Part shown: positions 1 to 60,099 of the stretch, piece after piece | Position numbering within the stretch: position 1 is the first letter of the stretch | How the letters are laid out: the number at the start of each line of letters is the position of its first letter | Assembly (NCBI GenBank): GCA_022572685.1 | Contig: JACZVL010000002.1 | Span: 1 to 60,099 of the forward strand | DNA: 60,099 bases | Reading direction: 5' to 3' | Source of the DNA: Pseudomonadota bacterium | Lineage (GTDB): Bacteria; Pseudomonadota; Alphaproteobacteria; Kiloniellales; J153 | Notes under the pieces: generated by a model | The model's database searches: none | The model's input: only the letters and a program-made list of their open reading frames with translations | What the model was told of the DNA's origin: nothing | Program-made: the position numbers and the translations under genes

Positions 1-1221
1 CTCTGGGAGGGGCCGGTCGAGGCCCTGACCGAGGACAGTGCCGAGGCGCTGCTGGATGAGGCCGAGGTGGTGATCGACGCGCTGTTCGGGGCCGGATTGT
101 CGCGGCCCTTGGCCGGCGCCGCGCGCCGGGTGGTCGAGGCGCTTGCACCCCCCCGGGCCACAGTGGTCGCGGTCGACGTGCCGAGCGGAGTCTCGGGCGA
201 CAGCGGCGCGGTCCTGGGCGCGGTCGCGATTCAGGCCGCGCTCACGGTCACCTTCTTCCGCAAGAAGCCCGGCCATCTGCTGCTGCCCGGGCGGCTGCGC
301 TGCGGCGAGGTGGTTCTCGCCGAGATCGGCATTCCGGAACAGGTGCTGGCCGAGATCGCACCCCGGACCTTCGAGAACGGGCCCGGGCTCTGGGGCGCCG
401 GATACCCCTGGCGCGGGCTCGGCGACCACAAATACGACTTCGGCCATGCCCTGGTGCTGGGCGGGGCGACCCTGACCGGGGCCGGGCGGCTGGCGGCGCG
501 AGCGGCCCTGCGGGCCGGGGCGGGGCTGGTCACCGTGGCCTGTCCGCCCGAGGCCCTGCCGATCTACGCGGCCTCGACGCCGAGCGCGATCACCGCGCCG
601 ATCGCGACCGAGGCGGACTTCGCCGCCCTGCTGGCCGATGGGCGCAAGACCGCGGTGTTGCTCGGGCCGGGCAACGGCATCGGCCCGGAGACTCGCGCGC
701 GTACCCTGGCCGCGCTGGCCGCCGGCAAGGCCACGGTCGTCGATGCCGATGCTCTGACCTCGTTCCAGGACCGGCCCACGGACCTGTTCGAGGCGGCGGG
801 CCCTTGCGTCCTGACCCCGCACGAAGGCGAGTTCCGGCGCCTGTTCCCGGACCTCGAGGGCGACAAGCTGTCGCGCGCCCGGGCGGCCGCGGCCCGCAGC
901 GGCGCGGTGGTGCTGCTCAAGGGCGCCGACAGCGTGATCGCGGCGCCGGACGGGCGGGCCGCGATCAACGCCAACGCCCCGGCGGCGCTGGCCACCGCCG
1001 GCACCGGCGACGTGCTCGCGGGTTTGGTCGTCGGCCTCTTGGCTCAGGGAATGAAATCCTTTGACGCCACCTGTGCGGCGGTTTGGCTGCACGGCGAGGC
1101 TGGCGCCGCGTGCGGGCCGGGGCTGATCGCCGAGGATCTGAGCGAGGCCCTGCCCGGGGTCCTGCGAGCGCTCGGAGAAACGCTGGGCAGGGGATACCAC
1201 CGGACGCGCGGGGATTCCTGA
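1..1221 (+). CDS. nnr: Bifunctional NAD(P)H-hydrate repair enzyme Nnr (epimerase / ADP-dependent dehydratase), 5' end cut by the window edge
   Basis: Frame 1 is open from base 1. The translation carries the YjeF-N-like VVIDALFGAGLSR and carbohydrate-kinase-like GDHKYDFGHALVLGG ... GTGDVLAG motifs. Confidence 0.85.
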   Translation, partial: LWEGPVEALTEDSAEALLDEAEVVIDALFGAGLSRPLAGAARRVVEALAPPRATVVAVDVPSGVSGDSGAVLGAVAIQAALTVTFFRKKPGHLLLPGRLRCGEVVLAEIGIPEQVLAEIAPRTFENGPGLWGAGYPWRGLGDHKYDFGHALVLGGATLTGAGRLAARAALRAGAGLVTVACPPEALPIYAASTPSAITAPIATEADFAALLADGRKTAVLLGPGNGIGPETRARTLAALAAGKATVVDADALTSFQDRPTDLFEAAGPCVLTPHEGEFRRLFPDLEGDKLSRARAAAARSGAVVLLKGADSVIAAPDGRAAINANAPAALATAGTGDVLAGLVVGLLAQGMKSFDATCAAVWLHGEAGAACGPGLIAEDLSEALPGVLRALGETLGRGYHRTRGDS

Positions 1222-1343
1222 AGTACCGGCGGGTTACACCGTTAACCGGTGTTTAAGCTGTAATGCGGCATACTACCGACAGTGACACGCGCAAGCTCGG
1301 TAAGGGCAGTTCGATCAAGCCGGGTTCATGAAAGGTATTCATT

Positions 1344-1607
1344 ATGTTTGCGCAGCAGATTGGTCAGTGGTTCAAGTCCGGTGTCGACCGAACGGACGTC
1401 AAGATTGGCGGCGTGTTCCGGAATATCCGCAAGGGCAACATCATCGAGACCGCCCGGGTGCTCGATATCGTGCCCGATCCCATGGGTGTTCCGCACGTTC
1501 ATTTCATGGTTTCCGTGGGGAGCTCTCACCAAGAGTGCTTCCAGGAGCACCGCACCCTGGGGCTGGCTACCTTCGCGGAGAGGTTCCCGAGAGCCTTGCC
1601 GGCCTGA
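1344..1607 (+). CDS. Hypothetical small protein (87 aa), no family recognised
   Basis: ATG is preceded by AAAGG about 9 nt upstream. Composition is balanced and non-repetitive, unlike the R/G/P-rich overlapping frames. It lies in a locally GC-poorer spacer between nnr and the E1 gene. Confidence 0.4.
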   Translation: MFAQQIGQWFKSGVDRTDVKIGGVFRNIRKGNIIETARVLDIVPDPMGVPHVHFMVSVGSSHQECFQEHRTLGLATFAERFPRALPA

Positions 1608-2036
1608 CGCCGGTCAAGGAACGAGACCTCTTCCAGACCCGCGCCGGCCCAGGGGCCGGGCGCGGCGGCGACCTATTTTTGATCGCTCGAACGGATCGAC
1701 AGCCGCGCCAATCAGGCGGCGGTGTTGCACGACTATATCGTATATTTAACAGTTGGTTCTGATAAAATACTGATCTAAAAAATCACCTAAATTGCCGCGT
1801 CTTGCCGGGACCGGCGACGGGCCCGGCGGGGCGCCGCCGTTGGCTTCCCGGATCGAAACCCTGTCGACTCGCGCTCCTTGGTATCGGTCCCGGACCGGAA
1901 TTAATGTCCGACTATCGGCATGAGGCCGGCGCGTGGGCCGGCGCCGGGTCTTGAGCGGACGCCCAAGCTCGTGAATAGTGCGCGCTTGCGCCCGGCCCCC
2001 GCGATTCGCGCGGCCATCCGCGGCGCCGTTGGGAGC

Positions 2037-4583
2037 ATGGCGGCCATGAGCGAGTCCCCGGCAATGCGGTCCGAAGCCGGCCGGCCCAGCCCGGCGGCCG
2101 AGCGGCTCGCCTGCCTGCGCGAGCTGGAGCGCAAGGTGCTGTGGCTGTCGACCTGGACCATCCACAACGCCAACCACCTGCGCCCCAATCGCGACGGGCT
2201 CAAGGTCGGCGGCCACCAGGCCTCCAGCGCCTCCCTGGCGACGCTGATGACGGCGCTCTATTTCGACGTGCTGCGGCCCCAGGACCGGGTCGCGGTCAAG
2301 CCCCATGCGAGCCCGGTGTTCCACGCCATCCAATACCTCCTGGGCCAACAGAGCCGGGACCGGCTGGAGCGCTTCCGCGCCTATGGCGGCGCCCAGTCCT
2401 ATCCCTCGCGCACCAAGGACGTGGACGACGTCGATTTCTCGACCGGCTCGGTCGGCCTCGGGGTCGCCATGACCACCTTCGCCAGCCTCGCCCAGGACTA
2501 TCTGCGGCTCAAGGGCTGGGCGCCGGAGGACCTGCCCGAGGGCCGCATGGTGGCGCTGGTGGGCGATGCCGAGCTCGACGAGGGCAACGTCTACGAGGCC
2601 CTGTTCGAGGGCTGGAAGCACGATCTGCGCAACGTCTGGTGGGTCATCGACTACAACCGGCAGAGCCTGGACGCGGTGGTGCCGGACCGGCTGTTCGGGC
2701 GCTTCGACCAGATGTTCACCAACTTCGGCTGGCGGGTCGTGACCATCAAGTACGGCAAGCGCCTGGAGGCGGCCTTCGCGCGCCCGGGCGGGGCGGCGCT
2801 CCGGCGCTGGATCGACGACTGCCCGAACTCGCTCTATTCGGCGCTGGTGTTCCAGGGCGGCGCGGCCTGGCGCCGGCAGTTGGAGGCCGATCTCGGCGCC
2901 GAGCCCGGGGCCGAGCCCGGGGCCGAACCCGGGGCCGAACCCGGGGCCGAATCCGGGATCGCCGCGATCCTCGCCGACCACGACGATCCGGCCCTGGCCG
3001 CGCTGATGACCAACCTGGGCGGCCACGACATGGAGAGCGTGCTGGAGGCCTTCCACGCCGTCGAGGACGACCAGCCGACCTGCTTCATCGCCTACACCAT
3101 CAAGGGCCTGGGGCTGCCCTTCGCCGGCCACAAGGACAATCACGCCGGGCTCATGAACCCGGACCAGATGGCGGAGTTCCAGCGCCACAACCGGATTCCG
3201 GAGGGCGCGGAATGGGACCCCTTCGCCGGGCTCGGCCTGCCCGAGGCGACGCTGCGGAACTTCCTCGACGCCGTCCCCTTCGCCGCCCGGGGTGCCCGGC
3301 GCTACCACGCCGCGCCGATCGCGGTGCCGGCGGACTTCCCCAGGCCGACAGCTCCCAAGTCCAACGGCGGAGTCATGTCGACCCAGGACGGTTTCGGTCG
3401 GATCATGGCCGATCTGGCGCGCGACGGCGGCGCGCTGGCCGAGCGCATCGTCACCACCTCGCCCGACGTGACCGTCTCGACCAACCTGGGCGGCTGGGTC
3501 AACCGGCGCGGCATCTTCGACCGCCACCCGCGCGCCGACGTGTTCAAGGAGCAGAAGGTGGTCTCGGCCCAGCGCTGGGGCATGTCGCCCGAGGGCCAGC
3601 ACATCGAGCTGGGCATCGCCGAGAACAACCTGTTCATCCTGCTCGGCGCGCTCGGCCTGTGCCACAGCCTGTTCGGCGCCCGCCTGCTGCCGGTCGGCAC
3701 GCTCTACGACCCCTTCGTCCAGCGCGGCCTGGATGCGCTGAACTACGCCTGCTACCAGGACGCCCGCTTCATGGTGGTGGCGACCCCCTCGGGGATCACG
3801 CTGGGGCCGGAAGGCGGCGCCCACCAGTCGATCTCGACGCCGCTCATCGGCATCGCCCAGGACGGCCTGGCCAGCTTCGAGCCGGCCTTCGTGGACGAGC
3901 TCTCGGCGATCATGGCCTGGGCCTTCGACTACATGCAGCGCGGCGGGCAAGGGGCTGACCAGGGGGCTGGCCAGGGGGCTGACCAGGGGGCGGCGGGCGG
4001 CGCCGGGACCGCCTGGCTGCGCGATGCCGCCGGCGGCGCGGTCTACCTGCGGCTCTCGACCCGGCCCCTGGCCCAGCCGCCGCGCGCGCTCTCGGCCGCC
4101 CTCGCCGAGGAGGTGATCGCGGGGGGCTATTGGCTACGGCCGCCGGCGCCCGGCGCGGAGCTGGCCATCGTCTACAGCGGCGCGATCGCCGCCGAGGCCC
4201 TGGCCGCGCACCAGGAGATTCTGGACGACCTGCCCGGCGCCGGCCTGCTGGCGGTGACCTCGGCCGATCGGCTCAACGCCGGCTGGCACGCCGCCGAACA
4301 GGCGCGCCGGGGCGGCGGGGGGGCGGCAAGCCGGGATACCTTGGCCGCGGTCGAGCGCCTGCTCGGCCCGCTCGCGCCCGATGCGGCCCTGGTCACGGTG
4401 ATCGACGGCCATCCGGCCACGCTGTCGTGGCTCGGCGCGGTACGCGGCCATACGGTTCAGGCGCTCGGTGTCGAGCATTTCGGGCAGTCGGGCGATCTGG
4501 CGGATCTCTACCGCCACCACCATATAGATACGGAGGCGATCCTGGACGCCTGCGCCGCGGCCTGCCTGTCCCGACTCCGCTAG
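2037..4583 (+). CDS. AceE-family (homodimeric type) thiamine-diphosphate-dependent 2-oxoacid dehydrogenase E1 / transketolase-like protein
   Basis: 887-aa ORF (1920..4583). It contains LKVGGHQASSASLATLMTALYF, GDAELDEGNVYEAL and a C-terminal transketolase-like region. The start is uncertain: in-frame ATGs occur at 1920, 2037 and 2046, and GGGAG sits 10 nt before 2046. Confidence 0.8.
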   Translation: MAAMSESPAMRSEAGRPSPAAERLACLRELERKVLWLSTWTIHNANHLRPNRDGLKVGGHQASSASLATLMTALYFDVLRPQDRVAVKPHASPVFHAIQYLLGQQSRDRLERFRAYGGAQSYPSRTKDVDDVDFSTGSVGLGVAMTTFASLAQDYLRLKGWAPEDLPEGRMVALVGDAELDEGNVYEALFEGWKHDLRNVWWVIDYNRQSLDAVVPDRLFGRFDQMFTNFGWRVVTIKYGKRLEAAFARPGGAALRRWIDDCPNSLYSALVFQGGAAWRRQLEADLGAEPGAEPGAEPGAEPGAESGIAAILADHDDPALAALMTNLGGHDMESVLEAFHAVEDDQPTCFIAYTIKGLGLPFAGHKDNHAGLMNPDQMAEFQRHNRIPEGAEWDPFAGLGLPEATLRNFLDAVPFAARGARRYHAAPIAVPADFPRPTAPKSNGGVMSTQDGFGRIMADLARDGGALAERIVTTSPDVTVSTNLGGWVNRRGIFDRHPRADVFKEQKVVSAQRWGMSPEGQHIELGIAENNLFILLGALGLCHSLFGARLLPVGTLYDPFVQRGLDALNYACYQDARFMVVATPSGITLGPEGGAHQSISTPLIGIAQDGLASFEPAFVDELSAIMAWAFDYMQRGGQGADQGAGQGADQGAAGGAGTAWLRDAAGGAVYLRLSTRPLAQPPRALSAALAEEVIAGGYWLRPPAPGAELAIVYSGAIAAEALAAHQEILDDLPGAGLLAVTSADRLNAGWHAAEQARRGGGGAASRDTLAAVERLLGPLAPDAALVTVIDGHPATLSWLGAVRGHTVQALGVEHFGQSGDLADLYRHHHIDTEAILDACAAACLSRLR
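2898..2957. repeat. 5 x 12-bp in-frame tandem repeat (GCCGARCCCGGG) encoding (AEPG)n inside the E1 gene
   Basis: Read directly: gccgagcccggg x2, gccgaacccggg x2, gccgaatccggg. Confidence 0.95.
3947..3994. repeat. 4 x 12-bp in-frame tandem repeat (CARGGGGCTGRC) encoding GQGADQGAGQGADQGAAG inside the E1 gene
   Basis: Read directly: caaggggctgac cagggggctggc cagggggctgac cagggggcggcg. Confidence 0.9.
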
Positions 4584-4713
4584 TGCGGCCGCCGATACCG
4601 GCTCGGGCAGGACGATTCGGGCGGATATCTGCGGGCTTGCGCGCTTCGGCGCTATGTTATAAACGGGCAACCGCCAGCGGCGTGGGCCTGGGGCAGGGGC
4701 GTGGGCCTGGGGC

Positions 4714-4798
4714 GCGGGCGTGGCGGAATTGGCAGACGCGCTGGCTTTAGGTGCCAGTGGAGCAATCCATGGGGGTTCGAGTCCCTCCGCCCGCACCA
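4714..4798 (+). tRNA. tRNA-Leu (anticodon TAG), type II with long variable arm, CCA encoded
   Basis: Acceptor gcgggcg/cgcccgc. Anticodon arm ctggc-ttTAGgt-gccag. Long variable arm. T arm ggggg-ttcgagt-ccctc. Ends in ACCA. Confidence 0.93.
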
Positions 4799-4902
4799 CG
4801 CGCCGATCCGTTAAGCGCCCGAGCGGGTCTCGCGCGGCGGCCCGGGTGACGATCGAGGGACAGGATGCGACCCCGACTCAGGACAGAAAGGCCGATCCGC
4901 CG

Positions 4903-6357
4903 ATGCAGGTGACCGAGACCAACGCCGAAGGCTTGAAGCGGGCCTTCAAGGTCCAGCTCGAAGCGCGCGAAATCGACGAGAAGTTGACCGGCCGCCTGGT
5001 GGAGCTCGGCAACAACGTCAAGGTGCCCGGCTTCCGGCCCGGCAAGGTGCCGATCCAAATTCTCAAGCAGCGCTTCGGAAAATCGGTCATGGGCGAGGTC
5101 CTGGAGCGCGCGGTCACCGACAGCTCGAACCAGGCGCTCAGCGAGCGCGGCCTGCGCCCGGCCATGCAGCCCAAGATCGAGATCACCTCCTTCGACGAGG
5201 GCAAGGACCTGGAATACACCATCGAGCTGGAGCTGCTGCCCGACGTCGTGCCGATGGACTTTTCGCAGATCGAACTCGAGCGCACGGTGGTCGAGGTCGC
5301 CGAGGCGGCGGTCGAGGAGACCATCGCGGACCTGGCCAAGTCGCACAAGAAGACCAAGCCGCTGGAGGCGCCGCGGGAGGCCCGGCGCGGCGACGTCCTG
5401 GTGATCGATTTCGCCGGCACGGTCGACGGCGAGGCCTATCCCGGCATGTCCGGCGAGGACCACCATCTGGAACTCGGCTCGAGCAACTTCATCGCCGGCT
5501 TCGAGGACCAGTTGATCGGCGTCGGGATCGGCGACACGCGGGAGGTCAAGGTGACCTTTCCCAAGGAATACGTCAACGAGCGCCTGGCCGGCCAGGACGC
5601 GGTATTCAAGGTCACCATCAAGGACATGCTCGAATCGGTCCCCATGGCGATCGACGACGAGCTCGCCACGACGCTGGGCGAAGCCGACCTGGCGGCGCTC
5701 AAGGCGCGCGTGCGCGAGCGGATCTCGGCCGAGTACAAGGAATTCGGCCGCTCCCGCCTGAAGCGGCAGTTGCTCGACCGCCTGGCCGAGGGCCACGATT
5801 TTCCGGTCCCCGAAAGTATGGTCGACGTCGAGTTCGACGCGATCTGGAAACAGATCGAGCAGGACAAAGAGGCCGGCAAGCTCGACCCGGAGGACGCCGA
5901 GAAGGACGAGGACGATCTCAAGAGCGACTACCGGGACATCGCGGTACGCCGGGTTCGCCTGGGCCTGCTGATCTCCGAGGTCGGCCGCATCAACGCCATT
6001 GAAGTCACCGAGGAAGAGGCCAACATGGCACTCTACCGCGAGGCGCAGCAGTATTCGGGCAAGGAGCGCCAGGTTTTCGAACACTATCAGAAGTCGCCCG
6101 AGGCCATGGCCAACCTGCGCGCGCCGCTGTTCGAGAACAAGGTGGTCGATTTCATTATCGACCTGGCCAAGGTGACCGAGCGCAGCCTGACCGCGGAACA
6201 GCTGCGCGAGGAGATTGAGGCGGAGGCTGCCGACGGGGCCGAGCCGAAGAAGAAGCCGGCCGAGAAAAAGGCGGCCGGGAAAAAGGCGGAGAAGTCCGAC
6301 CAAGAAGCAGAACCGAAGAAGAAACCGGCCGAGAAAGCTGCCAAAAAGAGCTCCTGA
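4903..6357 (+). CDS. tig: Trigger factor (peptidyl-prolyl isomerase) with Lys/Glu/Ala-rich C-terminal tail
   Basis: MQVTETNAEGLKRAFKV start. Has an FKBP-type middle domain and the conserved tig-clpP-clpX-lon context. The upstream part of the 4720 ORF overlaps tRNA-Leu and was rejected. Confidence 0.93.
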   Translation: MQVTETNAEGLKRAFKVQLEAREIDEKLTGRLVELGNNVKVPGFRPGKVPIQILKQRFGKSVMGEVLERAVTDSSNQALSERGLRPAMQPKIEITSFDEGKDLEYTIELELLPDVVPMDFSQIELERTVVEVAEAAVEETIADLAKSHKKTKPLEAPREARRGDVLVIDFAGTVDGEAYPGMSGEDHHLELGSSNFIAGFEDQLIGVGIGDTREVKVTFPKEYVNERLAGQDAVFKVTIKDMLESVPMAIDDELATTLGEADLAALKARVRERISAEYKEFGRSRLKRQLLDRLAEGHDFPVPESMVDVEFDAIWKQIEQDKEAGKLDPEDAEKDEDDLKSDYRDIAVRRVRLGLLISEVGRINAIEVTEEEANMALYREAQQYSGKERQVFEHYQKSPEAMANLRAPLFENKVVDFIIDLAKVTERSLTAEQLREEIEAEAADGAEPKKKPAEKKAAGKKAEKSDQEAEPKKKPAEKAAKKSS

Positions 6358-6414
6358 GTGGGATCATGCTTTGTTGGCGGCTCCGGAACAGGCTCTAGGG
6401 AAAAGACCAAACCG

Positions 6415-7083
6415 ATGACCGATGCACGCGACACCTACATGAACACCCTGATTCCGATGGTGGTCGAGCAGACCAGTCGGGGCGAGCGCGCCTACGATAT
6501 CTATTCGCGCCTGCTGAAGGAGCGGATCGTCTTTCTGACCGGCCCGATCCACGACATGGTGGCCAGCGTGATCTGCGCGCAGTTGCTCTATCTGGAATCG
6601 GAGCATCCGAACAAGGACATTTCCTTTTACATCAACTCGCCCGGCGGGGTGGTGACGTCGGGCCTGGCGATCTACGACACCATGCAGTACATCCGGCCGG
6701 ATATCTCCACGGTCTGCATCGGCCAGGCCGCCTCGGCGGGTTCGCTGCTGCTGATGGCCGGCGCCAAGGACAAGCGCTACGCCCTGCCGAACGCGAAAAT
6801 CATGGTGCACCAGCCCTCCGGCGGCTACGAGGGCCAGGCGACCGATATCGAGATCCACGCCCGCGAGATCCTCAGTACCCGGGCCCGGCTCAACCAGATC
6901 TACGTCGACCACACCGGTCAGGATTTGAAGGTGATCGAGGAGGCCATGGAGCGGGACAAGTTCATGCAGCCCGAGGAGGCCAAGGCCTTCGGCCTGATCG
7001 ACCATGTGGTGGTCAAGCGCCCGCCCTCGCTCGGCGATCCGGACCAGGAAAAATCGGAAGGCGACGGTAAGGGTAAGGACTAG
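6415..7083 (+). CDS. clpP: ATP-dependent Clp protease proteolytic subunit
   Basis: Contains [30 protein letters not shown] and [11 protein letters not shown] (active-site Ser), plus MVHQPSGG. Confidence 0.96.
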
Positions 7084-7335
7084 ACGAAGCCCCGCGCGTT
7101 AACCGAATCGTAACCAACGTTAAGGGATAAGGTTAACTTCCCCTGGGCGAGAGGCGCTGCATTAAGACAATGTTGAACACGACCGCCTACAGTGGGGATG
7201 GCTCAGGAAAGGCCCTTGCGCAATGCGGAAACATGCTGAAAACGACGTTGATTTTTGCCGATTTTGGCGTTGTGTGGCCGCAGCGCGTATGTCTAACATG
7301 ATCTGGCTGAATCCGGGTTCGAGGCGGTTTAGGGT

Positions 7336-8601
7336 ATGACCAAATCTAGCGGAAGCGACTCGAAGAACACCCTGTATTGCTCTTTCTGCGGCAAGAGCCA
7401 ACACGAGGTGCGCAAGCTCATCGCGGGACCGACCGTGTTCATCTGCGACGAATGCGTCGAGCTGTGCATGGACATCATCCGCGAGGAGCACAAGACCACG
7501 CTGGTCAAGTCGCGCGACGGGGTGCCGACGCCGCACGACATCTGTTCCGTGCTGGACGACTACGTGATCGGCCAGGACCACGCCAAGCGCGTGCTCTCGG
7601 TCGCGGTCCACAATCACTACAAGCGCCTGGCCCACGATTCCAAGGCGTCCGATGTGGAGCTGTCCAAGTCGAACATCCTGCTGATCGGCCCGACCGGTTG
7701 CGGCAAGACCCTGCTGGCCCAGACCCTGGCCCGGATCCTGGACGTGCCCTTCACCATGGCCGACGCCACGACGCTGACCGAAGCGGGCTATGTCGGCGAG
7801 GACGTGGAGAACATCATCCTCAAGCTGCTGCAGTCGGCGGACTACAACGTCGAGCGTGCGCAGCGCGGCATCGTCTACATCGACGAGGTCGACAAGATCA
7901 GCCGCAAGTCGGACAACCCCTCGATCACCCGCGACGTTTCGGGCGAAGGCGTGCAGCAGGCGCTGCTCAAGATCATGGAGGGCACCGTCGCCTCGGTGCC
8001 GCCCCAGGGCGGACGCAAGCACCCGCAGCAGGAGTTCCTGCAGGTCGACACCACCAACATCCTGTTTGTCTGCGGCGGCGCCTTCTCCGGGTTGGACAAG
8101 ATCATCGCCCGGCGCGACCGCGGCACCTCGATCGGCTTCGGCGCCGACGTGCGCGCGCCGGAGGAACGCGGCACGGGCGAGATTCTCAAAGGCGTGGAGC
8201 CCGAGGACCTGCTCAAGTTCGGCCTGATCCCCGAATTCGTCGGCCGCCTGCCGGTGGTCGCGACGCTCGACGACCTGGACGAAAAGTCGCTGGTCGAGAT
8301 TTTGACCAAGCCCAAGAACGCCCTGGTCAAACAGTACCAGCGCCTGTTCGAGATGGAGGACGTGGGCCTCGATTTCACCGACGACGCCTTCAAGGCGATC
8401 TCCACGAAGGCGATGGCCCGCAAGACCGGCGCCCGGGGACTGCGCTCCATTATGGAGGCGATTCTGCTGGAGACCATGTTCGAGTTGCCGGGCCTCGATG
8501 GGGTCGAGGAGGTCGTCATCAACCGGGAGGTCGTCGAAGGCCGGGCGCAGCCGCTCCACATCTATACCGACCGGCGCGAGGATCTGGAATCCAGCGCCTG
8601 A
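7336..8601 (+). CDS. clpX: ATP-dependent Clp protease ATP-binding subunit ClpX
   Basis: Zinc-finger [26 protein letters not shown], Walker A GPTGCGKT, 421 aa. Confidence 0.97.
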
Positions 8602-8634
8602 GACCGGGGGCGTCGGGGCGGTTTTGACGCTAGG

Positions 8635-8663
8635 CTTGAACTTGCCCGCGAGGCTCCCGATTT
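8635..8663 (+). promoter_or_regulatory. Candidate sigma32 (RpoH) heat-shock promoter for lon: CTTGAA-N15-CCCGATTT
   Basis: CTTGAA at 8635-8640, a 15-nt spacer, then CCCGATTT at 8656-8663, about 90 nt upstream of the lon ATG. This resembles the CTTGAA-N13-17-CCCCATNT consensus. Confidence 0.35.
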
Positions 8664-8753
8664 GATGCTGAATGGACGGCACCGCCGCGGCGGGCGCCCG
8701 TCCCGGTTCGGCGCCGCGGGTCGGGGCCGACGATAGGCCGCAGAAGAGGTATC

Positions 8754-11162
<2,409 letters not shown>

Positions 11163-11235
11163 CTCGACGCCGCGAATCGTGCCACTCTTGTCGACGGAAT
11201 CTTTGTAAAAGCCACGGATTCCCTGTGTTCTCACG

Positions 11236-11265
11236 TTGACGCGGGCGTGTGCTGCGATCTACAAT
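11236..11265 (+). promoter_or_regulatory. Candidate sigma70 promoter for hupB: TTGACG-N18-TACAAT
   Basis: TTGACG at 11236-11241 and TACAAT at 11260-11265, about 70 nt upstream of the hupB GTG. Confidence 0.4.
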
Positions 11266-11334
11266 CGCCGCTCGATCACCGTGGCTTTGCTGATTCTCAC
11301 CATCCCGTTTTCGTTCACCGAGGGGGGTTTAGAC

Positions 11335-11613
11335 GTGAACAAGAATGACCTCATAACAATCGTTGCCAGCAAGACCGATCTGTCCAAGGCGGACGCGGCG
11401 GCAGCCGTCGATGGCGTTTTCGATGCGATCTCCGAGGCCCTCACGGGCGGTGGCGAAGTTCGCCTCGTCGGCTTCGGGACGTTCAGCATCACCCATCGCC
11501 GCGCCACCGAGGGGCGCAACCCGCGCACCGGCGAGAAGATTCATATCCCGGCTTCGAAGCAGCCCAAGTTCAAGGCCGGCAAGGTCCTCAAGGAAGCGGT
11601 CAACCACAAGTAA
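11335..11613 (+). CDS. hupB: HU family DNA-binding protein
   Basis: GTG start with GAGGGGGG 6-8 nt upstream. (V)NKNDLITIVASKTDLSKADAAAAVDGVF ... RNPRTGEKIHIPASKQPKFKAGK is canonical HU. The longer ORF from 11236 adds a non-HU leader. Confidence 0.92.
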   Translation: MNKNDLITIVASKTDLSKADAAAAVDGVFDAISEALTGGGEVRLVGFGTFSITHRRATEGRNPRTGEKIHIPASKQPKFKAGKVLKEAVNHK

Positions 11614-11638
11614 CGCAGCGATACGAGAGTATTGCATC

Positions 11639-11679
11639 ACGGCCGCCCCGCGTTGACAGCGGGGTGGCCGTCGCCTTTT
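11639..11679 (+). terminator. Probable intrinsic terminator after hupB
   Basis: 13-bp GC stem acggccgccccgc / gcggggtggccgt with a 7-nt loop, followed after 4 nt by TTTT. Confidence 0.5.
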
Positions 11680-11779
11680 ATGGACCCATGCCAGGGATCA
11701 GGTTCCGGTCGCGGTGGTGCGCGGTCCCAAACATCGCCTCCCCGCCTGGTGGCGCATACGCGCGGGGCGCGGAGGCCGC

Positions 11780-11856
11780 CGGGCGGTTAGCTCAGCTGGA
11801 AGAGCGCTTCGTTTACACCGAAGGGGTCGGCGGTTCGAGCCCGTCACCGCCCACCA
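11780..11856 (+). tRNA. tRNA-Val (anticodon TAC), CCA encoded
   Basis: Acceptor gggcggt/accgccc. D arm tagctcagctgg. Anticodon arm cttcg-ttTACac-cgaag. T arm ggcgg-ttcgagc-ccgtc. Confidence 0.93.
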
Positions 11857-11963
11857 CCATCCCGGCACCCGCTCCGCGATTCGCGAATCGGTGGCTTGGC
11901 AGCGCGCGGGGGGCGCGCGCCGAATTGGCCCGGATCAGCAGGTTGTTAACCGCGCCCACGCGG

Positions 11964-11998
11964 TCTCCATGGGTCGATATCAAGGACCTTAGGCATAA
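11964..11998. mobile_element. Solo right-end fragment of the MITE-like repeat family (copy C)
   Basis: tctccatgggtcgatatcaaggaccttaggcataa aligns with the right ends at 12823-12857 and 54894-54928. The preceding cgcccacgcg(g/a)tctccatggg is also shared with copy A. Confidence 0.6.
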
Positions 11999-12155
11999 CG
12001 CTAACCCAGGCCCGGAAACCTCGCGCCCAGGCGTTGCGCGCGGCCGATCGAACCCCAGATAACCGGCAGGGATTCCTGGCCGAGGGCCGCTTGACACCTC
12101 GCGGGGGCTGGAGTACATGACGGCGGCCCGCGGTGCCAGATTTGGGCCTTTTCCG

Positions 12156-12232
<77 letters not shown>

Positions 12233-12627
12233 CTCATTTTCCGCCGCGGTTTCTTGGAACTTTCCGGTCAGCGTCCAGAAACAAAAAATGGCCGCAATGC
12301 AAGGGCTTTGGTGCTTTTCAGGGCTGGCGGCTGGACGTATAGTTCGGGCCGATTCGGATCGCGGGCCGCGGGTGTCCGTGTTCTACTTTGCGGCGCGACG
12401 CAACCATGCCGCCGCGCGGCGCGGGGCGCGTCAGAGGCCTAATACCAAAGGTCTTAGCAATGACTCATAGAGACGGCTTCCCCCATGCTTCCAGGTTGGG
12501 GCTTTCTGCCAGGAGCGCGTGGCGCGGCGATGCGGGGCACCGCGAGCCACGGGCCCCGTCCACAAGCATGGGGCTGCCCGAAAACCCCCGCCCACAAGAT
12601 TTGGGGAAGCCGCCGTGCCGGTCGCGC

Positions 12628-12714
12628 GGGCGAACCGGCAGTGGGCGAACCGGCAGTGGGCGAACCGGCAGTGGGCGAACCGGCAGTGGGCGAACCGGCA
12701 GTGGGCGAATCGGG
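12628..12714. repeat. 15-bp tandem repeat gggcgaaccggcagt x5 plus a partial sixth unit, inside MITE copy A
   Basis: Read directly. The units are perfect, which explains the repetitive pseudo-ORFs on all frames here. Confidence 0.95.
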
Positions 12715-12765
12715 GGCGTCGGGAAGCCTTGACGATGCCCGGCATCGCCGGCGGCTCCTCTCCTG

Positions 12766-12801
12766 CCCGCCCATTGGCCCGCCCCTTGGCCCGCCCCATG
12801 G
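12766..12801. repeat. 12-bp tandem repeat cccgccc(a/c)(t/a)tgg x3 inside MITE copy A
   Basis: Read directly: cccgcccattgg cccgccccttgg cccgccccatgg. Confidence 0.85.
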
Positions 12802-12860
12802 CCCGTCGGATCGCCCACGCGATCTCCATGGGTCATTACTAAGGACCTTTGGTATAAGAT

Positions 12861-13226
12861 ATGGAAGGCTTGTTAGCCGAGTATCTGCCGATCCTGATCT
12901 TTCTCGGCATCGCGATCGGCATGGCGGCGCTCATGGTCGTGGCCTCCTACATCGTGGCGCGCCAGCGGCCCGACTCGGAGAAGGACTCGGCCTACGAATG
13001 CGGCTTCGAGGCCTTCGACGACGCACGCGGGCGCTTCGACGTGCGTTTCTACCTGGTCGCCATCCTGTTCATCATCTTCGATCTCGAGATCGCCTTCCTG
13101 TTCCCCTGGGCCGTGGCGCTGGGTGAGATCGGCGTGTTCGGCTTCTGGTCGATGATGATCTTCCTGGGGATCTTGACCATCGGGTTCATCTACGAATGGA
13201 AGAAGGGCGGCCTGGAATGGGATTAG
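12861..13226 (+). CDS. nuoA: NADH-quinone oxidoreductase subunit A
   Basis: 121 aa, three TM segments, conserved YECGF and [12 protein letters not shown] motifs. First gene of nuoA-N. Confidence 0.95.
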
Positions 13227-13750
13227 GCGCTGCGGACCCCGGACAGGTGCCCGGGCAGGTTCCGGTATTCCAGAGCGTCAGCGACGAACTCGCCGACAAG
13301 GGCTTCCTGGTCGCGCAGCTCGACAAGCTCGCGGCCTGGGCCCAGACCGGATCGATGTGGCCGTTGAGCTTCGGGCTCGCGTGCTGCGCGGTCGAGATGA
13401 TGCACGTCGCCTGCAGCCGCTATGACCTCGACCGCTTCGGCATCGTGTTCCGGCCCAGCCCGCGCCAGGCCGACGTCATGATCGTGGCCGGCACGCTGAC
13501 CAACAAGATGGCGCCCGCGCTGCGCAAGGTCTACGACCAGATGGCCGAGCCGCGCTGGGTGATCTCCATGGGCTCCTGCGCCAACGGCGGCGGCTACTAT
13601 CACTACTCCTATTCGGTGGTGCGCGGTTGCGACCGCGTCGTGCCCGTCGACATCTACGTGCCGGGCTGTCCGCCGACCGCGGAGGCCTTGCTCTACGGCA
13701 TCCTGCAGTTGCACAAGAAGATCAGGCGCGGCGCCGGAATCGCGCGCTGA
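13217..13750 (+). CDS. nuoB: NADH-quinone oxidoreductase subunit B
   Basis: Contains [35 protein letters not shown] and GCPP. The ATG at 13217 overlaps the nuoA stop. An alternative in-frame ATG is at 13196. Confidence 0.94.
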
Positions 13751-13792
13751 GGCCAATCGGTAAGACAGGTAAAACACCCGGCGCACAGCCCC

Positions 13793-14428
13793 ATGGACCA
13801 GGCCCTGAGAGAACTCGGAGACTATATCGACGCCGGCAATGCGGGCGCCGTCCTCGGCATCGAGGTCGCCTATGGCGAGCTCATGGTGACCGCCGAGGCC
13901 TCGGCGGTGCCCAAGCTGCTGACGTTCCTGCGCGACGATCAGAACTGCCAGTTCAAGCAGCTGGTCGACGTGACGGCGGTCGACTATCCCGACCGGGAGG
14001 CGCGCTTCACCGTGGTCTACAACCTGCTGTCCCTGCGCCACAATCAGCGCGTTCGGGTCAAGACCGCGGTCGCCGATGGCGTCCCCCTGGCCTCGGTCGT
14101 GGGCGTGTTCAGCTCGGCCAACTGGTTGGAGCGCGAGGTCTGGGACCTGTTCGGGGTGGCCTTCTCGGGCCATCCGGACCTGCGCCGCATCCTCACCGAC
14201 TACGGCTTCGAGGGCCACCCGCTGCGCAAGGATTTCCCGCTCACCGGTCACGTCGAGGTGCGCTACGACGAGGACCAGAAGCGCGTCGTCTACGAGCCGG
14301 TCAAGCTGACCCAGGAATTCCGCAACTTCGATTTCATGAGCCCCTGGGAAGGCATGCTGCAAACCCCCGACGATGACCAGGCGGACCCCGACGCCGGAGC
14401 CGATGGGGCCGGGGAGGGAGGTTCGTGA
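13793..14428 (+). CDS. nuoC: NADH-quinone oxidoreductase subunit C
   Basis: Contains [44 protein letters not shown]. 211 aa. Confidence 0.95.
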
Positions 14429-15606
14429 TGGCCGATCCGCTGATCAAGCCGATGATCCTCAACTTCGGCCCGCAGCATCCGGCCGCCCACGGCGTGCTGC
14501 GCCTGGTGCTCGAGATGGACGGCGAGATCATCCAACGCGCCGACCCGCACATCGGCCTGTTGCATCGCGGCACCGAGAAGCTGATCGAATACAAGACCTA
14601 CCTTCAGGCGGTACCCTACTTCGACCGGCTTGACTACGTCGCACCGATGAATCAGGAGCATGCCTTCGCGCTCGGCGTAGAGAAGCTGCTCGGCCTCGAG
14701 GTGCCGCCCCGGGGTCAGTACATTCGCGTGCTCTATTGCGAAATCGGGCGCCTGCTCAATCACCTGCTCAGCATCACCACCTTCGCCATCGACGTCGGCG
14801 CGATGACACCGCTCCTCTGGTCCTTCGAGGAACGCGAGAAGATGATGGAGTTCTACGAGCGGGCCTCGGGCGCGCGCATGCACGCGGCCTATTTCCGGCC
14901 CGGCGGGGTGCACCTGGACCTGCCGGCGGGTCTGCTCGAGGACATCGCCACCTTCTGCCGCGGCTTTCCCCAGCACATCGACGATCTCGAGACCCTGCTG
15001 ACCGAGAACCGCATCTTCCGCCAGCGCACCGTCGACATCGGCGTGGTCAATCTGGACGATGCGTTCGACTGGGGCTTCAGCGGACCGATGCTGCGCGCTT
15101 CGGGCGCCGCCTGGGACCTGCGCAAGGCCCAACCCTACGAGTGCTACAGCGAGCTCGATTTCGACATTCCGGTGGGCAAGCACGGCGACTGCTTCGACCG
15201 CTACCTGGTGCGCATCGAGGAGATGCGCCAGTCGGTGCGAATCATGGAGCAGTGCATCGAACGCATGCCCGAGGGGCCGGTGGCCAGCCGGGACCACAAG
15301 GTCACGCCGCCCCCGCGCGCCGAGATGAAGCGCTCGATGGAGGCCTTGATCCATCACTTCAAGCTCTACACCGAGGGCTACCACGTGCCCGCCGGCGAGA
15401 CCTACGCCGCGGTCGAGGCGCCCAAGGGCGAGTTCGCGGTGTACCTGGTCTCGGACGGCACCAACATGCCCTACCGCTGCAAGATCCGGGCGCCGGGTTT
15501 CGCCCACCTCTCGGCCATGGATTTCATGTGCCGCGGCCACATGCTGGCCGACAGCGTGGCGATCCTGGGCTCCATGGACATCGTGTTCGGCGAGGTCGAC
15601 CGATGA
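14425..15606 (+). CDS. nuoD: NADH-quinone oxidoreductase subunit D
   Basis: Contains [22 protein letters not shown] and a C-terminal [17 protein letters not shown] overlap with nuoC. Confidence 0.97.
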
Positions 15607-16301
15607 AGGTGACGAGCTACCGTGCGGGCGAGGCCGGTGACTTCGCCTTCACCGAGGACAACGCGAAACGCGCCGCCGCCGCGGTGACCCATTATCCGGA
15701 GGGGCGCCAGGCCTCCGCGGTGATGGCGCTGCTCGACCTGGCCCAGCGCCAGAACGACGGCTGGCTGTCGCCGGAGGCGATCGAGTACGTGGCCAACACT
15801 CTGGAGATGGCGCCGATCCGGGTCTACGAGGTCGCCAGCTTCTACTCCATGTACAACACCAAGCCGGTCGGCAGACACCTGGTCCAGGTGTGCCGGACCA
15901 CGCCGTGCTGGCTGCGTGGCGCGGCCGGGCTGACCGACACCTGCCGCGACCAGCTGGGCATCGGCCTGGGCGAGACCACCGGGGATGGCCAGTTCACCCT
16001 GGTCGAGGTCGAGTGCCTGGGCGCCTGCGCCAACGCGCCGGTGGTGCAGATCGGCGATGACTACTACGAGGACCTCTCGCCCGAGCGCCTGAGCGCGCTG
16101 CTCGGCGACCTCAAGGCCGGCAAGGAGATCGCGGCGGGCTCCCAGACCGGCCGCCAGTCCTCCATGCCCGACGGCGGCGCCGTCACGCTCACCGAGCTGC
16201 CGGAGCGCGCCCCCGCCGAACCCGGCCGCGCGGTTCCGGGCCCAGAGTTTGGGGACCCGGTGTCCCCGGGCCCCGTATCCCCGAGCGGGGAGGGCGCCTG
16301 A
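15603..16301 (+). CDS. nuoE: NADH-quinone oxidoreductase subunit E (24 kDa, 2Fe-2S) with Pro/Gly-rich C-terminal extension
   Basis: Starts [10 protein letters not shown] at an ATG overlapping the nuoD stop. Has the [10 protein letters not shown] ... [11 protein letters not shown] cysteine motifs. Confidence 0.94.
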
Positions 16302-17623
16302 TGCTGCGCGACCAGGACCGGGTCTTCACCAACCTCTACGGCCAGGACGACTGGCGCCTGCGGGCTGCTCTCGGGCGCGGCGTCTGGGACGGCACCAAGG
16401 GCATGATCGCGCTGGGCCGCGACGGGATCGTGCAGGTGATCAAGGATTCCGAGCTGCGCGGACGCGGCGGCGCCGGCTTTCCGGCCGGGCTCAAGTGGTC
16501 GTTCATGCCCAAGGAGAGCGACGGCCGGCCGCGCTACCTGATCGTCAACGCCGACGAATCCGAGCCGGGCACCTGCAAGGACCGGGAGATCCTGCGCAAC
16601 GACCCGCACCGCCTGCTCGAGGGCTGCCTGGTGGCCGGGTTCGCGATGGGCGCCAGCGCCTGCTACATCTACGTGCGCGGCGAGTTCTACCGCGAGGCCG
16701 AGCGCCTGAGCCAAGCGATCGAGGAGGCCTACGAGGCCGGGCTGATCGGCAAGGACGCCTGCAAGTCCGGCTACGACTACGACATCCACGTGCACCGCGG
16801 CGCCGGCGCCTACATCTGCGGCGAGGAGACCGCGCTGCTCGAGAGCCTGGAAGGCAAGAAGGGCCAGCCGCGCCTCAAGCCGCCATTCCCCGCCGCCATG
16901 GGGCTCTACGGCTGTCCCTCGACGATCAACAACGTCGAAACCATCGCCGTCGCCCCCGAGATCCTGCGCCGCGGCGCGGCCTGGTGGGCCGGCCTCGGCC
17001 GACCCAAGAACACCGGCACCAAGATCTTCAGCCTTTCCGGGCACGTCGAGCGGCCGTGCACCGTCGAAGCGGTGATGGGCATCCCGCTCAAGGAGCTGAT
17101 CGAGACCCACGCCGGCGGCGTGCGCGGCGGTTGGGACAACCTGCTGGCGGTGATTCCGGGCGGCTCCTCGGTGCCGCTGCTGCCCAAGTCGATCTGTGAT
17201 TCCGTGCTGATGGACTTCGACTCCCTGCGCGAGGTGAAATCCGGCCTGGGCACGGCGGCGGTCATCGTCATGGACAAGTCGACCGACGTGGTCGCCGCGA
17301 TCGCCAATCTGTCGCATTTCTACATGCACGAGAGCTGTGGCCAGTGTACCCCGTGCCGCGAGGGCACCGGCTGGATGTGGCGGGTCATGACCCGCATGGT
17401 CGAGGGCCGCGCCGGCGTGGCGGAGATCGACAGCTTGTTGGACGTGACCTATCAGGTCGAGGGGCACACGATCTGCGCGCTCGGCGACGCGGCGGCCTGG
17501 CCGATCCAGGGCCTGATCCGCCATTTCCGCCCGGAGCTGGAGCGCCGCATCATCGATTACAAGACCAGCGGCGCCCCGGCGGGCGCGTCCCAGGCGGGCG
17601 CGTCCCAGGCGGCGGCGGAATAG
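16301..17623 (+). CDS. nuoF: NADH-quinone oxidoreductase subunit F (NADH/FMN binding)
   Basis: Contains [27 protein letters not shown] and [12 protein letters not shown]. 440 aa. Confidence 0.97.
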
Positions 17624-17635
17624 TAGGACGGAGCG

Positions 17636-19729
17636 ATGCCGAAACTGACCATCGACGGCAAGGAGATCGAGGTTCCCGGCGGCCTGACCGTGCTGCAGGC
17701 CTGCGAGCTCGCCGGTGTCGAGATCCCGCGCTTCTGCTACCACGAGCGGCTTTCGGTGGCGGGCAACTGCCGGATGTGCCTGGTCGAGATGGGGCAGGCG
17801 CCCAAGCCGATCGCCTCCTGCGCCATGCCGGCGGGCGACGGCATGGTGATCAGGACCGATACCCCGGTGGTCAAGAAGGCGCGCCAGGGGGTCATGGAGT
17901 TCCTGCTCATCAACCATCCGCTCGACTGCCCGATCTGCGACCAGGGCGGCGAGTGCGACCTGCAGGATCAGGCCATGGCCTTTGGGGTCGACCACAGCCG
18001 CTACCAGGAGAACAAGCGCGCGGTGCCCGAGAAGTACATGGGGCCGCTGATCAAGACCATCATGACCCGCTGCATCCACTGCACGCGCTGCATCCGCTTC
18101 GCCACCGAGATCGCCGGGGTCGAGGAGATGGGCGCGCTCAACCGCGGCGGCCACGTCGAGATCACCACCCTGGAGAAGGCGATCGACTCCGAGCTTTCGG
18201 GCAACCTGATCGACGTCTGCCCGGTCGGCGCGCTGACCTCCAGGCCCTACGCCTTCACGGCCCGGTCCTGGGAGCTGCGCAAGACCAATTCGGTGGACGC
18301 GCTGGACGCGGTCGGCTCCAACATTCGCGTCGATGCGCGCGGACGCGAGGTCATGCGCGTGCTGCCGCGCCTGCACGAGGACGTCAACGAGGAGTGGATC
18401 TCCGACAAGACCCGCTACGCCTGCGACGGCCTGGCGCGCCAGCGTCTCGACCGGCCCTACCTGCGCAAGGACGGCCGGCTCCGGCCGGTGAGTTGGGACG
18501 AGGCCTTCCGGGCCATCGCCGCGCGCCTCGACGGGCTCGACGGCGGCAAGATCGCGGCACTGGCCGGGGATCTCTGCGACGCCGAATCGATGCTCGCGCT
18601 CAAGGACCTGATGGCCGCCCTCGGCTCGCCCCACCTCGACTGCCGCCAGGATGGCGCCAAGATCGGGGCCAAGATCGGGGGGGCGGGCCCGCGCGCGGGC
18701 TACCTGTTCAACACCACCATCGCCGGGATCGAGCGGGCCGACGCGGCGCTCCTGGTCGGCACCAACCCGCGCCACGAGGCGACGCTGGTCAACGCCCGCC
18801 TGCGCAAGCGTTTCCTCATGGGCGGCTTCCGGGTCGGACTGATCGGGGCGCCCTGCGACCTCAGCTATCCGGTCGACACCCTGGGCGCCGGTCCGGAGAC
18901 GCTTTCTGAGCTGGCCGCCGGCACGGGCGCCTTCGCCGAGGTGCTGACGGCCGCCGAGCGGCCGATGATCGTGCTCGGCATGGCGGCGCTGGCGCGGCCC
19001 GACGGCGCGGCGGTGCTCCATCTGGCGCGCGCGCTGGCCGAGAAGTTCGGCATGATCGGCGAGGACTGGAACGGCTTCAACCTGCTGCACGGCGCGGCCG
19101 CGCGGGTCGGCGGGCTCGACCTCGGCTTCCTGCCGGGAGACGGCGGGCGCGACCGCGACGGAATTCTCGACGGCGTCCATGGCGGCGACATCGAGGTGGT
19201 CTACCTGCTCGGCGCCGACGAGATCGACATGGCCCGGCTCGGTCCCAATGCGCAAGAAGGCGCCTTCGTCATCTACCAGGGCCATCACGGCGACGCCGGC
19301 GCGCACCGCGCCGACGTGATCCTGCCCGGCGCCGCCTACACCGAGAAGAACGGCACCTACGTCAATACCGAGGGCCGGGTCCAACTCGGCCGCCTGGCGG
19401 TCTCGCCGCCGGGCGAGGCGCGCGCGGACTGGACCATTCTCCGGGCGCTGTCGGAGGTGGTCGGCCAGCGTCTGCCCTACGACGATTTGGGGGCGCTGCG
19501 CCAGCGCCTGGTCGCGGTCAACCCGGTGTTCGCCGCGGTCGACCGGGTCGAGGCCGCGCCCTGGGGCGAATTCGGGGAGCAGGGCAAGCTGGACGGCGCG
19601 CCCTTCGGCGTCGCGGTCGAGAATTATTACATGACCGATCCGATCAGCCGCGCCTCGGAGACCATGGCGAGTTGCGCCGAGGTCTTCGGGTCCGGCCGGG
19701 CAGGGGAGGCGACCGGCACCGATGGTTGA
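17636..19729 (+). CDS. nuoG: NADH-quinone oxidoreductase subunit G (75 kDa Fe-S subunit)
   Basis: Contains [36 protein letters not shown] and [10 protein letters not shown]. 697 aa. Confidence 0.97.
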
Positions 19730-20744
19730 TTGGATCGTCCTGTGGGACGGCTACGCCTGGCCCGGCATCATCATCGTCGCGCAGGTCCTGCTGATCGTGG
19801 TGCCGCTGCTGCTCGCGGTCGCCTATCTCACCTATGCCGAGCGCAAGGTGATCGCGGCCATGCAGCTGCGCAAGGGACCCAACGTGGTCGGTTACTTCGG
19901 CCTGATGCAGCCGATCGCCGATGCCGTCAAGCTGCTGTTCAAGGAGACCATCCTGCCGGCCGGCGCCAACAAGGTGGTGTTCATCATGGCGCCGATGCTG
20001 GTCTTCATCCTGGGGCTGGTCGGCTGGGCGGTGATCCCCTTCGACGAGGGCTGGGTGCTGGCCGACATCAACGTCGGCATCCTCTATCTCTTCGCGATCT
20101 CCTCGCTCGGAGTCTACGGCGTGCTCATGGCCGGCTGGGCGTCCAACTCGAAGTACCCCTTCCTGGGCGCCCTGCGCGCGGCGGCGCAGATGGTGTCCTA
20201 CGAGGTCTCCATGGGCTTCGTGATCATCACGGTGCTGATCGTGGTCGGCTCGCTCAACCTCACCGACATCGTGCTCGCCCAGAAGGACCTGTGGTTCGTG
20301 GTGCCGCTGTTGCCGATGTTCGTGGTGTTCTTCATTTCGACCCTGGCCGAGACCAACCGCTCGCCCTTCGATCTGGCCGAGGGCGAATCCGAGATCGTCG
20401 CCGGGTTCTTTCTCGAGTACTCGTCGTTCACCTTCGCGCTGTTCTTCATGGGCGAATACGCCAACATGATCCTGATGAGCGCCATGACCACGATCCTGTT
20501 TCTGGGTGGCTGGCTGCCGATCATCGATGTCGCGCCGTTCAATTGGATTCCGGGAATCGTCTGGTTCGCCGGCAAGGTCGCGCTGGTGCTGTTCTGCTTC
20601 CTTTGGGTGCGGGCGACCTTCCCGCGCTACCGCTACGACCAGCTCATGCGGCTCGGCTGGAAGGTGTTCCTGCCGCTGTCGCTGTTCTGGGTGGTGCTGA
20701 CCGCGGGTGTCGTGGTCGCCTTCGATCTGGTGCCGAGGAACTGA
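19722..20744 (+). CDS. nuoH: NADH-quinone oxidoreductase subunit H
   Basis: Polytopic membrane protein with [38 protein letters not shown] and [13 protein letters not shown]. Confidence 0.97.
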
Positions 20745-20746
20745 CC

Positions 20747-21235
20747 ATGGGAATCATCGACCGTGGCCTGCGCGGCCTGCTGCTGTCCGAGCTTCTGGGC
20801 GGCATGGCCCTCACCCTGCGCTATTTCTTCAAGCCCAAGGTGACGCTCAACTATCCCTACGAGAAGGGGCCGCTCAGTCCGAGGTTTCGCGGCGAACACG
20901 CGCTCCGGCGCTATCCCAACGGCGAGGAGCGCTGCATCGCCTGCAAGCTCTGCGAGGCGATCTGCCCGGCCCAGGCGATCACCATCGAGGCCGAGCCGCG
21001 CGCCGACGGCAGCCGCCGCGCCACGCGCTACGACATCGACATGACCAAGTGCATCTACTGCGGCTTCTGCGAGGAGGCCTGCCCGGTGGACGCGATCGTC
21101 GAGGGGCCGAACTTCGAGTTCGCCACCGAGACCCGGGAGGAGCTGTTCTACAACAAGGAAAAGCTGCTCGCCAACGGCGACCGCTGGGAGGTGGAGATCG
21201 CCCATAACCTCACCCTGGACGCGCCCTATCGCTAG
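20747..21235 (+). CDS. nuoI: NADH-quinone oxidoreductase subunit I (2x 4Fe-4S)
   Basis: [10 protein letters not shown] start. Has two ferredoxin motifs, [12 protein letters not shown] and [12 protein letters not shown]. Confidence 0.96.
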
Positions 21236-21260
21236 GCGTGGCCCCTATCGCTAAGTGTGG
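21224..21260. repeat. Tandem ~19-bp duplication of the nuoI stop-codon region
   Basis: ccctatcgctaggcgtgg (including the nuoI TAG) is followed one nt later by ccctatcgctaagtgtgg. Confidence 0.8.
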
Positions 21261-21325
21261 GGGGTATGAATGAAGGGAAACAATAACTTGTGCGCGAAAC
21301 TTGAGAGCATGGACGGGGGCCGGCG

Positions 21326-21934
21326 GTGATCATTCAGGCGCTCGCCTTCTATCTCTTCGCCGCCATCACGGTGGCTTCGGGCGTCATGGTGATCTCGGCG
21401 CGCAACCCGGTGCATTCGGTGCTGTTCCTGATCCTCGCGTTCTTCAACGCGGCCGGGCTGTTCGTGCTGATGGGCGCGGAGTTCCTGGCCATGATCCTGA
21501 TCGTGGTCTACGTCGGCGCGGTGGCGGTGCTGTTCCTCTTCGTGGTCATGATGCTCGACATCAATTTCACCGAGCTGCGCCAGGGCTTCCTGCAGTACCT
21601 GCCGATCGGCGCGCTGGTCGGGATCATCCTGCTGGTCGAGTTGATTGCGGTGGTGGGCGCCTGGGTGGTGGCGCCGGAGGCGGGCCTGGCCACCAGCCTG
21701 CCGATCCCGCCGCCCGATCAGGTCACCAATACCCAGGCCTTGGGCGAGGTGCTCTACACCAAGTACATCTACCTGTTCCAGACGGCGGGACTGGTGCTGC
21801 TGGTCGCCATGATCGGCGCCATCGTGCTGACCCTGCGCCAGCGCGAGGGCGTGCGCCGCCAGAACATCGGCGAGCAGGTCTCGCGCGAGGCCACCGTCGA
21901 GGTCAAGAACGTCCCCAGCGGAAGCGGAATCTGA
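21326..21934 (+). CDS. nuoJ: NADH-quinone oxidoreductase subunit J
   Basis: GTG start. 202 aa membrane protein with NPVHSVLFLILAFFNAAGLF and VYVGAVAVLFLFVVMM. Confidence 0.94.
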   Translation: MIIQALAFYLFAAITVASGVMVISARNPVHSVLFLILAFFNAAGLFVLMGAEFLAMILIVVYVGAVAVLFLFVVMMLDINFTELRQGFLQYLPIGALVGIILLVELIAVVGAWVVAPEAGLATSLPIPPPDQVTNTQALGEVLYTKYIYLFQTAGLVLLVAMIGAIVLTLRQREGVRRQNIGEQVSREATVEVKNVPSGSGI

Positions 21935-21937
21935 GCC

Positions 21938-22249
21938 ATGTTCGAGATCGGCCTTTCCCATTACCTGACGGTCGCCGCGATCCTGTTCACGCTTGGAATC
22001 TTCGGCATCTTCCTGAACCGCAAGAACGTGATCATCATCCTGATGTCGATCGAGCTCATGCTGCTCGCGGTCAACATCAACCTGGTCGCCTTCTCGACCC
22101 ACCTGAACGATCTGGTGGGCCAGGTCTTCGCCCTGTTCGTGCTCACCGTGGCGGCGGCGGAGGCGGCGATCGGCCTGGCCATCCTGGTGGCCTACTTCCG
22201 CAACCGCGGCTCGATCGCGGTCGAGGACATCAACCTGATGAAGGGCTGA
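21938..22249 (+). CDS. nuoK: NADH-quinone oxidoreductase subunit K
   Basis: 103 aa. Contains [18 protein letters not shown] and [20 protein letters not shown]. Confidence 0.96.
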
Positions 22250-22254
22250 GCCGG
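22204..22254. repeat. Left copy of the 51-bp perfect direct repeat (last 14 nuoK codons, the stop, and the spacer)
   Basis: ccgcggctcgatcgcggtcgaggacatcaacctgatgaagggctgagccgg is identical to 23419-23469. After one mismatch (22255 t versus 23470 a), the identity continues through catgc. Confidence 0.97.
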
Positions 22255-22256
22255 TC

Positions 22257-22919
22257 ATGCCGACCACGATAGAAGCCCTTCTGCTCGTAATACTTTTTGT
22301 TGGGCCGGGATTCTTGTGCGCGCGCTTCGTGCGGGCGGAAATCCCTAGTAGCCTTACCGGAGAAAAAAATTCGATCATTCTTTCAATGATATTTAGCACA
22401 CTGATTCATACAATATTATTGCCGTACACAATATTTATTCTACCAAATATTCAGGAATTTATTGCATCTCTTAATCAACCTAATAACAGAAATAACTTGT
22501 CCATTGATTGGTTGGTTTTTTGTTGGATTGTTATTGTCTTGTTTGTTGCGCCGTTGGTTACTGCACTTGCTTTGTCGTGGTTATGGCGTTTCGAGCCGAT
22601 GCAACCGTTTCTCTCGAAGCTAGGCATGTCCGTAACGCAAACGATTCCTACGGCTTGGGATTGGGTTTTCCTTTCCCAAACAGACGGCTGCTGGATCGTT
22701 GCAGAGATGGAGGATGGATCGGTAGTGGGTGGAGAGTATGGTGCGGGTTCATTCGCTTCGCTATCTCCACACCGCAGTGATTTATTCTTGGAAAAAGAGT
22801 ACGAGCTAGATGAGAATCACAACTTTCTTGACGTGCTTCCGGACACTGTTGGTGTCTGGATAAACGTAGAAAAGGTGAAACACATCCATCTTTATCGGGT
22901 ATTGGAAGACGAAGGATGA
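22257..22919 (+). CDS. Hypothetical integral membrane protein (220 aa): 3 predicted N-terminal TM helices plus a ~100-aa acidic C-terminal domain; architecture reminiscent of DUF6338-type proteins (unverified)
   Basis: Only long ORF in the AT-rich insert. Hydrophobic stretches at about residues 5-23, 38-62 and 83-110. The ATG occupies the position homologous to the nuoL ATG in the duplicated junction, so it inherits that initiation region. Confidence 0.7.
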   Translation: MPTTIEALLLVILFVGPGFLCARFVRAEIPSSLTGEKNSIILSMIFSTLIHTILLPYTIFILPNIQEFIASLNQPNNRNNLSIDWLVFCWIVIVLFVAPLVTALALSWLWRFEPMQPFLSKLGMSVTQTIPTAWDWVFLSQTDGCWIVAEMEDGSVVGGEYGAGSFASLSPHRSDLFLEKEYELDENHNFLDVLPDTVGVWINVEKVKHIHLYRVLEDEG

Positions 22920-22922
22920 GTC

Positions 22923-23102
22923 ATGAGTAAGAAAGAACAAGCAAGCACACGCCGCACCCCGAGGGAAATAAATGTTGGTCGGGTGACTCAAGTTGGCAAA
23001 GGTGCACAGCCACTTTCAGGCGCTGGACCAAAGCCAAGCAGGAAGCCTGGAACTGGTACGGTTGTAAGCTCAGGTTCGGGTGTTGAAAAAAAAGAAAAAT
23101 AG
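22923..23102 (+). CDS. Small basic Lys/Pro/Gly-rich protein (59 aa), below the ORF-track cutoff
   Basis: My translation: MSKKEQASTRRTPREINVGRVTQVGKGAQPLSGAGPKPSRKPGTGTVVSSGSGVEKKEK. GAAGGA lies 8 nt upstream of the ATG, and the ATG is 3 nt after the upstream stop (coupled arrangement). Confidence 0.45.
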   Translation: MSKKEQASTRRTPREINVGRVTQVGKGAQPLSGAGPKPSRKPGTGTVVSSGSGVEKKEK

Positions 23103-23173
23103 CCTTTTAAGAAGATTTCAGACGTAGAGCCTAGTCGAGACAATTTTCGCGATCGGGATGCGAGGACGGAAAA

Positions 23174-23341
23174 GTGGAAACGAAAAACCGAAGTGGCCGA
23201 TTGGTTGAGGGTGCAAAACCATCGAAAAGTCCGGGAACGAAACCAGCCGAAAAAATTAAGCCACTAACATTTCGTGGGGGTGTTCAACCAAAAGCCCCTG
23301 CTGGCCCAAAACCGGCTGTCAAGCCAGGACCGAAGAAGTAA
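23174..23341 (+). CDS. Possible second small basic Lys/Pro/Gly-rich protein (55 aa, GTG start)
   Basis: My translation: (M)ETKNRSGRLVEGAKPSKSPGTKPAEKIKPLTFRGGVQPKAPAGPKPAVKPGPKK. GAGGA lies 7 nt upstream of the GTG. It shares the AGPKPxxKPG motif with the 22923 ORF. Confidence 0.3.
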   Translation: METKNRSGRLVEGAKPSKSPGTKPAEKIKPLTFRGGVQPKAPAGPKPAVKPGPKK

Positions 23342-23350
23342 GTGTTCGAA

Positions 23351-23464
23351 ATGACCGACGTCTGCCTGTTGCTGCAAGGCGCCACGACCACCGGGTGGCC
23401 AAACCGCTCGACGAATCTCCGCGGCTCGATCGCGGTCGAGGACATCAACCTGATGAAGGGCTGA
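23351..23464 (+). other. Chimeric 37-codon mini-ORF ending in the duplicated NuoK C-terminus ([14 protein letters not shown]-stop)
   Basis: The ATG at 23351 is in frame with the duplicated nuoK tail and its TGA at 23462-23464. The N-terminal 23 residues have no NuoK similarity. Confidence 0.3.
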
Positions 23465-23469
23465 GCCGG
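23419..23469. repeat. Right copy of the 51-bp perfect direct repeat (nuoK tail fragment plus the native nuoL upstream region)
   Basis: Identical to 22204-22254 and immediately precedes the nuoL ATG at 23472. Confidence 0.97.
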
Positions 23470-23471
23470 AC

Positions 23472-25403
23472 ATGCTGGAAACCGCCGTCGTCATTCTGCC
23501 GCTGATCGGCGCCGCCATCGCCGGGCTGTTCGGCCGCGCGATCGGCGGCCGTGGCGCCCAGGTGGTGACCTGCGCCCTGCTTGGCGTGTCGGCGCTGTTC
23601 GCGATGGTGGTGTTCAAGCAGGTCGCGATCGATGGCCAGACCCGGGTCACCGAGCTGTTCACCTGGATCGATTCGGGCGCCTTCGAATTCTCCTGGGCGA
23701 TCAAGCTGGACACTCTCAGCGCGGTCATGCTGCTGGTGGTCACCGTGGTGTCCTGGCTGATCCACATCTATTCGATCGGCTACATGTCCCACGACAAGTC
23801 GGTGCCGCGCTTCTTCTCCTACCTCAGCCTGTTCACGTTTTTCATGCTGGTGCTGGTGACCGCGGACAACTTCGTGCAGCTGTTCTTCGGCTGGGAGGGG
23901 GTCGGCCTCGCCTCCTACCTGCTGATCGGCTTCTGGTACCACAAGCCGAGCGCCAACGCCGCCGCGATCAAGGCGTTCCTGGTCAACCGGGTGGGCGACA
24001 TCGGCTTCGCGCTCGGCGTCTTCGGCACCTTCGCGCTGTTCGGCGCGGTCGGTTTCGAGCAGGTGTTCGCCGCCGTGCCGGGCCAGGCCGAGGCGACCTT
24101 CACCTTCCTCGGCATCGAGGGCCACGCGCTTACCATCATCTGCATCCTGCTGTTCATCGGCGCGATGGGCAAATCGGCGCAGATCGTGCTGCACACCTGG
24201 CTGCCCGACGCCATGGAGGGCCCGACCCCGGTGTCGGCGCTGATCCACGCCGCGACCATGGTGACCGCGGGGGTGTTCCTGCTGGTGCGGCTCTCGCCGA
24301 TGTTCGAATACGCGCCCGTGGCGCTCGAGCTGGTCACCTACGTCGGCGCCGCCACCGCCTTCTTCGCCGCCACCGTGGGCCTGGTGCAGAACGACATCAA
24401 GCGGGTGATCGCCTATTCGACCATCTCGCAGCTCGGCTACATGTTCTTCGCCATCGGGGTCTCGGCCTACGGCGCGGCGATCTTCCATCTGATGACCCAC
24501 GCCTTCTTCAAGGCGCTGCTGTTCCTGGGCGCGGGCTCGGTGATCCACGCCATGTCCGACGAGCAGGACATGCGCAAGATGGGCGGCATCTGGCGCAGGG
24601 TGCCGCTCACCTACGGGGTCATGTGGATCGGTTCCCTGGCGCTGGCGGGGGTGCCGCCGTTCGCCGGCTTCTTCTCCAAGGACATGATCCTGGAGGCCGC
24701 CTACGCGGCCCAATCCAGCCACGGCGCCTTGGCCTTCTGGCTCGGCATCGCCGCCGCCTTCATGACCGCGTTCTATTCCTGGCGCCTGTTGTTCATGGTC
24801 TTCCACGGGCGCCCGCGCGCGACGCCCGAGGTCATGAGCCGGGTCCACGAATCGCCCAAGGTCATGACCCTGCCTCTGATCGGGCTGGCCATCGGCGCGG
24901 TGTTCGCCGGCTACCTCGGCTTCGAGGCCTTCGTCGGCGAGGGCCGGGTCGAGTTCTGGGGCGCCGCGATCCTGGTGCTCGAGGGCAACGACGCCATCGA
25001 GGCGGCGCACCAGGTGCCGCTCTGGGTCAAGCTGCTGCCGCTCGGCATGGGCGCGGGCGGCATCGCGCTGGCCTGGATCATGTACGTGCGAATGCCCGCC
25101 ATCCCGGCCCTGCTGGCCACGCGCTTGCGGCCGCTCTACCTGTTCCTGCTGAATAAGTGGTACTTCGACGAGCTCTACGACTGGGCCTTCGTGCGGCCCG
25201 CCCACTACCTGGGGCGCGGCCTGTGGAAGTCGGGCGACGGTGCGGTCATCGACGGGGTCGGACCCGACGGCGTGGCGGCGGTGGCGCTGGTGCTCGCGCG
25301 CCGGGCCAGCCGCCTGCAGACCGGCTACCTCTACCACTACGCCTTCGCCATGATGATCGGGGTCGCCGGCCTGATCACCTGGTACATCGTGAGCCATCTG
25401 TAG
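23472..25403 (+). CDS. nuoL: NADH-quinone oxidoreductase subunit L
   Basis: 643 aa antiporter-like subunit with FFGWEGVGLASYLLIGFW and WLPDAMEGPTPVSALIHAATMVTAGV. Confidence 0.97.
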   Translation: MLETAVVILPLIGAAIAGLFGRAIGGRGAQVVTCALLGVSALFAMVVFKQVAIDGQTRVTELFTWIDSGAFEFSWAIKLDTLSAVMLLVVTVVSWLIHIYSIGYMSHDKSVPRFFSYLSLFTFFMLVLVTADNFVQLFFGWEGVGLASYLLIGFWYHKPSANAAAIKAFLVNRVGDIGFALGVFGTFALFGAVGFEQVFAAVPGQAEATFTFLGIEGHALTIICILLFIGAMGKSAQIVLHTWLPDAMEGPTPVSALIHAATMVTAGVFLLVRLSPMFEYAPVALELVTYVGAATAFFAATVGLVQNDIKRVIAYSTISQLGYMFFAIGVSAYGAAIFHLMTHAFFKALLFLGAGSVIHAMSDEQDMRKMGGIWRRVPLTYGVMWIGSLALAGVPPFAGFFSKDMILEAAYAAQSSHGALAFWLGIAAAFMTAFYSWRLLFMVFHGRPRATPEVMSRVHESPKVMTLPLIGLAIGAVFAGYLGFEAFVGEGRVEFWGAAILVLEGNDAIEAAHQVPLWVKLLPLGMGAGGIALAWIMYVRMPAIPALLATRLRPLYLFLLNKWYFDELYDWAFVRPAHYLGRGLWKSGDGAVIDGVGPDGVAAVALVLARRASRLQTGYLYHYAFAMMIGVAGLITWYIVSHL

Positions 25404-25415
25404 GCGGGCGCGGAC

Positions 25416-26948
25416 ATGAGCGACTTTCCGATCCTGTCGATGGTGACCTTCCTGCCGCTGCTCGGCGCGGGCATCATCCTGGCGTTCAACCGCGGCACGC
25501 CGGAGGAAACCGCGGCGCCGGCGCGCTACATGGCGCTCTGGACCTCGCTGATCACCTTCCTGCTGTCGCTGTTCCTGTGGTTCGACTTCGACCGCGGCAC
25601 GGCCGAGTTCCAGTTCGTCGAGCAGGCCGACTGGCTGCCCGGTTTCAACATCTCCTACCACATGGGGGTCGACGGCATCTCGGTGCTGTTCGTGCTGCTC
25701 ACGACCCTGCTCACGCCGCTCTGCGTGATCTGCAGCTGGACCGCGATCCAGAACCGGGTCAAGGAATACATGATCGCCTTCCTGGTGCTCGAGACGCTCA
25801 TGATCGGCATGTTCTGCGCGCTCGATTTCGTGCTGTTCTACATGTTCTACGAGGCCGTGCTGATCCCGATGTTCCTGATCATCGGCATCTGGGGCGGACC
25901 GAGGCGAGTCTATTCGGCGTTCAAGTTCTTCCTCTTTACCCTGACCGGCTCGGTGCTGCTGCTGCTCGCGCTGCTGGCCATGTACTTCGAGGCCGGCACC
26001 ACGGACATTCCGACCCTGCTCGCCTACAGCTTCCCGCGCGAGATGCAGATCTGGCTGTGGCTGGCGCTGTTCGCCTCCTTCGCGGTCAAGGTGCCGATGT
26101 GGCCGGTGCATACCTGGCTGCCGGACGCCCACGTCGAGGCGCCGACCGCGGGCTCGGTGATGCTGGCGGCGGTGCTGTTGAAGATGGGCGGCTACGGCTT
26201 CTTCCGCTTCTCCCTGCCCATGCTGCCCGAGGCCTCGGAGTTCTTCACGCCCTTCATCTATACGCTGTCGATCGTGGCGATCATCTACACCTCGCTGGTC
26301 GCGCTCGCCCAGGAGGACATGAAGAAGCTGATCGCCTATTCCTCGATCGCCCACATGGGTTTCGTGACCCTCGGCGCCTTCACCGGAAACCAGCAGGGCC
26401 TGGAGGGCGCGCTGTTCCAGATGCTGTCCCACGGCGTGATCTCGGCCGCCTTGTTCCTGATCGTCGGCGTGATCTACGACCGCGTCCACACCCGCGAGAT
26501 CGCCGACTACGAGGGCCTGGTCGAGCGCATGCCCGCCTATTCGGTGGTGTTCATGATCTTCATGCTGGCCTCGGTCGGGCTGCCCGGCACCGGCGGCTTC
26601 GTCGGCGAGTTCCTGATCCTGGTCGGCGTGTTCCAGGTCAACACCTGGCTCGCGCTGCTGGCGGCCAGCGGCATGGTGCTGGGCGCGGCCTACATGCTCT
26701 ACCTCTACCGCCGGATCATCTTCGGCACACTCACCAAGGACAGTCTCAAGTCGATTCTGGACATGAACCGGCGCGAGGCGCTGGTGTTCGCGCCGCTGGT
26801 GGTGCTGGTGTTCTGGATGGGCATCTATCCGATGTCGTTCCTCGACTTCATGTCGGTCTCGGTCAGCAACCTGATCGAGAACTACCAGGGCGCGCTGGCC
26901 GCCGCCGACGGCGTCCCCAATCTTGTGTCTCTGGGCGCAGCGCAGTGA
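25416..26948 (+). CDS. nuoM: NADH-quinone oxidoreductase subunit M
   Basis: 510 aa with [30 protein letters not shown] and [11 protein letters not shown]. Confidence 0.97.
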
Positions 26949-26964
26949 AGGCGGGGAACCTGCG

Positions 26965-28419
26965 ATGATACCACTCGATCTGATCACCGCCCTGCCGGAG
27001 CTGCTGCTCGCCTGCCTGGCCATGGCGCTGCTGATGTTCGGCGTGTTCCGGGGCGATGGCGCGACACCGATGGTGCTGTTGCTTTCGGTGGTGACTCTGG
27101 TCGTCCTGATCGGGCTGATCGCGCTCGGCCCGCGCGGCGAGGGCGTGGCGTTCGACGGACTCTTCATCTCCGACTTCTACGGCGACTTCATGAAGGTCCT
27201 GGTCCTGGTCGGCTCGGCCACCGCCATGGCCATGTCGCTGCGCTATTTCGAGGCCGAGGGGGTGGTGCGCTTCGAGTATCCGATCCTGATGCTGTTTGCG
27301 ACCCTCGGCATGATGATGATGATCTCGGCCAACGACCTCATCGCGCTCTATCTCGGCCTCGAGCTGCAGAGCCTGTCGCTCTACGTGATCGCCGCGATCC
27401 GCAGGGATTCCCTGCGCTCCACCGAGGCCGGGCTCAAGTACTTCGTCTTGGGCGCGCTGTCCTCGGGCATGCTGCTCTACGGCGCCTCGCTGATCTACGG
27501 CTTCGCCGGCACCACCAACTTCGAGACCCTGGCCGACGTCTTCGCCGAGCTCACCGCGGCCGGTCACGGCCCCTCGCTCGGCGTCATCGTCGGGCTGGTG
27601 TTCCTGCTCTCCGGACTCGCCTTCAAGATCTCGGCGGTGCCGTTCCACATGTGGACGCCCGACGTCTACGAGGGCGCGCCGACCCCGATCGCCGCCTTCT
27701 TCGCGACCGCGCCCAAGATCGCCGCGATCGCGCTGCTGGCGCGGATCATGATGGGCCCGTTCATCGAGTTCGTGGCCCAGTGGCAGCAGATCGTGGTGGT
27801 GATCTCGATCGCCTCCATGGTCCTCGGTGCGTTCGCCGCGATCTACCAGACCAATATCAAGCGGCTGATGGCCTACAGCTCCATCGGCCACGTCGGCTTC
27901 GCGCTGGTCGGGCTCGCGGCCGGCACCGAGGAGGGCCTGCGCGGGCTGATCGTCTACATGTCGATCTATGTGATCATGAACCTGGGCACCTGGGGCTGTA
28001 TCCTCTGCATGCGCCAGAAGGGGGTCATGGTCGAGGGCATCGAGGACCTGAAGGGCCTGTCCAAGAACCATCCCATGATGGCGCTGGCGCTCGGCATCTT
28101 CATGTTCTCCATGGCCGGAATTCCGCCCTTGGCGGGCTTCTTCGGCAAGCTCTACGTGTTCCTCGCCGCGATCGAGGCCGGGCTCTACGCGCTTGCGGTC
28201 ATCGGCGTGCTGTCGAGCGTGGTGGGCGCCTTCTACTACCTGCGCATCGTCAAGCTGATGTACTTCGACGAGCCGGTCGAGGCCTTCGATACGCCGATCG
28301 GGCGCGAGATGACCGTGGTCCTGACCGGGACCAGCCTGCTGGTGCTGCTGTTCTTCGTGGTGCCCGGTCCAGTGATCCGCGGCGCGGCCGCCGCGGCCGC
28401 CGCGTTGTTCGCCGGATGA
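26965..28419 (+). CDS. nuoN: NADH-quinone oxidoreductase subunit N
   Basis: [15 protein letters not shown] start (the longer ORF begins at 26923). Contains [20 protein letters not shown] and [10 protein letters not shown]. Confidence 0.95.
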
Positions 28420-29192
28420 CCGGGAACGCCCGATCGGCGGCGCTGCCCAAGCTGCCGCCGGCCTACAGGCTGGTGGCCCTGGAGACGGTCGGCAGCACCA
28501 ACGACGAGGCCCTGCGCCTGGCGGCCGAAGGCGCCGAGGACGGCACCCTGGTCTGGGCGCGCGAGCAGACCGGCGGGCGCGGGCGCCAGGGCCGGAGCTG
28601 GTCGAGCCCGCCGGGCAATCTCTATTTGTCGCTGGTGCTCAGGCCGGACAGCGCGCCGGCCGAGGCCGCGCAACTGGGTTTCGTCGCCGGCCTGGCGCTC
28701 GGCGAGGCCATCGGCAGCGTCGCTCCGCCCCTGATCGAGGTCACCTACAAGTGGCCCAACGACTTGCTGCTCAACGGGCGCAAGGCGGCGGGGATTCTGC
28801 TCGAATCGCGCAGCGGCCCGGACGGGACGCTGGAGTGCCTGATCCTGGGGGTCGGCGCCAACGTGGAGCACTTTCCCGAAGACACCGGCTTTCCGGCCAC
28901 CAGCCTGCACTTCGAGGGCGCGACCGAGGTGGGGGTGGTGGCGCTGCTCGAGGCCTTCGGCCGCCACTTCATGTCCTGGGCCAACCGCTGGCTCGACGAC
29001 GGCTTCGCCCCGGTGCGCCGGGCCTGGCTCAATCACGCCCACGGCCTGGGCGAGGAGATCGAGGTGCGCCTGCCGCGCGAGACCCTGAAGGGCACCTTCA
29101 AGGACCTGGACGCGCGCGGCGTGCTGGTGCTCGAGCTGCCCGACGGCACACTCCGGGAGATCAGCGCCGGCGACGTCTATTTCGGCGATTAA
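28416..29192 (+). CDS. birA: Biotin--[acetyl-CoA-carboxylase] ligase (group I, no N-terminal HTH)
   Basis: The ATG overlaps the nuoN stop (ATGA). Contains STNDEA and GRGRQGRSW. The nuoN-birA-coaX order is conserved in alphaproteobacteria. Confidence 0.9.
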
Positions 29193-29208
29193 GCGGGGGA
29201 GGGGCGCG

Positions 29209-29994
29209 ATGCTGCTCGCGATCGACTCTGGCAACACCAACATCGTCTTTGCGGTCTACGACGCGGACGAGAAGCTGCGCGGCTCCTGGCGCGCCTCCAC
29301 CGAGGCCAAGCGCACCGCCGACGAATACGCGGTCTGGCTGACCCAGCTCATGGCGCTCGCGGGGCTGACCCCGGAGGTTGTCGAGGGCGCGATCATCGCC
29401 AACGTGGTGCCGCCCACCATGTACGCGCTCACCGACCTGTGCACCCGCTACTTCAAGGTCGCGCCGCTGGTGGTCGGCGAGCCGGGGGTCGATCTGGGCA
29501 TCGAGGTCCGCATCGACCGTCCCGACCAGGTCGGCGCCGACCGCCTGGTCAACGCGGTCGCCGCCTTCGCCGAGCATGGCGGCCCCTTGATCGTCATCGA
29601 CTTCGGCACCGCGACCACCTTCGACGTGATCGGCGCGGACGGCGGCTACGAGGGCGGGGTGATCGCGCCGGGCATCAACCTCTCGCTCGAGGCGCTCGAC
29701 CGGGCGGCGGCCAAGCTGCCGCGCATCGCCCTCAAGGAGGCGCCGCAGCGGGTCATCGGCCAGGCCACCGTGCCGGCCATGGAATCCGGCGCCTACTGGG
29801 GCTACGTCGGGCTGATCGAGGGCCTGGTGGCGCGCATCAAGGGCGAATATGGCCAACCCATGAAGGTGATCGCGACCGGCGGCCTGGCCTCCCTCTTCGC
29901 CCGCGCCACCGCGTGCATCGACGCGGTCGATTCGGACCTGACCCTGCGCGGCCTGCTCGCCATCCATCGCGCCAACCGCGGGGCCGGCTCTTGA
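29209..29994 (+). CDS. coaX: Type III pantothenate kinase
   Basis: Contains [27 protein letters not shown] and [12 protein letters not shown]. Confidence 0.94.
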
Positions 29995-30005
29995 GCCCTG
30001 GCCCC

Positions 30006-31673
30006 ATGCGCGACCGGCCGCCCGGGGCTGACGAACTCTACTTCCTGCCGCTCGGCGGGACCGGCGAGATCGGCATGAACCTGAACCTCTACGGCCATGA
30101 CGGAAAGTGGCTGATGGTCGATCTCGGGGTCACCTTCGCCGGGCCCGGCTCGCCCGGGATCGACGTGCTGATGGCCGATCCCGCCTTCATCGAGGCGCGC
30201 CGCGAGGACCTGGCCGGGCTGGTCCTGACCCATGCCCACGAGGACCACATCGGCGCGGTCGGCCACCTCTGGCCGCGCCTGCGCTGCCCGATCTACGCCA
30301 CCGCCTTCACCGCCGAGATGGTCTATCCCAAGCTGGTGGAGGCCGGCCTGGAGGACCAGGTCGAGATCATCGAGGTGCCGCTTAGCGGGCGCTTCACCGT
30401 GGGGCCGTTCGAGATCGAGCTGATCACGCTCACCCATTCCATCCCCGAGCCCAATGCGCTGGTGATCCGGACCGCGGCGGGTTCGGTGCTGCACACCGGC
30501 GACTGGAAGCTGGACCCGGAGCCCTTGGTCGGAGACGACTACGACGAGAACGCGCTGCGCGCGCTCGGCGACGAGAATCTGCTCGCCATGGTCTGCGATT
30601 CCACCAACGCCCTGGTCGAGGGCGAGTCGGGCTCGGAGGCCGAGGTCAGGGCGGCGCTGATGGAGCTTCTGGGCGGCCTGAAGAACCGGGTGCTGGTCGC
30701 CTGCTTCGCCTCCAACGTCGCGCGCCTGGACACCATCGGCAAGGTCGCCGCCGCCCATGGCCGCCGGGTCGGGCTCGCCGGCCGTTCCATGGCCCGGGTG
30801 GTGAGCGCGGCGCGCAACAGCGGCTACCTGCAGGACTTCCCGCCGATCGTCTCCGACGACCACCTCGCCCTGCTGCCGCCCGAGGAGGTGCTGGTGATCT
30901 GCACCGGCAGCCAGGGCGAGCCTCGCGCGGCGCTGTCGCGCATCGCCAACGGCGAGCACCGCGACATCTCGCTCGATCCCGGCGATACCGTGATCTTCTC
31001 CAGCCGGATCATCCCGGGCAACGAGACCACGATCTTCCGGCTCCACAACAAGCTGGTGCGCCTGGGGGTCGAGATCATCACCGCCGACGACCATTTCGTC
31101 CACGTCTCCGGCCATCCGGCGCGCGAGGAGCTGAGCCAGATGTACCACTGGGTGCGGCCCCGGATCGCGATCCCGGTGCACGGCGAGGCGCGCCACCTGG
31201 CCGCCCACGCCCAGCTCGCCCGCGACTGCCAGGTGCCGCAGCAGATCCTGGCCGAGAACGGCAGCCTGATCCGGCTGGCGCCGGGGCCGGCGGAGATCGT
31301 CGATCACGTGCCGACCGGGCGCCTCGCGGTCGACGGCCGGCGCCTGCTGCCGCTCGACAGCCCAATCCTGCGTGCGCGCCAGAAGATGACCTTCAACGGC
31401 AGCGCCACGGTGACGCTCGTGATCGGCGCCGACGGGCTGTTCCAGGGCGCGCCCATCGTCACCGCCCAGGGCCTGCTCGACCCGGAGGCGGAGGGCGACA
31501 AGCTGGCGCTGATCGCCGAGGGGGTCGAGGAGGCGCTGCGCCGGCTGCCCAAGATCGACCGCCGCGACGACGAGGCCGTCAAGGAGACCGCGCGCATCGC
31601 CGTGCGCCGGGCGTTCCGGAAGATGCTCGACAAGAAGCCGGTCACCGATGTGCACCTGGTGCGGCTCGGGTAG
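30006..31673 (+). CDS. rnj: Ribonuclease J (metallo-beta-lactamase / beta-CASP family)
   Basis: Contains LGGTGEIGMNLNLY, LTHAHEDHIGA and HVSGHPAREEL. About 555 aa from the ATG at 30006. Confidence 0.88.
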   Translation: MRDRPPGADELYFLPLGGTGEIGMNLNLYGHDGKWLMVDLGVTFAGPGSPGIDVLMADPAFIEARREDLAGLVLTHAHEDHIGAVGHLWPRLRCPIYATAFTAEMVYPKLVEAGLEDQVEIIEVPLSGRFTVGPFEIELITLTHSIPEPNALVIRTAAGSVLHTGDWKLDPEPLVGDDYDENALRALGDENLLAMVCDSTNALVEGESGSEAEVRAALMELLGGLKNRVLVACFASNVARLDTIGKVAAAHGRRVGLAGRSMARVVSAARNSGYLQDFPPIVSDDHLALLPPEEVLVICTGSQGEPRAALSRIANGEHRDISLDPGDTVIFSSRIIPGNETTIFRLHNKLVRLGVEIITADDHFVHVSGHPAREELSQMYHWVRPRIAIPVHGEARHLAAHAQLARDCQVPQQILAENGSLIRLAPGPAEIVDHVPTGRLAVDGRRLLPLDSPILRARQKMTFNGSATVTLVIGADGLFQGAPIVTAQGLLDPEAEGDKLALIAEGVEEALRRLPKIDRRDDEAVKETARIAVRRAFRKMLDKKPVTDVHLVRLG

Positions 31674-31707
31674 ACAGGGCGCGGGCGATTGCCATGGAGG
31701 ACGGAGC

Positions 31708-32112
31708 ATGATCGGCCGGTTCAATCACGTCGCCATCGCGGTGCCGGACCTGGCGGCCGCGACGGCCACCTACCGCGATACCCTGGGCGCCGAGGTCTCG
31801 GCGCCGCTGGCCCAGCCCGAGCACGGCGTGACCGTGGCCTTCGTCACCCTGCCGAACACCAAGGTCGAGCTGCTCGAGCCGCTCGGCGCGGGCTCGCCGA
31901 TCGCCAAGTTCCTCGAGCGCAATCCGGCGGGCGGGGTGCACCACCTGTGCTTCGAGGTCGACGACATCATCGCCGCGCGCAACCGGCTCAAGAGCGCGGG
32001 CGCGCGGGTGCTGGGCGACGGCGAGCCGAAGTTGGGCGCCCACGGCAAGCCGGTGATCTTCCTGCACCCCAAGGACTTCTGCGGCACCCTGATCGAACTC
32101 GAACAGGCGTGA
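31708..32112 (+). CDS. mce: Methylmalonyl-CoA epimerase (VOC/glyoxalase family)
   Basis: MIGRFNHVAIAVPDL start with GGAGGACGGAG upstream. Contains GGVHHLCFEVDDI and VIFLHPKD. Confidence 0.88.
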   Translation: MIGRFNHVAIAVPDLAAATATYRDTLGAEVSAPLAQPEHGVTVAFVTLPNTKVELLEPLGAGSPIAKFLERNPAGGVHHLCFEVDDIIAARNRLKSAGARVLGDGEPKLGAHGKPVIFLHPKDFCGTLIELEQA

Positions 32113-32170
32113 GTTCGGGCGGTGCGGACGGACAGCGGAGGACAGCTCCATCAACTGGGTTACCGGTCTC

Positions 32171-32386
32171 ATGGTCTACGTGGTCATCTGGTGGGTGGTG
32201 ATCTTCGCGGTCCTGCCGTGGGGCGTGCGCGTGCCCGAGACCCACGAGCCGGGCCACGCCACCAGCGCGCCCGAGAATCCCATGCTGGGGCGCAAGGCGG
32301 CGATCACCACGGCGATCTCGGCGGTCATCTGGCTCGGCGTCCACCTGATCGTCCAGAGCGACCTTCTGTCGCTACGCGAGCCCTGA
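32171..32386 (+). CDS. DUF1467-like small membrane protein
   Basis: Two TM segments with VVIWWVVIFAVLPWG. The position after mce is typical of alphaproteobacteria. The start may be slightly misplaced because there is no upstream in-frame canonical start. Confidence 0.7.
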   Translation: MVYVVIWWVVIFAVLPWGVRVPETHEPGHATSAPENPMLGRKAAITTAISAVIWLGVHLIVQSDLLSLREP

Positions 32387-32410
32387 ACACGCGCGCGTGG
32401 GGAGGCGGAC

Positions 32411-32950
32411 ATGACCGGCTATTGCGACGCCGCCCCGGGCCATCCCCTGCACGGCCCCTACCACGACCGGGAATACGGCTTTCCGGTCACCGACGAATCC
32501 GTGCTGTTCGAGCGCTTGGTGCTGGAGATCAACCAGGCCGGCCTGTCCTGGGAGTTGATGCTCAAGAAGCGCGCCAACTTCGACGCCGCCTACCAAGGCT
32601 ACGACCTGGACCGGGTGGCGGCCTACGGCGCGCGGGAGCGGGCGCGCCTGCTCGCCGACGCCGGCATCATCCGCAACCGGCTCAAGGTCGACGCGGTGAT
32701 CGAGAACGCCCGGCGCGTGCGGGCGTTGCGCGACAGCCACGGCGGTTTCGCCGCCTGGATCGAGGCCCAGCATCCCCGGCCCAAGGCGGATTGGGTGACG
32801 CTGTTCAAGAACACCTTCAAGTTTACCGGCGGCGAGATCACCGGCGAGTTCCTGATGTCGATCGGCTATCTGCCCGGCGCGCACCGGCAGGACTGCCCGG
32901 TATTCGGGCGGATCGCCGTTCTCGGTCCGGCCTGGATGCGGGGCGCTTGA
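32411..32950 (+). CDS. tag: DNA-3-methyladenine glycosylase I
   Basis: Contains YHDREYGFPV, LVLEINQAGLSW and IIRNRLKV. 179 aa. Confidence 0.92.
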   Translation: MTGYCDAAPGHPLHGPYHDREYGFPVTDESVLFERLVLEINQAGLSWELMLKKRANFDAAYQGYDLDRVAAYGARERARLLADAGIIRNRLKVDAVIENARRVRALRDSHGGFAAWIEAQHPRPKADWVTLFKNTFKFTGGEITGEFLMSIGYLPGAHRQDCPVFGRIAVLGPAWMRGA

Positions 32951-32956
32951 GGCACG

Positions 32957-32992
32957 AAAAAAAAATGGCAAGCCCAGTCATGAGCTTGCCAT
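32957..32992 (-). terminator. Canonical intrinsic terminator oriented for the minus strand (9-bp stem, 10-nt loop, U9 tail) with no annotated minus-strand gene upstream of it
   Basis: The + strand reads A9 (32957-32965), then atggcaagc-ccagtcatga-gcttgccat. On the minus strand this is a hairpin followed by TTTTTTTTT. Confidence 0.6.
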
Positions 32993-33313
32993 CGCCGTGT
33001 CGGCTGAGGTCTTTGTTGCGAGAGAGCTTTTCCGCCCCCTCGAACCGCCAGCCGGCGGTTCCTCCCTAAACTCGGGCCATGCTTCTTTTTCGCATGGATT
33101 ATTTGAGCGGGGATGTTAGCCGGAAAACCCTACGCCGTCACCATGTTTCGTTGATATTTCAACCAGTACTAGCAAATTCTTAATGACAATACTCGCGTTA
33201 TTACCTAAAGCAGGGCAAAACTTGAGTGCGAACGGCCGCGCGCGCTATTGAGTCACGATCAACGAAACTTGGATAAGTGTTTATTAAGGCGGCAAACCTA
33301 GCCTGATTCGATT

Positions 33314-33760
33314 ATGCGCCACGGCATCGCCAGCTTGATCCGGGTCCCGCTGTTCCTCGCCGCGCTTCTCGCGGCTTCCCAGGCGCGCGCGCATGAGGAA
33401 GGAAAGGCGGAGGTGACCATCGCCAGGGCCGATTGCGCGCGCCTGGTCGAACACCTGCCCTCGCCCGACGTCGCCTATCGGCCCGGCGTCGACGCCTACG
33501 GCCGCGCGGTCGCGCCCGCGGACCTGAACGGCGGCACGCCGATCCAGGTCCCCGAGACCCTCCACATCCCGATCGAGATCGACCTCTTGGATCGCTTCGG
33601 CATCCCCGCCAACCCGGCGCTCTACGACGCCGACGTGCCCATCGGCGAGGTGCTCTACCGGGACGGCCGCCTGACTTTCGAGGGCCAGCCGCTCCAGGAC
33701 GAGGCCGCGGCCGAGCTCACCAGGCGCTGCCAAGAAATCGTCTACGGCAAGCCGGAGTAG
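33314..33760 (+). CDS. Hypothetical secreted protein (signal peptide ...[10 protein letters not shown])
   Basis: 148-aa ORF with an N-terminal hydrophobic signal and AxA-like cleavage site. Composition is balanced. The long antisense ORF 33284..33871 was rejected. Confidence 0.6.
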
Positions 33761-33894
33761 ATGGCCCCGCCCGCCATGGACAAGGCGGCGGGCTTCCCAT
33801 ATACCAATCGCGGACTTTGCAGGGGGACTCGGCGGTAGATTTCGGCCGCTCCCGCGCGCCCCGAACGCCACCCAAGGACCGCCCAGGGACCGCC

Positions 33895-35214
33895 ATGCGC
33901 CTTTCCGCCTATTTCATGCCGACGCTCAAGGAGACCCCCGCCGAGGCCGAGATCGTTTCGCACCGGCTGATGCTGCGCGCCGGCATGGTGCGCCAGGCCA
34001 GCGCCGGCATCTACTCCTGGCTGCCGCTGGGCTTGCGGGTGCTCAAGAAGATCGAGCGGATCGTGCGCGAGGAGCAGGACCGCGCCGGCGCCCAGGAGGT
34101 GCTGATGCCGACCATCCAGTCGGCCGACCTGTGGCGCCAGTCGGGCCGCTACGATGCCTACGGCCCGGAGATGCTGCGCATCGCCGACCGTCACGGCCGC
34201 GACATGCTCTACGGCCCCACCAACGAGGAGCTGATCACCGAGATCTTCCGGACCTCGGTCAAGAGCTACCGCGAGCTGCCGCGCATGCTCTACCACATCC
34301 AGTGGAAGTTCCGGGACGAGGTGCGGCCGCGCTTCGGGGTCATGCGCGGGCGCGAATTCCTGATGAAGGACAACTACTCCTTCGATCTGGATTACGAAGG
34401 CGCCAAAAAGTCTTACAACAAGATGTTCGTGTCCTACCTGAGAACCTTCGCGCGCCTCGGCCTGCAGGCGGTGCCGATGGCGGCGGACACCGGGCCGATC
34501 GGCGGCGACCTGAGCCACGAGTTCATCATCCTGGCCGACACCGGCGAGAGCGAGGTGTTCTGCCACCGCGACTTCCTCGACTTCGACGTGCTCGGCGCCG
34601 AGGTCGACTACGAGGCCGACCTCGAGCCCGTGGTGCAGGCCTGGACCAGGCTCTACGCACGCACCGACGACAAGCACGACCCGGCCGTCTTCGAGCGAGA
34701 GGTGCCGGCGGACAAGCGGGTGCAACGGCGCGGCATCGAGGTCGGCCACATCTTCTATTTCGGCACCAAGTATTCGGAGCCCCTGAAGGCCCAGGTGGCG
34801 ACGCCCGGGGGCGAGTCCGTGGCCGTGCACATGGGCTCCTACGGGATCGGCGTCTCGCGCCTGGTCGGCGCCGTGATCGAGGCCAGCCACGATAAGGACG
34901 GCATCATCTGGCCCGAGGCGGTGGCGCCCTTCAAGGTCGGGCTGATCAACCTCAAGATCGCGGCCCCGGACTGCAACAAGGCCGGCGAGGAGATCTACGC
35001 CAAGCTGCAAGAAGCCGGCGTCGAGGTGCTCTACGACGACCGCGACGAGCGGCCCGGCGCCAAGTTCGCCGGCATGGACCTGATCGGCCTGCCCTGGCAA
35101 CTGGTGATCGGCCCGCGCGGCCTCGACAAGGGCGTGGTCGAGCTCAAGCGCCGTGCCGGCGGCGAGCGCGAGGAGCTGTCCCTCGAGGCGGCACTCGCGC
35201 GGCTGACCGGTTAG
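33895..35214 (+). CDS. proS: Proline--tRNA ligase (short alphaproteobacterial type)
   Basis: [30 protein letters not shown] start. Contains the class II motifs [21 protein letters not shown] and [10 protein letters not shown]. Confidence 0.94.
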
Positions 35215-35243
35215 CCGCCGGGCCCGGCCCCCAGGAACGCCCG

Positions 35244-36494
35244 ATGATCTTCGGTCCCTTCGAACGAATGGTCGCCTTCCGCTATCTGCGGGCGCGGCGG
35301 CAGGAGGGTTTCGTCTCGGTCATCGCGGTCTTTTCGCTGCTCGGCATCGCGCTCGGCGTGGCGACGCTGATCATCGTCATGGCGGTGATGAACGGCTTCC
35401 GCCAGGAGCTGCTGTCGCGCATCCTCGGGGTCAACGGCCACCTCACGGTCTACGGTATTTCGAAACCGATCGAGGACTACGGCGCGCTGACCGACCGGCT
35501 CGCTGGCTTGGCCGGCGTGCGCCTGGTGACGCCCCAGGTCCAGGGCCAGGTCATGGTCGTGGCAGCCGGCGGCGCCTCGGGCGCGCTGGTGCGCGGCATG
35601 CGTCCCGCGGACCTCAAGGCGCGCGAGTTGATCGCCGGCAACATCACCGCGGGCGACCTCGGCGCCTTCACCGAGGACGGCGAGGCGGTGCTGATCGGCA
35701 GCCGCATGGCGCAGAAGTTGGGCCTCAAGGTCGGCGACAGCCTGACCCTGATCTCGCCCCAGGGCACGGCCACGGTGATGGGCACGATGCCGCGCATGAA
35801 GAGCTACCGCATCGCGGCGCTGTTCCAGGTCGGCATGTACGAATACGACAGCACCTTTATTTACATGCCGCTGCCCGCCGCCCAGTTGTTCTTCCGCCTG
35901 CCTAGCCAGGTCAACGGCATCGAGGTCTTCGTCGAGGACCCGGACCAGGTGCGCGACCTGCGCTGGCGCATCAACCAGGAGCTGGGCCCGGGCTACCGCA
36001 CGCTCGACTGGCAGCAGGCCAACTCCAGCTTCTTCAACGCGATCCAGGTCGAGCGCAACGTCATGTTCCTGATCCTGACGCTGATCATCCTGGTCGCCGC
36101 CTTCAACATCATCTCCAGCCTGATCATGCTGGTGAAGGACAAGGGCCGCGACATCGCGGTGCTGCGCACCATGGGCGCGACCCGCGGCATGATCATGCGC
36201 ATCTTCTTTTTGAGCGGCGCCAGTATCGGGCTGATCGGCACCCTGGCCGGCTTCGGCCTGGGGGTGGCGTTCAGCCTCAACATCCAGACCATCCAAGGTT
36301 GGCTCGAACGCTTGACCGGCACCGATTTGTGGAACGCCGAGATCCGCTTCCTGACCCAGATCCCGGCGGTCATGGACTGGGCCGAGGTGGCGACCGTGGT
36401 GGCCATGGCGCTCGGTCTGTGTTTCGCCGCCACCATCTATCCGGCCTGGCGCGCCGCGCGCCTGGATCCGGTGGAAGCGCTGCGTTATGAGTGA
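35244..36494 (+). CDS. Lipoprotein-releasing ABC transporter permease (LolC/E family)
   Basis: 416 aa with [14 protein letters not shown], a MacB-like periplasmic domain and an FtsX-type C-terminus. Followed by lolD. Confidence 0.92.
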
Positions 36495-36502
36495 GGCGCG
36501 TT

Positions 36503-37198
<696 letters not shown>

Positions 37199-37305
37199 CG
37201 GGCCCCACTCACTTTCATTGCCGGGCGTGACCCGGCAATCCAGGGGGCTTGTCGAAGGAGCTGGACCCTGGGGTCAAGCCCGAGGGTGACAACGGACGGA
37301 GACCG

Positions 37306-38235
37306 TTATTCGAATTCGGCGCCCCCGAACTCCGCGTGGAGCGCGGCGATGTGCTCGGGGCCGATGCCGCAGCAGCCGCCGACGATGGTGGCGCCACACG
37401 CCGCCCAGTCGCGCGCGAAGCCGAGATAACCCGCGGGGTCCAGGTCGTCGCGCAGGTCGCTGAGCTCTTCGTTGGCCTGGGCGCTCTCGTCCTTGGGCGG
37501 GAAGGCGTTGGCATAGGCGCCGATTGGAATCTCCGCGCCGAGCGCGCCCAGGGTCCCGCGCGCGATCTCCAGCGCCATGGCCATGACCTCCGGCTGGCTG
37601 CAGTTGAACAGGACGGCCTTTGCGCCGCGCCGCGCGGCGGCGCGCACCGCCTCGGCGACCGGCTCGCCGGAGCGCAGGCGCGGAACTTCCAGGTCGGGCT
37701 TTTGGTCGGCCAGGGTGTAGGAGATCCAGAGTGGACGCGGGTCGTCGGCGAGGGCGTCCGCCACCGCCTCGGCCTCGGCGATTGCGCCGAGGGTTTCGCC
37801 GAGCCAGAGGTCGACGTGGGGCGCCAGGCCGGCCACCAGCGGCGCCAGCAATTCCGGCGCGCGCGCCGCATCGAAAAGGTCCGGGCGGTAGGAGCCGAAC
37901 AAGGGCGGCAGCGCGCCCGCGACCCGGACCTTGCGGTCCGACACGGCATTCGGCACGGCGTCCGCGGCGGCGCGCGCCAGGCGCCCGGCCAGCTCCGCGA
38001 GCGCCCGGCCGTCCGTGGCGAAGCGCGCCTCGCCGATGTGAAACGGGACCAGCGCGTAGCTGCTGGTGGTGATCACCTCGGCGCCGGCCGCGATGAAGGC
38101 GGCATGGGCCCGCTCGACGGTCTCCGGCGCCTCCATCAGGGCCAGCGCCGACCACTCCGGTTGGCGGAACGGCGCGCCCCTGCGCTTGAGTTCGCGGCCC
38201 ATGCCGCCGTCGAGCAAAGTGATGCGCGCCGCCAT
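37306..38235 (-). CDS. Homocysteine S-methyltransferase family protein (MmuM/BHMT-like)
   Basis: Contains ITLLDGGMGRELKRRG, ITTSSYA and C-terminal GGCCGIGPEHI (zinc-binding Cys). GGAGG lies 11 nt upstream. One of only two minus-strand genes in the window. Confidence 0.85.
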   Translation of the reverse strand: MAARITLLDGGMGRELKRRGAPFRQPEWSALALMEAPETVERAHAAFIAAGAEVITTSSYALVPFHIGEARFATDGRALAELAGRLARAAADAVPNAVSDRKVRVAGALPPLFGSYRPDLFDAARAPELLAPLVAGLAPHVDLWLGETLGAIAEAEAVADALADDPRPLWISYTLADQKPDLEVPRLRSGEPVAEAVRAAARRGAKAVLFNCSQPEVMAMALEIARGTLGALGAEIPIGAYANAFPPKDESAQANEELSDLRDDLDPAGYLGFARDWAACGATIVGGCCGIGPEHIAALHAEFGGAEFE

Positions 38236-38283
38236 TCCTGGATCGCCTCCGTTTCGCGGGCCCGGGGCGCGCAGATTACCCGG

Positions 38284-38313
38284 CTATCCACCGATTGCAA
38301 CGCGTGTGGATAA
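38284..38313. promoter_or_regulatory. Inverted pair of DnaA-box-like 9-mers (CTATCCACC ... TGTGGATAA) about 45 nt upstream of dnaE
   Basis: 38305-38313 is the exact reverse complement of TTATCCACA. 38284-38292 matches that consensus at 7 of 9 positions. The two are 12 bp apart in the divergent mmuM-like/dnaE intergenic region. Confidence 0.35.
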
Positions 38314-38356
38314 CTCTGGTGCTGACAGGCCGGGCCATGCGTGGAATCTTTAAGCC

Positions 38357-41300
38357 ATGCCGCACGCCGGATTCGTTCACCTCAGGGTTCATTCCGCCTA
38401 TTCGCTGCTCGAGGGCGCGATCAAGATCGACGATCTGGTCGCGCGCTGCCGGCGCCAGGCCATGCCGGCGGTGGCGGTCACCGACAGCGGCAACCTGTTC
38501 GGCGCGCTCGAGTTCGCGCTCGCCGCAAAAGCGAGCGGCGTGCAGCCGATCATCGGCTGCCAGCTCGCCATCACGCGTGAGGACGCCCAGGGGCACGGCG
38601 GGCCGCTCGGCGGCCCCGCCGGGCGACCGGACCCGGACCCGATCGTGCTGCTGGTCCAGGACCAGGCCGGCTACCGCAACCTGATGCGGCTGGTCTCCAA
38701 GGCCTTCCTCGAGACCCCCTCCGGAGACTCGCCCCAGGTCGCGTTCGCCGATCTCGAAGCCATGAGCGCCGGGCTGATCGCGCTCACCGGCGGGCCGGCG
38801 GGGCCGGTCGGCCGCTGCCTGCTCGAGGGTCAGGACGCGGCCGCGGAGGCGGCGCTTGGGGCGCTCGCAAGGATCTTCCCGGGCCGGCTCTACGTCGAGA
38901 TCATGCGCCACGGCACGGCCGAGGAGGCGCGCATCGAAGACCGCCTGGTCGACCTGGCCTACGCCCACGACCTGCCGCTGGTCGCCACCAACGAAGTGTT
39001 CTTCGCCGAGGCCGAGATGTACGAAGCCCACGATGCGCTGCTGTGCATCGCCGAGGGCAGCTACGTGAGCGAGGCCGAGCGCCGGCGCGTGACCCCGGAG
39101 CACCGCTTCAAGTCGGCGGCCGAGATGATCGAGCTGTTCGCCGATCTGCCCGAAGCGGTCGCCAATACCCTCGCGATCGCGCGCCGCTGCGGCTTCGTGC
39201 CCGGGGCGGTCGATCCGATCCTGCCGGCCTTCCCGACCGAGGCCGGGCGCAACGAGGCCGAGGAGCTGCGGGCCCGGAGCGAGGCCGGCCTGGAGGCGCG
39301 CCTGAGCGAGCGGGTCTACACCCCGGAGATGGACGGAGCGGCGCGCGCGGAGGCCGCCCGGACCTATCGGGAGCGCCTGGAGTACGAGCTCGGGGTGATC
39401 GTGCAGATGGGTTACCCGGGCTACTTCCTGATCGTCGCCGACTTCATCCAGTGGGCCAAGCACCAGGGCATTCCGGTCGGCCCCGGGCGCGGTTCGGGCG
39501 CCGGCTCGGTGGTGTCCTGGGCGCTCACCATCACCGATCTCGATCCCTTGCGCTGGGGCCTGCTGTTCGAACGCTTCCTCAATCCCGAGCGCGTCTCCAT
39601 GCCGGACTTCGACATCGATTTCTGCCAGGAGCGCCGCGACGAGGTGATCCGCTACGTTCAGGACAAGTACGGCCGCGATCACGTCGCCCAGATCATCACC
39701 TTCGGCAAGCTGCAGGCGCGGGCCGCCCTGCGCGACGTCGGCCGGGTGCTGCAGATGCCCTATCCCCAGGTCGACCGCATCTGCAAGCTGGTGCCCAACA
39801 ATCCGGCCAACCCGGTTGGCCTGCGCGAGGCCATCGCCGGCGAGCCGCGCCTGCGGGAGATGCGCGACCAGGACCCGACGGTGGCCCGCTTGCTGAGCAT
39901 CGCGCTTCAGGTCGAGGGCCTGTACCGCCACGCCTCGACCCACGCGGCCGGGGTGGTGATCGGCGACCGCCGCCTGGACGAGCTGGTGCCGCTCTACCGC
40001 GATCCACGCTCCGACATGCCGGTGACCCAGTTCTCCATGAAATATGTGGAACTCGCCGGGCTGGTGAAGTTCGACTTCCTGGGCCTGAAAACGCTCACGG
40101 TGCTGGCGCGCGCCTGCGAGCTGATCGCCGAGCGCGGTCCCGCCCTGGATCTTTCGAAGATTCCGCTCGACGATCCGGGCACCTACGAGATGCTGGCGAG
40201 CGCCGATACGGTGGGCGTGTTCCAGCTGGAGTCCTCGGGCATGCGCGACGTGCTCAAGCGCCTCAAGGCCGAGCGCTTCGAGGACATCATCGCCGTCGTC
40301 GCGCTGTTCCGCCCGGGGCCGATGGACAACATCCCGAGCTTCATCGCGCGCAAGCATGGCGAGGAGGCGATCGATTACCTCTATCCGAGCCTCGAGGGCA
40401 TCCTGAAGGAGACCTTCGGGATCATGATCTACCAGGAACAGGTCATGCAGATCGCCCAGGAACTGGCCGGCTACTCGCTCGGCGGTGCCGACTTGCTGCG
40501 CCGGGCCATGGGCAAGAAAATCAAGTCGGAGATGGAGGCGCAGCGCAAGACCTTCATCGAGGGCGCGGTCGCGCGCGCCGTGCCGGCGGCCAAGGCCGAG
40601 CAGATCTTCGAGCAGATCAACAAGTTCGCCGGCTACGGATTCCCCAAGGGCCACGCCGCCGCCTACGCCATGGTCACGTACCAGACCGCCTACCTGAAGG
40701 CCAACTATCCGGTCGAGTTCCTGGCCGCCTCCATGACCTTCGAGTTGGGCAACACCGAAAAGCTCAGCGTGTTTCGCGAGGAATTGAACCGCCTGGGCAT
40801 TGCCCTGCTGCCGCCCGACATCAACCGCTCGACCGCCGAATTCGGGGTCGAGACGGTCGAGGCCAATGGCATAGAGGGGGGACGCCAGGCGATCCGCTAC
40901 GCGCTGGCCGCGGTCAAGAACGTCGGCGAGGCGGCCATGAGGGCGCTGGTCGCCGAGCGCGACCAGAACGGGCCCTTCGCCAGCCTCGGCGATTTCGCCG
41001 GCCGGGTCGATATGCGCGCGGTCAACAAGCGCCAGATCGAGAACCTGGCCCGCGCCGGGGCCTTCGACGGGCTCAACCCCAACCGGCGCCAGGTCTTCGA
41101 GGCGGCGGAGACCGTGGTGCGCCACGCCTCGGCGGCGGCCGGCGAGCGCGACAGCGCCCAGGAGAACCTGTTCGGCGGCGGCGATGCGGCGCCGGCGCCG
41201 GATTTGGTCCTGCCCCCGGCCGCCGACTGGCCGGATATGGAGCGCCTGCGCCACGAGTTCGAGGCCATCGGCTTCTACCTCTCGGCCCATCCGCTCGACG

Positions 41301-41854
41301 CCTACGGCGCGGAGCTCCGGGGCTTGAAGGTGGTGACCTCGGCCGAGCTCGGCGCCGCCATGGCGCGCGATCCCGGGCGCAAGAAGCTGGCCGGGATCGT
41401 GATCGGCAAGCAGGAGCGGACCTCGCGCCAGGGCAACCGCTTCGCCTTCATCCAGCTCTCCGACACCAGCGGCGTCTACGAGGTGGTGGTGTTCTCCGAT
41501 CTGCTGGCCCAGACGCGGGACTTCCTGGAGGGCGGCGAGCCCCTGCTGATCGCGGTGGAGAGCCGGGGCGACGGCGACGATTCGCGGCTCATGGCCCACG
41601 AGATCACGGCGCTGGAGGGGGCGGCCGCGGTCGCCGGGCTGGGGCTCAAGGTGATCCTCAGCGGTCCCGAGCCGCTCGGCAGCTTGAAAAGCCTGCTCGA
41701 CCGGGAGAGCCGGGGCCGGGGCCGGGTCGCGCTGGTGCTGGACCTGGACGACGGCCAGGAGGTCGAACTCGACCTGCCGGCCGGCTACCGGCTCTCCGCC
41801 GCCGCCCGCCAGGCGATCAAGGCGGTCCCCGGGGTCACGGTCCTGGAGGTTTAA
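38357..41854 (+). CDS. dnaE: DNA polymerase III alpha subunit
   Basis: 1165 aa. PHP domain [16 protein letters not shown], then [15 protein letters not shown] and [13 protein letters not shown]. Confidence 0.97.
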
Positions 41855-42050
41855 CACACCGCTTCCGGAGCCCTGTTTTTGCGCGAAATTCCCTTGCCAT
41901 CCGGGCGCTCCGGGGCTATCACCCGGCCCACCTGATTTCACACGCGGGCTTCGCGGCCGGTCGGGGGAGACATCCCCGGCGGTCGCTCCGGTGTCCGGAT
42001 ACCCCGGATACAAAGGGCCCGCGGCGGCACAACCGGAGAAAGATACCCCC

Positions 42051-43040
42051 ATGGCGATACCCGACATCTCCATGCGCCAGCTCCTGGAAGCTGGCGTCCA
42101 TTTTGGCCACACCACCCGTCGCTGGAATCCGAAGATGGCGCCTTACATCTTCGGCAAGCGCAACGGCGTCCACATCCTCGATCTCGAGCAAACCGTGCCG
42201 CTCTTGCACCAGGCACTGGTCGTGGTCCGCGACGTGGTCGCCGGCGGCGGCCGGGTGCTGTTCGTCGGCACCAAGCGGCAAGCCAGCGAGGCGATCGCGG
42301 AATCCGCCAAGCGCTGCGGCCAGTACTACGTCAACCACCGCTGGCTCGGCGGCATGCTGACCAACTGGAAGACCATCTCCAAGTCGATCAAGCGCCTGCG
42401 CGAGGTCGAGGAACAGCTCGAGGAGGGCGAGACCGGCTTCACCAAGAAGGAGCTGCTCAAGCTGACCCGGCAGCGCAACAAGCTCGACCGCGCGCTCGGT
42501 GGCATCAAGGAGATGGGCGGCCTGCCGGACGTGCTGTTCGTGATCGACACCAACAAGGAGCACATCGCCGTCGCCGAGGCCAAGGTGTTGAACATTCCGG
42601 TGATCGCGATCCTGGACTCCAATTCCGATCCGGACAAGGTGGCCCATCCGGTGCCGGGCAACGACGACGCGATCCGCGCCATCGCGCTGTACTGCGAGCT
42701 GGTCTCCGGCGCGGTTCTGGATGGCATCCAGGCGGAACTGGAGGCGAGCGGCGGCGACGCCGGCGCGGCGCCGGAGGGCCCGGTCGAGGTCCTGCCCGAA
42801 GCCCCGGCCCCCGAAGCGGCAGCCCCCGAAGCGGCGGCCAGCGCACCGGCGGCTAGCGTACCGGCGGCCTCCGAAGCTGCAGCCAGTGAACCGGTGGTGG
42901 TGGAACCGCCGGCCGAACCCGCCGCCGAACCTGCCGCCGAACCTGCCGCCCCAGCCGAGGAGGCCTCCAAGCCCACCGCCACCGAGGCGCCGGCCGAACC
43001 TGCCGCCCCAGCCGAGGAGACCCCCAAGCCCGCCGAATAA
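42051..43040 (+). CDS. rpsB: 30S ribosomal protein S2 with a ~75-aa Ala/Pro/Glu-rich repetitive C-terminal extension
   Basis: [29 protein letters not shown] start, followed by tsf. The tail from about 42780 is low-complexity. Confidence 0.95.
42936..43037. repeat. 57-bp-period direct repeat within the rpsB 3' extension, plus shorter GCCGAACC(Y)GCC units upstream
   Basis: gccgaacctgccgccccagccgaggag occurs at both 42936 and 42993, followed by (gcct/accc)ccaagccc. Confidence 0.85.
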
Positions 43041-43105
43041 GGGGCCGCCGTTCGGGTCGCGCGATCGACATTCTGCAACTGACAAGCTGAGGAGCGGATC
43101 GAGAC

Positions 43106-44029
43106 ATGGCCGAGATCACCGCTGCATTGGTCAAGGAGCTGCGTGGAAACACCGGCGCCGGCATGATGGACTGCAAGAAGGCGCTCACCGAGACCGCGGG
43201 CGACGTGGAAGCCGCGATCGACTGGCTGCGCAAGAACGGCCTCGCCGCGGCCGCGAAAAAGGCCGGCCGCGTCGCCGCCGAGGGCCTGGTCGGGGTGGTG
43301 ACCGAGGGCAACCACGGCGCCCTCGTCGAGGTCAACTCCGAGACCGACTTCGTCGCCCGCAACGAGGCCTTCCAGGATTTCGTGAGCCAAGTCGCCACCT
43401 TGGCGCTCGAGGCCGGTGGCGATCTGGAGGCGCTCGGCGCCGCCACCTATCCGGGCGGGGGCACGGTCGGCGAGGCGCTGACCGGGATGATCGGCACCAT
43501 CGGCGAGAACATGAGCCTGCGCCGCACTGCCGCGCTTCGGGTCTCACAGGGCGTGATCGCCGCCTATGTTCACAACCAAGCGGCTCCGGGGCTGGGCAAG
43601 ATCGGCGTGCTGGTGGCGCTGGAATCCGCCGGCGATGCGGACAAGCTCGCCGCCTTCGGCAGGCAGCTCGCCATGCACGTGGCGGCCGCCGCGCCCCAGG
43701 TGGTCAGCGCCGAGGACGTCGACGCCACGGCGCTGGAGCGCGAGCGCAGCGTCCTGGCCGAGCAGGCCCGCGCCAGCGGCAAGCCCGAGGACATCGTCGA
43801 GAAGATGGTCCAGGGGCGCCTGCGCAAGTACTACGAGGAGGTCTGCCTGCTCGACCAGAGCTTCGTGATCGACAGCGAATCCAAGGTGCGCCAGGCGGTC
43901 GAGGCCGCCGGCGAGGATGCCGGCGCCCCGGTCGCGGTGACCGGGTTCCACCGTTTCCAGCTCGGCGAGGGCGTCGAGCGCGTGGGGAGCGATTTCGCCG
44001 CCGAGGTGGCGGCCACGCTGGGCCAGTAG
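43106..44029 (+). CDS. tsf: Translation elongation factor Ts
   Basis: [27 protein letters not shown] start. 307 aa. Confidence 0.97.
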
Positions 44030-44164
44030 GTGCGGCGGGCTGCGCCGGTCCGGCGAATCGTGTAAACTGGCCGGCGATTTACGCCGCCCAAATTTTGCCG
44101 CACTGGGCGGCGATACTCCGGCCCCACCGTCAGGGGCACCTACGAGGCGCGGCCGAGTGAGCGG

Positions 44165-44890
44165 ATGACCGAAACACCGAAATACCGGCGGGTACTGCTC
44201 AAGATTTCCGGCGAGGCGCTGATGGGCGCGCGCGACTGCGGCCTCGACCCCGAGGTGGTGGCGCGGGTCGCCGCCGATGTGCGCCAAGTCCGCGATATGG
44301 GCGTCGAGGTCTGCCTGGTGATCGGCGGCGGCAACATCTTCCGCGGCCTCTCGGCGGCGGCCGAGGGCATGGAACGGGCGACCGCCGACTACATGGGCAT
44401 GCTGGCCACGGTGATCAATTCGCTGGCGATGCAGAGCGCGCTCGAGAGCCTGGGCGTGACGACCCGGGTCCAGTCGGCGATTCCCATGGCCACGGTGGCC
44501 GAACCCTATATCCGCCGCCGCGCCATCCGCCACATGGAGAAGGGCCGGGTGGTGATCTTCGGCGCCGGCACCGGCAACCCCTTCTTCACCACCGACACCG
44601 CGGCGGCGCTGCGCGCCTCCGAGATGGGCTGCGATGCCCTGCTCAAGGGCACCAAGGTGGACGGGGTCTACGACGCCGATCCGCTCGAGGTCCCGGACGC
44701 CAAGCGCTACGAACGGCTGGACTACATGGAGGTGCTGACCCAGGATCTGGCGGTCATGGACCACGCGGCGATCTCCTTGGCCCGTGAAAACAACATTCCA
44801 ATTCTGGTATTCTCGATCTATGAGTCGGGTGCCTTCGCCGAGGTTCTGTGCGGGCGGGGGCGCCACACCATCGTCCAGAACGAGGAATGA
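44165..44890 (+). CDS. pyrH: UMP kinase
   Basis: Contains [25 protein letters not shown] and [14 protein letters not shown]. Confidence 0.96.
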
Positions 44891-44893
44891 GCC

Positions 44894-45451
44894 GTGGCCG
44901 AACCCGATCTTAGCGACATCGAGCGGCGCATGGACGGTGCCCAGGAGGCGCTGCGCCGGGAATTCTCCGGGCTGCGCACCGGGCGCGCCTCGGCCAGCCT
45001 GCTGGAGCCGATTACGGTCGACGCCTACGGTGCGTCGACGCCGCTCAGCCAGGTGGCGACCATCGGCGTGCCGGAACCGCGGATGATCACGGTACAGGTC
45101 TGGGACCGCGGCCTGGCCGGCGCGGTGGAAAAGGCGATTCGGACCGCCGAGTTGGGCCTCAATCCGGCGTCCGAGGGCCAGCTGATCCGGGTGCCCATCC
45201 CGGCGCTGTCGGAGGAACGCCGCGTCGAGATCACCAAGATCGCCAGCAAGTACTCCGAGCAGGCCCGGGTCGCGGTGCGCAACGTCCGGCGCGACGGCAT
45301 GGAGATGCTCAAGCGCATGGAGCGGGACCACGAACTCTCCAAGGACGATCACCACTTCTGGAGCGAAGAGATTCAGACCATGACCGACGAGCACATCAAG
45401 GCGATCGACGCGGCCCTCGCCCAGAAGGAGCAGGAGATACTCCAGGTGTAG
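44894..45451 (+). CDS. frr: Ribosome recycling factor
   Basis: GTG start. Contains [20 protein letters not shown] and RNVRRDGME. 185 aa. Confidence 0.95.
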
Positions 45452-45457
45452 CGAAAC

Positions 45458-46207
45458 ATGGACGTTATTCAGCCACTTCCGGGCGACGACGCCCCCCCCG
45501 ACGCCCCCAACCACGTCGCCATCATCATGGACGGCAACGGGCGCTGGGCCAGCGCGCGCGGGCTGCCGCGCGTGGCCGGCCATCGCCAGGGCGCGGAGGC
45601 GGTGCGCCGCACGGTGGCCGGCGCCATCGAACTCGGCATTTCCTACCTGACGCTCTACGGCTTCTCCTCGGAGAACTGGAAGCGGCCGGCGACCGAGGTC
45701 GAGGACCTGATGGGCCTGCTGCGCCGCTATTTGCAGGGCGAGATCGCGGAGCTGCACAAGAAGGGCATCCGCCTGCGGGTCATCGGCGAGCGCGCGCGCC
45801 TGCCCCGCGACATCGTCCGCCTGATCGACGACGCCGAGGCCCGGACCGCCGGGATGGACCAGCTCGATCTGGTCATGGCGATCAGCTATGGCGGGCGCCA
45901 GGATATCTTGGCGGCGGCCCGGCGGCTGGCCGAACAGGCGGCGGCCGGCAGCCTGGACCCCGCCCGGATCGACGAGCAGCACCTCTCCGAGGCCCTGTCC
46001 ACCCATGGCATCCCGGACCCCGACCTGGTGATCCGGACCAGCGGCGAGAAGCGCATCAGCAATTTCCTGCTGTGGCAGTCGGCCTATAGCGAGCTGGTCT
46101 TCGTCGACAAGCTGTGGCCCGATTTCGGCAAGGACGACTTGGCCGCGTCGATCCTGGAATACCAGCAGCGCGATCGCCGCTACGGCGCCGCGGCCGAGTC
46201 CGGCTAG
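45458..46207 (+). CDS. uppS: Isoprenyl transferase (undecaprenyl diphosphate synthase)
   Basis: Contains HVAIIMDGNGRWA, FSSENWKRP and IRTSGEKRISNFLLWQSAYSE. Confidence 0.96.
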   Translation: MDVIQPLPGDDAPPDAPNHVAIIMDGNGRWASARGLPRVAGHRQGAEAVRRTVAGAIELGISYLTLYGFSSENWKRPATEVEDLMGLLRRYLQGEIAELHKKGIRLRVIGERARLPRDIVRLIDDAEARTAGMDQLDLVMAISYGGRQDILAAARRLAEQAAAGSLDPARIDEQHLSEALSTHGIPDPDLVIRTSGEKRISNFLLWQSAYSELVFVDKLWPDFGKDDLAASILEYQQRDRRYGAAAESG

Positions 46208-46226
46208 GCCGCGGGGAGCGCCGGGC

Positions 46227-47012
46227 TTGGGGGCGCTTGGAGTCCGCAGTCTATGGGCGCTGATTCTGGCGCCGCCGGCGCTTGCCGCACTCTATTTCGG
46301 CTCCCCCTACAGCGATATCTTGATTTTCGCCGTCGGCGCCGTCGGCGCCTGGGAGTGGGCCCGGCTCTGCGGTGGCGGCACGCCGGGGCTGTCGGGCGCG
46401 ATCGTCATCGCCACGGTGGCGGCCGCGGTGATCGCCGGCATCCTGGGCGCCCACGCGGTCGGTGGCTGGCTGGTGGCGGCCGGTGCCATGGCGGCGACCC
46501 TGGCGGCGAGCCGCGAGCGCCCGGCGAGCGCGCTGTGGTACGGCGTCGGCGCGGCCTACCTGGGGTCGGCCTGCCTGGCCTTCCTGTGGCTGCGCGCCGA
46601 TTTCGACCGGGCCCTGGTGCTGTGGCTGATCGCGGTGGTCTGGGCCACGGACATCGGCGCCTACCTGGTCGGTCGCAGCCTGGGCGGACCCAAGATGGCG
46701 CCGGCGATCAGCCCGGGCAAGACCTGGTCCGGGCTGGCCGGCGGGGTCGGGGCCGCAGGTCTGGCCGGCCTGGGGGCGGCGATTCTGCACGATCGGGGCT
46801 GGGTCGTGGAGCTGGTCGCGGCAAGCATGGCGCTTGCGCTGGTGGCCCAGGTGGGCGATCTTTTCGAATCGGGCCTGAAACGGCGATTCGGCGCCAAGGA
46901 CTCGAGCAACCTGATCCCGGGCCACGGCGGCGTGCTGGATCGGGTGGATGGGGTATTGGCGGCGGTATTGGCGCTGGGGGGCGCGCTCTGGTTGACTGGA
47001 ATTGGTTTCTGA
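46227..47012 (+). CDS. cdsA: Phosphatidate cytidylyltransferase
   Basis: TTG start with GGGGAG 8 nt upstream. Polytopic membrane protein with SPGKTWSG and [16 protein letters not shown]. Confidence 0.9.
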
Positions 47013-47013
47013 C

Positions 47014-48198
47014 ATGGCGGTCGCATCGCCCAAGACCGACGCCTTGGCGGCGCCGCGCAGCGTCACCATCCTCGGCTCCACGGGATCGGTCGGCTGCAAC
47101 ACCCTGGACTTGATCGCGCGGCAGCCCGAGGCCTTCGCGGTCGAGGCCCTGACCGCGAACGGCAGCGCCGTCCGCCTCGCCGAGCAGGCCCGGCGGGTCG
47201 GGGCCAAGCTGGCCGTGGTCGCCGACGAGACCCGCTACCAGGACCTCAAGGAGGCGCTGGCCGGCAGCGGCATCGAGGCGGCGGCGGGCGCCCTGGCGCT
47301 GACCGAGGCGGCCGCCCGGCCGGCGGACTGGGTGATGGCCGCCATCGTCGGGGCGGCCGGGCTCGCGCCGACCCTGGCGGCGGTGCGCCGCGGCGCTATC
47401 GTCGCGCTCGCCAACAAGGAGACCCTGGTCTGCGCGGGGTCGCTCATGATGGCCGAGGTGACGCACCACGGCGCGACCCTGCTGCCGGTCGATTCGGAGC
47501 ACAACGCCATCTTCCAGGTGCTCGACTTCGAGCGCCTCGACACCGTCGACCGGATCATCCTGACCGCCTCCGGCGGCCCGTTCCGCACGCTGTCGCGCGC
47601 CGCCATGGCCGAGGTCACGCCGGCTCAGGCGATCGCCCATCCGAACTGGGACATGGGCGCGAAGATCTCCGTCGACAGCGCCACCATGATGAACAAGGGC
47701 CTCGAGCTGATCGAGGCCCATCATCTTTTCGGCCTGCCCGAGGCGCGCATCGAGATTCTGGTGCATCCACAGTCGGTGGTGCATTCCATGGTCGCCTATT
47801 CGGACGGTTCGGTCCTGGCGCAGATGGGCCAGCCGGACATGCGGACCCCGATCGCCTACACCCTGGCCTGGCCGGAGCGCATGGCCACGCCGGTGGCGCG
47901 GCTCGATTTGGCCGAGATCGGGCAGCTCACCTTCGAGGCGCCGGACAGCGAGCGCTTCCCGGCGCTGCGCCTGGCTCGTCAGGCCTTGCAGACCGGCGGA
48001 TCGGCCCCAACTGCATTGAATGCGGCCAACGAGGTCGCGGTCGCGGGGTTCCTGGACGGCCGGCTCGGGTTCCTCGGCATCGCCGAGGTGGTGGAGCGGA
48101 CCCTCGAAAGGATCGATGCCGTACCCCTCGGTGGGCTGGACGATGTCTGGCGGATAGATCGGGAGGCGCGGCGAATCGCCGCCAGCATGTTCAACTGA
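47014..48198 (+). CDS. dxr: 1-deoxy-D-xylulose 5-phosphate reductoisomerase
   Basis: Contains [26 protein letters not shown] and [23 protein letters not shown]. Confidence 0.96.
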
Positions 48199-48356
48199 GT
48201 CCTCTGGACTCCGTCGAATCCGATTGGAATCGTTCACTTTCAATTCCCGGAATTCGGTGGTATTAGGAAGGCTTTGGGCCTTGCTGCCGACTGTGGACAG
48301 GGGCTAGATTGAGCCCTTCCCCGGTAAGCGGCTCACAAATAGCGGGTGCCTTGAGT

Positions 48357-49478
48357 ATGGAAGTCGTCAACGCGATTCTGGCTTTTCTGGTGATTTTGAC
48401 CGTGCTCGTGTTCGTGCACGAGATGGGCCATTTCCTGGTCGCGCGGCGCAACGGCGTGCGGGTGGAGGTGTTCTCGATCGGCTTCGGCAAGGAGATCTTC
48501 GGCTGGACCGATAAATACCAGACTCGCTGGAAGTTCAGCATGATCCCGCTGGGCGGCTATGTGAAGATGTTCGGCGACGCCAATGTCGCCAGCCAGCCCT
48601 CCGGGGAGACCGCCGAGCTGAGCGCCGAGGAGCGGGCGGTCGCGTTCCACACCAAGCGGCTCGACCAGCGTTTCTGGATCGTGGTCGCCGGGCCGTTGGC
48701 CAACTTCCTGTTCGCCTGGGTGATCCTGGTCGGCCTTTTCGTCACCGTGGGCCAGCAGTTCACGCCACCCGAAGTCGGCGAGGTGATGCCCGGAAGCGCC
48801 GCCGCCGCGGCCGGATTGCTGCCGGGCGATCGCATCCTCGAGCTCAATGGCGTGACCATCGAGCGCTTCGAAGAGGTGCAGCGGATCATCCGGCCGAACC
48901 CGGAGGTGCGGGTCGAGATCCTGGTGCTGCGCGACGGCGAGCGCATCGCCTTGACCGCGGTGCCCAGGCTGAGCGAGCTGACCAACAACCTCGGCATGAC
49001 CCAGAAGATCGGCCTCTTGGGAATATCGCGCGGCGGGGTGGAGTACGTGCGGCACGGCTTCGCCGCGGCCATCTGGCGCGCCGGCGGGGAGGTGCTGTTC
49101 CTGTCCCAGGCGACCCTCGAGGCCCTGGGCCAGATCATCGTCGGCAACCGCAGCGCCAAGGAGTTGGGCGGGCCGGTCAGAATCGCGCAGATGTCGGGGA
49201 TCTTCGCCGAAGCGGGGCTGGTGCCGACTCTCGGGTTCATGGTGATGCTGTCGGTGACCCTCGGGCTGATCAACCTGTTTCCGATCCCGATGCTCGACGG
49301 CGGTCACCTGCTGTTCTACCTCATCGAGTTCGTGCGCGGCCGGCCGCTGGGCGAGCGCGCCCAGGAGTACGGTTTCCGCATCGGCATGGCCCTGGTCCTC
49401 AGCCTGATGATATTTGTGACATTGAACGACTTGATTCAGTTGGAGGTTTTTGACTTTATCAAGAGATTGGCGACCTAA
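48357..49478 (+). CDS. rseP: RIP metalloprotease RseP (site-2 protease)
   Basis: HEMGHFLVAR zinc motif near the N-terminus, a PDZ region and NLFPIPMLDGGH. The ATG at 48357 was chosen within the longer ORF. Confidence 0.92.
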   Translation: MEVVNAILAFLVILTVLVFVHEMGHFLVARRNGVRVEVFSIGFGKEIFGWTDKYQTRWKFSMIPLGGYVKMFGDANVASQPSGETAELSAEERAVAFHTKRLDQRFWIVVAGPLANFLFAWVILVGLFVTVGQQFTPPEVGEVMPGSAAAAAGLLPGDRILELNGVTIERFEEVQRIIRPNPEVRVEILVLRDGERIALTAVPRLSELTNNLGMTQKIGLLGISRGGVEYVRHGFAAAIWRAGGEVLFLSQATLEALGQIIVGNRSAKELGGPVRIAQMSGIFAEAGLVPTLGFMVMLSVTLGLINLFPIPMLDGGHLLFYLIEFVRGRPLGERAQEYGFRIGMALVLSLMIFVTLNDLIQLEVFDFIKRLAT

Positions 49479-49537
49479 GGGACTCGGCGGAAGCTCGGCG
49501 GGTCTGATCCTGGGTTGCCCGTGCCGCGGAAGCGGCA

Positions 49538-51853
49538 GTGTGGGGGGTACAAGGCTTGTTTAGGGGGCGGGTCTCGACATTCGGCGGCGTTGTGCTGCTG
49601 TGGCTCTGCCTGGTGGCCGGCGCGGTCGCGCCCGAACCGGCGCTGGCCCAGTCGCTGATGTCGGGCGGGATCATCAAGGAAATCCGCATCGAGGGTGTGC
49701 AACGCATCGAGCCGGAGACGGTGCGCACCTACATGGGCGTCAATCCGGGCGATCCCTTCGATCCGCTGCGCCTGGACAAGTCGCTCAAGAAGCTGTTCAG
49801 CTCCGGCCTGTTCGCCGATGTCACCCTGCGTCGCGAGGGCGACGCCCTGATCGTGACCGTGGTCGAGAACCCGATCATCAATCGCATCTCCTTTGAAGGC
49901 AACGACCGCCTCGAAGACGACGCGCTCGGGGCCGAAATCGCGCTGCGTCCGCGCATCGTGTTTACCCGGACCAAGGCGCAGAGCGACACCCGGCGCCTGC
50001 TGGAAATCTACCGCCGGTTCGGCCGCTACGCGGCCACCGTGGAGCCCAAGGTGATTCAGCGCGCGCAAAACCGCGTCGATCTGGTATTCGAGATCAACGA
50101 GGGCCCCTTGACGACGATCCAGTCGATCAACTTCATCGGCAACCGGGTGTTCTCCGATTCAAAGCTGAAGGACCAGATCACCACGATCGAGACCGCCTTC
50201 TATCTCATCCTGACCTCCAACGACACTTACGATCCGGACCGCTTGAACTTCGACCGCGAGCTGCTGCGCCGTTTCTACCGGAAGGAGGGCTATGCCGATT
50301 TTCGCGTGCTGTCGGTGATCGCGGAACTGCTGCCCGACCGCGAGGGCTTCATCGTCACCTTCACGATCGAGGAGGGTGAGCGTCAGAAGTTCGGCAAGAT
50401 CAAAACCACGGCCACGCTGCCACGGCTGGAACCCGAATCTCTGCGCCGGTACGTGACCGCCGAGGAGGGCGAATGGTACAACGAAAAGGAGATCGAGGAG
50501 ACGATCAATAACCTGACCGAGGTGGTCGGGAACATGGGCTACGCCTTCGTCGACATCCGGCCCCGGGAAGATCGCGATCGTGAAAACCGCCTGATTCACG
50601 TAACCTTCGAGATTCAGGAGGGACCGAAGGTCTTCGTCGAGCGCATCGACATCCAGGGCAACGAGCGCACCCTCGACCGGGTGATCCGGCGCGAGTTCCG
50701 GCTGGTCGAGGGCGACGCCTTCAACGCCGCCAAGCTGCGCCGGTCGCGCCAGCGCATCCGCAACCTCGGCTTTTTCGGGTCCGTCGACATCCAGACCCAG
50801 CAGGGCAGCGCGCCCGACAAGACCCTCATCGGTGTCGCGGTCGAGGAGCAGTCGACCGGCGATTTGACCTTCGGCGCCGGCTTTTCGACCAGCGTGGGAC
50901 CGCTCGGCAACATCGGCATCCGGGAACGCAACCTGCTCGGGCGCGGCCAGGACCTGCGCCTCAGTTTCACGCTGTCGGGCGCGCAGAGCCAGATCGACCT
51001 GAGCTTCACCGAGCCCTACTTCCTGGGCCGAAATCTTGCCGCCGGTTTCGACCTCAGTCACAAGGTGATCGACGACGACAGGATTCCCTTCGACGAAACG
51101 CGTACCGGCGGGTCGCTCAGGGCCGGGTTCTCCTATAACGAAAACCTGCGCCACCTCGTGCGCTATACGGTCGAGCAGCAGACGATCGAGAACGTCGATG
51201 CGGACGCCTCGTTCCTGGTCCGGGAAGAGGAGGGGCAGTCGCTCAAATCGACGATCTGGCACGAGTTGAAGTATGACACGCGGGACAGCCGCTTCAACCC
51301 GCGCGAGGGCATGGTGCTGCGCCTGCGCAACGGGCTGGCCGGCGTCGGCGGTGATGTCTTCTACATCAAGTCCTCGGTCGGCGGCGAGTACCACTACCCG
51401 CTGACCGAGGACTGGACCGTCAGCGTCGGTGGCGAGCTCGGCAACATCGTCGGTCTGGGCCAGGATACCCGGATCAGCGACCGTCACTTCATCGGTGGCG
51501 GCAACTGCCGCGGCTTCGAGCGCGCCGGTGTCGGCCCGCGCGACCGTCCGACCGGGGACGCGCTCGGCGGCAAGAACTTCTACACCGGCACCCTCGAGTT
51601 GGGCTTCCCCTTGGGGCTGCCGGATGAGTTCGACATCCGCGGACGGATTTTCACCGATATCTGCTCGTCCTGGGATCTGGACAAGACCAATGCGGATGTC
51701 CTGGACGAGGCCGCCCCACGGGTCTCCGTGGGCGCCGGTATTTCCTGGAAGTCGCCCTTCGGTCCGATTATTCTGGACCTCGGTTTCGCCGTGGTGGACG
51801 AGCCATTCGACCAGACTGAACTGGTGAGCTTCAGTTTAGGAACCCAATTCTGA
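49538..51853 (+). CDS. bamA: Outer membrane protein assembly factor BamA
   Basis: 771 aa. Signal peptide, POTRA repeats (IKEIRIEGVQRIEPETV...), and a C-terminal beta-barrel ending ...VSFSLGTQF. Confidence 0.95.
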   Translation: MWGVQGLFRGRVSTFGGVVLLWLCLVAGAVAPEPALAQSLMSGGIIKEIRIEGVQRIEPETVRTYMGVNPGDPFDPLRLDKSLKKLFSSGLFADVTLRREGDALIVTVVENPIINRISFEGNDRLEDDALGAEIALRPRIVFTRTKAQSDTRRLLEIYRRFGRYAATVEPKVIQRAQNRVDLVFEINEGPLTTIQSINFIGNRVFSDSKLKDQITTIETAFYLILTSNDTYDPDRLNFDRELLRRFYRKEGYADFRVLSVIAELLPDREGFIVTFTIEEGERQKFGKIKTTATLPRLEPESLRRYVTAEEGEWYNEKEIEETINNLTEVVGNMGYAFVDIRPREDRDRENRLIHVTFEIQEGPKVFVERIDIQGNERTLDRVIRREFRLVEGDAFNAAKLRRSRQRIRNLGFFGSVDIQTQQGSAPDKTLIGVAVEEQSTGDLTFGAGFSTSVGPLGNIGIRERNLLGRGQDLRLSFTLSGAQSQIDLSFTEPYFLGRNLAAGFDLSHKVIDDDRIPFDETRTGGSLRAGFSYNENLRHLVRYTVEQQTIENVDADASFLVREEEGQSLKSTIWHELKYDTRDSRFNPREGMVLRLRNGLAGVGGDVFYIKSSVGGEYHYPLTEDWTVSVGGELGNIVGLGQDTRISDRHFIGGGNCRGFERAGVGPRDRPTGDALGGKNFYTGTLELGFPLGLPDEFDIRGRIFTDICSSWDLDKTNADVLDEAAPRVSVGAGISWKSPFGPIILDLGFAVVDEPFDQTELVSFSLGTQF

Positions 51854-52431
51854 TGCCCGCAATGCGGCTTCGGGACGTCTTGCTGCCCATGCTGGCGGTA
51901 GGGCTGTTCCTGCTTCTCTGGACGGCGGACCAGGCGGCGCCGCGCGCTCAGGAACTGGCGCCACCGGTTCTCGCGATCATCGACATCCAGAAGGTGCTGC
52001 GCGAGTCGACCGCGGTGCGCGCGCTTTCCCGGAAAATTGGGGAACAAAAGGCGCAGCACCAGCAAGAACTGCGCGAGCAGGAACGGGCCCTGCGTGACGC
52101 GGATCAGGAACTGGCGCGCCAACGCTCCATCCTGTCCCCGGAGGCCTACGCCAAGAAACGCGGCGAACTCGAGCAACGGGTCGCGACCCAGCAACGAGAG
52201 GCCCGGAACCGAAAACGGGGGCTGGACAAGGTTTTTACCCAGGGCATGATCAAGGTGCGGACCGAACTCGTCAGGGTCGCCAAGGAAATCGCCGAGGAGC
52301 GGGGTCTCGATCTGATCCTTTCCAAGGCGACCGTGGTGCTGGTGAAGGCCAAGTTCGAATTGACTCAGGAGGCCGTGCGGCGGCTCAACGCCCGATTGCC
52401 CGACCTGCCCGCGGCCCCGCCCCAGAATTGA
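51853..52431 (+). CDS. OmpH/Skp family periplasmic chaperone
   Basis: TGATG overlap with bamA. Signal peptide followed by a coiled-coil Q/E/R-rich body. Conserved bamA-skp-lpxD order. Confidence 0.88.
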
Positions 52432-52435
52432 CGCC

Positions 52436-53467
52436 ATGGCCGATCCCCGGTTCTTCGCGGTCGCGGGCCCCTTCAGCCTGAAGGAACTCGCCGAGATTTG
52501 CGGTGCCGAGATCGGCGGCGGCGCCGATCCCGCCATGACCGTCGCCGACGTCGCGCCGCTCGACCGGGCCGGGCCCACGCAAGTCAGCTTTCTCGACAAC
52601 AAGCGCTATATCGAGCAGTTCCGGGTCAGTGCGGCGGGGGCCTGTATCGTCGAGGCCAAGTACGCCAAGCAGGCGCCCGCGGGCATGGCGCCGCTGATCA
52701 CCTCCAATCCCCACCGCGCCTATGCGCTGGTGGCGCAGGCCTTCTATCCGGCGCCCGCGCGGCGGTCCGGCCGGCACCCCAGCGCGGTGGTCGATCCCAG
52801 CGCCCGCATCGGCGAGGGCGCCGAGATCGGCCCCGGCGTGGTGATCGGCGCCGGCGCGGAAATCGGGGCGGACTGCCGGATCGGCGCCAACGCGGCGATC
52901 GGCGACGGCGTGGTGGTGGGCGACGCCACCGAGATCGGCGCCAACGTGACCTTGAGCCATTGCCTGGTCGGCAAGGACTGTCAGATCCATGCCGGGGTCT
53001 GCATCGGCAACCGGGGCTTCGGCTTCACACTGGACCCGGAGGGCTACCTCGACGTGCCCCAACTCGGCCGGGTCATCATCGAGGACGGCGTCGAGGTCGG
53101 GGCCAACAGCACTATCGACCGCGGGTCCGGTCCGGACACGGTGATCGGCGCCGGGTCGAAGATCGATAATCTGGTGCAAATCGGGCACAACGTGACCTTG
53201 GGCCGGTCTTGCGTGCTGGTCGGCCAATCGGGCATCGCGGGCAGCGCCAAACTCGAGGATCACGTTCTCATGGGGGGCCAGGCGGGGGTCGCGGGGCACC
53301 TCACGATCGGCGCGGGCGCGCGGATTTCGGGGCAGGCCGGGGTCGTGCGCGACGTTCCGCCCGGTCTGGCGGTGGCCGGTGCGCCGGCCATGCCGATCAA
53401 GGAGTTTTTCCGCCTTAGTGCGATATGGCGGCGGCAGGTGAAGGCGAGAGGCAAGGGCGATGAGTGA
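52436..53467 (+). CDS. lpxD: UDP-3-O-acylglucosamine N-acyltransferase
   Basis: Left-handed beta-helix hexapeptide repeats, with [20 protein letters not shown]. 343 aa. Confidence 0.95.
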
Positions 53468-53930
53468 GCAGCCCACCGCGAGGGACGTGGTGGAAACCCT
53501 CGACGTGATGCGGATCATGGAGATGATCCCGCACCGCTATCCGTTTCTCATGATCGACCGGGTCGTCGATCTGGTGCCCGGGGTGAGCGCGGTCGGCATC
53601 AAGAACGTCACCATCAACGAGCACTACTTTCAGGGCCATTTCCCGCGCCGGCCGGTGATGCCCGGGGTGCTGATCATCGAATGCATGGCCCAGACCGCGG
53701 CGGTCCTGGTGGTCGAGACGCTGGAAGGGGCGGCGGCCGGCAAGCCGGTCTACTTCATGAGCATCGAGGAGGCCCGATTCCGCAAACCGGTGGTGCCTGG
53801 CGATCGGCTCCACATCCACGTCGCCAAGCTGCGGCGACGCGGCGCCGTATGGAAGTTCAGCGGGGAGGCACGGGTCGACGGCGTGCTCATGGCGCAGGCG
53901 CGCTTCACCGCCATGATCATGGACGACTGA
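53460..53930 (+). CDS. fabZ: 3-hydroxyacyl-ACP dehydratase FabZ
   Basis: Contains [31 protein letters not shown] and FRKPVVPGD. Confidence 0.96.
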
Positions 53931-54715
53931 TGACCACGGTTCACGCGACGGCCATCCTCGATCCGCGGGCGCGGCTCGGCGCGGGCGTCGAGATCGGCCC
54001 CTACTGCATCGTCGGCCCCGACGTCGCGCTGGGTGACGGCGTGATCCTGCACAGCCATGTGGTGGTCGCGGGCCGCACCCAGGTCGGCGCCCGGACCCAG
54101 ATTTTTCCCTTCGCCTCGATCGGGCATCGGCCGCAGGATCTGAAGTACGCCGGCGAGCCCTCGGAGCTGATCATCGGCAGCGACAACATGCTGCGCGAGC
54201 ATGTGACCATGAACCCGGGCACCGAGGGCGGCGGCATGATCACCCGGGTCGGCGACCGCGGCCTGTTCATGATGGGCGCCCACGTGGCCCACGACTGCCA
54301 GATCGGCGACCGGGTGATCCTGGCCAACAACGCCACCCTCGGCGGCCATGTCGTGATCGAGGACCATGCGATCCTCGGCGGGCTCTCGGCGATCCACCAG
54401 TTCGTCCGCATCGGCCACCACGCCATGATCGGCGGCATGTCCGGGGTCGAGCACGACGTGATCCCCTATGGCCTGGCCACCGGCGAGCGGGCGCGGCTCC
54501 AGGGCCTCAACGTGGTCGGCATGAAGCGGCACGGCCTGGCCCGCGCCGATATACAGACCCTGTCCCAGGCCTATGCGCGGCTGTTCGGCCCGGAGGACAC
54601 CCTGGCCGAGCGGGTCGAGCGCCTGGCCGATGAGTTCGGCGATGCGGCCGGCGTCGCCGACATTGTCGCCTTCGTGCGCGCCAAGTCCTCGCGCGCCCTG
54701 TGCCGGCCTAAATAG
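53930..54715 (+). CDS. lpxA: Acyl-ACP--UDP-N-acetylglucosamine O-acyltransferase
   Basis: [12 protein letters not shown] start overlapping the fabZ stop. Hexapeptide repeats with REHVTMNPGT and HVAHDCQIG. Confidence 0.95.
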   Translation: MTTVHATAILDPRARLGAGVEIGPYCIVGPDVALGDGVILHSHVVVAGRTQVGARTQIFPFASIGHRPQDLKYAGEPSELIIGSDNMLREHVTMNPGTEGGGMITRVGDRGLFMMGAHVAHDCQIGDRVILANNATLGGHVVIEDHAILGGLSAIHQFVRIGHHAMIGGMSGVEHDVIPYGLATGERARLQGLNVVGMKRHGLARADIQTLSQAYARLFGPEDTLAERVERLADEFGDAAGVADIVAFVRAKSSRALCRPK

Positions 54716-54928
54716 ACAACCAAGTCTCGTTGAAAATGACCCATAGAAACGGTTGCCCAAGGTTTTCGGCCGGGACCGCGTGGCGCCGGCGGCCCTGGCT
54801 CCGCCGGAGGCTTCGCCGAGGTGCCTGCGGGGTATCGCCAGCCCCGGGCGACGCGGTCCGAAAGCCATGGCCCACAAGACTTGGGGAAGCCGCCTCCATG
54901 AGTCATTACTAGGGACCTTTGGGATAAG
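54716..54928. mobile_element. MITE-like repeat element, copy B (~213 bp; degenerate left end, well-conserved right end)
   Basis: The right end cacaagacttggggaagccgcctccatgagtcattactagggacctttgggataag matches copy A's right end and the reverse complement of copy A's left end. The left end is gaaaatgacccatagaaacgg. The element ends 2 nt before the trpD ATG. Confidence 0.65.
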
Positions 54929-54930
54929 TC

Positions 54931-55977
54931 ATGACCGGGGACATGAGCGACATCAAGGAACTGCTCGGCGTGGTCGCGAGCGGCCGCGCGCTCGACGCGG
55001 CCGGGGCCGAGCGCGCCTTCGACATCATCATGTCGGGCGACGCCACCCCGGCCCAGATGGGCGGCTTTCTGATGGCGCTCAGGGTGCGCGGGGAGACCGT
55101 GGCCGAGATCACCGGCGCCGCGCGCGCCATGCGCGCCAAGATGTCGACCCTCGAGGCGCCGGAAGGCGCGATCGACACCTGCGGCACCGGCGGCGACGCC
55201 ACCGGCACCTTCAACATCTCGACCGGGGGCGCCCTGGTGGTCGCGGCCTGCGGCGTGCCGGTCGCCAAGCACGGCAACCGGGCGCTGTCGTCCAAGGCCG
55301 GAGCGGCCGACGTGCTGACCGCGCTCGGCGTCAACATCGACGCCGACATGAGCCTGGTAAAGAAGGCGCTGTGGGAGGCCGATATCTGCTTCCTGATGGC
55401 GCCGCGCCACCACAGCGCCATGCGCCACGTCGGCCCGGCCCGGGTCGAGCTCGGCACCCGGACCATCTTCAACCTGCTCGGCCCGCTGTCCAACCCGGCG
55501 CGGGTCAAGCGCCAGACCATCGGCGTGTTCTCGCCCGACTGGGTCGAGCCCATCGCCCAGGTGCTCAAGGGCCTGGGCCACCAGCGCGCCTGGGTGTTCC
55601 ACGGCGCCGGCGGCCTCGACGAGCTGTCCACGATCGGCCCCTCCCGGGTCGCCGAACTCAAGGACGGCGCGGTCACCACCTTCGAGGTCATCCCGGCCGA
55701 CGCCGGGCTCGCGACCGCCACCCTGGACGACCTGAGGGGCGGCGATGCCGAGCACAACGCGCGTGCCATGCGCGCCCTGCTCGACGGCGCGCCCGGGGCC
55801 TTCCGCGACATCGTGATCCTGGCCAGCGCCGCCGCCCTGATCGTCGCCGGCAAGGCCGCCGACCTCGGGGAGGGCGCCGCCCAGGCCGCCGAGGCGATCG
55901 ACAGCGGCCGCGCGCGCGACACCCTGGCGCGGCTGATCGCGATCACCAACCAGCCCGCGCCGAGTGCGGAGTCGTGA
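54931..55977 (+). CDS. trpD: Anthranilate phosphoribosyltransferase
   Basis: Contains [39 protein letters not shown] and NLLGPLSNP. Confidence 0.96.
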
Positions 55978-55987
55978 GGAGGCCGGC

Positions 55988-56791
55988 GTGAGCGACGTCC
56001 TGGCCCGCATCTGCGCCGACAAGCGCGAGCTGGTCGCGGCGCGCAAGGCCAAGCTGCCGCTTGCCGATTTGGAGTTGCTCGCCCGAAGCGCGGAACCGCC
56101 GCGCGGTTTTCACCGCGTGCTGGCCGATCGAGTGGCCTCTGGACGCTTCGGCCTGATCTGCGAAATCAAGAAGGCCTCGCCGAGCAAGGGCCTGATCCGC
56201 GCCGACTTCGATCCGCCGGCCTTGGCCCGGGCCTATGAGATGGGCGGCGCGGCCTGCCTCTCGGTGCTGACCGATGAGCCGTATTTCCAGGGGTGTGATG
56301 AAGACCTGACCGCGGCACGCGCCGAAGTGGACCTGCCAGTGCTACGCAAGGACTTCATGTTGGAGCCTTATCAGATCGTCGAATCGCGTGAGCTTGGCGC
56401 CGATTGCGTGCTGCTCATCTTGGCCGCGCTCACCGACACGCAGGCGAAGGAGTTGGAGGACACCGCGTTCGACCTCGGCATGGACGTGCTGATCGAGGTG
56501 CATGATGGCGAGGAGCTGGACCGGGCTTTGCGCCTGGACTCGTTGCTCATCGGCATCAACAACCGGAACCTCAAGACGCTCAAGGTCGATCTGGACACCA
56601 CCAGGACGCTCGCGCCGCGCATCCCCGATGACCGCTTGCTGGTGGCGGAGAGTGGGTTGTCCACGTCCCGGGACTTGGCGCGGCTGCGCGAGACCGGCGT
56701 CGGGGCCTTCCTGATCGGCGAATCGCTGATGCGCCAGGACGACGTCGCCGCCGCCACCGCCGCACTTCTGCGCGACCCGGCGAACGCCTGA
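55988..56791 (+). CDS. trpC: Indole-3-glycerol phosphate synthase
   Basis: (V)[15 protein letters not shown] start. Contains [21 protein letters not shown] and GINNRNL. Confidence 0.94.
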
Positions 56792-56816
56792 GTTGGGCGG
56801 GAAAGGCAAGGCACCC

Positions 56817-57293
56817 ATGTCCGGATTCACCCACTTCGACGAGCACGGCAAGGCGGTGATGGTCGACGTCTCCGACAAATCGGAAACCGAACGCGTCGCC
56901 GTCGCCCAGGGCTCGGTGGTGATGCGGCCCGAGACCCACGCGCTGATCCGCGAGGGCGGGGTCGAGAAGGGCGACGTGCTCTCGGTCGCGCGCCTGGCCG
57001 GGATCATGGGCGCCAAGCGCACCCCCGAGTTGATCCCGCTGTGCCACCCGCTGGCGCTGACCTCGGTCAAAGTCGACCTCGCCCTCAGCGCGACGCGCCC
57101 CGCCGTCGAGATCACCGCGACCTGCAAGCTGACGGGCAAGACCGGGGTCGAGATGGAGGCCCTCACCGCGGTCGCCATCGCCGCGCTCACGGTCTACGAC
57201 ATGTGCAAGGCGGTCGACCGCGCCATGCGCATCGAAGACATCCGCCTGACCCACAAGTCCGGCGGCAAGTCCGGCACCTTCGAGGCGCCGTAG
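56817..57293 (+). CDS. moaC: Cyclic pyranopterin monophosphate synthase MoaC
   Basis: Contains [26 protein letters not shown] and [11 protein letters not shown]...YDMCKA. Confidence 0.95.
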
Positions 57294-57302
57294 GTCGGGG
57301 TG

Positions 57303-58505
57303 TCATGAGCGCGGCCTCAGGCCGACATAACCAAGGGCACCAATAGCGGTGAAACCGGCGATGGTCAGAGCCAGCGGCCAGGCGGAGCCGTCGTGGAAGC
57401 TGCCCACCAGCAGGCCGGCCAGACTTGCCGCCGTCAGTTGGAGAGAACCGACCAAGGCGGAAGCCGAGCCGGCCGGCCCGTCCCCGGCCGCATCCAGCAG
57501 ACAACTGGGGCCGCTCGCCAAAATCAACCCCATCCCGAAAGTCAGCAGCATCATGCCGAGCAGGATGGCGGCGAGGCTCTCATGGCCGGCCAAGAGTGGC
57601 GCCACCAGAACCACGCTCCCCAAACAGGAAAAAGAGATGGCGCCTTGCACCAAACGGTCGGCGCTCGCTCTGCCGGCCAGGCGGGTCACCGTCAGACTGC
57701 CGGCCATGAAGGTCAGGATGAGCAGGCCATAGTAGAGCCCGTAGTCCTCGGTCGCGACGCCCAGCCGGTCGATCAGCAGGAAGGGGCCGGCGGTGACGAA
57801 CGCGAAAAAGGCGCCGAATACCATGGCCAGCGGGATCAAATATCGAAGATAGGCGCGTCGCCCGAGGAGAGCCAGGTAACCGCGCAGGATTTGCCGAGGC
57901 TGGATCGCGCCGCGATCCTTGGTGCCGGTTTCCGGCAACAGCCAGCGCACCAGAAGAAAGACCCCGGCGGCAAGTCCGGCAAGCAGCACGAAATTCATGC
58001 GCCAGCCCGCCAGGACGTAGACATATCCCCCAATGAGGGGACCGATTGCCGGCGCCATGCCAATGGCCATGCCATAGTAGCCCATGATCCGGACGGCTCT
58101 TTTTTTGTCGAACAGTTCGCGAATCATCAAGATCACCACCACCGAGGACACGCTGGCAAAGAGGCCCTGAGCGATCCGCCCGGCCAAGAGCCCGCCGATG
58201 GTCTGCGCGGCGGCACAGATCAGGCTCGTCACCACGAAGCCGAACATGCCAACCAGGAGCAGCCGGCGTCGGCCAAAGCGGTCCGCCAAGGGGCCGTGCA
58301 GCAGTTGTGCAAAAGCATAGGCGGCGAGATTGAGGCTCAGGGTCAGTTGCACGGTCGCCGCGTCGCTCGCCAGCAAGCGCGGCAAATGAGGCAGGCTCGG
58401 CGTATAGAGGTCGGTCGAGAGAATACTGACGCTGGAGCAGGCGACCAGCACGGCGGGGATAACCCAGGGGGCACGCCTAGGGGTTTCGCGGCGCGAACCG
58501 GTCAA
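57303..58505 (-). CDS. MFS transporter, Bcr/CflA-type drug resistance family
   Basis: 400 aa, 12 TM-like segments, with GPLADRFGRRRLLL (MFS motif A). Antisense to its neighbours, between moaC and moeA. Confidence 0.88.
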   Translation of the reverse strand: MTGSRRETPRRAPWVIPAVLVACSSVSILSTDLYTPSLPHLPRLLASDAATVQLTLSLNLAAYAFAQLLHGPLADRFGRRRLLLVGMFGFVVTSLICAAAQTIGGLLAGRIAQGLFASVSSVVVILMIRELFDKKRAVRIMGYYGMAIGMAPAIGPLIGGYVYVLAGWRMNFVLLAGLAAGVFLLVRWLLPETGTKDRGAIQPRQILRGYLALLGRRAYLRYLIPLAMVFGAFFAFVTAGPFLLIDRLGVATEDYGLYYGLLILTFMAGSLTVTRLAGRASADRLVQGAISFSCLGSVVLVAPLLAGHESLAAILLGMMLLTFGMGLILASGPSCLLDAAGDGPAGSASALVGSLQLTAASLAGLLVGSFHDGSAWPLALTIAGFTAIGALGYVGLRPRS

Positions 58506-58694
58506 AAATACCTCCTTGGCCGATATTCCCCGGATAGCCAGGCGACCGACTCTGAGATTGGCCGTAAGAAAACAGATTCACCGTCAAGGCGCAAACGCAG
58601 GAAGAAGCTATTGAAATTCTTTGTGTCTTGGTGTCTTTGGGGCGAGAATTCAGCCATCGATCCGGGAAACTTTCCGTTGCAACAGAACACTGAC

Positions 58695-59921
58695 ATGCTC
58701 TCGGTCGCCGAGGCCCTGGCGCGCATCACCGCGGCCTTTGCGCCGCTGCCGGCGGAGACCGTGGGCCTGACCGAGGCGCTGGGGCGGGTGCTGGCCGAGG
58801 ACGTGGCGGCGCGGGTTACCCAGCCGCCCACGGACGTTTCCGCCATGGACGGCTACGCGGTGCGCGCCGCCGACGTGGCTCAGGTCACAGCGGGGGCCCC
58901 GGCCCGGCTCGAGGTGGTCGGCCGGGCGCCCGCCGGCGGCGCCTACGAGGGCGTGGTCGGGCCCGGCCAGGCGGTGCGCATCTTCACCGGCGCCCCCCTG
59001 CCCGAGGGCGCCGACGCCATCGTCATCCAGGAGAACACCGAGACCGAGGGCGACACGGTCATCGTCAAGGAGGGCGCGCCCGAGGGGCATTACGTGCGCC
59101 CGGCCGGGCTCGACTTCCGCGCCGGCCAGGTCGGGCTCGAGGCCGGCCGGCTGCTGAGTGCCCGCGACGTCGGCCTGGCCGCGGCCATGGACCGCCCCTG
59201 GCTGCGCGTGCACCGGCGCCCGCGCGTGGCGCTGCTGGCGACCGGCGACGAGGTGGTGCTGCCCGGCGACCCGCGCGGGCCGCACCAGATCGTCAGCTCC
59301 AACGGCTTCTCGCTGGCCGCCTTCGTCCAGGCCTGCGGCGGCCAGGCGATCCACCTGGGCATCGCGCCCGACGACGTGGCCGCCCTCGAGACCCTGGTCG
59401 AGGGCGCGCGCGGCGCCGACCTCCTGGTGACCACCGGCGGGGTCTCGGTCGGCGAGCACGACCTGATCCGCGACGCCCTGGACCGGAAGGGCCTGGATCT
59501 CGATTTCTGGCGCATCGCCATGCGCCCGGGCAAGCCGCTGCTGTTCGGGCGCGTCGGCGAAACCCCGATCCTCGGCCTGCCCGGCAACCCGGTCTCGAGC
59601 CTGGTCTGCGCGACCCTGTTCCTGCGCCCGGCGATCGAGGTCATGCTCGGGCGAAAAACCCGGGACCAGGCGCCCGAGACCGCCATCCTGGGCGCCGACC
59701 TGGATGCCAACGACCGGCGCCAGGACTACCTGCGCGCCCGAATCGAGGTCGATTCGGCGGGCCGGCGCCGGGCCGTGCCCTTCGCGCGCCAGGACAGCTC
59801 CATGCTGGCGACGCTGGCCCAGGCCGACTGCCTGATCGTGCGCAAACCCCTGGCCGCCCCGGCCAAGGCCGGCGAAGTCGTTGAAATCGTGCCGCTTTCC
59901 GGCGGCGTGCTGGGCATCTGA
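58695..59921 (+). CDS. moeA: Molybdopterin molybdotransferase MoeA
   Basis: MLSVAEALARI start. Contains SAMDGYAVR, STGDE-like TGDEVV, TTGGVSVGEHD and PGNPVSS. The long N-terminal extension of ORF 57393 is antisense to the MFS gene and was rejected. Confidence 0.93.
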   Translation: MLSVAEALARITAAFAPLPAETVGLTEALGRVLAEDVAARVTQPPTDVSAMDGYAVRAADVAQVTAGAPARLEVVGRAPAGGAYEGVVGPGQAVRIFTGAPLPEGADAIVIQENTETEGDTVIVKEGAPEGHYVRPAGLDFRAGQVGLEAGRLLSARDVGLAAAMDRPWLRVHRRPRVALLATGDEVVLPGDPRGPHQIVSSNGFSLAAFVQACGGQAIHLGIAPDDVAALETLVEGARGADLLVTTGGVSVGEHDLIRDALDRKGLDLDFWRIAMRPGKPLLFGRVGETPILGLPGNPVSSLVCATLFLRPAIEVMLGRKTRDQAPETAILGADLDANDRRQDYLRARIEVDSAGRRRAVPFARQDSSMLATLAQADCLIVRKPLAAPAKAGEVVEIVPLSGGVLGI

Positions 59922-59990
59922 CCGGGCCGCTCTCCGGCGCCGGCCGGGAATTCGGATTTCCGCTCACAAAGAGCGCTTGACGGCCGACCG

Positions 59991-60005
59991 GAACCAAACT
60001 AGAAC
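59991..60005. promoter_or_regulatory. Alphaproteobacterial SOS (LexA) box GAAC-N7-GAAC upstream of lexA
   Basis: gaac caaacta gaac is a perfect match to the GTTC-N7-GTTC/GAAC-N7-GAAC direct-repeat operator, 67 nt upstream of the putative lexA ATG. Confidence 0.55.
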
Positions 60006-60071
60006 ATGTGGTGACGTTTTTGTTTTGTTCTACATGTTGTGGGTGCAAACCGCTCAGGGGCTAGAAGCGCG

Positions 60072-60099
60072 ATGCTGACACGCAAACAGCACGAATTGC
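60072..60099 (+). CDS. lexA: LexA repressor, first 9 codons only (3' end beyond the window)
   Basis: MLTRKQHEL matches the typical alphaproteobacterial LexA N-terminus, and an SOS box lies upstream. Only 28 nt are visible. Confidence 0.5.

Follow-up and report, generated by a model that had tools for sequence, protein, structure and literature searches.

Extra ORFs within complex I operons are known from Alphaproteobacteria, in which URFs are embedded in nqo/nuo clusters, e.g. those of Paracoccus denitrificans and Rhodobacter capsulatus. Other systems close to the locus described here are att-flanked genomic islands and integron-type cassettes, and insertions by homology-facilitated illegitimate recombination (defined in PMC3240628) or of the Campbell type; a passage in one report (PMC5361080) cites such recombination with regard to the arrays of T6SS effector/immunity genes in Vibrio cholerae. 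With respect to gene content, the closest described case is an operon of P. stutzeri with a DUF6338 gene and three proline-rich small proteins, which were detected by proteomics/mass spectrometry and regarded as species-specific (PMC10433244).

The stretch of DNA analyzed here (60,099 nucleotides, referred to as the window) resembles the URF-containing clusters in that extra co-oriented ORFs are located inside the complex I operon. In contrast to the URFs, however, these ORFs form a cassette that is strain-variable within the species, compositionally foreign (GC3 of the cassette genes 0.35-0.46 vs 0.94-0.96 for nuoJ, nuoK and nuoL), bracketed by an apparent recombination scar, and part of a family that mostly occurs outside nuo operons. 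Taken as a whole, the locus is best explained, and in our view rather probably, as a passive accessory cassette without a recombinase, consisting of a DUF6338 gene for a predicted membrane protein and a partner gene for a proline-rich micro-protein, present in two copies, inserted co-directionally between nuoK and nuoL.

A strain-variable insert between nuoK and nuoL

Both nuoK (positions 21938-22249, 103 aa; PF00420, E 9.6e-32) and nuoL (23472-25403, 643 aa; PF00662, PF00361, PF06455) are intact, and between them lie 1164 nt (22255-23418), a cassette of about 1.2 kb with three genes; these and all features mentioned below are on the forward strand. The NuoK protein of the window is encoded identically by 19 other metagenome contigs, and a NuoL of 643 aa is also found in a more distant empty-site contig (L194, approximately 91% nuoL DNA identity). 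The insert has a GC content of 47%, compared with 67% for the whole window, and minima in 200-nt windows across it reach 0.355-0.38. The first-pass annotation had described an AT-rich foreign insert at this junction; its G+C counts (16 of 60 at 22381-22440, 45 of 60 at 22141-22200) are exact, and both windowed GC and GC3 agree with it.

The insert is flanked by two 100% identical copies of a 51-nt direct repeat (22204-22254 and 23419-23469), which continue past a single T/A mismatch (22255/23470) into CATGC, 57 bp in total. The left copy (22204-22260) comprises the nuoK 3' end, whose last 14 codons and stop make up the bulk of it, a spacer of 7 nt and the DUF6338 start codon (ATG), while the right copy (23419-23475) has the same nuoK 3' end and spacer, followed by the nuoL ATG, and thus provides the native upstream region of nuoL. 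Neither the first nor the last 20 nt of the 51-mer have a further copy anywhere in the window. The perfect repeat, the position of the mismatch and the CATGC continuation had all been noted before and are borne out by the sequence, as is the integrity of nuoL downstream of the right copy, which is supported by the ORF listing and Pfam domains. The earlier statement that the insert is free of mobility genes also stands: ORF, profile and repeat checks of the insert for a recombinase, a transposase or terminal inverted repeats found none.

The cassette is polymorphic within the species, with filled and precise empty alleles coexisting. An independently assembled contig (L003, 1658 nt, 99.6% identical) covers nuoK, the cassette and nuoL, whereas four conspecific contigs (L191, L196, L198, L200) are empty, with flanks 99.3-100% identical on both sides and exactly one copy of the repeat. 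Empty sites with a single 51-mer, whose existence had been proposed as a check, are thus present in the same species, where the one-copy contigs match the empty allele expected from the repeats, and in other species as well. Within the species, flank similarity does not differ between filled and empty alleles, which would fit gain of the cassette as well as loss. Numerous related contigs terminate exactly in the repeat, as might be expected if the assembly were chimeric or had collapsed or expanded a repeat. The probability of such an artefact is nevertheless negligible: independent assemblies such as L003 span both junctions, filled and empty contigs were drawn from several projects and assemblers, and the exact repeat, at just 51 nt, falls below the assemblers' final k (k141 for MEGAHIT as read from contig names, and assumed for the remaining assemblies).

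The direct repeat and the nuoL relic

Directly past the stop codon of the last cassette gene (s2) and adjoining the right repeat copy, there is a second, degenerate nuoL 5' end (pseudo-nuoL start, 77 nt, 23342-23418). This relic shows 60% ungapped identity over 60 nt, in codon-1 register, to the nuoL genes of the window and L015, compared with a phase-matched background of 0.32 ± 0.06 (maximum 0.48, n = 1147), and none of 2000 shuffles reached this identity. L176, L178 and L014 have this segment too. Because the relic precedes the right copy, the repeat points to a scar of homology-driven integration, rather than to an att site, with a donor that would have carried the nuoK 3' end, the cassette and the nuoL 5' end. 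Such a donor, consisting of the last 51 nt of nuoK plus spacer, the cassette and the first ~70 nt of nuoL, would have joined an empty nuoK-nuoL site via the conserved nuoK 3' end, either through a single crossover, if the fragment was circular, or through homology-facilitated illegitimate recombination, if it was linear.

The locus shares with homology-facilitated and Campbell-type insertions that one end is anchored in conserved host sequence, that a host segment is duplicated, with the other flank of the donor left as a decaying remnant, and that no dedicated recombinase is involved. It differs from these cases in that the event is reconstructed from its scar, that an essential respiratory gene provides the anchor with its 3' end, and that the cassette allele is long-lived. 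The insertion had been called recent-looking, which did not hold, as diverged cassette alleles (dS about 0.6-0.7) carry the same scar. DNA divergence among the alleles with the same relic and right copy is 6-20%; L178, in which both are present, has a dS of 0.63 vs the window, and its divergence from the window amounts to 6% in the right copy, 25% in the relic and 47% in the s1-s2 spacer. The similarity of the right copy is therefore a matter of constraint or gene conversion, not of youth.

A duplicated target-gene 3' end forming a long direct repeat, together with a precise empty site, is also the typical product of a tyrosine-recombinase island, and in these features the locus resembles att-flanked islands and integron-type cassettes. 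The 51-mers might accordingly be attL and attR of a site-specific mobile element, integron-cassette-like or cis-mobilisable, whose integrase is encoded elsewhere. We consider this very unlikely. In contrast to those elements, the cassette lacks a recombinase, its ends show no inverted repeat or attC-like or other att-type structure, and the repeat is absent in sister lineages; about eight lineages carry the cassette without it. The degenerate nuoL 5' copy in front of the right copy rules against the repeat being an element end or att site, since such a relic is expected from a fragment with two flanks but not from site-specific recombination. In addition, a few other DUF6338 loci have tandem duplications and long repeats (66 nt to ~600 nt); at L066 at least, part of the module is duplicated together with the end of a neighbouring gene.

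Distribution and proposed spread of the cassette

Orthologous cassettes without the repeat are located at the nuoK/nuoL junction of approximately eight alphaproteobacterial lineages that are more distant (L009, L011, L015, L017/L185, L182, L183, L187, L201; the count leaves out the flanks of L018 and L180), and one whole DUF6338 subclade (36-98% identity) resides only at this junction. Among about 80 further species of Alphaproteobacteria, the nuoK-nuoL gap measures 0-36 nt in almost every one, and the filled lineages are scattered among empty ones in NuoL and NuoJKL trees. GC3 of the cassette is 0.36-0.71 in every filled lineage, compared with 0.80-0.96 for host genes. Repeat-less orthologues of native GC content across the whole clade had been named as the mark of an ancient operon member; orthologues without the repeat do exist in these lineages, but their GC content is non-native and no whole clade is filled.

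The 51-mer is identical in a species with a NuoL identity of only 69%, and a cross-species crossover site is therefore on offer. Under our preferred explanation, ordinary homologous recombination in the strongly conserved nuo flanks would carry the cassette from strain to strain and into related species. This would account for its constant position, and recombination between the repeats could remove it.

Alternatively, the cassette might be an ancient resident of the operon that entered nuoK-nuoL once, when an ancestor of this group of Alphaproteobacteria acquired it, descended vertically, evolved fast and was lost precisely many times, with repeat and relic resulting from a later local rearrangement, for example if the nuoL upstream region was patched from an empty-site relative. 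DUF6338 and NuoJKL trees concur on the sister pairs L017/L185 and L182/L183, pairwise identities of DUF6338 and host proteins correlate (r = 0.93, driven by two close pairs), all subclade members found have the same junction and orientation, several filled lineages are equally distant from their nearest filled and their nearest empty relatives, and the existence of empty alleles demonstrates that loss is possible. However, the low GC3 in every lineage is hard to reconcile with residence since a split at 63-75% NuoJKL identity. Moreover, the filled lineages are interspersed with empty ones at no fewer than five positions and the ancestor they share covers 51 of 87 taxa, which would require many precise losses, and repeat-less lineages have no homology to guide precise loss. 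The NJ trees have little resolution at such depth. Ancient residence is thus possible but doubtful.

The DUF6338 module and its possible function

The first cassette gene (22257-22919, 220 aa) encodes a full-length member of the DUF6338 family (PF19865, E 3.5e-31, 108.8 bits; cut-off 26.5 bits). Two small ORFs rich in K, P and G follow: s1 (22923-23102, 59 aa, motif GAQP...AGPKP), which starts 3 nt past the DUF6338 stop and is also called as a gene in other assemblies, and its paralogue s2 (23174-23341, 55 aa from a GTG, start uncertain, motif GVQP...AGPKPAVKPGPKK). Equivalents of the second peptide are present in L009, L015 and L014, and the C-terminal motif of s2 is retained in the L178 allele despite shortening. 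Estimates of dN/dS show purifying selection on all three genes, with 0.13-0.22 for the DUF6338 gene (GC3 0.46), 0.14-0.17 for s1 (vs diverged alleles) and 0.28 for s2 (vs L014).

Read-through from the nuo promoter is the sole economical reading of how the cassette would be transcribed, because its genes are co-oriented and tightly spaced and terminator-like signals in the insert do not exceed shuffled expectation; neither do promoter signals. Translation would proceed by coupling in the order nuoK, DUF6338, s1 ... s2, mini-ORF, nuoL. The mini-ORF (23342-23464; 40 codons from GTG, or 37 from ATG at 23351) is an open frame that runs from the nuoL relic into the nuoK-frame repeat copy and ends at a nuoK-type stop 7 nt upstream of the nuoL ATG. 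According to alignment and frame-2 translation it is also open in L176 and L178, and it may act as a translational-coupling bridge.

The cassette is a member of a widespread, hardly described two-gene module of DUF6338 and a proline-rich micro-ORF. DUF6338 genes are found across phyla, on plasmids and on a phage-plasmid, in small low-GC islets with a median of ~0.9 kb, typically with a "GYQP" proline-rich micro-ORF just 3' of them. The GYQP-type motif 1 occurs next to DUF6338 at 48 of 79 loci, compared with 7.9% of control ORFs, and both micro-ORF motifs at 22 of 79 loci, compared with 0.1% of controls; the arrangement extends to an Acinetobacter plasmid and a Klebsiella phage-plasmid. The P. 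stutzeri operon likewise has more than one small proline-rich ORF after its DUF6338 gene, but contrary to the presumed species-specificity the pairing is found again in many phyla, on plasmids and on a phage-plasmid. The window subclade differs from that operon by its exclusive position between nuoK and nuoL and by its variant peptide motif (GA/VQP...AGPKP instead of the common GYQP...PPSNPPNQGSGGKK).

The DUF6338 protein is predicted to have three to four transmembrane helices at its N-terminus and, at its C-terminus, a beta-barrel of the Sm/LSm type (AF2 model, pLDDT 88.5). In a fold search with this model the C-terminal domain superposes on Sm/LSm proteins, to which all top PDB matches belong (target-normalised TM-score 0.5-0.64); the E-values are weak (0.03-0.3), but all top matches concur. 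A full-length structural match to a phage protein was also obtained. Unlike this structural likeness, sequence similarity to any solved structure was not found, and searches of PADLOC, PHROG and PDB sequences with the cassette gave no significant match. A cytoplasmic Sm-like beta domain is known from the membrane channel MscS, which is not among the 50 best fold matches listed. In the model a transmembrane bundle is succeeded by a cytoplasmic Sm-like barrel, a layout suggestive of a membrane oligomer that forms a ring.

We hypothesize that the cassette is a defence, toxin or selfish module. More specifically, and tentatively, DUF6338 might form an inner-membrane oligomer whose Sm-like domain, on the cytoplasmic side, binds disordered GxQP/proline-rich peptides expressed along with it, the whole acting as a conflict module, either by toxin/antitoxin-like addiction or by phage or plasmid exclusion via membrane permeabilisation. 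Some DUF6338 genes have restriction-modification, DISARM or Thoeris genes as neighbours; the majority of neighbours are housekeeping genes.

Alternatively, complex I might have taken over the nuo-linked DUF6338 clade as an accessory membrane subunit, an assembly factor or a regulator, which would be expressed along with NuoJ, K and L of the membrane arm. This is improbable, as the species can dispense with the cassette, the codon usage of which is foreign, and most DUF6338 modules are located in unrelated contexts, on plasmids or a phage-plasmid. The purifying selection on the cassette genes would nevertheless fit such a role, as would the exclusive, co-oriented and translationally tight position of the subclade between membrane-arm genes, and other small membrane-protein genes have entered the nuoK/nuoL junction independently (L126, L173).

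A low-GC cassette between nuoK and nuoL

The genes nuoK (21938-22249) and nuoL (23472-25403), both on the forward strand and both intact with full Pfam matches, are separated by 1164 nt (22255-23418) with a GC content of 47%, compared with 67% for the whole window, and with a minimum of 0.355-0.38 in 200-nt windows. Codon usage differs in the same direction, with a GC3 of 0.94-0.96 in nuoJ, nuoK and nuoL versus 0.46, 0.35 and 0.36 in the three ORFs of the insert (a DUF6338 gene and two micro-ORFs, s1 and s2). The insert is bracketed by a direct repeat of the nuoK 3' end and the adjoining spacer: 22204-22254 and 23419-23469 are identical at 51 of 51 nt, the next position is a T/A mismatch, and CATGC follows in both copies. 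The description of repeat, mismatch and low-GC insert in the first-pass annotation was thus accurate on re-measurement, and the windowed GC and codon-usage check it had proposed gave the values listed here. Its statement that integrase, transposase, terminal inverted repeats and terminator are missing also stands, as none of these was detected and terminator-type signals did not exceed the shuffled expectation; the same was true of promoter signals in a scan of the insert, and an Rfam search returned no family (best E 0.89).

Three ORFs in the insert have support. The first (22257-22919, + strand) is a full-length member of Pfam family PF19865, DUF6338; its residues 1-215 cover positions 1-202 of the 205 in the profile (108.8 bits, cut-off 26.5 bits; E 3.5e-31). 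It is followed after 3 nt by s1 (22923-23102, 59 aa) and further downstream by s2 (23174-23341, 55 aa), whose products are rich in lysine, proline and glycine and have the motif G(A/V)QP...AGPKP in common. Compared with diverged alleles, dN/dS is 0.13-0.22 for DUF6338, 0.14-0.17 for s1 and 0.28 for s2, and all three are therefore constrained coding genes. Beyond Pfam, searches of PHROGs, PADLOC and NCBIfam gave no significant match for the DUF6338 protein and none for the s1 and s2 peptides; in PADLOC-DB v2 the best match of DUF6338 was to a 2TM effector model (E 0.14, not significant), and the peptides had no match at all.

Additional ORFs are already known from nuo operons, and the DUF family is a catalogued one; our search for published literature on nuo-operon URFs found nothing usable. 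One new aspect is that a cassette within the complex I operon is naturally present in some strains and absent from others, and that its recombination scar can still be read. The filled structure is not an assembly artefact: an identical DUF6338 protein is encoded by nine other metagenome contigs, and the filled junction recurs in independent contigs such as L003 (1658 nt, 99.6% identical), which runs through nuoK, cassette and nuoL in one piece, so that the misassembly considered in the first-pass annotation does not apply. In this otherwise 99.6% identical allele the right-repeat spacer reads GGGCTGATCGGAACATG instead of GGGCTGAGCCGGACATG (L003:1246-1396 versus window 23365-23515), and the nuoL-proximal spacer is therefore variable among strains.

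A search of metagenome contigs for the identical NuoK protein retrieved 19 contigs, among them four (L191, L196, L198, L200) that are 99.3-100% identical to the window on both flanks and lead from nuoK through one repeat copy straight into nuoL, with exactly one 1215-bp period absent. The empty sites with a single 51-mer anticipated in the first-pass annotation are thus present in the same species, and, in line with the proposal, the cassette is foreign, accessory and capable of precise removal. The empty contigs of this set come from several projects and assemblers, and sister samples within the same studies hold both filled and empty alleles. Loop-skipping during assembly is unlikely because the 51-nt exact repeat is shorter than the assemblers' final k-mer (k141 for MEGAHIT, as read from contig names, a value assumed for the other assemblies). 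At the mismatch position L196 has T, the variant of the left copy, and L191 and L198 have A, which fits excision with different crossover points and could also be a simple polymorphism. Filled and empty alleles are equally similar in their flanks, and gain and loss are for this reason not separable within the species. In its distribution the cassette does not behave as a complex I subunit, being missing from conspecific strains and from about 80 other alphaproteobacterial nuo operons; an accessory role in complex I is an alternative for the nuo-linked clade. Even where the genes of an essential respiratory operon are most tightly coupled, in its core, a foreign cassette that varies among strains can be present.

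Four further contigs with the identical NuoK protein (L195, L197, L199, L194), compared with window 20951-25841, show mosaic identity with a shift at the nuoK/nuoL junction. The values for nuoJ-K and for nuoL are, for instance, 85.6% and 99.7% in L199, and 95% and 91% in L194. Either the strains have truly recombined, with the breakpoint in the conserved nuoK 3' end, or co-occurring relatives were assembled into chimeras.

A nuoL relic and the route and age of insertion

Positions 23342-23418, the 77 nt that lead from the s2 stop to the right repeat, are a nuoL 5' end in decayed form, with 60% ungapped identity to that of both the window and L015, a contig with a related cassette, in register from the first codon. 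In a pre-specified, ungapped and in-register test, the codon-phase-matched background was 0.32 +/- 0.06 with a maximum of 0.48 (n = 1147), and none of 2000 shuffles reached the observed identity; gapped local alignment of the relic with nuoL was unconvincing (p = 0.01-0.46). The order at the locus is therefore nuoK 3' end and spacer, cassette, pseudo-nuoL 5' end, nuoK 3' end and spacer, nuoL. RNA folding of 23330-23490 was not more stable than shuffles (z = +1.5), this segment including only the first arm of a 16-nt, 88% complementary inverted repeat between the relic (23378-23393) and the true nuoL 5' region (23543-23558; 149 nt apart), which is probably a by-product of the two diverged nuoL copies or of GC-rich composition.

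A duplicated host flank of 51/57 nt, a nuoL 5' remnant and single-copy empty alleles (L191, L196, L198, L200) were all found. Judged from the sequence, the repeat is a homology-driven insertion scar (HFIR or Campbell type) and not the end of an element; the reading of the repeats as element termini was not borne out, as the relic directly precedes the right copy. A donor fragment consisting of the last 51 nt of nuoK, the cassette and the first ~70 nt of nuoL would join an empty nuoK-nuoL site via the nuoK 3' end, either after circularisation and by a single crossover, or with one end inserted by homologous recombination and the other by illegitimate joining, a process defined in PMC3240628. 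The donor-type arrangement required by this model is that of the cassettes in L009, L011, L015 and L017, in which the repeat is absent and the last small ORF abuts the nuoL ATG. The 51-mer recurs without a mismatch in L001, from a species with just 69% NuoL identity to the window, and might plausibly serve as a cross-species anchor for recombination. Gain and loss of a cassette without a dedicated mobility enzyme can be read from the sequence record.

Several other kinds of element were considered and rejected. For a site-specific integrative element or integron cassette there is no recombinase and no inverted-repeat or attC-like structure at the ends, the repeat is missing from the filled junctions of L009, L011, L015 and L017, and a nuoL relic is not expected from a site-specific recombinase. 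An insertion sequence, transposon or MITE is contradicted by the lack of terminal inverted repeats and transposase and by a duplication comprising 51-57 nt of a gene end. The ends of the 1.2-kb contigs are exactly the k-1 overlaps expected of repeat-bounded linear unitigs, and these contigs are uninformative on circular excision products.

The insertion had been described as recent-looking, which is not borne out. The relic is found in all of the DUF6338 alleles L176, L178 and L014 (93%, 85% and 77% protein identity), and the right-hand nuoK copy is common to L176 and L178, the contigs extending that far, at a dS of 0.63 between window and L178 and of 0.73 between window and L014. Between window and L178, divergence amounts to 47% in the s1-s2 spacer and 25% in the relic, and to 6% plus a 10-nt deletion in the right nuoK copy. 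Perfect repeat identity therefore reflects constraint or gene conversion and not a fresh event, and constraint on the right copy is plausible because it supplies the native upstream region of nuoL. An open frame across the relic (23342-23464) ends at a nuoK-type stop 7 nt upstream of nuoL and might maintain translational coupling to nuoL.

Cassettes at this junction in other lineages

The cassette is not confined to this genome; orthologues occupy the same site elsewhere. All placeable relatives with at least 36% identity share both the position between nuoK and nuoL and the orientation (L009/L016, L011/L012, L014, L015, L017, L018, L180, L182-L187, L201). Of about 80 further alphaproteobacterial species, all but six have nuoK and nuoL 0-36 nt apart. 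In neighbour-joining trees of NuoL and of concatenated NuoJKL, the cassette lineages fall in at least five places among empty ones, and 51 of the 87 taxa descend from their common ancestor. A pattern-prefiltered NuoL search of genome representatives, which did not include the window's own species and did not return the nearest one, gave an empty-site Pelagibius sp. as the closest named relative (74% NuoL identity). We favour a history in which the cassette spread among related lineages, carried by recombination in the conserved nuo flanks, and was also lost. A serious rival is that the cassette is an ancient vertical resident lost many times: the DUF6338 and host trees agree on the two close pairs, and r is 0.93 for the correlation of pairwise identities, whereas cassette GC3 is 0.36-0.71 in every lineage compared with 0.80-0.96 for the hosts.

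In one marine-sediment contig (L187:1317-1945) the nuo-linked DUF6338 match is split over two frames (residues 1-150 and 148-215), which suggests a frameshifted and possibly decaying copy, or a sequencing error. Different inserts are found at the nuoK-nuoL junction of other alphaproteobacteria (L126, L173, and also L141, L169, L135, L125). In L126:2138-3001 these are 862 nt of 31% GC (flanks 51%) with a 156-aa multi-transmembrane ORF without DUF6338 similarity. The insert in L173:1338-1941 is 602 nt long and has two ORFs, a coiled-coil-like one of 86 aa and a membrane one of 114 aa. Small membrane-protein genes may have landed at this junction repeatedly.

A widespread DUF6338 and micro-protein module

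A profile search at E <= 1e-3 recovered 3917 DUF6338 clusters (50% identity), nearly all of ~200 aa. Across 80 genome loci (Alphaproteobacteria, Gammaproteobacteria, Binatia, Chloroflexota, Planctomycetota, Thermodesulfobacteriota, Gemmatimonadota and other groups), the gene usually has a GC content 10-25 points lower than its flanks and forms a low-GC islet with a median of ~0.9 kb. A small same-strand ORF follows right after DUF6338 in most of 79 loci examined; typically it encodes 45-65 aa, with recurring (R/K/G)G(Y/H)QP motifs and a tail resembling PPSNPPNQGSGGKK, and lies directly 3', often overlapping the stop. Motif 1 was found beside DUF6338 in 48 of the 79 loci versus 7.9% of control small ORFs, and both motifs in 22 versus 0.1%. 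The window has the gene arrangement of such a module as we define it (a K/P/G/Q-rich ORF of ~40-80 aa on the same strand, at or a few tens of nt past the DUF6338 stop), its small ORF beginning directly after the stop; GAQP/GVQP followed by AGPKP...KPGPKK is a recognisable variant that differs from the common GYQP/GGHQP (usually present twice) with a PPSNPPNQGSGGKK-like tail. The same pairing occurs on a 10.5-kb Acinetobacter pittii plasmid, there with two peptides, and on the Klebsiella phage-plasmid pJN2-26.

The micro-proteins match no model in Pfam and NCBIfam searches and, where called at all, are annotated only as hypothetical. In P. stutzeri, three proline-rich small proteins in a predicted operon with a DUF6338 gene were detected by digest-free proteomics and treated as species-specific (PMC10433244), the only mention of DUF6338 that we found in the literature. 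The conserved pairing of DUF6338 with proline-rich micro-proteins is new and absent from database descriptions, and the case draws attention to this uncharacterised gene pair, which occurs across many phyla, on plasmids and on a phage-plasmid. With ~3,900 family clusters and the peptides already seen in one published proteomics study, the module is directly testable. It may prove to act in defence or addiction as a system of a new kind, or to be a novel type of membrane assembly that includes an Sm-like domain.

An AlphaFold2 model of the DUF6338 protein (116-sequence alignment, pLDDT 88.5) is confident; it begins with transmembrane helices and, past a short linker, ends in a helix with a bent beta-sheet. 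This C-terminal part has the Sm/LSm layout, with a helix at 133-140 followed by strands at 145-214, and the best fold matches in the PDB are almost all Sm/LSm or Gemin Sm-like proteins (TM-score normalised to target 0.5-0.64; probability mostly 0.9-1.0 among the best ~20, with E-values of just 0.03-0.3). A sequence profile search of the PDB gave no solved structure related to DUF6338. The only significant full-length structural match is an uncharacterised protein of Siphoviridae sp. ct96x5 (BFVD A0A8S5PTE5; E 4e-6, 217 aligned columns), which indicates that phage-encoded proteins have the same predicted architecture. Invariant residues (W134, D135, G159, S165, D175) are located at the start of and inside the Sm-like domain. 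Sm-like domains usually form rings, from which we infer an oligomeric membrane assembly whose putative cytoplasmic ring would bind the co-expressed disordered peptides.

As the module is found on plasmids, on a phage-plasmid and in strain-variable islets, a conflict or addiction role would be the most likely one, and we tentatively consider a membrane effector controlled by a labile peptide. The pointers to a toxin-antitoxin or abortive-infection system are circumstantial: two coupled genes, presence on plasmids and a phage-plasmid, and some defence genes among the neighbours, which are diverse and include restriction-modification, DISARM, Thoeris or PIN-domain genes in a minority of cases. 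Peptide export or immunity and a stress-related channel are alternative roles. The more specific proposal is a doubtful one, namely that DUF6338 and GxQP/proline-rich micro-proteins might form a widespread conflict system of two genes that has so far escaped description, with disordered peptides controlling a membrane pore or sensor that bears an Sm-like ring, carried as a minimal recombinase-free cassette. In this proposal the nuo-linked clade would use the extreme conservation of an essential operon as built-in homology arms for spread between strains and species, and would gain guaranteed expression and protection from imprecise deletion.

Long flanking or tandem duplications surround the module in L066, L074, L053 and L076. 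In L066:2576-5206 a tandem duplication of ~600 nt or more, with periods of 1840 and 1983, places a second copy of a GYQP-type peptide gene and the 3' end of an acylase-like gene upstream of DUF6338; a similar duplication in L074 has a 1448-nt period and includes the peptide gene start. DUF6338-like genes with host-like GC and no adjoining proline-rich micro-ORF occur in Hyphomonas/Henriciella (L086-L091) and in L055, L063 and L072 (Streptomyces). Their positions are conserved: in Hyphomonas an SbcD-like phosphoesterase gene lies downstream of them, and the Streptomyces genes, which encode ~290 aa, adjoin a Ser/Thr-kinase-like gene. These genes may be domesticated or divergent branches of the family. 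One Thermohalobaculum MAG contains three DUF6338 loci (L056, L075, L076), two of them with truncated 102-aa genes; these adjoin a repeated 165-nt segment, possibly an insertion-sequence repeat, with the start of another gene (MAQGVLPFEYE...).

Follow-up and report, generated by a model that had tools for sequence, protein, structure and literature searches.

A short block of AT-rich genes lies in the complex I operon of a GC-rich alphaproteobacterium, and the question addressed here is what this block encodes, how it came to lie there, and whether it serves complex I or resides in the operon for reasons of its own. The window, by which we mean the whole stretch of 60,099 nucleotides that was analyzed, carries on its forward strand nuoK (21938..22249; subunit K, 103 aa; PF00420, E 9.6e-32) and nuoL (23472..25403; subunit L, 643 aa; PF00361, E 1.8e-85, and PF00662, E 1.7e-22). 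Exactly between them lies a 1.2-kb cassette of three tightly packed genes, co-directional with the nuo genes, which encode a DUF6338-family protein (22257..22919, plus strand) and two micro-proteins, smA (22923..23102, plus strand) and smB (23174..23341, plus strand). The GC content drops from 0.65–0.72 to 0.43–0.50 between approximately 22250 and 23400, and GC3 is 0.46 in the cassette as against 0.94 in nuoK and 0.96 in nuoL. A similar depression was observed in other lineages (0.36 in the cassette vs. 0.85 in the host for L010, 0.63 vs. 0.95 for L004 and L008, and 0.61 vs. 0.80–0.85 for L001), and the AT-richness persists among cassette copies despite a dS of 0.73.

The borders of the cassette are marked by a direct repeat, the two 57-nt copies of which (22204..22260 and 23419..23475, both on the plus strand) are identical at 56 positions, with a single mismatch. 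Copy 1 consists of the last 46 nt of nuoK, a 7-nt spacer, and ATGC, which contains the DUF6338 start codon; copy 2 consists of the 46-nt 3′ end of a pseudo-nuoK, the spacer, and the true nuoL start, and it retains the native nuoL ribosome-binding region. Together with the drop in GC content and the low GC3, this boundary bears out the initial annotation, which had described a cassette of foreign appearance at this site. Upstream of copy 2 lies a GC-rich filler (23342..23418, plus strand), the first 57 nt of which are a decayed nuoL 5′ end, in register from the start codon, followed by 20 nt more. In an ungapped comparison with nuoL of the window (23472–23528), 36 of the 57 positions were identical, vs. 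a mean of 15.6 and a maximum of 28 in 5000 shuffles and 21 in the best other register; this fixed-register comparison was significant, whereas a local alignment of the filler with nuoL was not. A distant donor of the filler was ruled out, as the nuoL of the window type was the closest (36/57) and those of other lineages matched at only 19–22 of the 57 positions. Such a scar, composed of pseudo-nuoL and pseudo-nuoK, is what one expects when a fragment that carries the flank is imported by a single crossover.

The same repeat and filler bracket was found in L003, L091, and L093. The 57-nt repeat of L003 is that of the window, L093 has a 10-nt deletion in the 5′ part of copy 2 with the 3′ 34 nt intact, and a more decayed pseudo-nuoL filler is present in L091, L093, and the tail of L007. 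Lineages beyond the subclade of the window showed neither the direct repeat nor the filler. An assembly artefact was ruled out by independent assemblies with the same junctions (L001, L004, L005, L010, L003, L007, and L095). None of the three cassette ORFs matched an integrase or transposase family, and an integron gene cassette was rejected because an inverted-repeat search of 21800–23800 gave no attC-like element at the cassette end, the sole nearby inverted pair (23378–23393 and 23543–23558) spanning repeat copy 2 and nuoL. A promoter and terminator scan of 21800–23700 gave no signal above chance, and the Rfam scan was likewise empty.

We then considered the distribution of the cassette. 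Every located relative of at least 40% identity was found at the nuoK–nuoL junction, together with two small K/P/G-rich ORFs (L001/L009, L003, L004–6, L007, L008, L010, L011, and L091–96). This position is strictly kept in at least 10 diverged lineages, and none of the three ORFs is disrupted in any of the relatives examined. Relatives at 24–35% identity were never near nuo genes, and of the 83 relatives retrieved from GTDB species representatives, no more than 3 were nuo-located. Within the DUF6338 family, the nuo-located copies thus form a single small branch of foreign composition. Two relatives that are collinear at approximately 89–91% nucleotide identity (L089 and L090) have an intact, empty nuoK–nuoL junction with one repeat copy each, and the nuoK 3′ end is conserved across hosts at the nucleotide level. 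The window sequence is present in marine-sediment samples (runs X1–X13). In X1, the cassette unitig had a depth of 14.2, as against 50–58 for the exact-match flanks, with similar ratios in X4 and X5, a sub-stoichiometry from which polymorphism of the cassette is possible; however, depth is no proof that one and the same strain also has an empty allele, since contigs built at k = 31 end within the 49-nt exact core of the repeat, and flanks shared with strains that have divergent cassette alleles could partly cause the lower depth. Contig L003 spans from 4 nt 5′ of repeat copy 1 to at most 2 nt from the end of copy 2, and two cassette alleles were found together in X24.

This pattern resembles the minimal mobile elements of Neisseria, which are cassettes between conserved flanking genes that are swapped by transformation and homologous recombination (as cited in PMC3082526 and PMC1538595). 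As in those elements, the nuoK–nuoL cassette is small, foreign in composition, and free of any mobility gene of its own (integrase or transposase), and its conserved flanks occur in filled (window, L003, and L091) and empty (L089 and L090) forms. Unlike the Neisseria elements, it lies inside an essential, co-transcribed operon and has a direct repeat and flank remnants, pointing to a single-crossover or illegitimate join, and its site holds the same type of cassette across distant hosts, whereas the Neisseria sites hold alternative cassettes. Of an exchange by transformation, gene transfer agents, or the like, the one trace seen is the scar of direct repeat, pseudo-nuoL, and pseudo-nuoK.

A different history, in which the cassette entered a single time, in an ancient alphaproteobacterium, and was from then on only inherited, with repeated loss, the repeat being a local rearrangement without any part in transfer, would agree with the order of pairwise identities of DUF6338, which parallels that of NuoJ/K/L in roughly congruent host and cassette matrices, and with the confinement of repeat and filler to the subclade of the window. 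We nevertheless regard this history as unlikely. The GC3 of the cassette is 20–50 points under that of the host in every lineage, the pseudo-nuoL and pseudo-nuoK scar fits an import by single crossover, very few species representatives have the cassette, and the site is empty in a relative as close as 89–91% nucleotide identity; the sub-stoichiometric depth of the cassette in several metagenomes also speaks against it.

To return to the coding content, the initial annotation had assigned to the first gene a 220-aa protein with three transmembrane segments (residues 5–23, 38–62, and 83–110), an acidic C-terminal domain, and no recognizable enzymatic motif, and had suggested a resemblance to DUF6338. 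All of this was recovered. The ORF starts with ATG and its translation contains the three peptide stretches quoted there; Kyte–Doolittle segments of at least 1.6 fall at residues 1–27, 39–63, and 79–112; and residues 125–220 contain 18 D/E vs. 5 K/R, giving a net charge of −13. The protein matched PF19865 (Pfam DUF6338) with an E-value of 3.5e-31 and 108.8 bits, as against a cut-off of 26.5, over nearly its full length (residues 1–215 on profile positions 1–202 of 205), while no match to an enzymatic family was obtained in Pfam, NCBIfam, PADLOC, or PHROGs. The residues that are invariant in the family, as read from DUF6338 alignments of 12 and 51 sequences, are all kept in the window protein, namely, P17-G18 in the first helix, P99, W134-D135, G159, S165, S168, D175, E179, and G199. 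The locus search was run with alignment A1, the diverse 51-sequence alignment being too variable for that purpose. A word-indexed search gave 11 homologues of the window protein and an exhaustive HMM search gave 2913 DUF6338 clusters at 50% identity in many phyla, and the dN/dS of the gene was 0.13–0.23 over a dS of 0.17–0.73, as expected under purifying selection. These homologues and ratios reject a chance ORF, and the ORF is a real, functional, and conserved inner-membrane-protein gene.

An AF2 model of the protein, built on the 12-sequence alignment and of medium confidence (pLDDT 73.5), has helices at residues 3–28, 36–72, and 85–121. In its C-terminal part, a helix at 133–139 is followed by strands at 145–213, with a local pLDDT of approximately 70–88. 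When the model was compared with the PDB by Foldseek, ranks 1 to 10 were all Sm, LSm, or Gemin proteins, with probabilities up to 0.99 and target-normalized TM-scores of 0.4–0.6, the E-values being only 0.05–0.7; the C-terminal domain is therefore predicted to be an acidic Sm-like β-barrel. A PDB profile search matched NTCP/ASBT bile-acid transporters in the transmembrane region only, with an E-value of approximately 0.4, and this match was not taken as homology. In mechanosensitive channels of the MscS type, transmembrane helices are likewise followed by a cytoplasmic Sm-like β domain in a heptameric ring. The three N-terminal helices and predicted Sm-like barrel of the DUF6338 protein would resemble this layout by analogy only, as the protein is much shorter and is without the C-terminal α/β domain, shows no Pfam match to the MscS family, and retrieved no MscS chain in the PDB profile search.

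The two genes that follow encode small, basic, K/P/G-rich proteins. The ATG of smA (59 aa, charge +9, motif VGKGAQPLSGAGPKP) is in frame with the DUF6338 gene and lies 3 nt past its stop codon, and smB (55 aa, charge +11, C-terminal end GGVQPKAPAGPKPAVKPGPKK) starts with GTG. smA is kept in nine relatives (L003, L091, L093, L094, L007, L008, L004, L001, and L011), with a dN/dS of 0.13–0.21 at a dS of 0.8–2.0, and smB in seven (L003, L091, L007, L008, L004, L095, and L001), with a dN/dS of 0.26–0.28 at a dS of approximately 0.9. Pfam and NCBIfam scans of nine such partner micro-proteins gave no family. The initial annotation had suggested looking for co-occurrence with small K/P/G-rich partners, and such co-occurrence was found to be family-wide: a partner HMM matched 46 of 7705 small ORFs, 43 of them directly 3′ of a DUF6338 gene on the same strand and only 3 elsewhere. 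Among 80 family loci, a basic proline-rich micro-protein immediately downstream was the sole constant neighbor; a partner detectable by the HMM overlapped or abutted the DUF6338 stop in 43 loci, and more were recognized by eye. The partners of the nuo-located clade fall below the HMM threshold and have in common with those above it the G-x-Q-P motif and a KK end. The charges of the two components are opposite, being negative in the C-terminal 95 aa of DUF6338 in 75 of the 80 loci (median −8) and positive in 45 of the 46 partners (median +8). In L011, the partner motif stands at the head of a leucine-rich-repeat (LRR) protein. The conserved unit of the family is a DUF6338 gene followed by one to three genes for basic proline-rich micro-proteins.

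Proteins of this kind have been seen experimentally. In Pseudomonas stutzeri ATCC 14405, digest-free mass spectrometry revealed three proline-rich micro-proteins, with 44–114 PSMs, whose genes lie 3′ of one for DUF6338; the authors regarded them as unique to P. stutzeri and gave no function (PMC10433244). That operon (Pstu14405_RS12030) likewise belongs to PF19865 and has the DUF6338 gene first, followed by two or three basic proline-rich proteins of 36–60 aa, which end in a P/G-rich stretch and then KK or KKGG (...PPPPKK and ...PPPPPKKGG, compared with ...KPGPKK in the window); it differs in lying outside the nuo operon, in a region with DISARM-like genes. In contrast to the view that they are unique to P. 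stutzeri, our data show that such micro-protein partners occur family-wide.

The micro-proteins might also be the payload of the system, resembling bacteriocins or proline-rich antimicrobial peptides, with the DUF6338 protein as their exporter or immunity protein. The constancy of the partners, often in two or three paralogous copies, their strongly basic and proline-rich character, and the antimicrobial roles raised for such proteins in the P. stutzeri study, which also noted DUF6338 in biosynthetic gene clusters (PMC10433244), are in keeping with this idea. We consider it distinctly improbable, however, because neither a signal or leader peptide nor a cysteine or modification motif is present in the partners, and no maturation enzyme is a constant neighbor. 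The P. stutzeri micro-proteins were, moreover, found full-length in a study of which membrane fractions were not part, and the partner motif at the head of the LRR protein in L011 is more in line with a regulator than with a peptide that is secreted.

In the family at large, neighboring genes point in part to defense. A block of ThsB-TIR, caspase, DUF6338, and partner genes was found in five loci across phyla, beside integrases and type III restriction-modification genes, and type IIG/DrmMI-like genes lie immediately 5′ of DUF6338 in five or six loci. Type I restriction-modification, relaxase, resolvase, PIN, IS66, and TraG genes were also found as neighbors. Many neighbors are, on the other hand, ordinary housekeeping genes, and the neighbor counts come without a background rate, so that the association with defense islands is only partial; the defense or mobile setting proposed by the initial annotation holds for part of the family and not as a general rule. 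Scans of all three cassette proteins against PADLOC, PHROGs, and NCBIfam gave nothing significant, the best match in PADLOC-DB v2 being a 2TM “Effector” model for the DUF6338 protein (E 0.14), with none for smA or smB.

The transmembrane effectors of type II Thoeris and the bacterial gasdermins, whose operons contain caspase-like proteases, are membrane effectors of anti-phage systems. In the five loci described above, which are integrase-bearing islands, DUF6338 and its partner come right after the ThsB-like TIR and caspase-family genes, the slot in which such systems put a membrane-disrupting effector. The window cassette differs in having no TIR or protease gene, and its DUF6338 protein shows no sequence or fold similarity to gasdermin or ThsA. 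Toxin-first type II toxin-antitoxin pairs offer a second comparison, as in both cases two genes form a compact unit in which stop and start overlap, the partner is disordered, labile-looking, and opposite in charge, the distribution is patchy and mobile, and the GC content is below that of the host. Here the differences are that the partner has no DNA-binding domain and that the putative toxin is a 200-aa membrane protein.

A role in complex I itself would account for the fixed position in the operon. In such a case, the DUF6338 protein, together with its micro-protein partners, would join the NuoK/NuoL membrane arm and tune assembly or proton pumping, as an accessory or assembly factor. Alphaproteobacterial nqo/nuo operons, e.g., that of Paracoccus, do contain unidentified reading frames, and the strict location between two membrane-arm subunit genes in at least 10 diverged lineages, the co-directional, tightly packed, and terminator-less arrangement, and the roughly congruent divergences of host and cassette can all be counted in favor of this role. 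Against these stand the observations that the nuo-located clade makes up a tiny part of the family, which has approximately 2900 clusters and is elsewhere never beside nuo genes, that this clade retains all of the family-invariant residues, that relatives at 89–91% nucleotide identity have an intact cassette-free junction, that just three of the relatives retrieved from GTDB species representatives were nuo-located, and that in codon composition the cassette is foreign to the nuo operon. We therefore consider a complex I function very unlikely. Of the suggestion in the initial annotation that the gene modulates or parasitizes complex I, the biochemical part finds no support in the wider family or in the empty junctions, whereas promoter-less hitch-hiking in the genetic sense fits. 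Hardly any credence can be given to a decaying, non-functional foreign ORF tolerated as junk in an intergenic spacer, for which the AT-rich, foreign composition would speak, because the three ORFs are intact in all relatives examined, dN/dS is 0.13–0.28 at a dS of up to approximately 2, and the family-invariant residues are kept.

The reading that we favor, with a confidence somewhat short of even, is that the cassette is an accessory membrane module with two components, of the defense or addiction type, which rides in the nuo operon and spreads by recombination in its flanks, and not a complex I subunit. Its transcription would be by read-through from the nuo promoter; fragments of the cassette in “metatranscriptomic WGA” libraries, which may include DNA, are only a faint hint of expression. 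The three helices would place the acidic Sm-like domain on the cytoplasmic side, and, because Sm-like domains typically form rings, the DUF6338 protein probably oligomerizes as a membrane ring, if the predicted fold is correct. The basic, disordered partners would be made by coupled translation and may bind this acidic ring as a regulator or plug, and the pair would then work as a membrane-targeting module, a transmembrane effector restrained by a labile partner. The cassette may have been gained from the DNA of a cassette-bearing relative, through a single crossover or homology-facilitated recombination within the extremely conserved nuoK and nuoL flanks, and precise loss could occur by recombination between the 57-nt repeats. 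Flank-mediated gain and repeat-mediated loss of this kind would lead to a patchy, polymorphic distribution. A bolder form of this proposal, which we consider possible if rather unlikely, is that of a selfish, recombinase-less cassette that homes via the near-invariant nuoK 3′ and nuoL 5′ ends, and in which a ring-forming DUF6338 protein gated by the micro-proteins would be an abortive-infection or addiction pore, widespread and absent from defense catalogues.

The DUF6338 family, with its approximately 2900 clusters, now has a testable anatomy, consisting of a micro-protein partner, a predicted acidic Sm-like domain, and a recurrent context of TIR/caspase and restriction-modification genes. 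Because most of the partners are small ORFs that carry no annotation, such a system would escape genome annotations and defense catalogues. The nuoK–nuoL clade provides a natural example of an accessory module in an essential operon, with scars and with alleles both filled and empty within one habitat, and may be of use for studying both the spread of cassettes without mobility genes through conserved flanks and the persistence of AT-richness in GC-rich hosts. With regard to viruses, a scan of IMG/VR gave no relatives, and BFVD yielded a single full-length structural match, which was from Siphoviridae sp. ct96x5.

The open reading frame at 22257..22919 on the forward strand starts with ATG and encodes 220 amino acids, and all peptide stretches quoted in the initial annotation were present exactly in its translation. 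Hydropathy analysis placed hydrophobic segments at residues 1–27, 39–63, and 79–112, and residues 125–220 carry a net charge of −13 (18 D/E versus 5 K/R). An HMM search assigned the protein to DUF6338, the family that the initial annotation had named as similar, with Pfam PF19865 matching over the full length (E 3.5e-31). No significant match was obtained in searches of PADLOC, PHROGs, and NCBIfam. It belongs neither to any defence family in the catalogues nor to MscS, and it is not one of the complex I subunits.

The DUF6338 gene is located in a dip of G+C content 1.2 kb long (0.43–0.50 versus 0.65–0.72 around it), which is flanked upstream by nuoK (21938–22249) and downstream by nuoL (23472–25403), both assigned by Pfam. 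It is followed by smA (22923–23102; 59 aa, net charge +9) and smB (23174–23341; 55 aa, net charge +11), which encode K/P/G-rich micro-proteins and form with it a three-gene cassette. No other low-G+C segment was seen in the profiled stretch of 15–32 kb. The insertion is bracketed by two 57-nt direct repeat copies with one mismatch (22204–22260 and 23419–23475), each made up of the 46 nt at the 3′ end of nuoK, the 7-nt spacer, and ATGC, so that the DUF6338 gene begins on a second copy of the nuoL initiation region. A GC-rich filler of 77 nt separates smB from the second copy, and its first 57 nt matched the 5′ end of the window nuoL, ungapped and in register from the start codon, at 36 of 57 positions, compared with a mean of 15.6 and a maximum of 28 in 5000 shuffles and with 21 in the best other register. 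The repeat and filler therefore give the locus order nuoK, spacer, DUF6338-smA-smB, pseudo-nuoL 5′ end, pseudo-nuoK 3′ end, spacer, and nuoL. This order is what would be expected if a cassette with short nuoK/nuoL flanks, as a fragment or a circle, had entered an empty junction through a single homologous crossover or through illegitimate recombination facilitated by homology. Scanning of the cassette detected no Rfam family and no promoter-like or terminator-like signals above chance, and thus read-through from the nuo promoter would be the simplest route of expression.

A word-indexed search detected 11 homologues of the DUF6338 protein, nine of which were placed on contigs. Every located relative with at least 40% identity (these nine and three GTDB loci) lay between nuoK and nuoL and was followed by two small K/P/G-rich ORFs. 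The identities to the window protein at this junction were 98% (L003), 93% (L091/92), 85% (L093), 82% (L094), 77% (L007), 57% (L008), 50% (L095/96), 47% (L004-6), 46–47% (L001 = L009), and 40% (L010), with 48% for the partial L011. The filler and second repeat copy were common to the 85–98% identity subclade (L003, L091, L093); the start of the filler was visible in L007 before the contig end, the L094 contig stopped short of it, and the more distant lineages had clean junctions without the repeat. In L093 (950-1153), the second repeat copy bears a 10-nt deletion in its 5′ part, while its 3′ 34 nt, holding the nuoL ribosome-binding region, is intact; smB of this cassette is shortened by an internal deletion joining ..EGTKPSNSSG to PKPAVKPGAKK. 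Over a longer range, window 11000–32000 and L001:1-20660, from a Baikal alphaproteobacterial MAG, have in common the order HU, nuoA-N, birA, RNase J, glyoxalase, DUF1467, and tag. L011:1-1500 (contig CAZTNV010000463.1) carries, after a nuo-type DUF6338 gene, a leucine-rich-repeat protein with an smA-like head (..RRVGGGLAPSSGAGPKPSTKAG..) at its N-terminus and at least five repeats behind it (LAGLTGLQSLxLxxTPVxDLGP), with a 100-N scaffold gap inside; a P-rich ORF ending in ..SPTPKK and then nuoL come next. The fusion to leucine-rich repeats suggests that the smA-type motif may be a docking head attachable to a sensor-like domain. The contig is binned as 'Mycobacteriaceae', but the alphaproteobacterial type of its nuoL makes mis-binning probable.

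The cassette is foreign, rare, and probably polymorphic. In all hosts, its GC3 was much lower than that of the nuo genes on either side: 0.46 versus 0.94–0.96 in the window and L003, 0.36 versus 0.85 in L010, about 0.63 versus 0.95 in L004 and L008, and 0.61 versus 0.80–0.85 in L001. A degenerate search revealed the empty junction, an unbroken nuoK-GCCGGAC-nuoL, in two JGI contigs (L089 and L090), which are collinear with the window at 89–91% nucleotide identity for 8–9 kb on each side. Many marine-sediment metagenomes contain the window sequence, and in Logan contigs the cassette unitig breaks within both repeat copies. Its depth was 14.2 versus 50–58 for exact-match flanks in sequencing run X1, 5.9 versus 12–23 in X4, and about 5 versus 13–19 in X5, and the ENA contig L003 extends from 4 nt upstream of the first repeat copy to within 2 nt of the end of the second. 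The depth gap and the contig ends are consistent with filled and empty alleles occurring together but do not prove it, because the repeat is too long for k=31 contigs to cross and the flanks may be common to strains with other cassette alleles. One marine-sediment library, X24, contained two cassette alleles together at window 22506–22638, differing from the window by 6 (depth 14) and 2 (depth 47). Cassette fragments also occurred in X22-X24, libraries labelled 'metatranscriptomic WGA', as possible but weak evidence of transcription.

For the deep history of the cassette, old vertical descent with many losses is a live rival, since the ranking of relatives by DUF6338 identity follows their ranking by NuoJ/K/L, which counts against simple horizontal transfer. 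A separate, less likely rival is that the cassette encodes a complex I accessory factor, in keeping with its place in the nuo operon; only 3 of the 83 relatives found in 185,579 GTDB species representatives were nuo-located.

An exhaustive profile search gave 2913 DUF6338 clusters at 50% identity. The sole constant neighbour in 80 GTDB loci was a small ORF of 45–82 aa on the same strand, abutting or overlapping the DUF6338 stop. This partner typically starts around MSKxxKP and ends around KPPSNPPNQGSGGKK, and it has one to three (K/R)G(Y/H)QP motifs; searches of Pfam and NCBIfam gave no family for it. The co-occurrence with small K/P/G-rich partners that the initial annotation proposed to check was borne out, as a partner HMM matched 46 of the 7705 small ORFs of the loci, 43 of them directly downstream of DUF6338. 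The pair has a conserved charge complementarity, with a negative C-terminus (last 95 aa) of DUF6338 in 75 of 80 loci (median −8) and a positive partner in 45 of 46 (median +8). In P. stutzeri, three novel proline-rich small proteins encoded in an operon with a DUF6338 gene were seen by digest-free mass spectrometry (44–114 PSMs), with sequences ending in ...PPPPKK and ...PPPPPKKGG, and were held by the authors to be unique to that species (PMC10433244). Our comparison, made on sequences, shows the pairing to be general beyond P. stutzeri. PMC10433244 is the only paper in the searchable literature that mentions DUF6338, and as far as that literature shows, neither the family-wide partner rule nor the nuoK-nuoL 'address' has been described before. 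The only viral structural match was BFVD A0A8S5PTE5 (Siphoviridae sp. ct96x5), an uncharacterised 197-aa protein matched over its full length (E 9.8e-06), and therefore at least one phage-derived contig carries a DUF6338-like protein; an IMG/VR sequence scan found no DUF6338 relative.

Beyond the partner, the neighbours were heterogeneous, and the GC3 of the DUF6338 gene was below that of its neighbours in 58 of 80 loci (median difference −0.165); thus the family appears to behave as mobile accessory cargo, often but not always in defence islands. The expected defence or mobile-type neighbourhood held for part of the family, and housekeeping neighbours occurred too (gyrase/topoisomerase IV, pyruvate kinase, glucokinase, GrpE, MutL, chaperonin, and triosephosphate isomerase). 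A tight block of a ThsB-like TIR protein (133 aa; PF08937, E 7.7e-15), a caspase C14 (318 aa), DUF6338, and a basic proline-rich micro-protein recurred in five loci from different phyla (L012:4507-6760, L014:4622-6770, L020:782-2950, L041:4622-6790, and L044:4622-6810). Its caspase is 73–87% identical among a Pseudomonadota MAG, a Rhizobiaceae MAG, a Planctomycetaceae MAG, and Limimaricola. Integrases, a resolvase, type III restriction-modification genes, and an AAA_15 ATPase adjoin the block, which looks like a candidate defence operon that has yet to be catalogued. Type IIG/DrmMI-like enzymes lay immediately upstream of DUF6338 in 5–6 loci, and relaxase/DUF3363, PIN, IS66, TraG, and SbcD-like genes were further defence or mobile neighbours. 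In Candidatus Binatia (L019, L021, L024, L026, L036, L052, and L067, at about 1800–6650), a same-strand protein of ~1130–1364 aa immediately upstream of DUF6338 and the partner matches type IIG restriction-methyltransferase and DrmMI models, and is split in L019 (732 + 646 aa). A conserved block at 3525–11250 of L079-L084 (Hyphomonas/Henriciella), with a relaxase/DUF3363 (657 aa), a DUF6338-like protein, an SbcD-like phosphoesterase (411 aa), and a 1171-aa AAA protein, places another DUF6338 branch on a mobilisable element.

An AlphaFold2 model from a 12-sequence alignment (pLDDT 73.5) predicted helices at residues 3–28, 36–53/55–72, and 85–121, a short helix at 133–139 bearing the invariant W-D, and a beta-barrel at 145–213. 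Foldseek ranks 1–10 in the PDB, and most of the top 30, were Sm/LSm/Hfq/Gemin proteins (E 0.05–0.7, probability up to 0.99, target-normalised TM-score 0.4–0.6), and an Sm-like fold of the modelled barrel is plausible, not proven. The family N-terminal TM profile (window 22257–22540, residues 3–94) also aligned weakly with the NTCP/ASBT Na+/bile-acid transporter core, pairing the invariant P-G of TM1 with the P-G-G of the transporters at a non-significant E of about 0.4. Because of the three TM helices and the arginines after TM1, the acidic domain would most simply be cytoplasmic, sharing that compartment with the partners, which have no signal peptide. A peptide export or immunity system is a further, less likely rival account of the cassette. 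For the cassette itself, we infer a function in which DUF6338 and its partners, transcribed from the nuo promoter and made by coupled translation, would act as an accessory membrane-targeting module of the defence or addiction type. The membrane protein may assemble as a ring via the predicted Sm-like domains, and the basic, disordered partners may bind this acidic ring as a regulator or plug. Having no recombinase, the cassette may be exchanged via the 3′ end of nuoK and the 5′ end of nuoL, which are near-invariant, and the 57-nt repeat could permit its precise deletion. Its behaviour resembles that of the minimal mobile elements of Neisseria, except that it is located within an essential operon and occupies the same junction in distant hosts.

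The reading of the cassette as junk DNA is the weakest, as dN/dS was 0.13–0.23 for the DUF6338 gene (at dS 0.17–0.73), 0.13–0.21 for smA, and 0.26–0.28 for smB, and this selection analysis shows all three to be real genes. It pointed neither to a housekeeping family nor to a decaying, non-functional ORF, the two outcomes that the initial annotation had set against its own reading, and the window gene is not an ordinary one.
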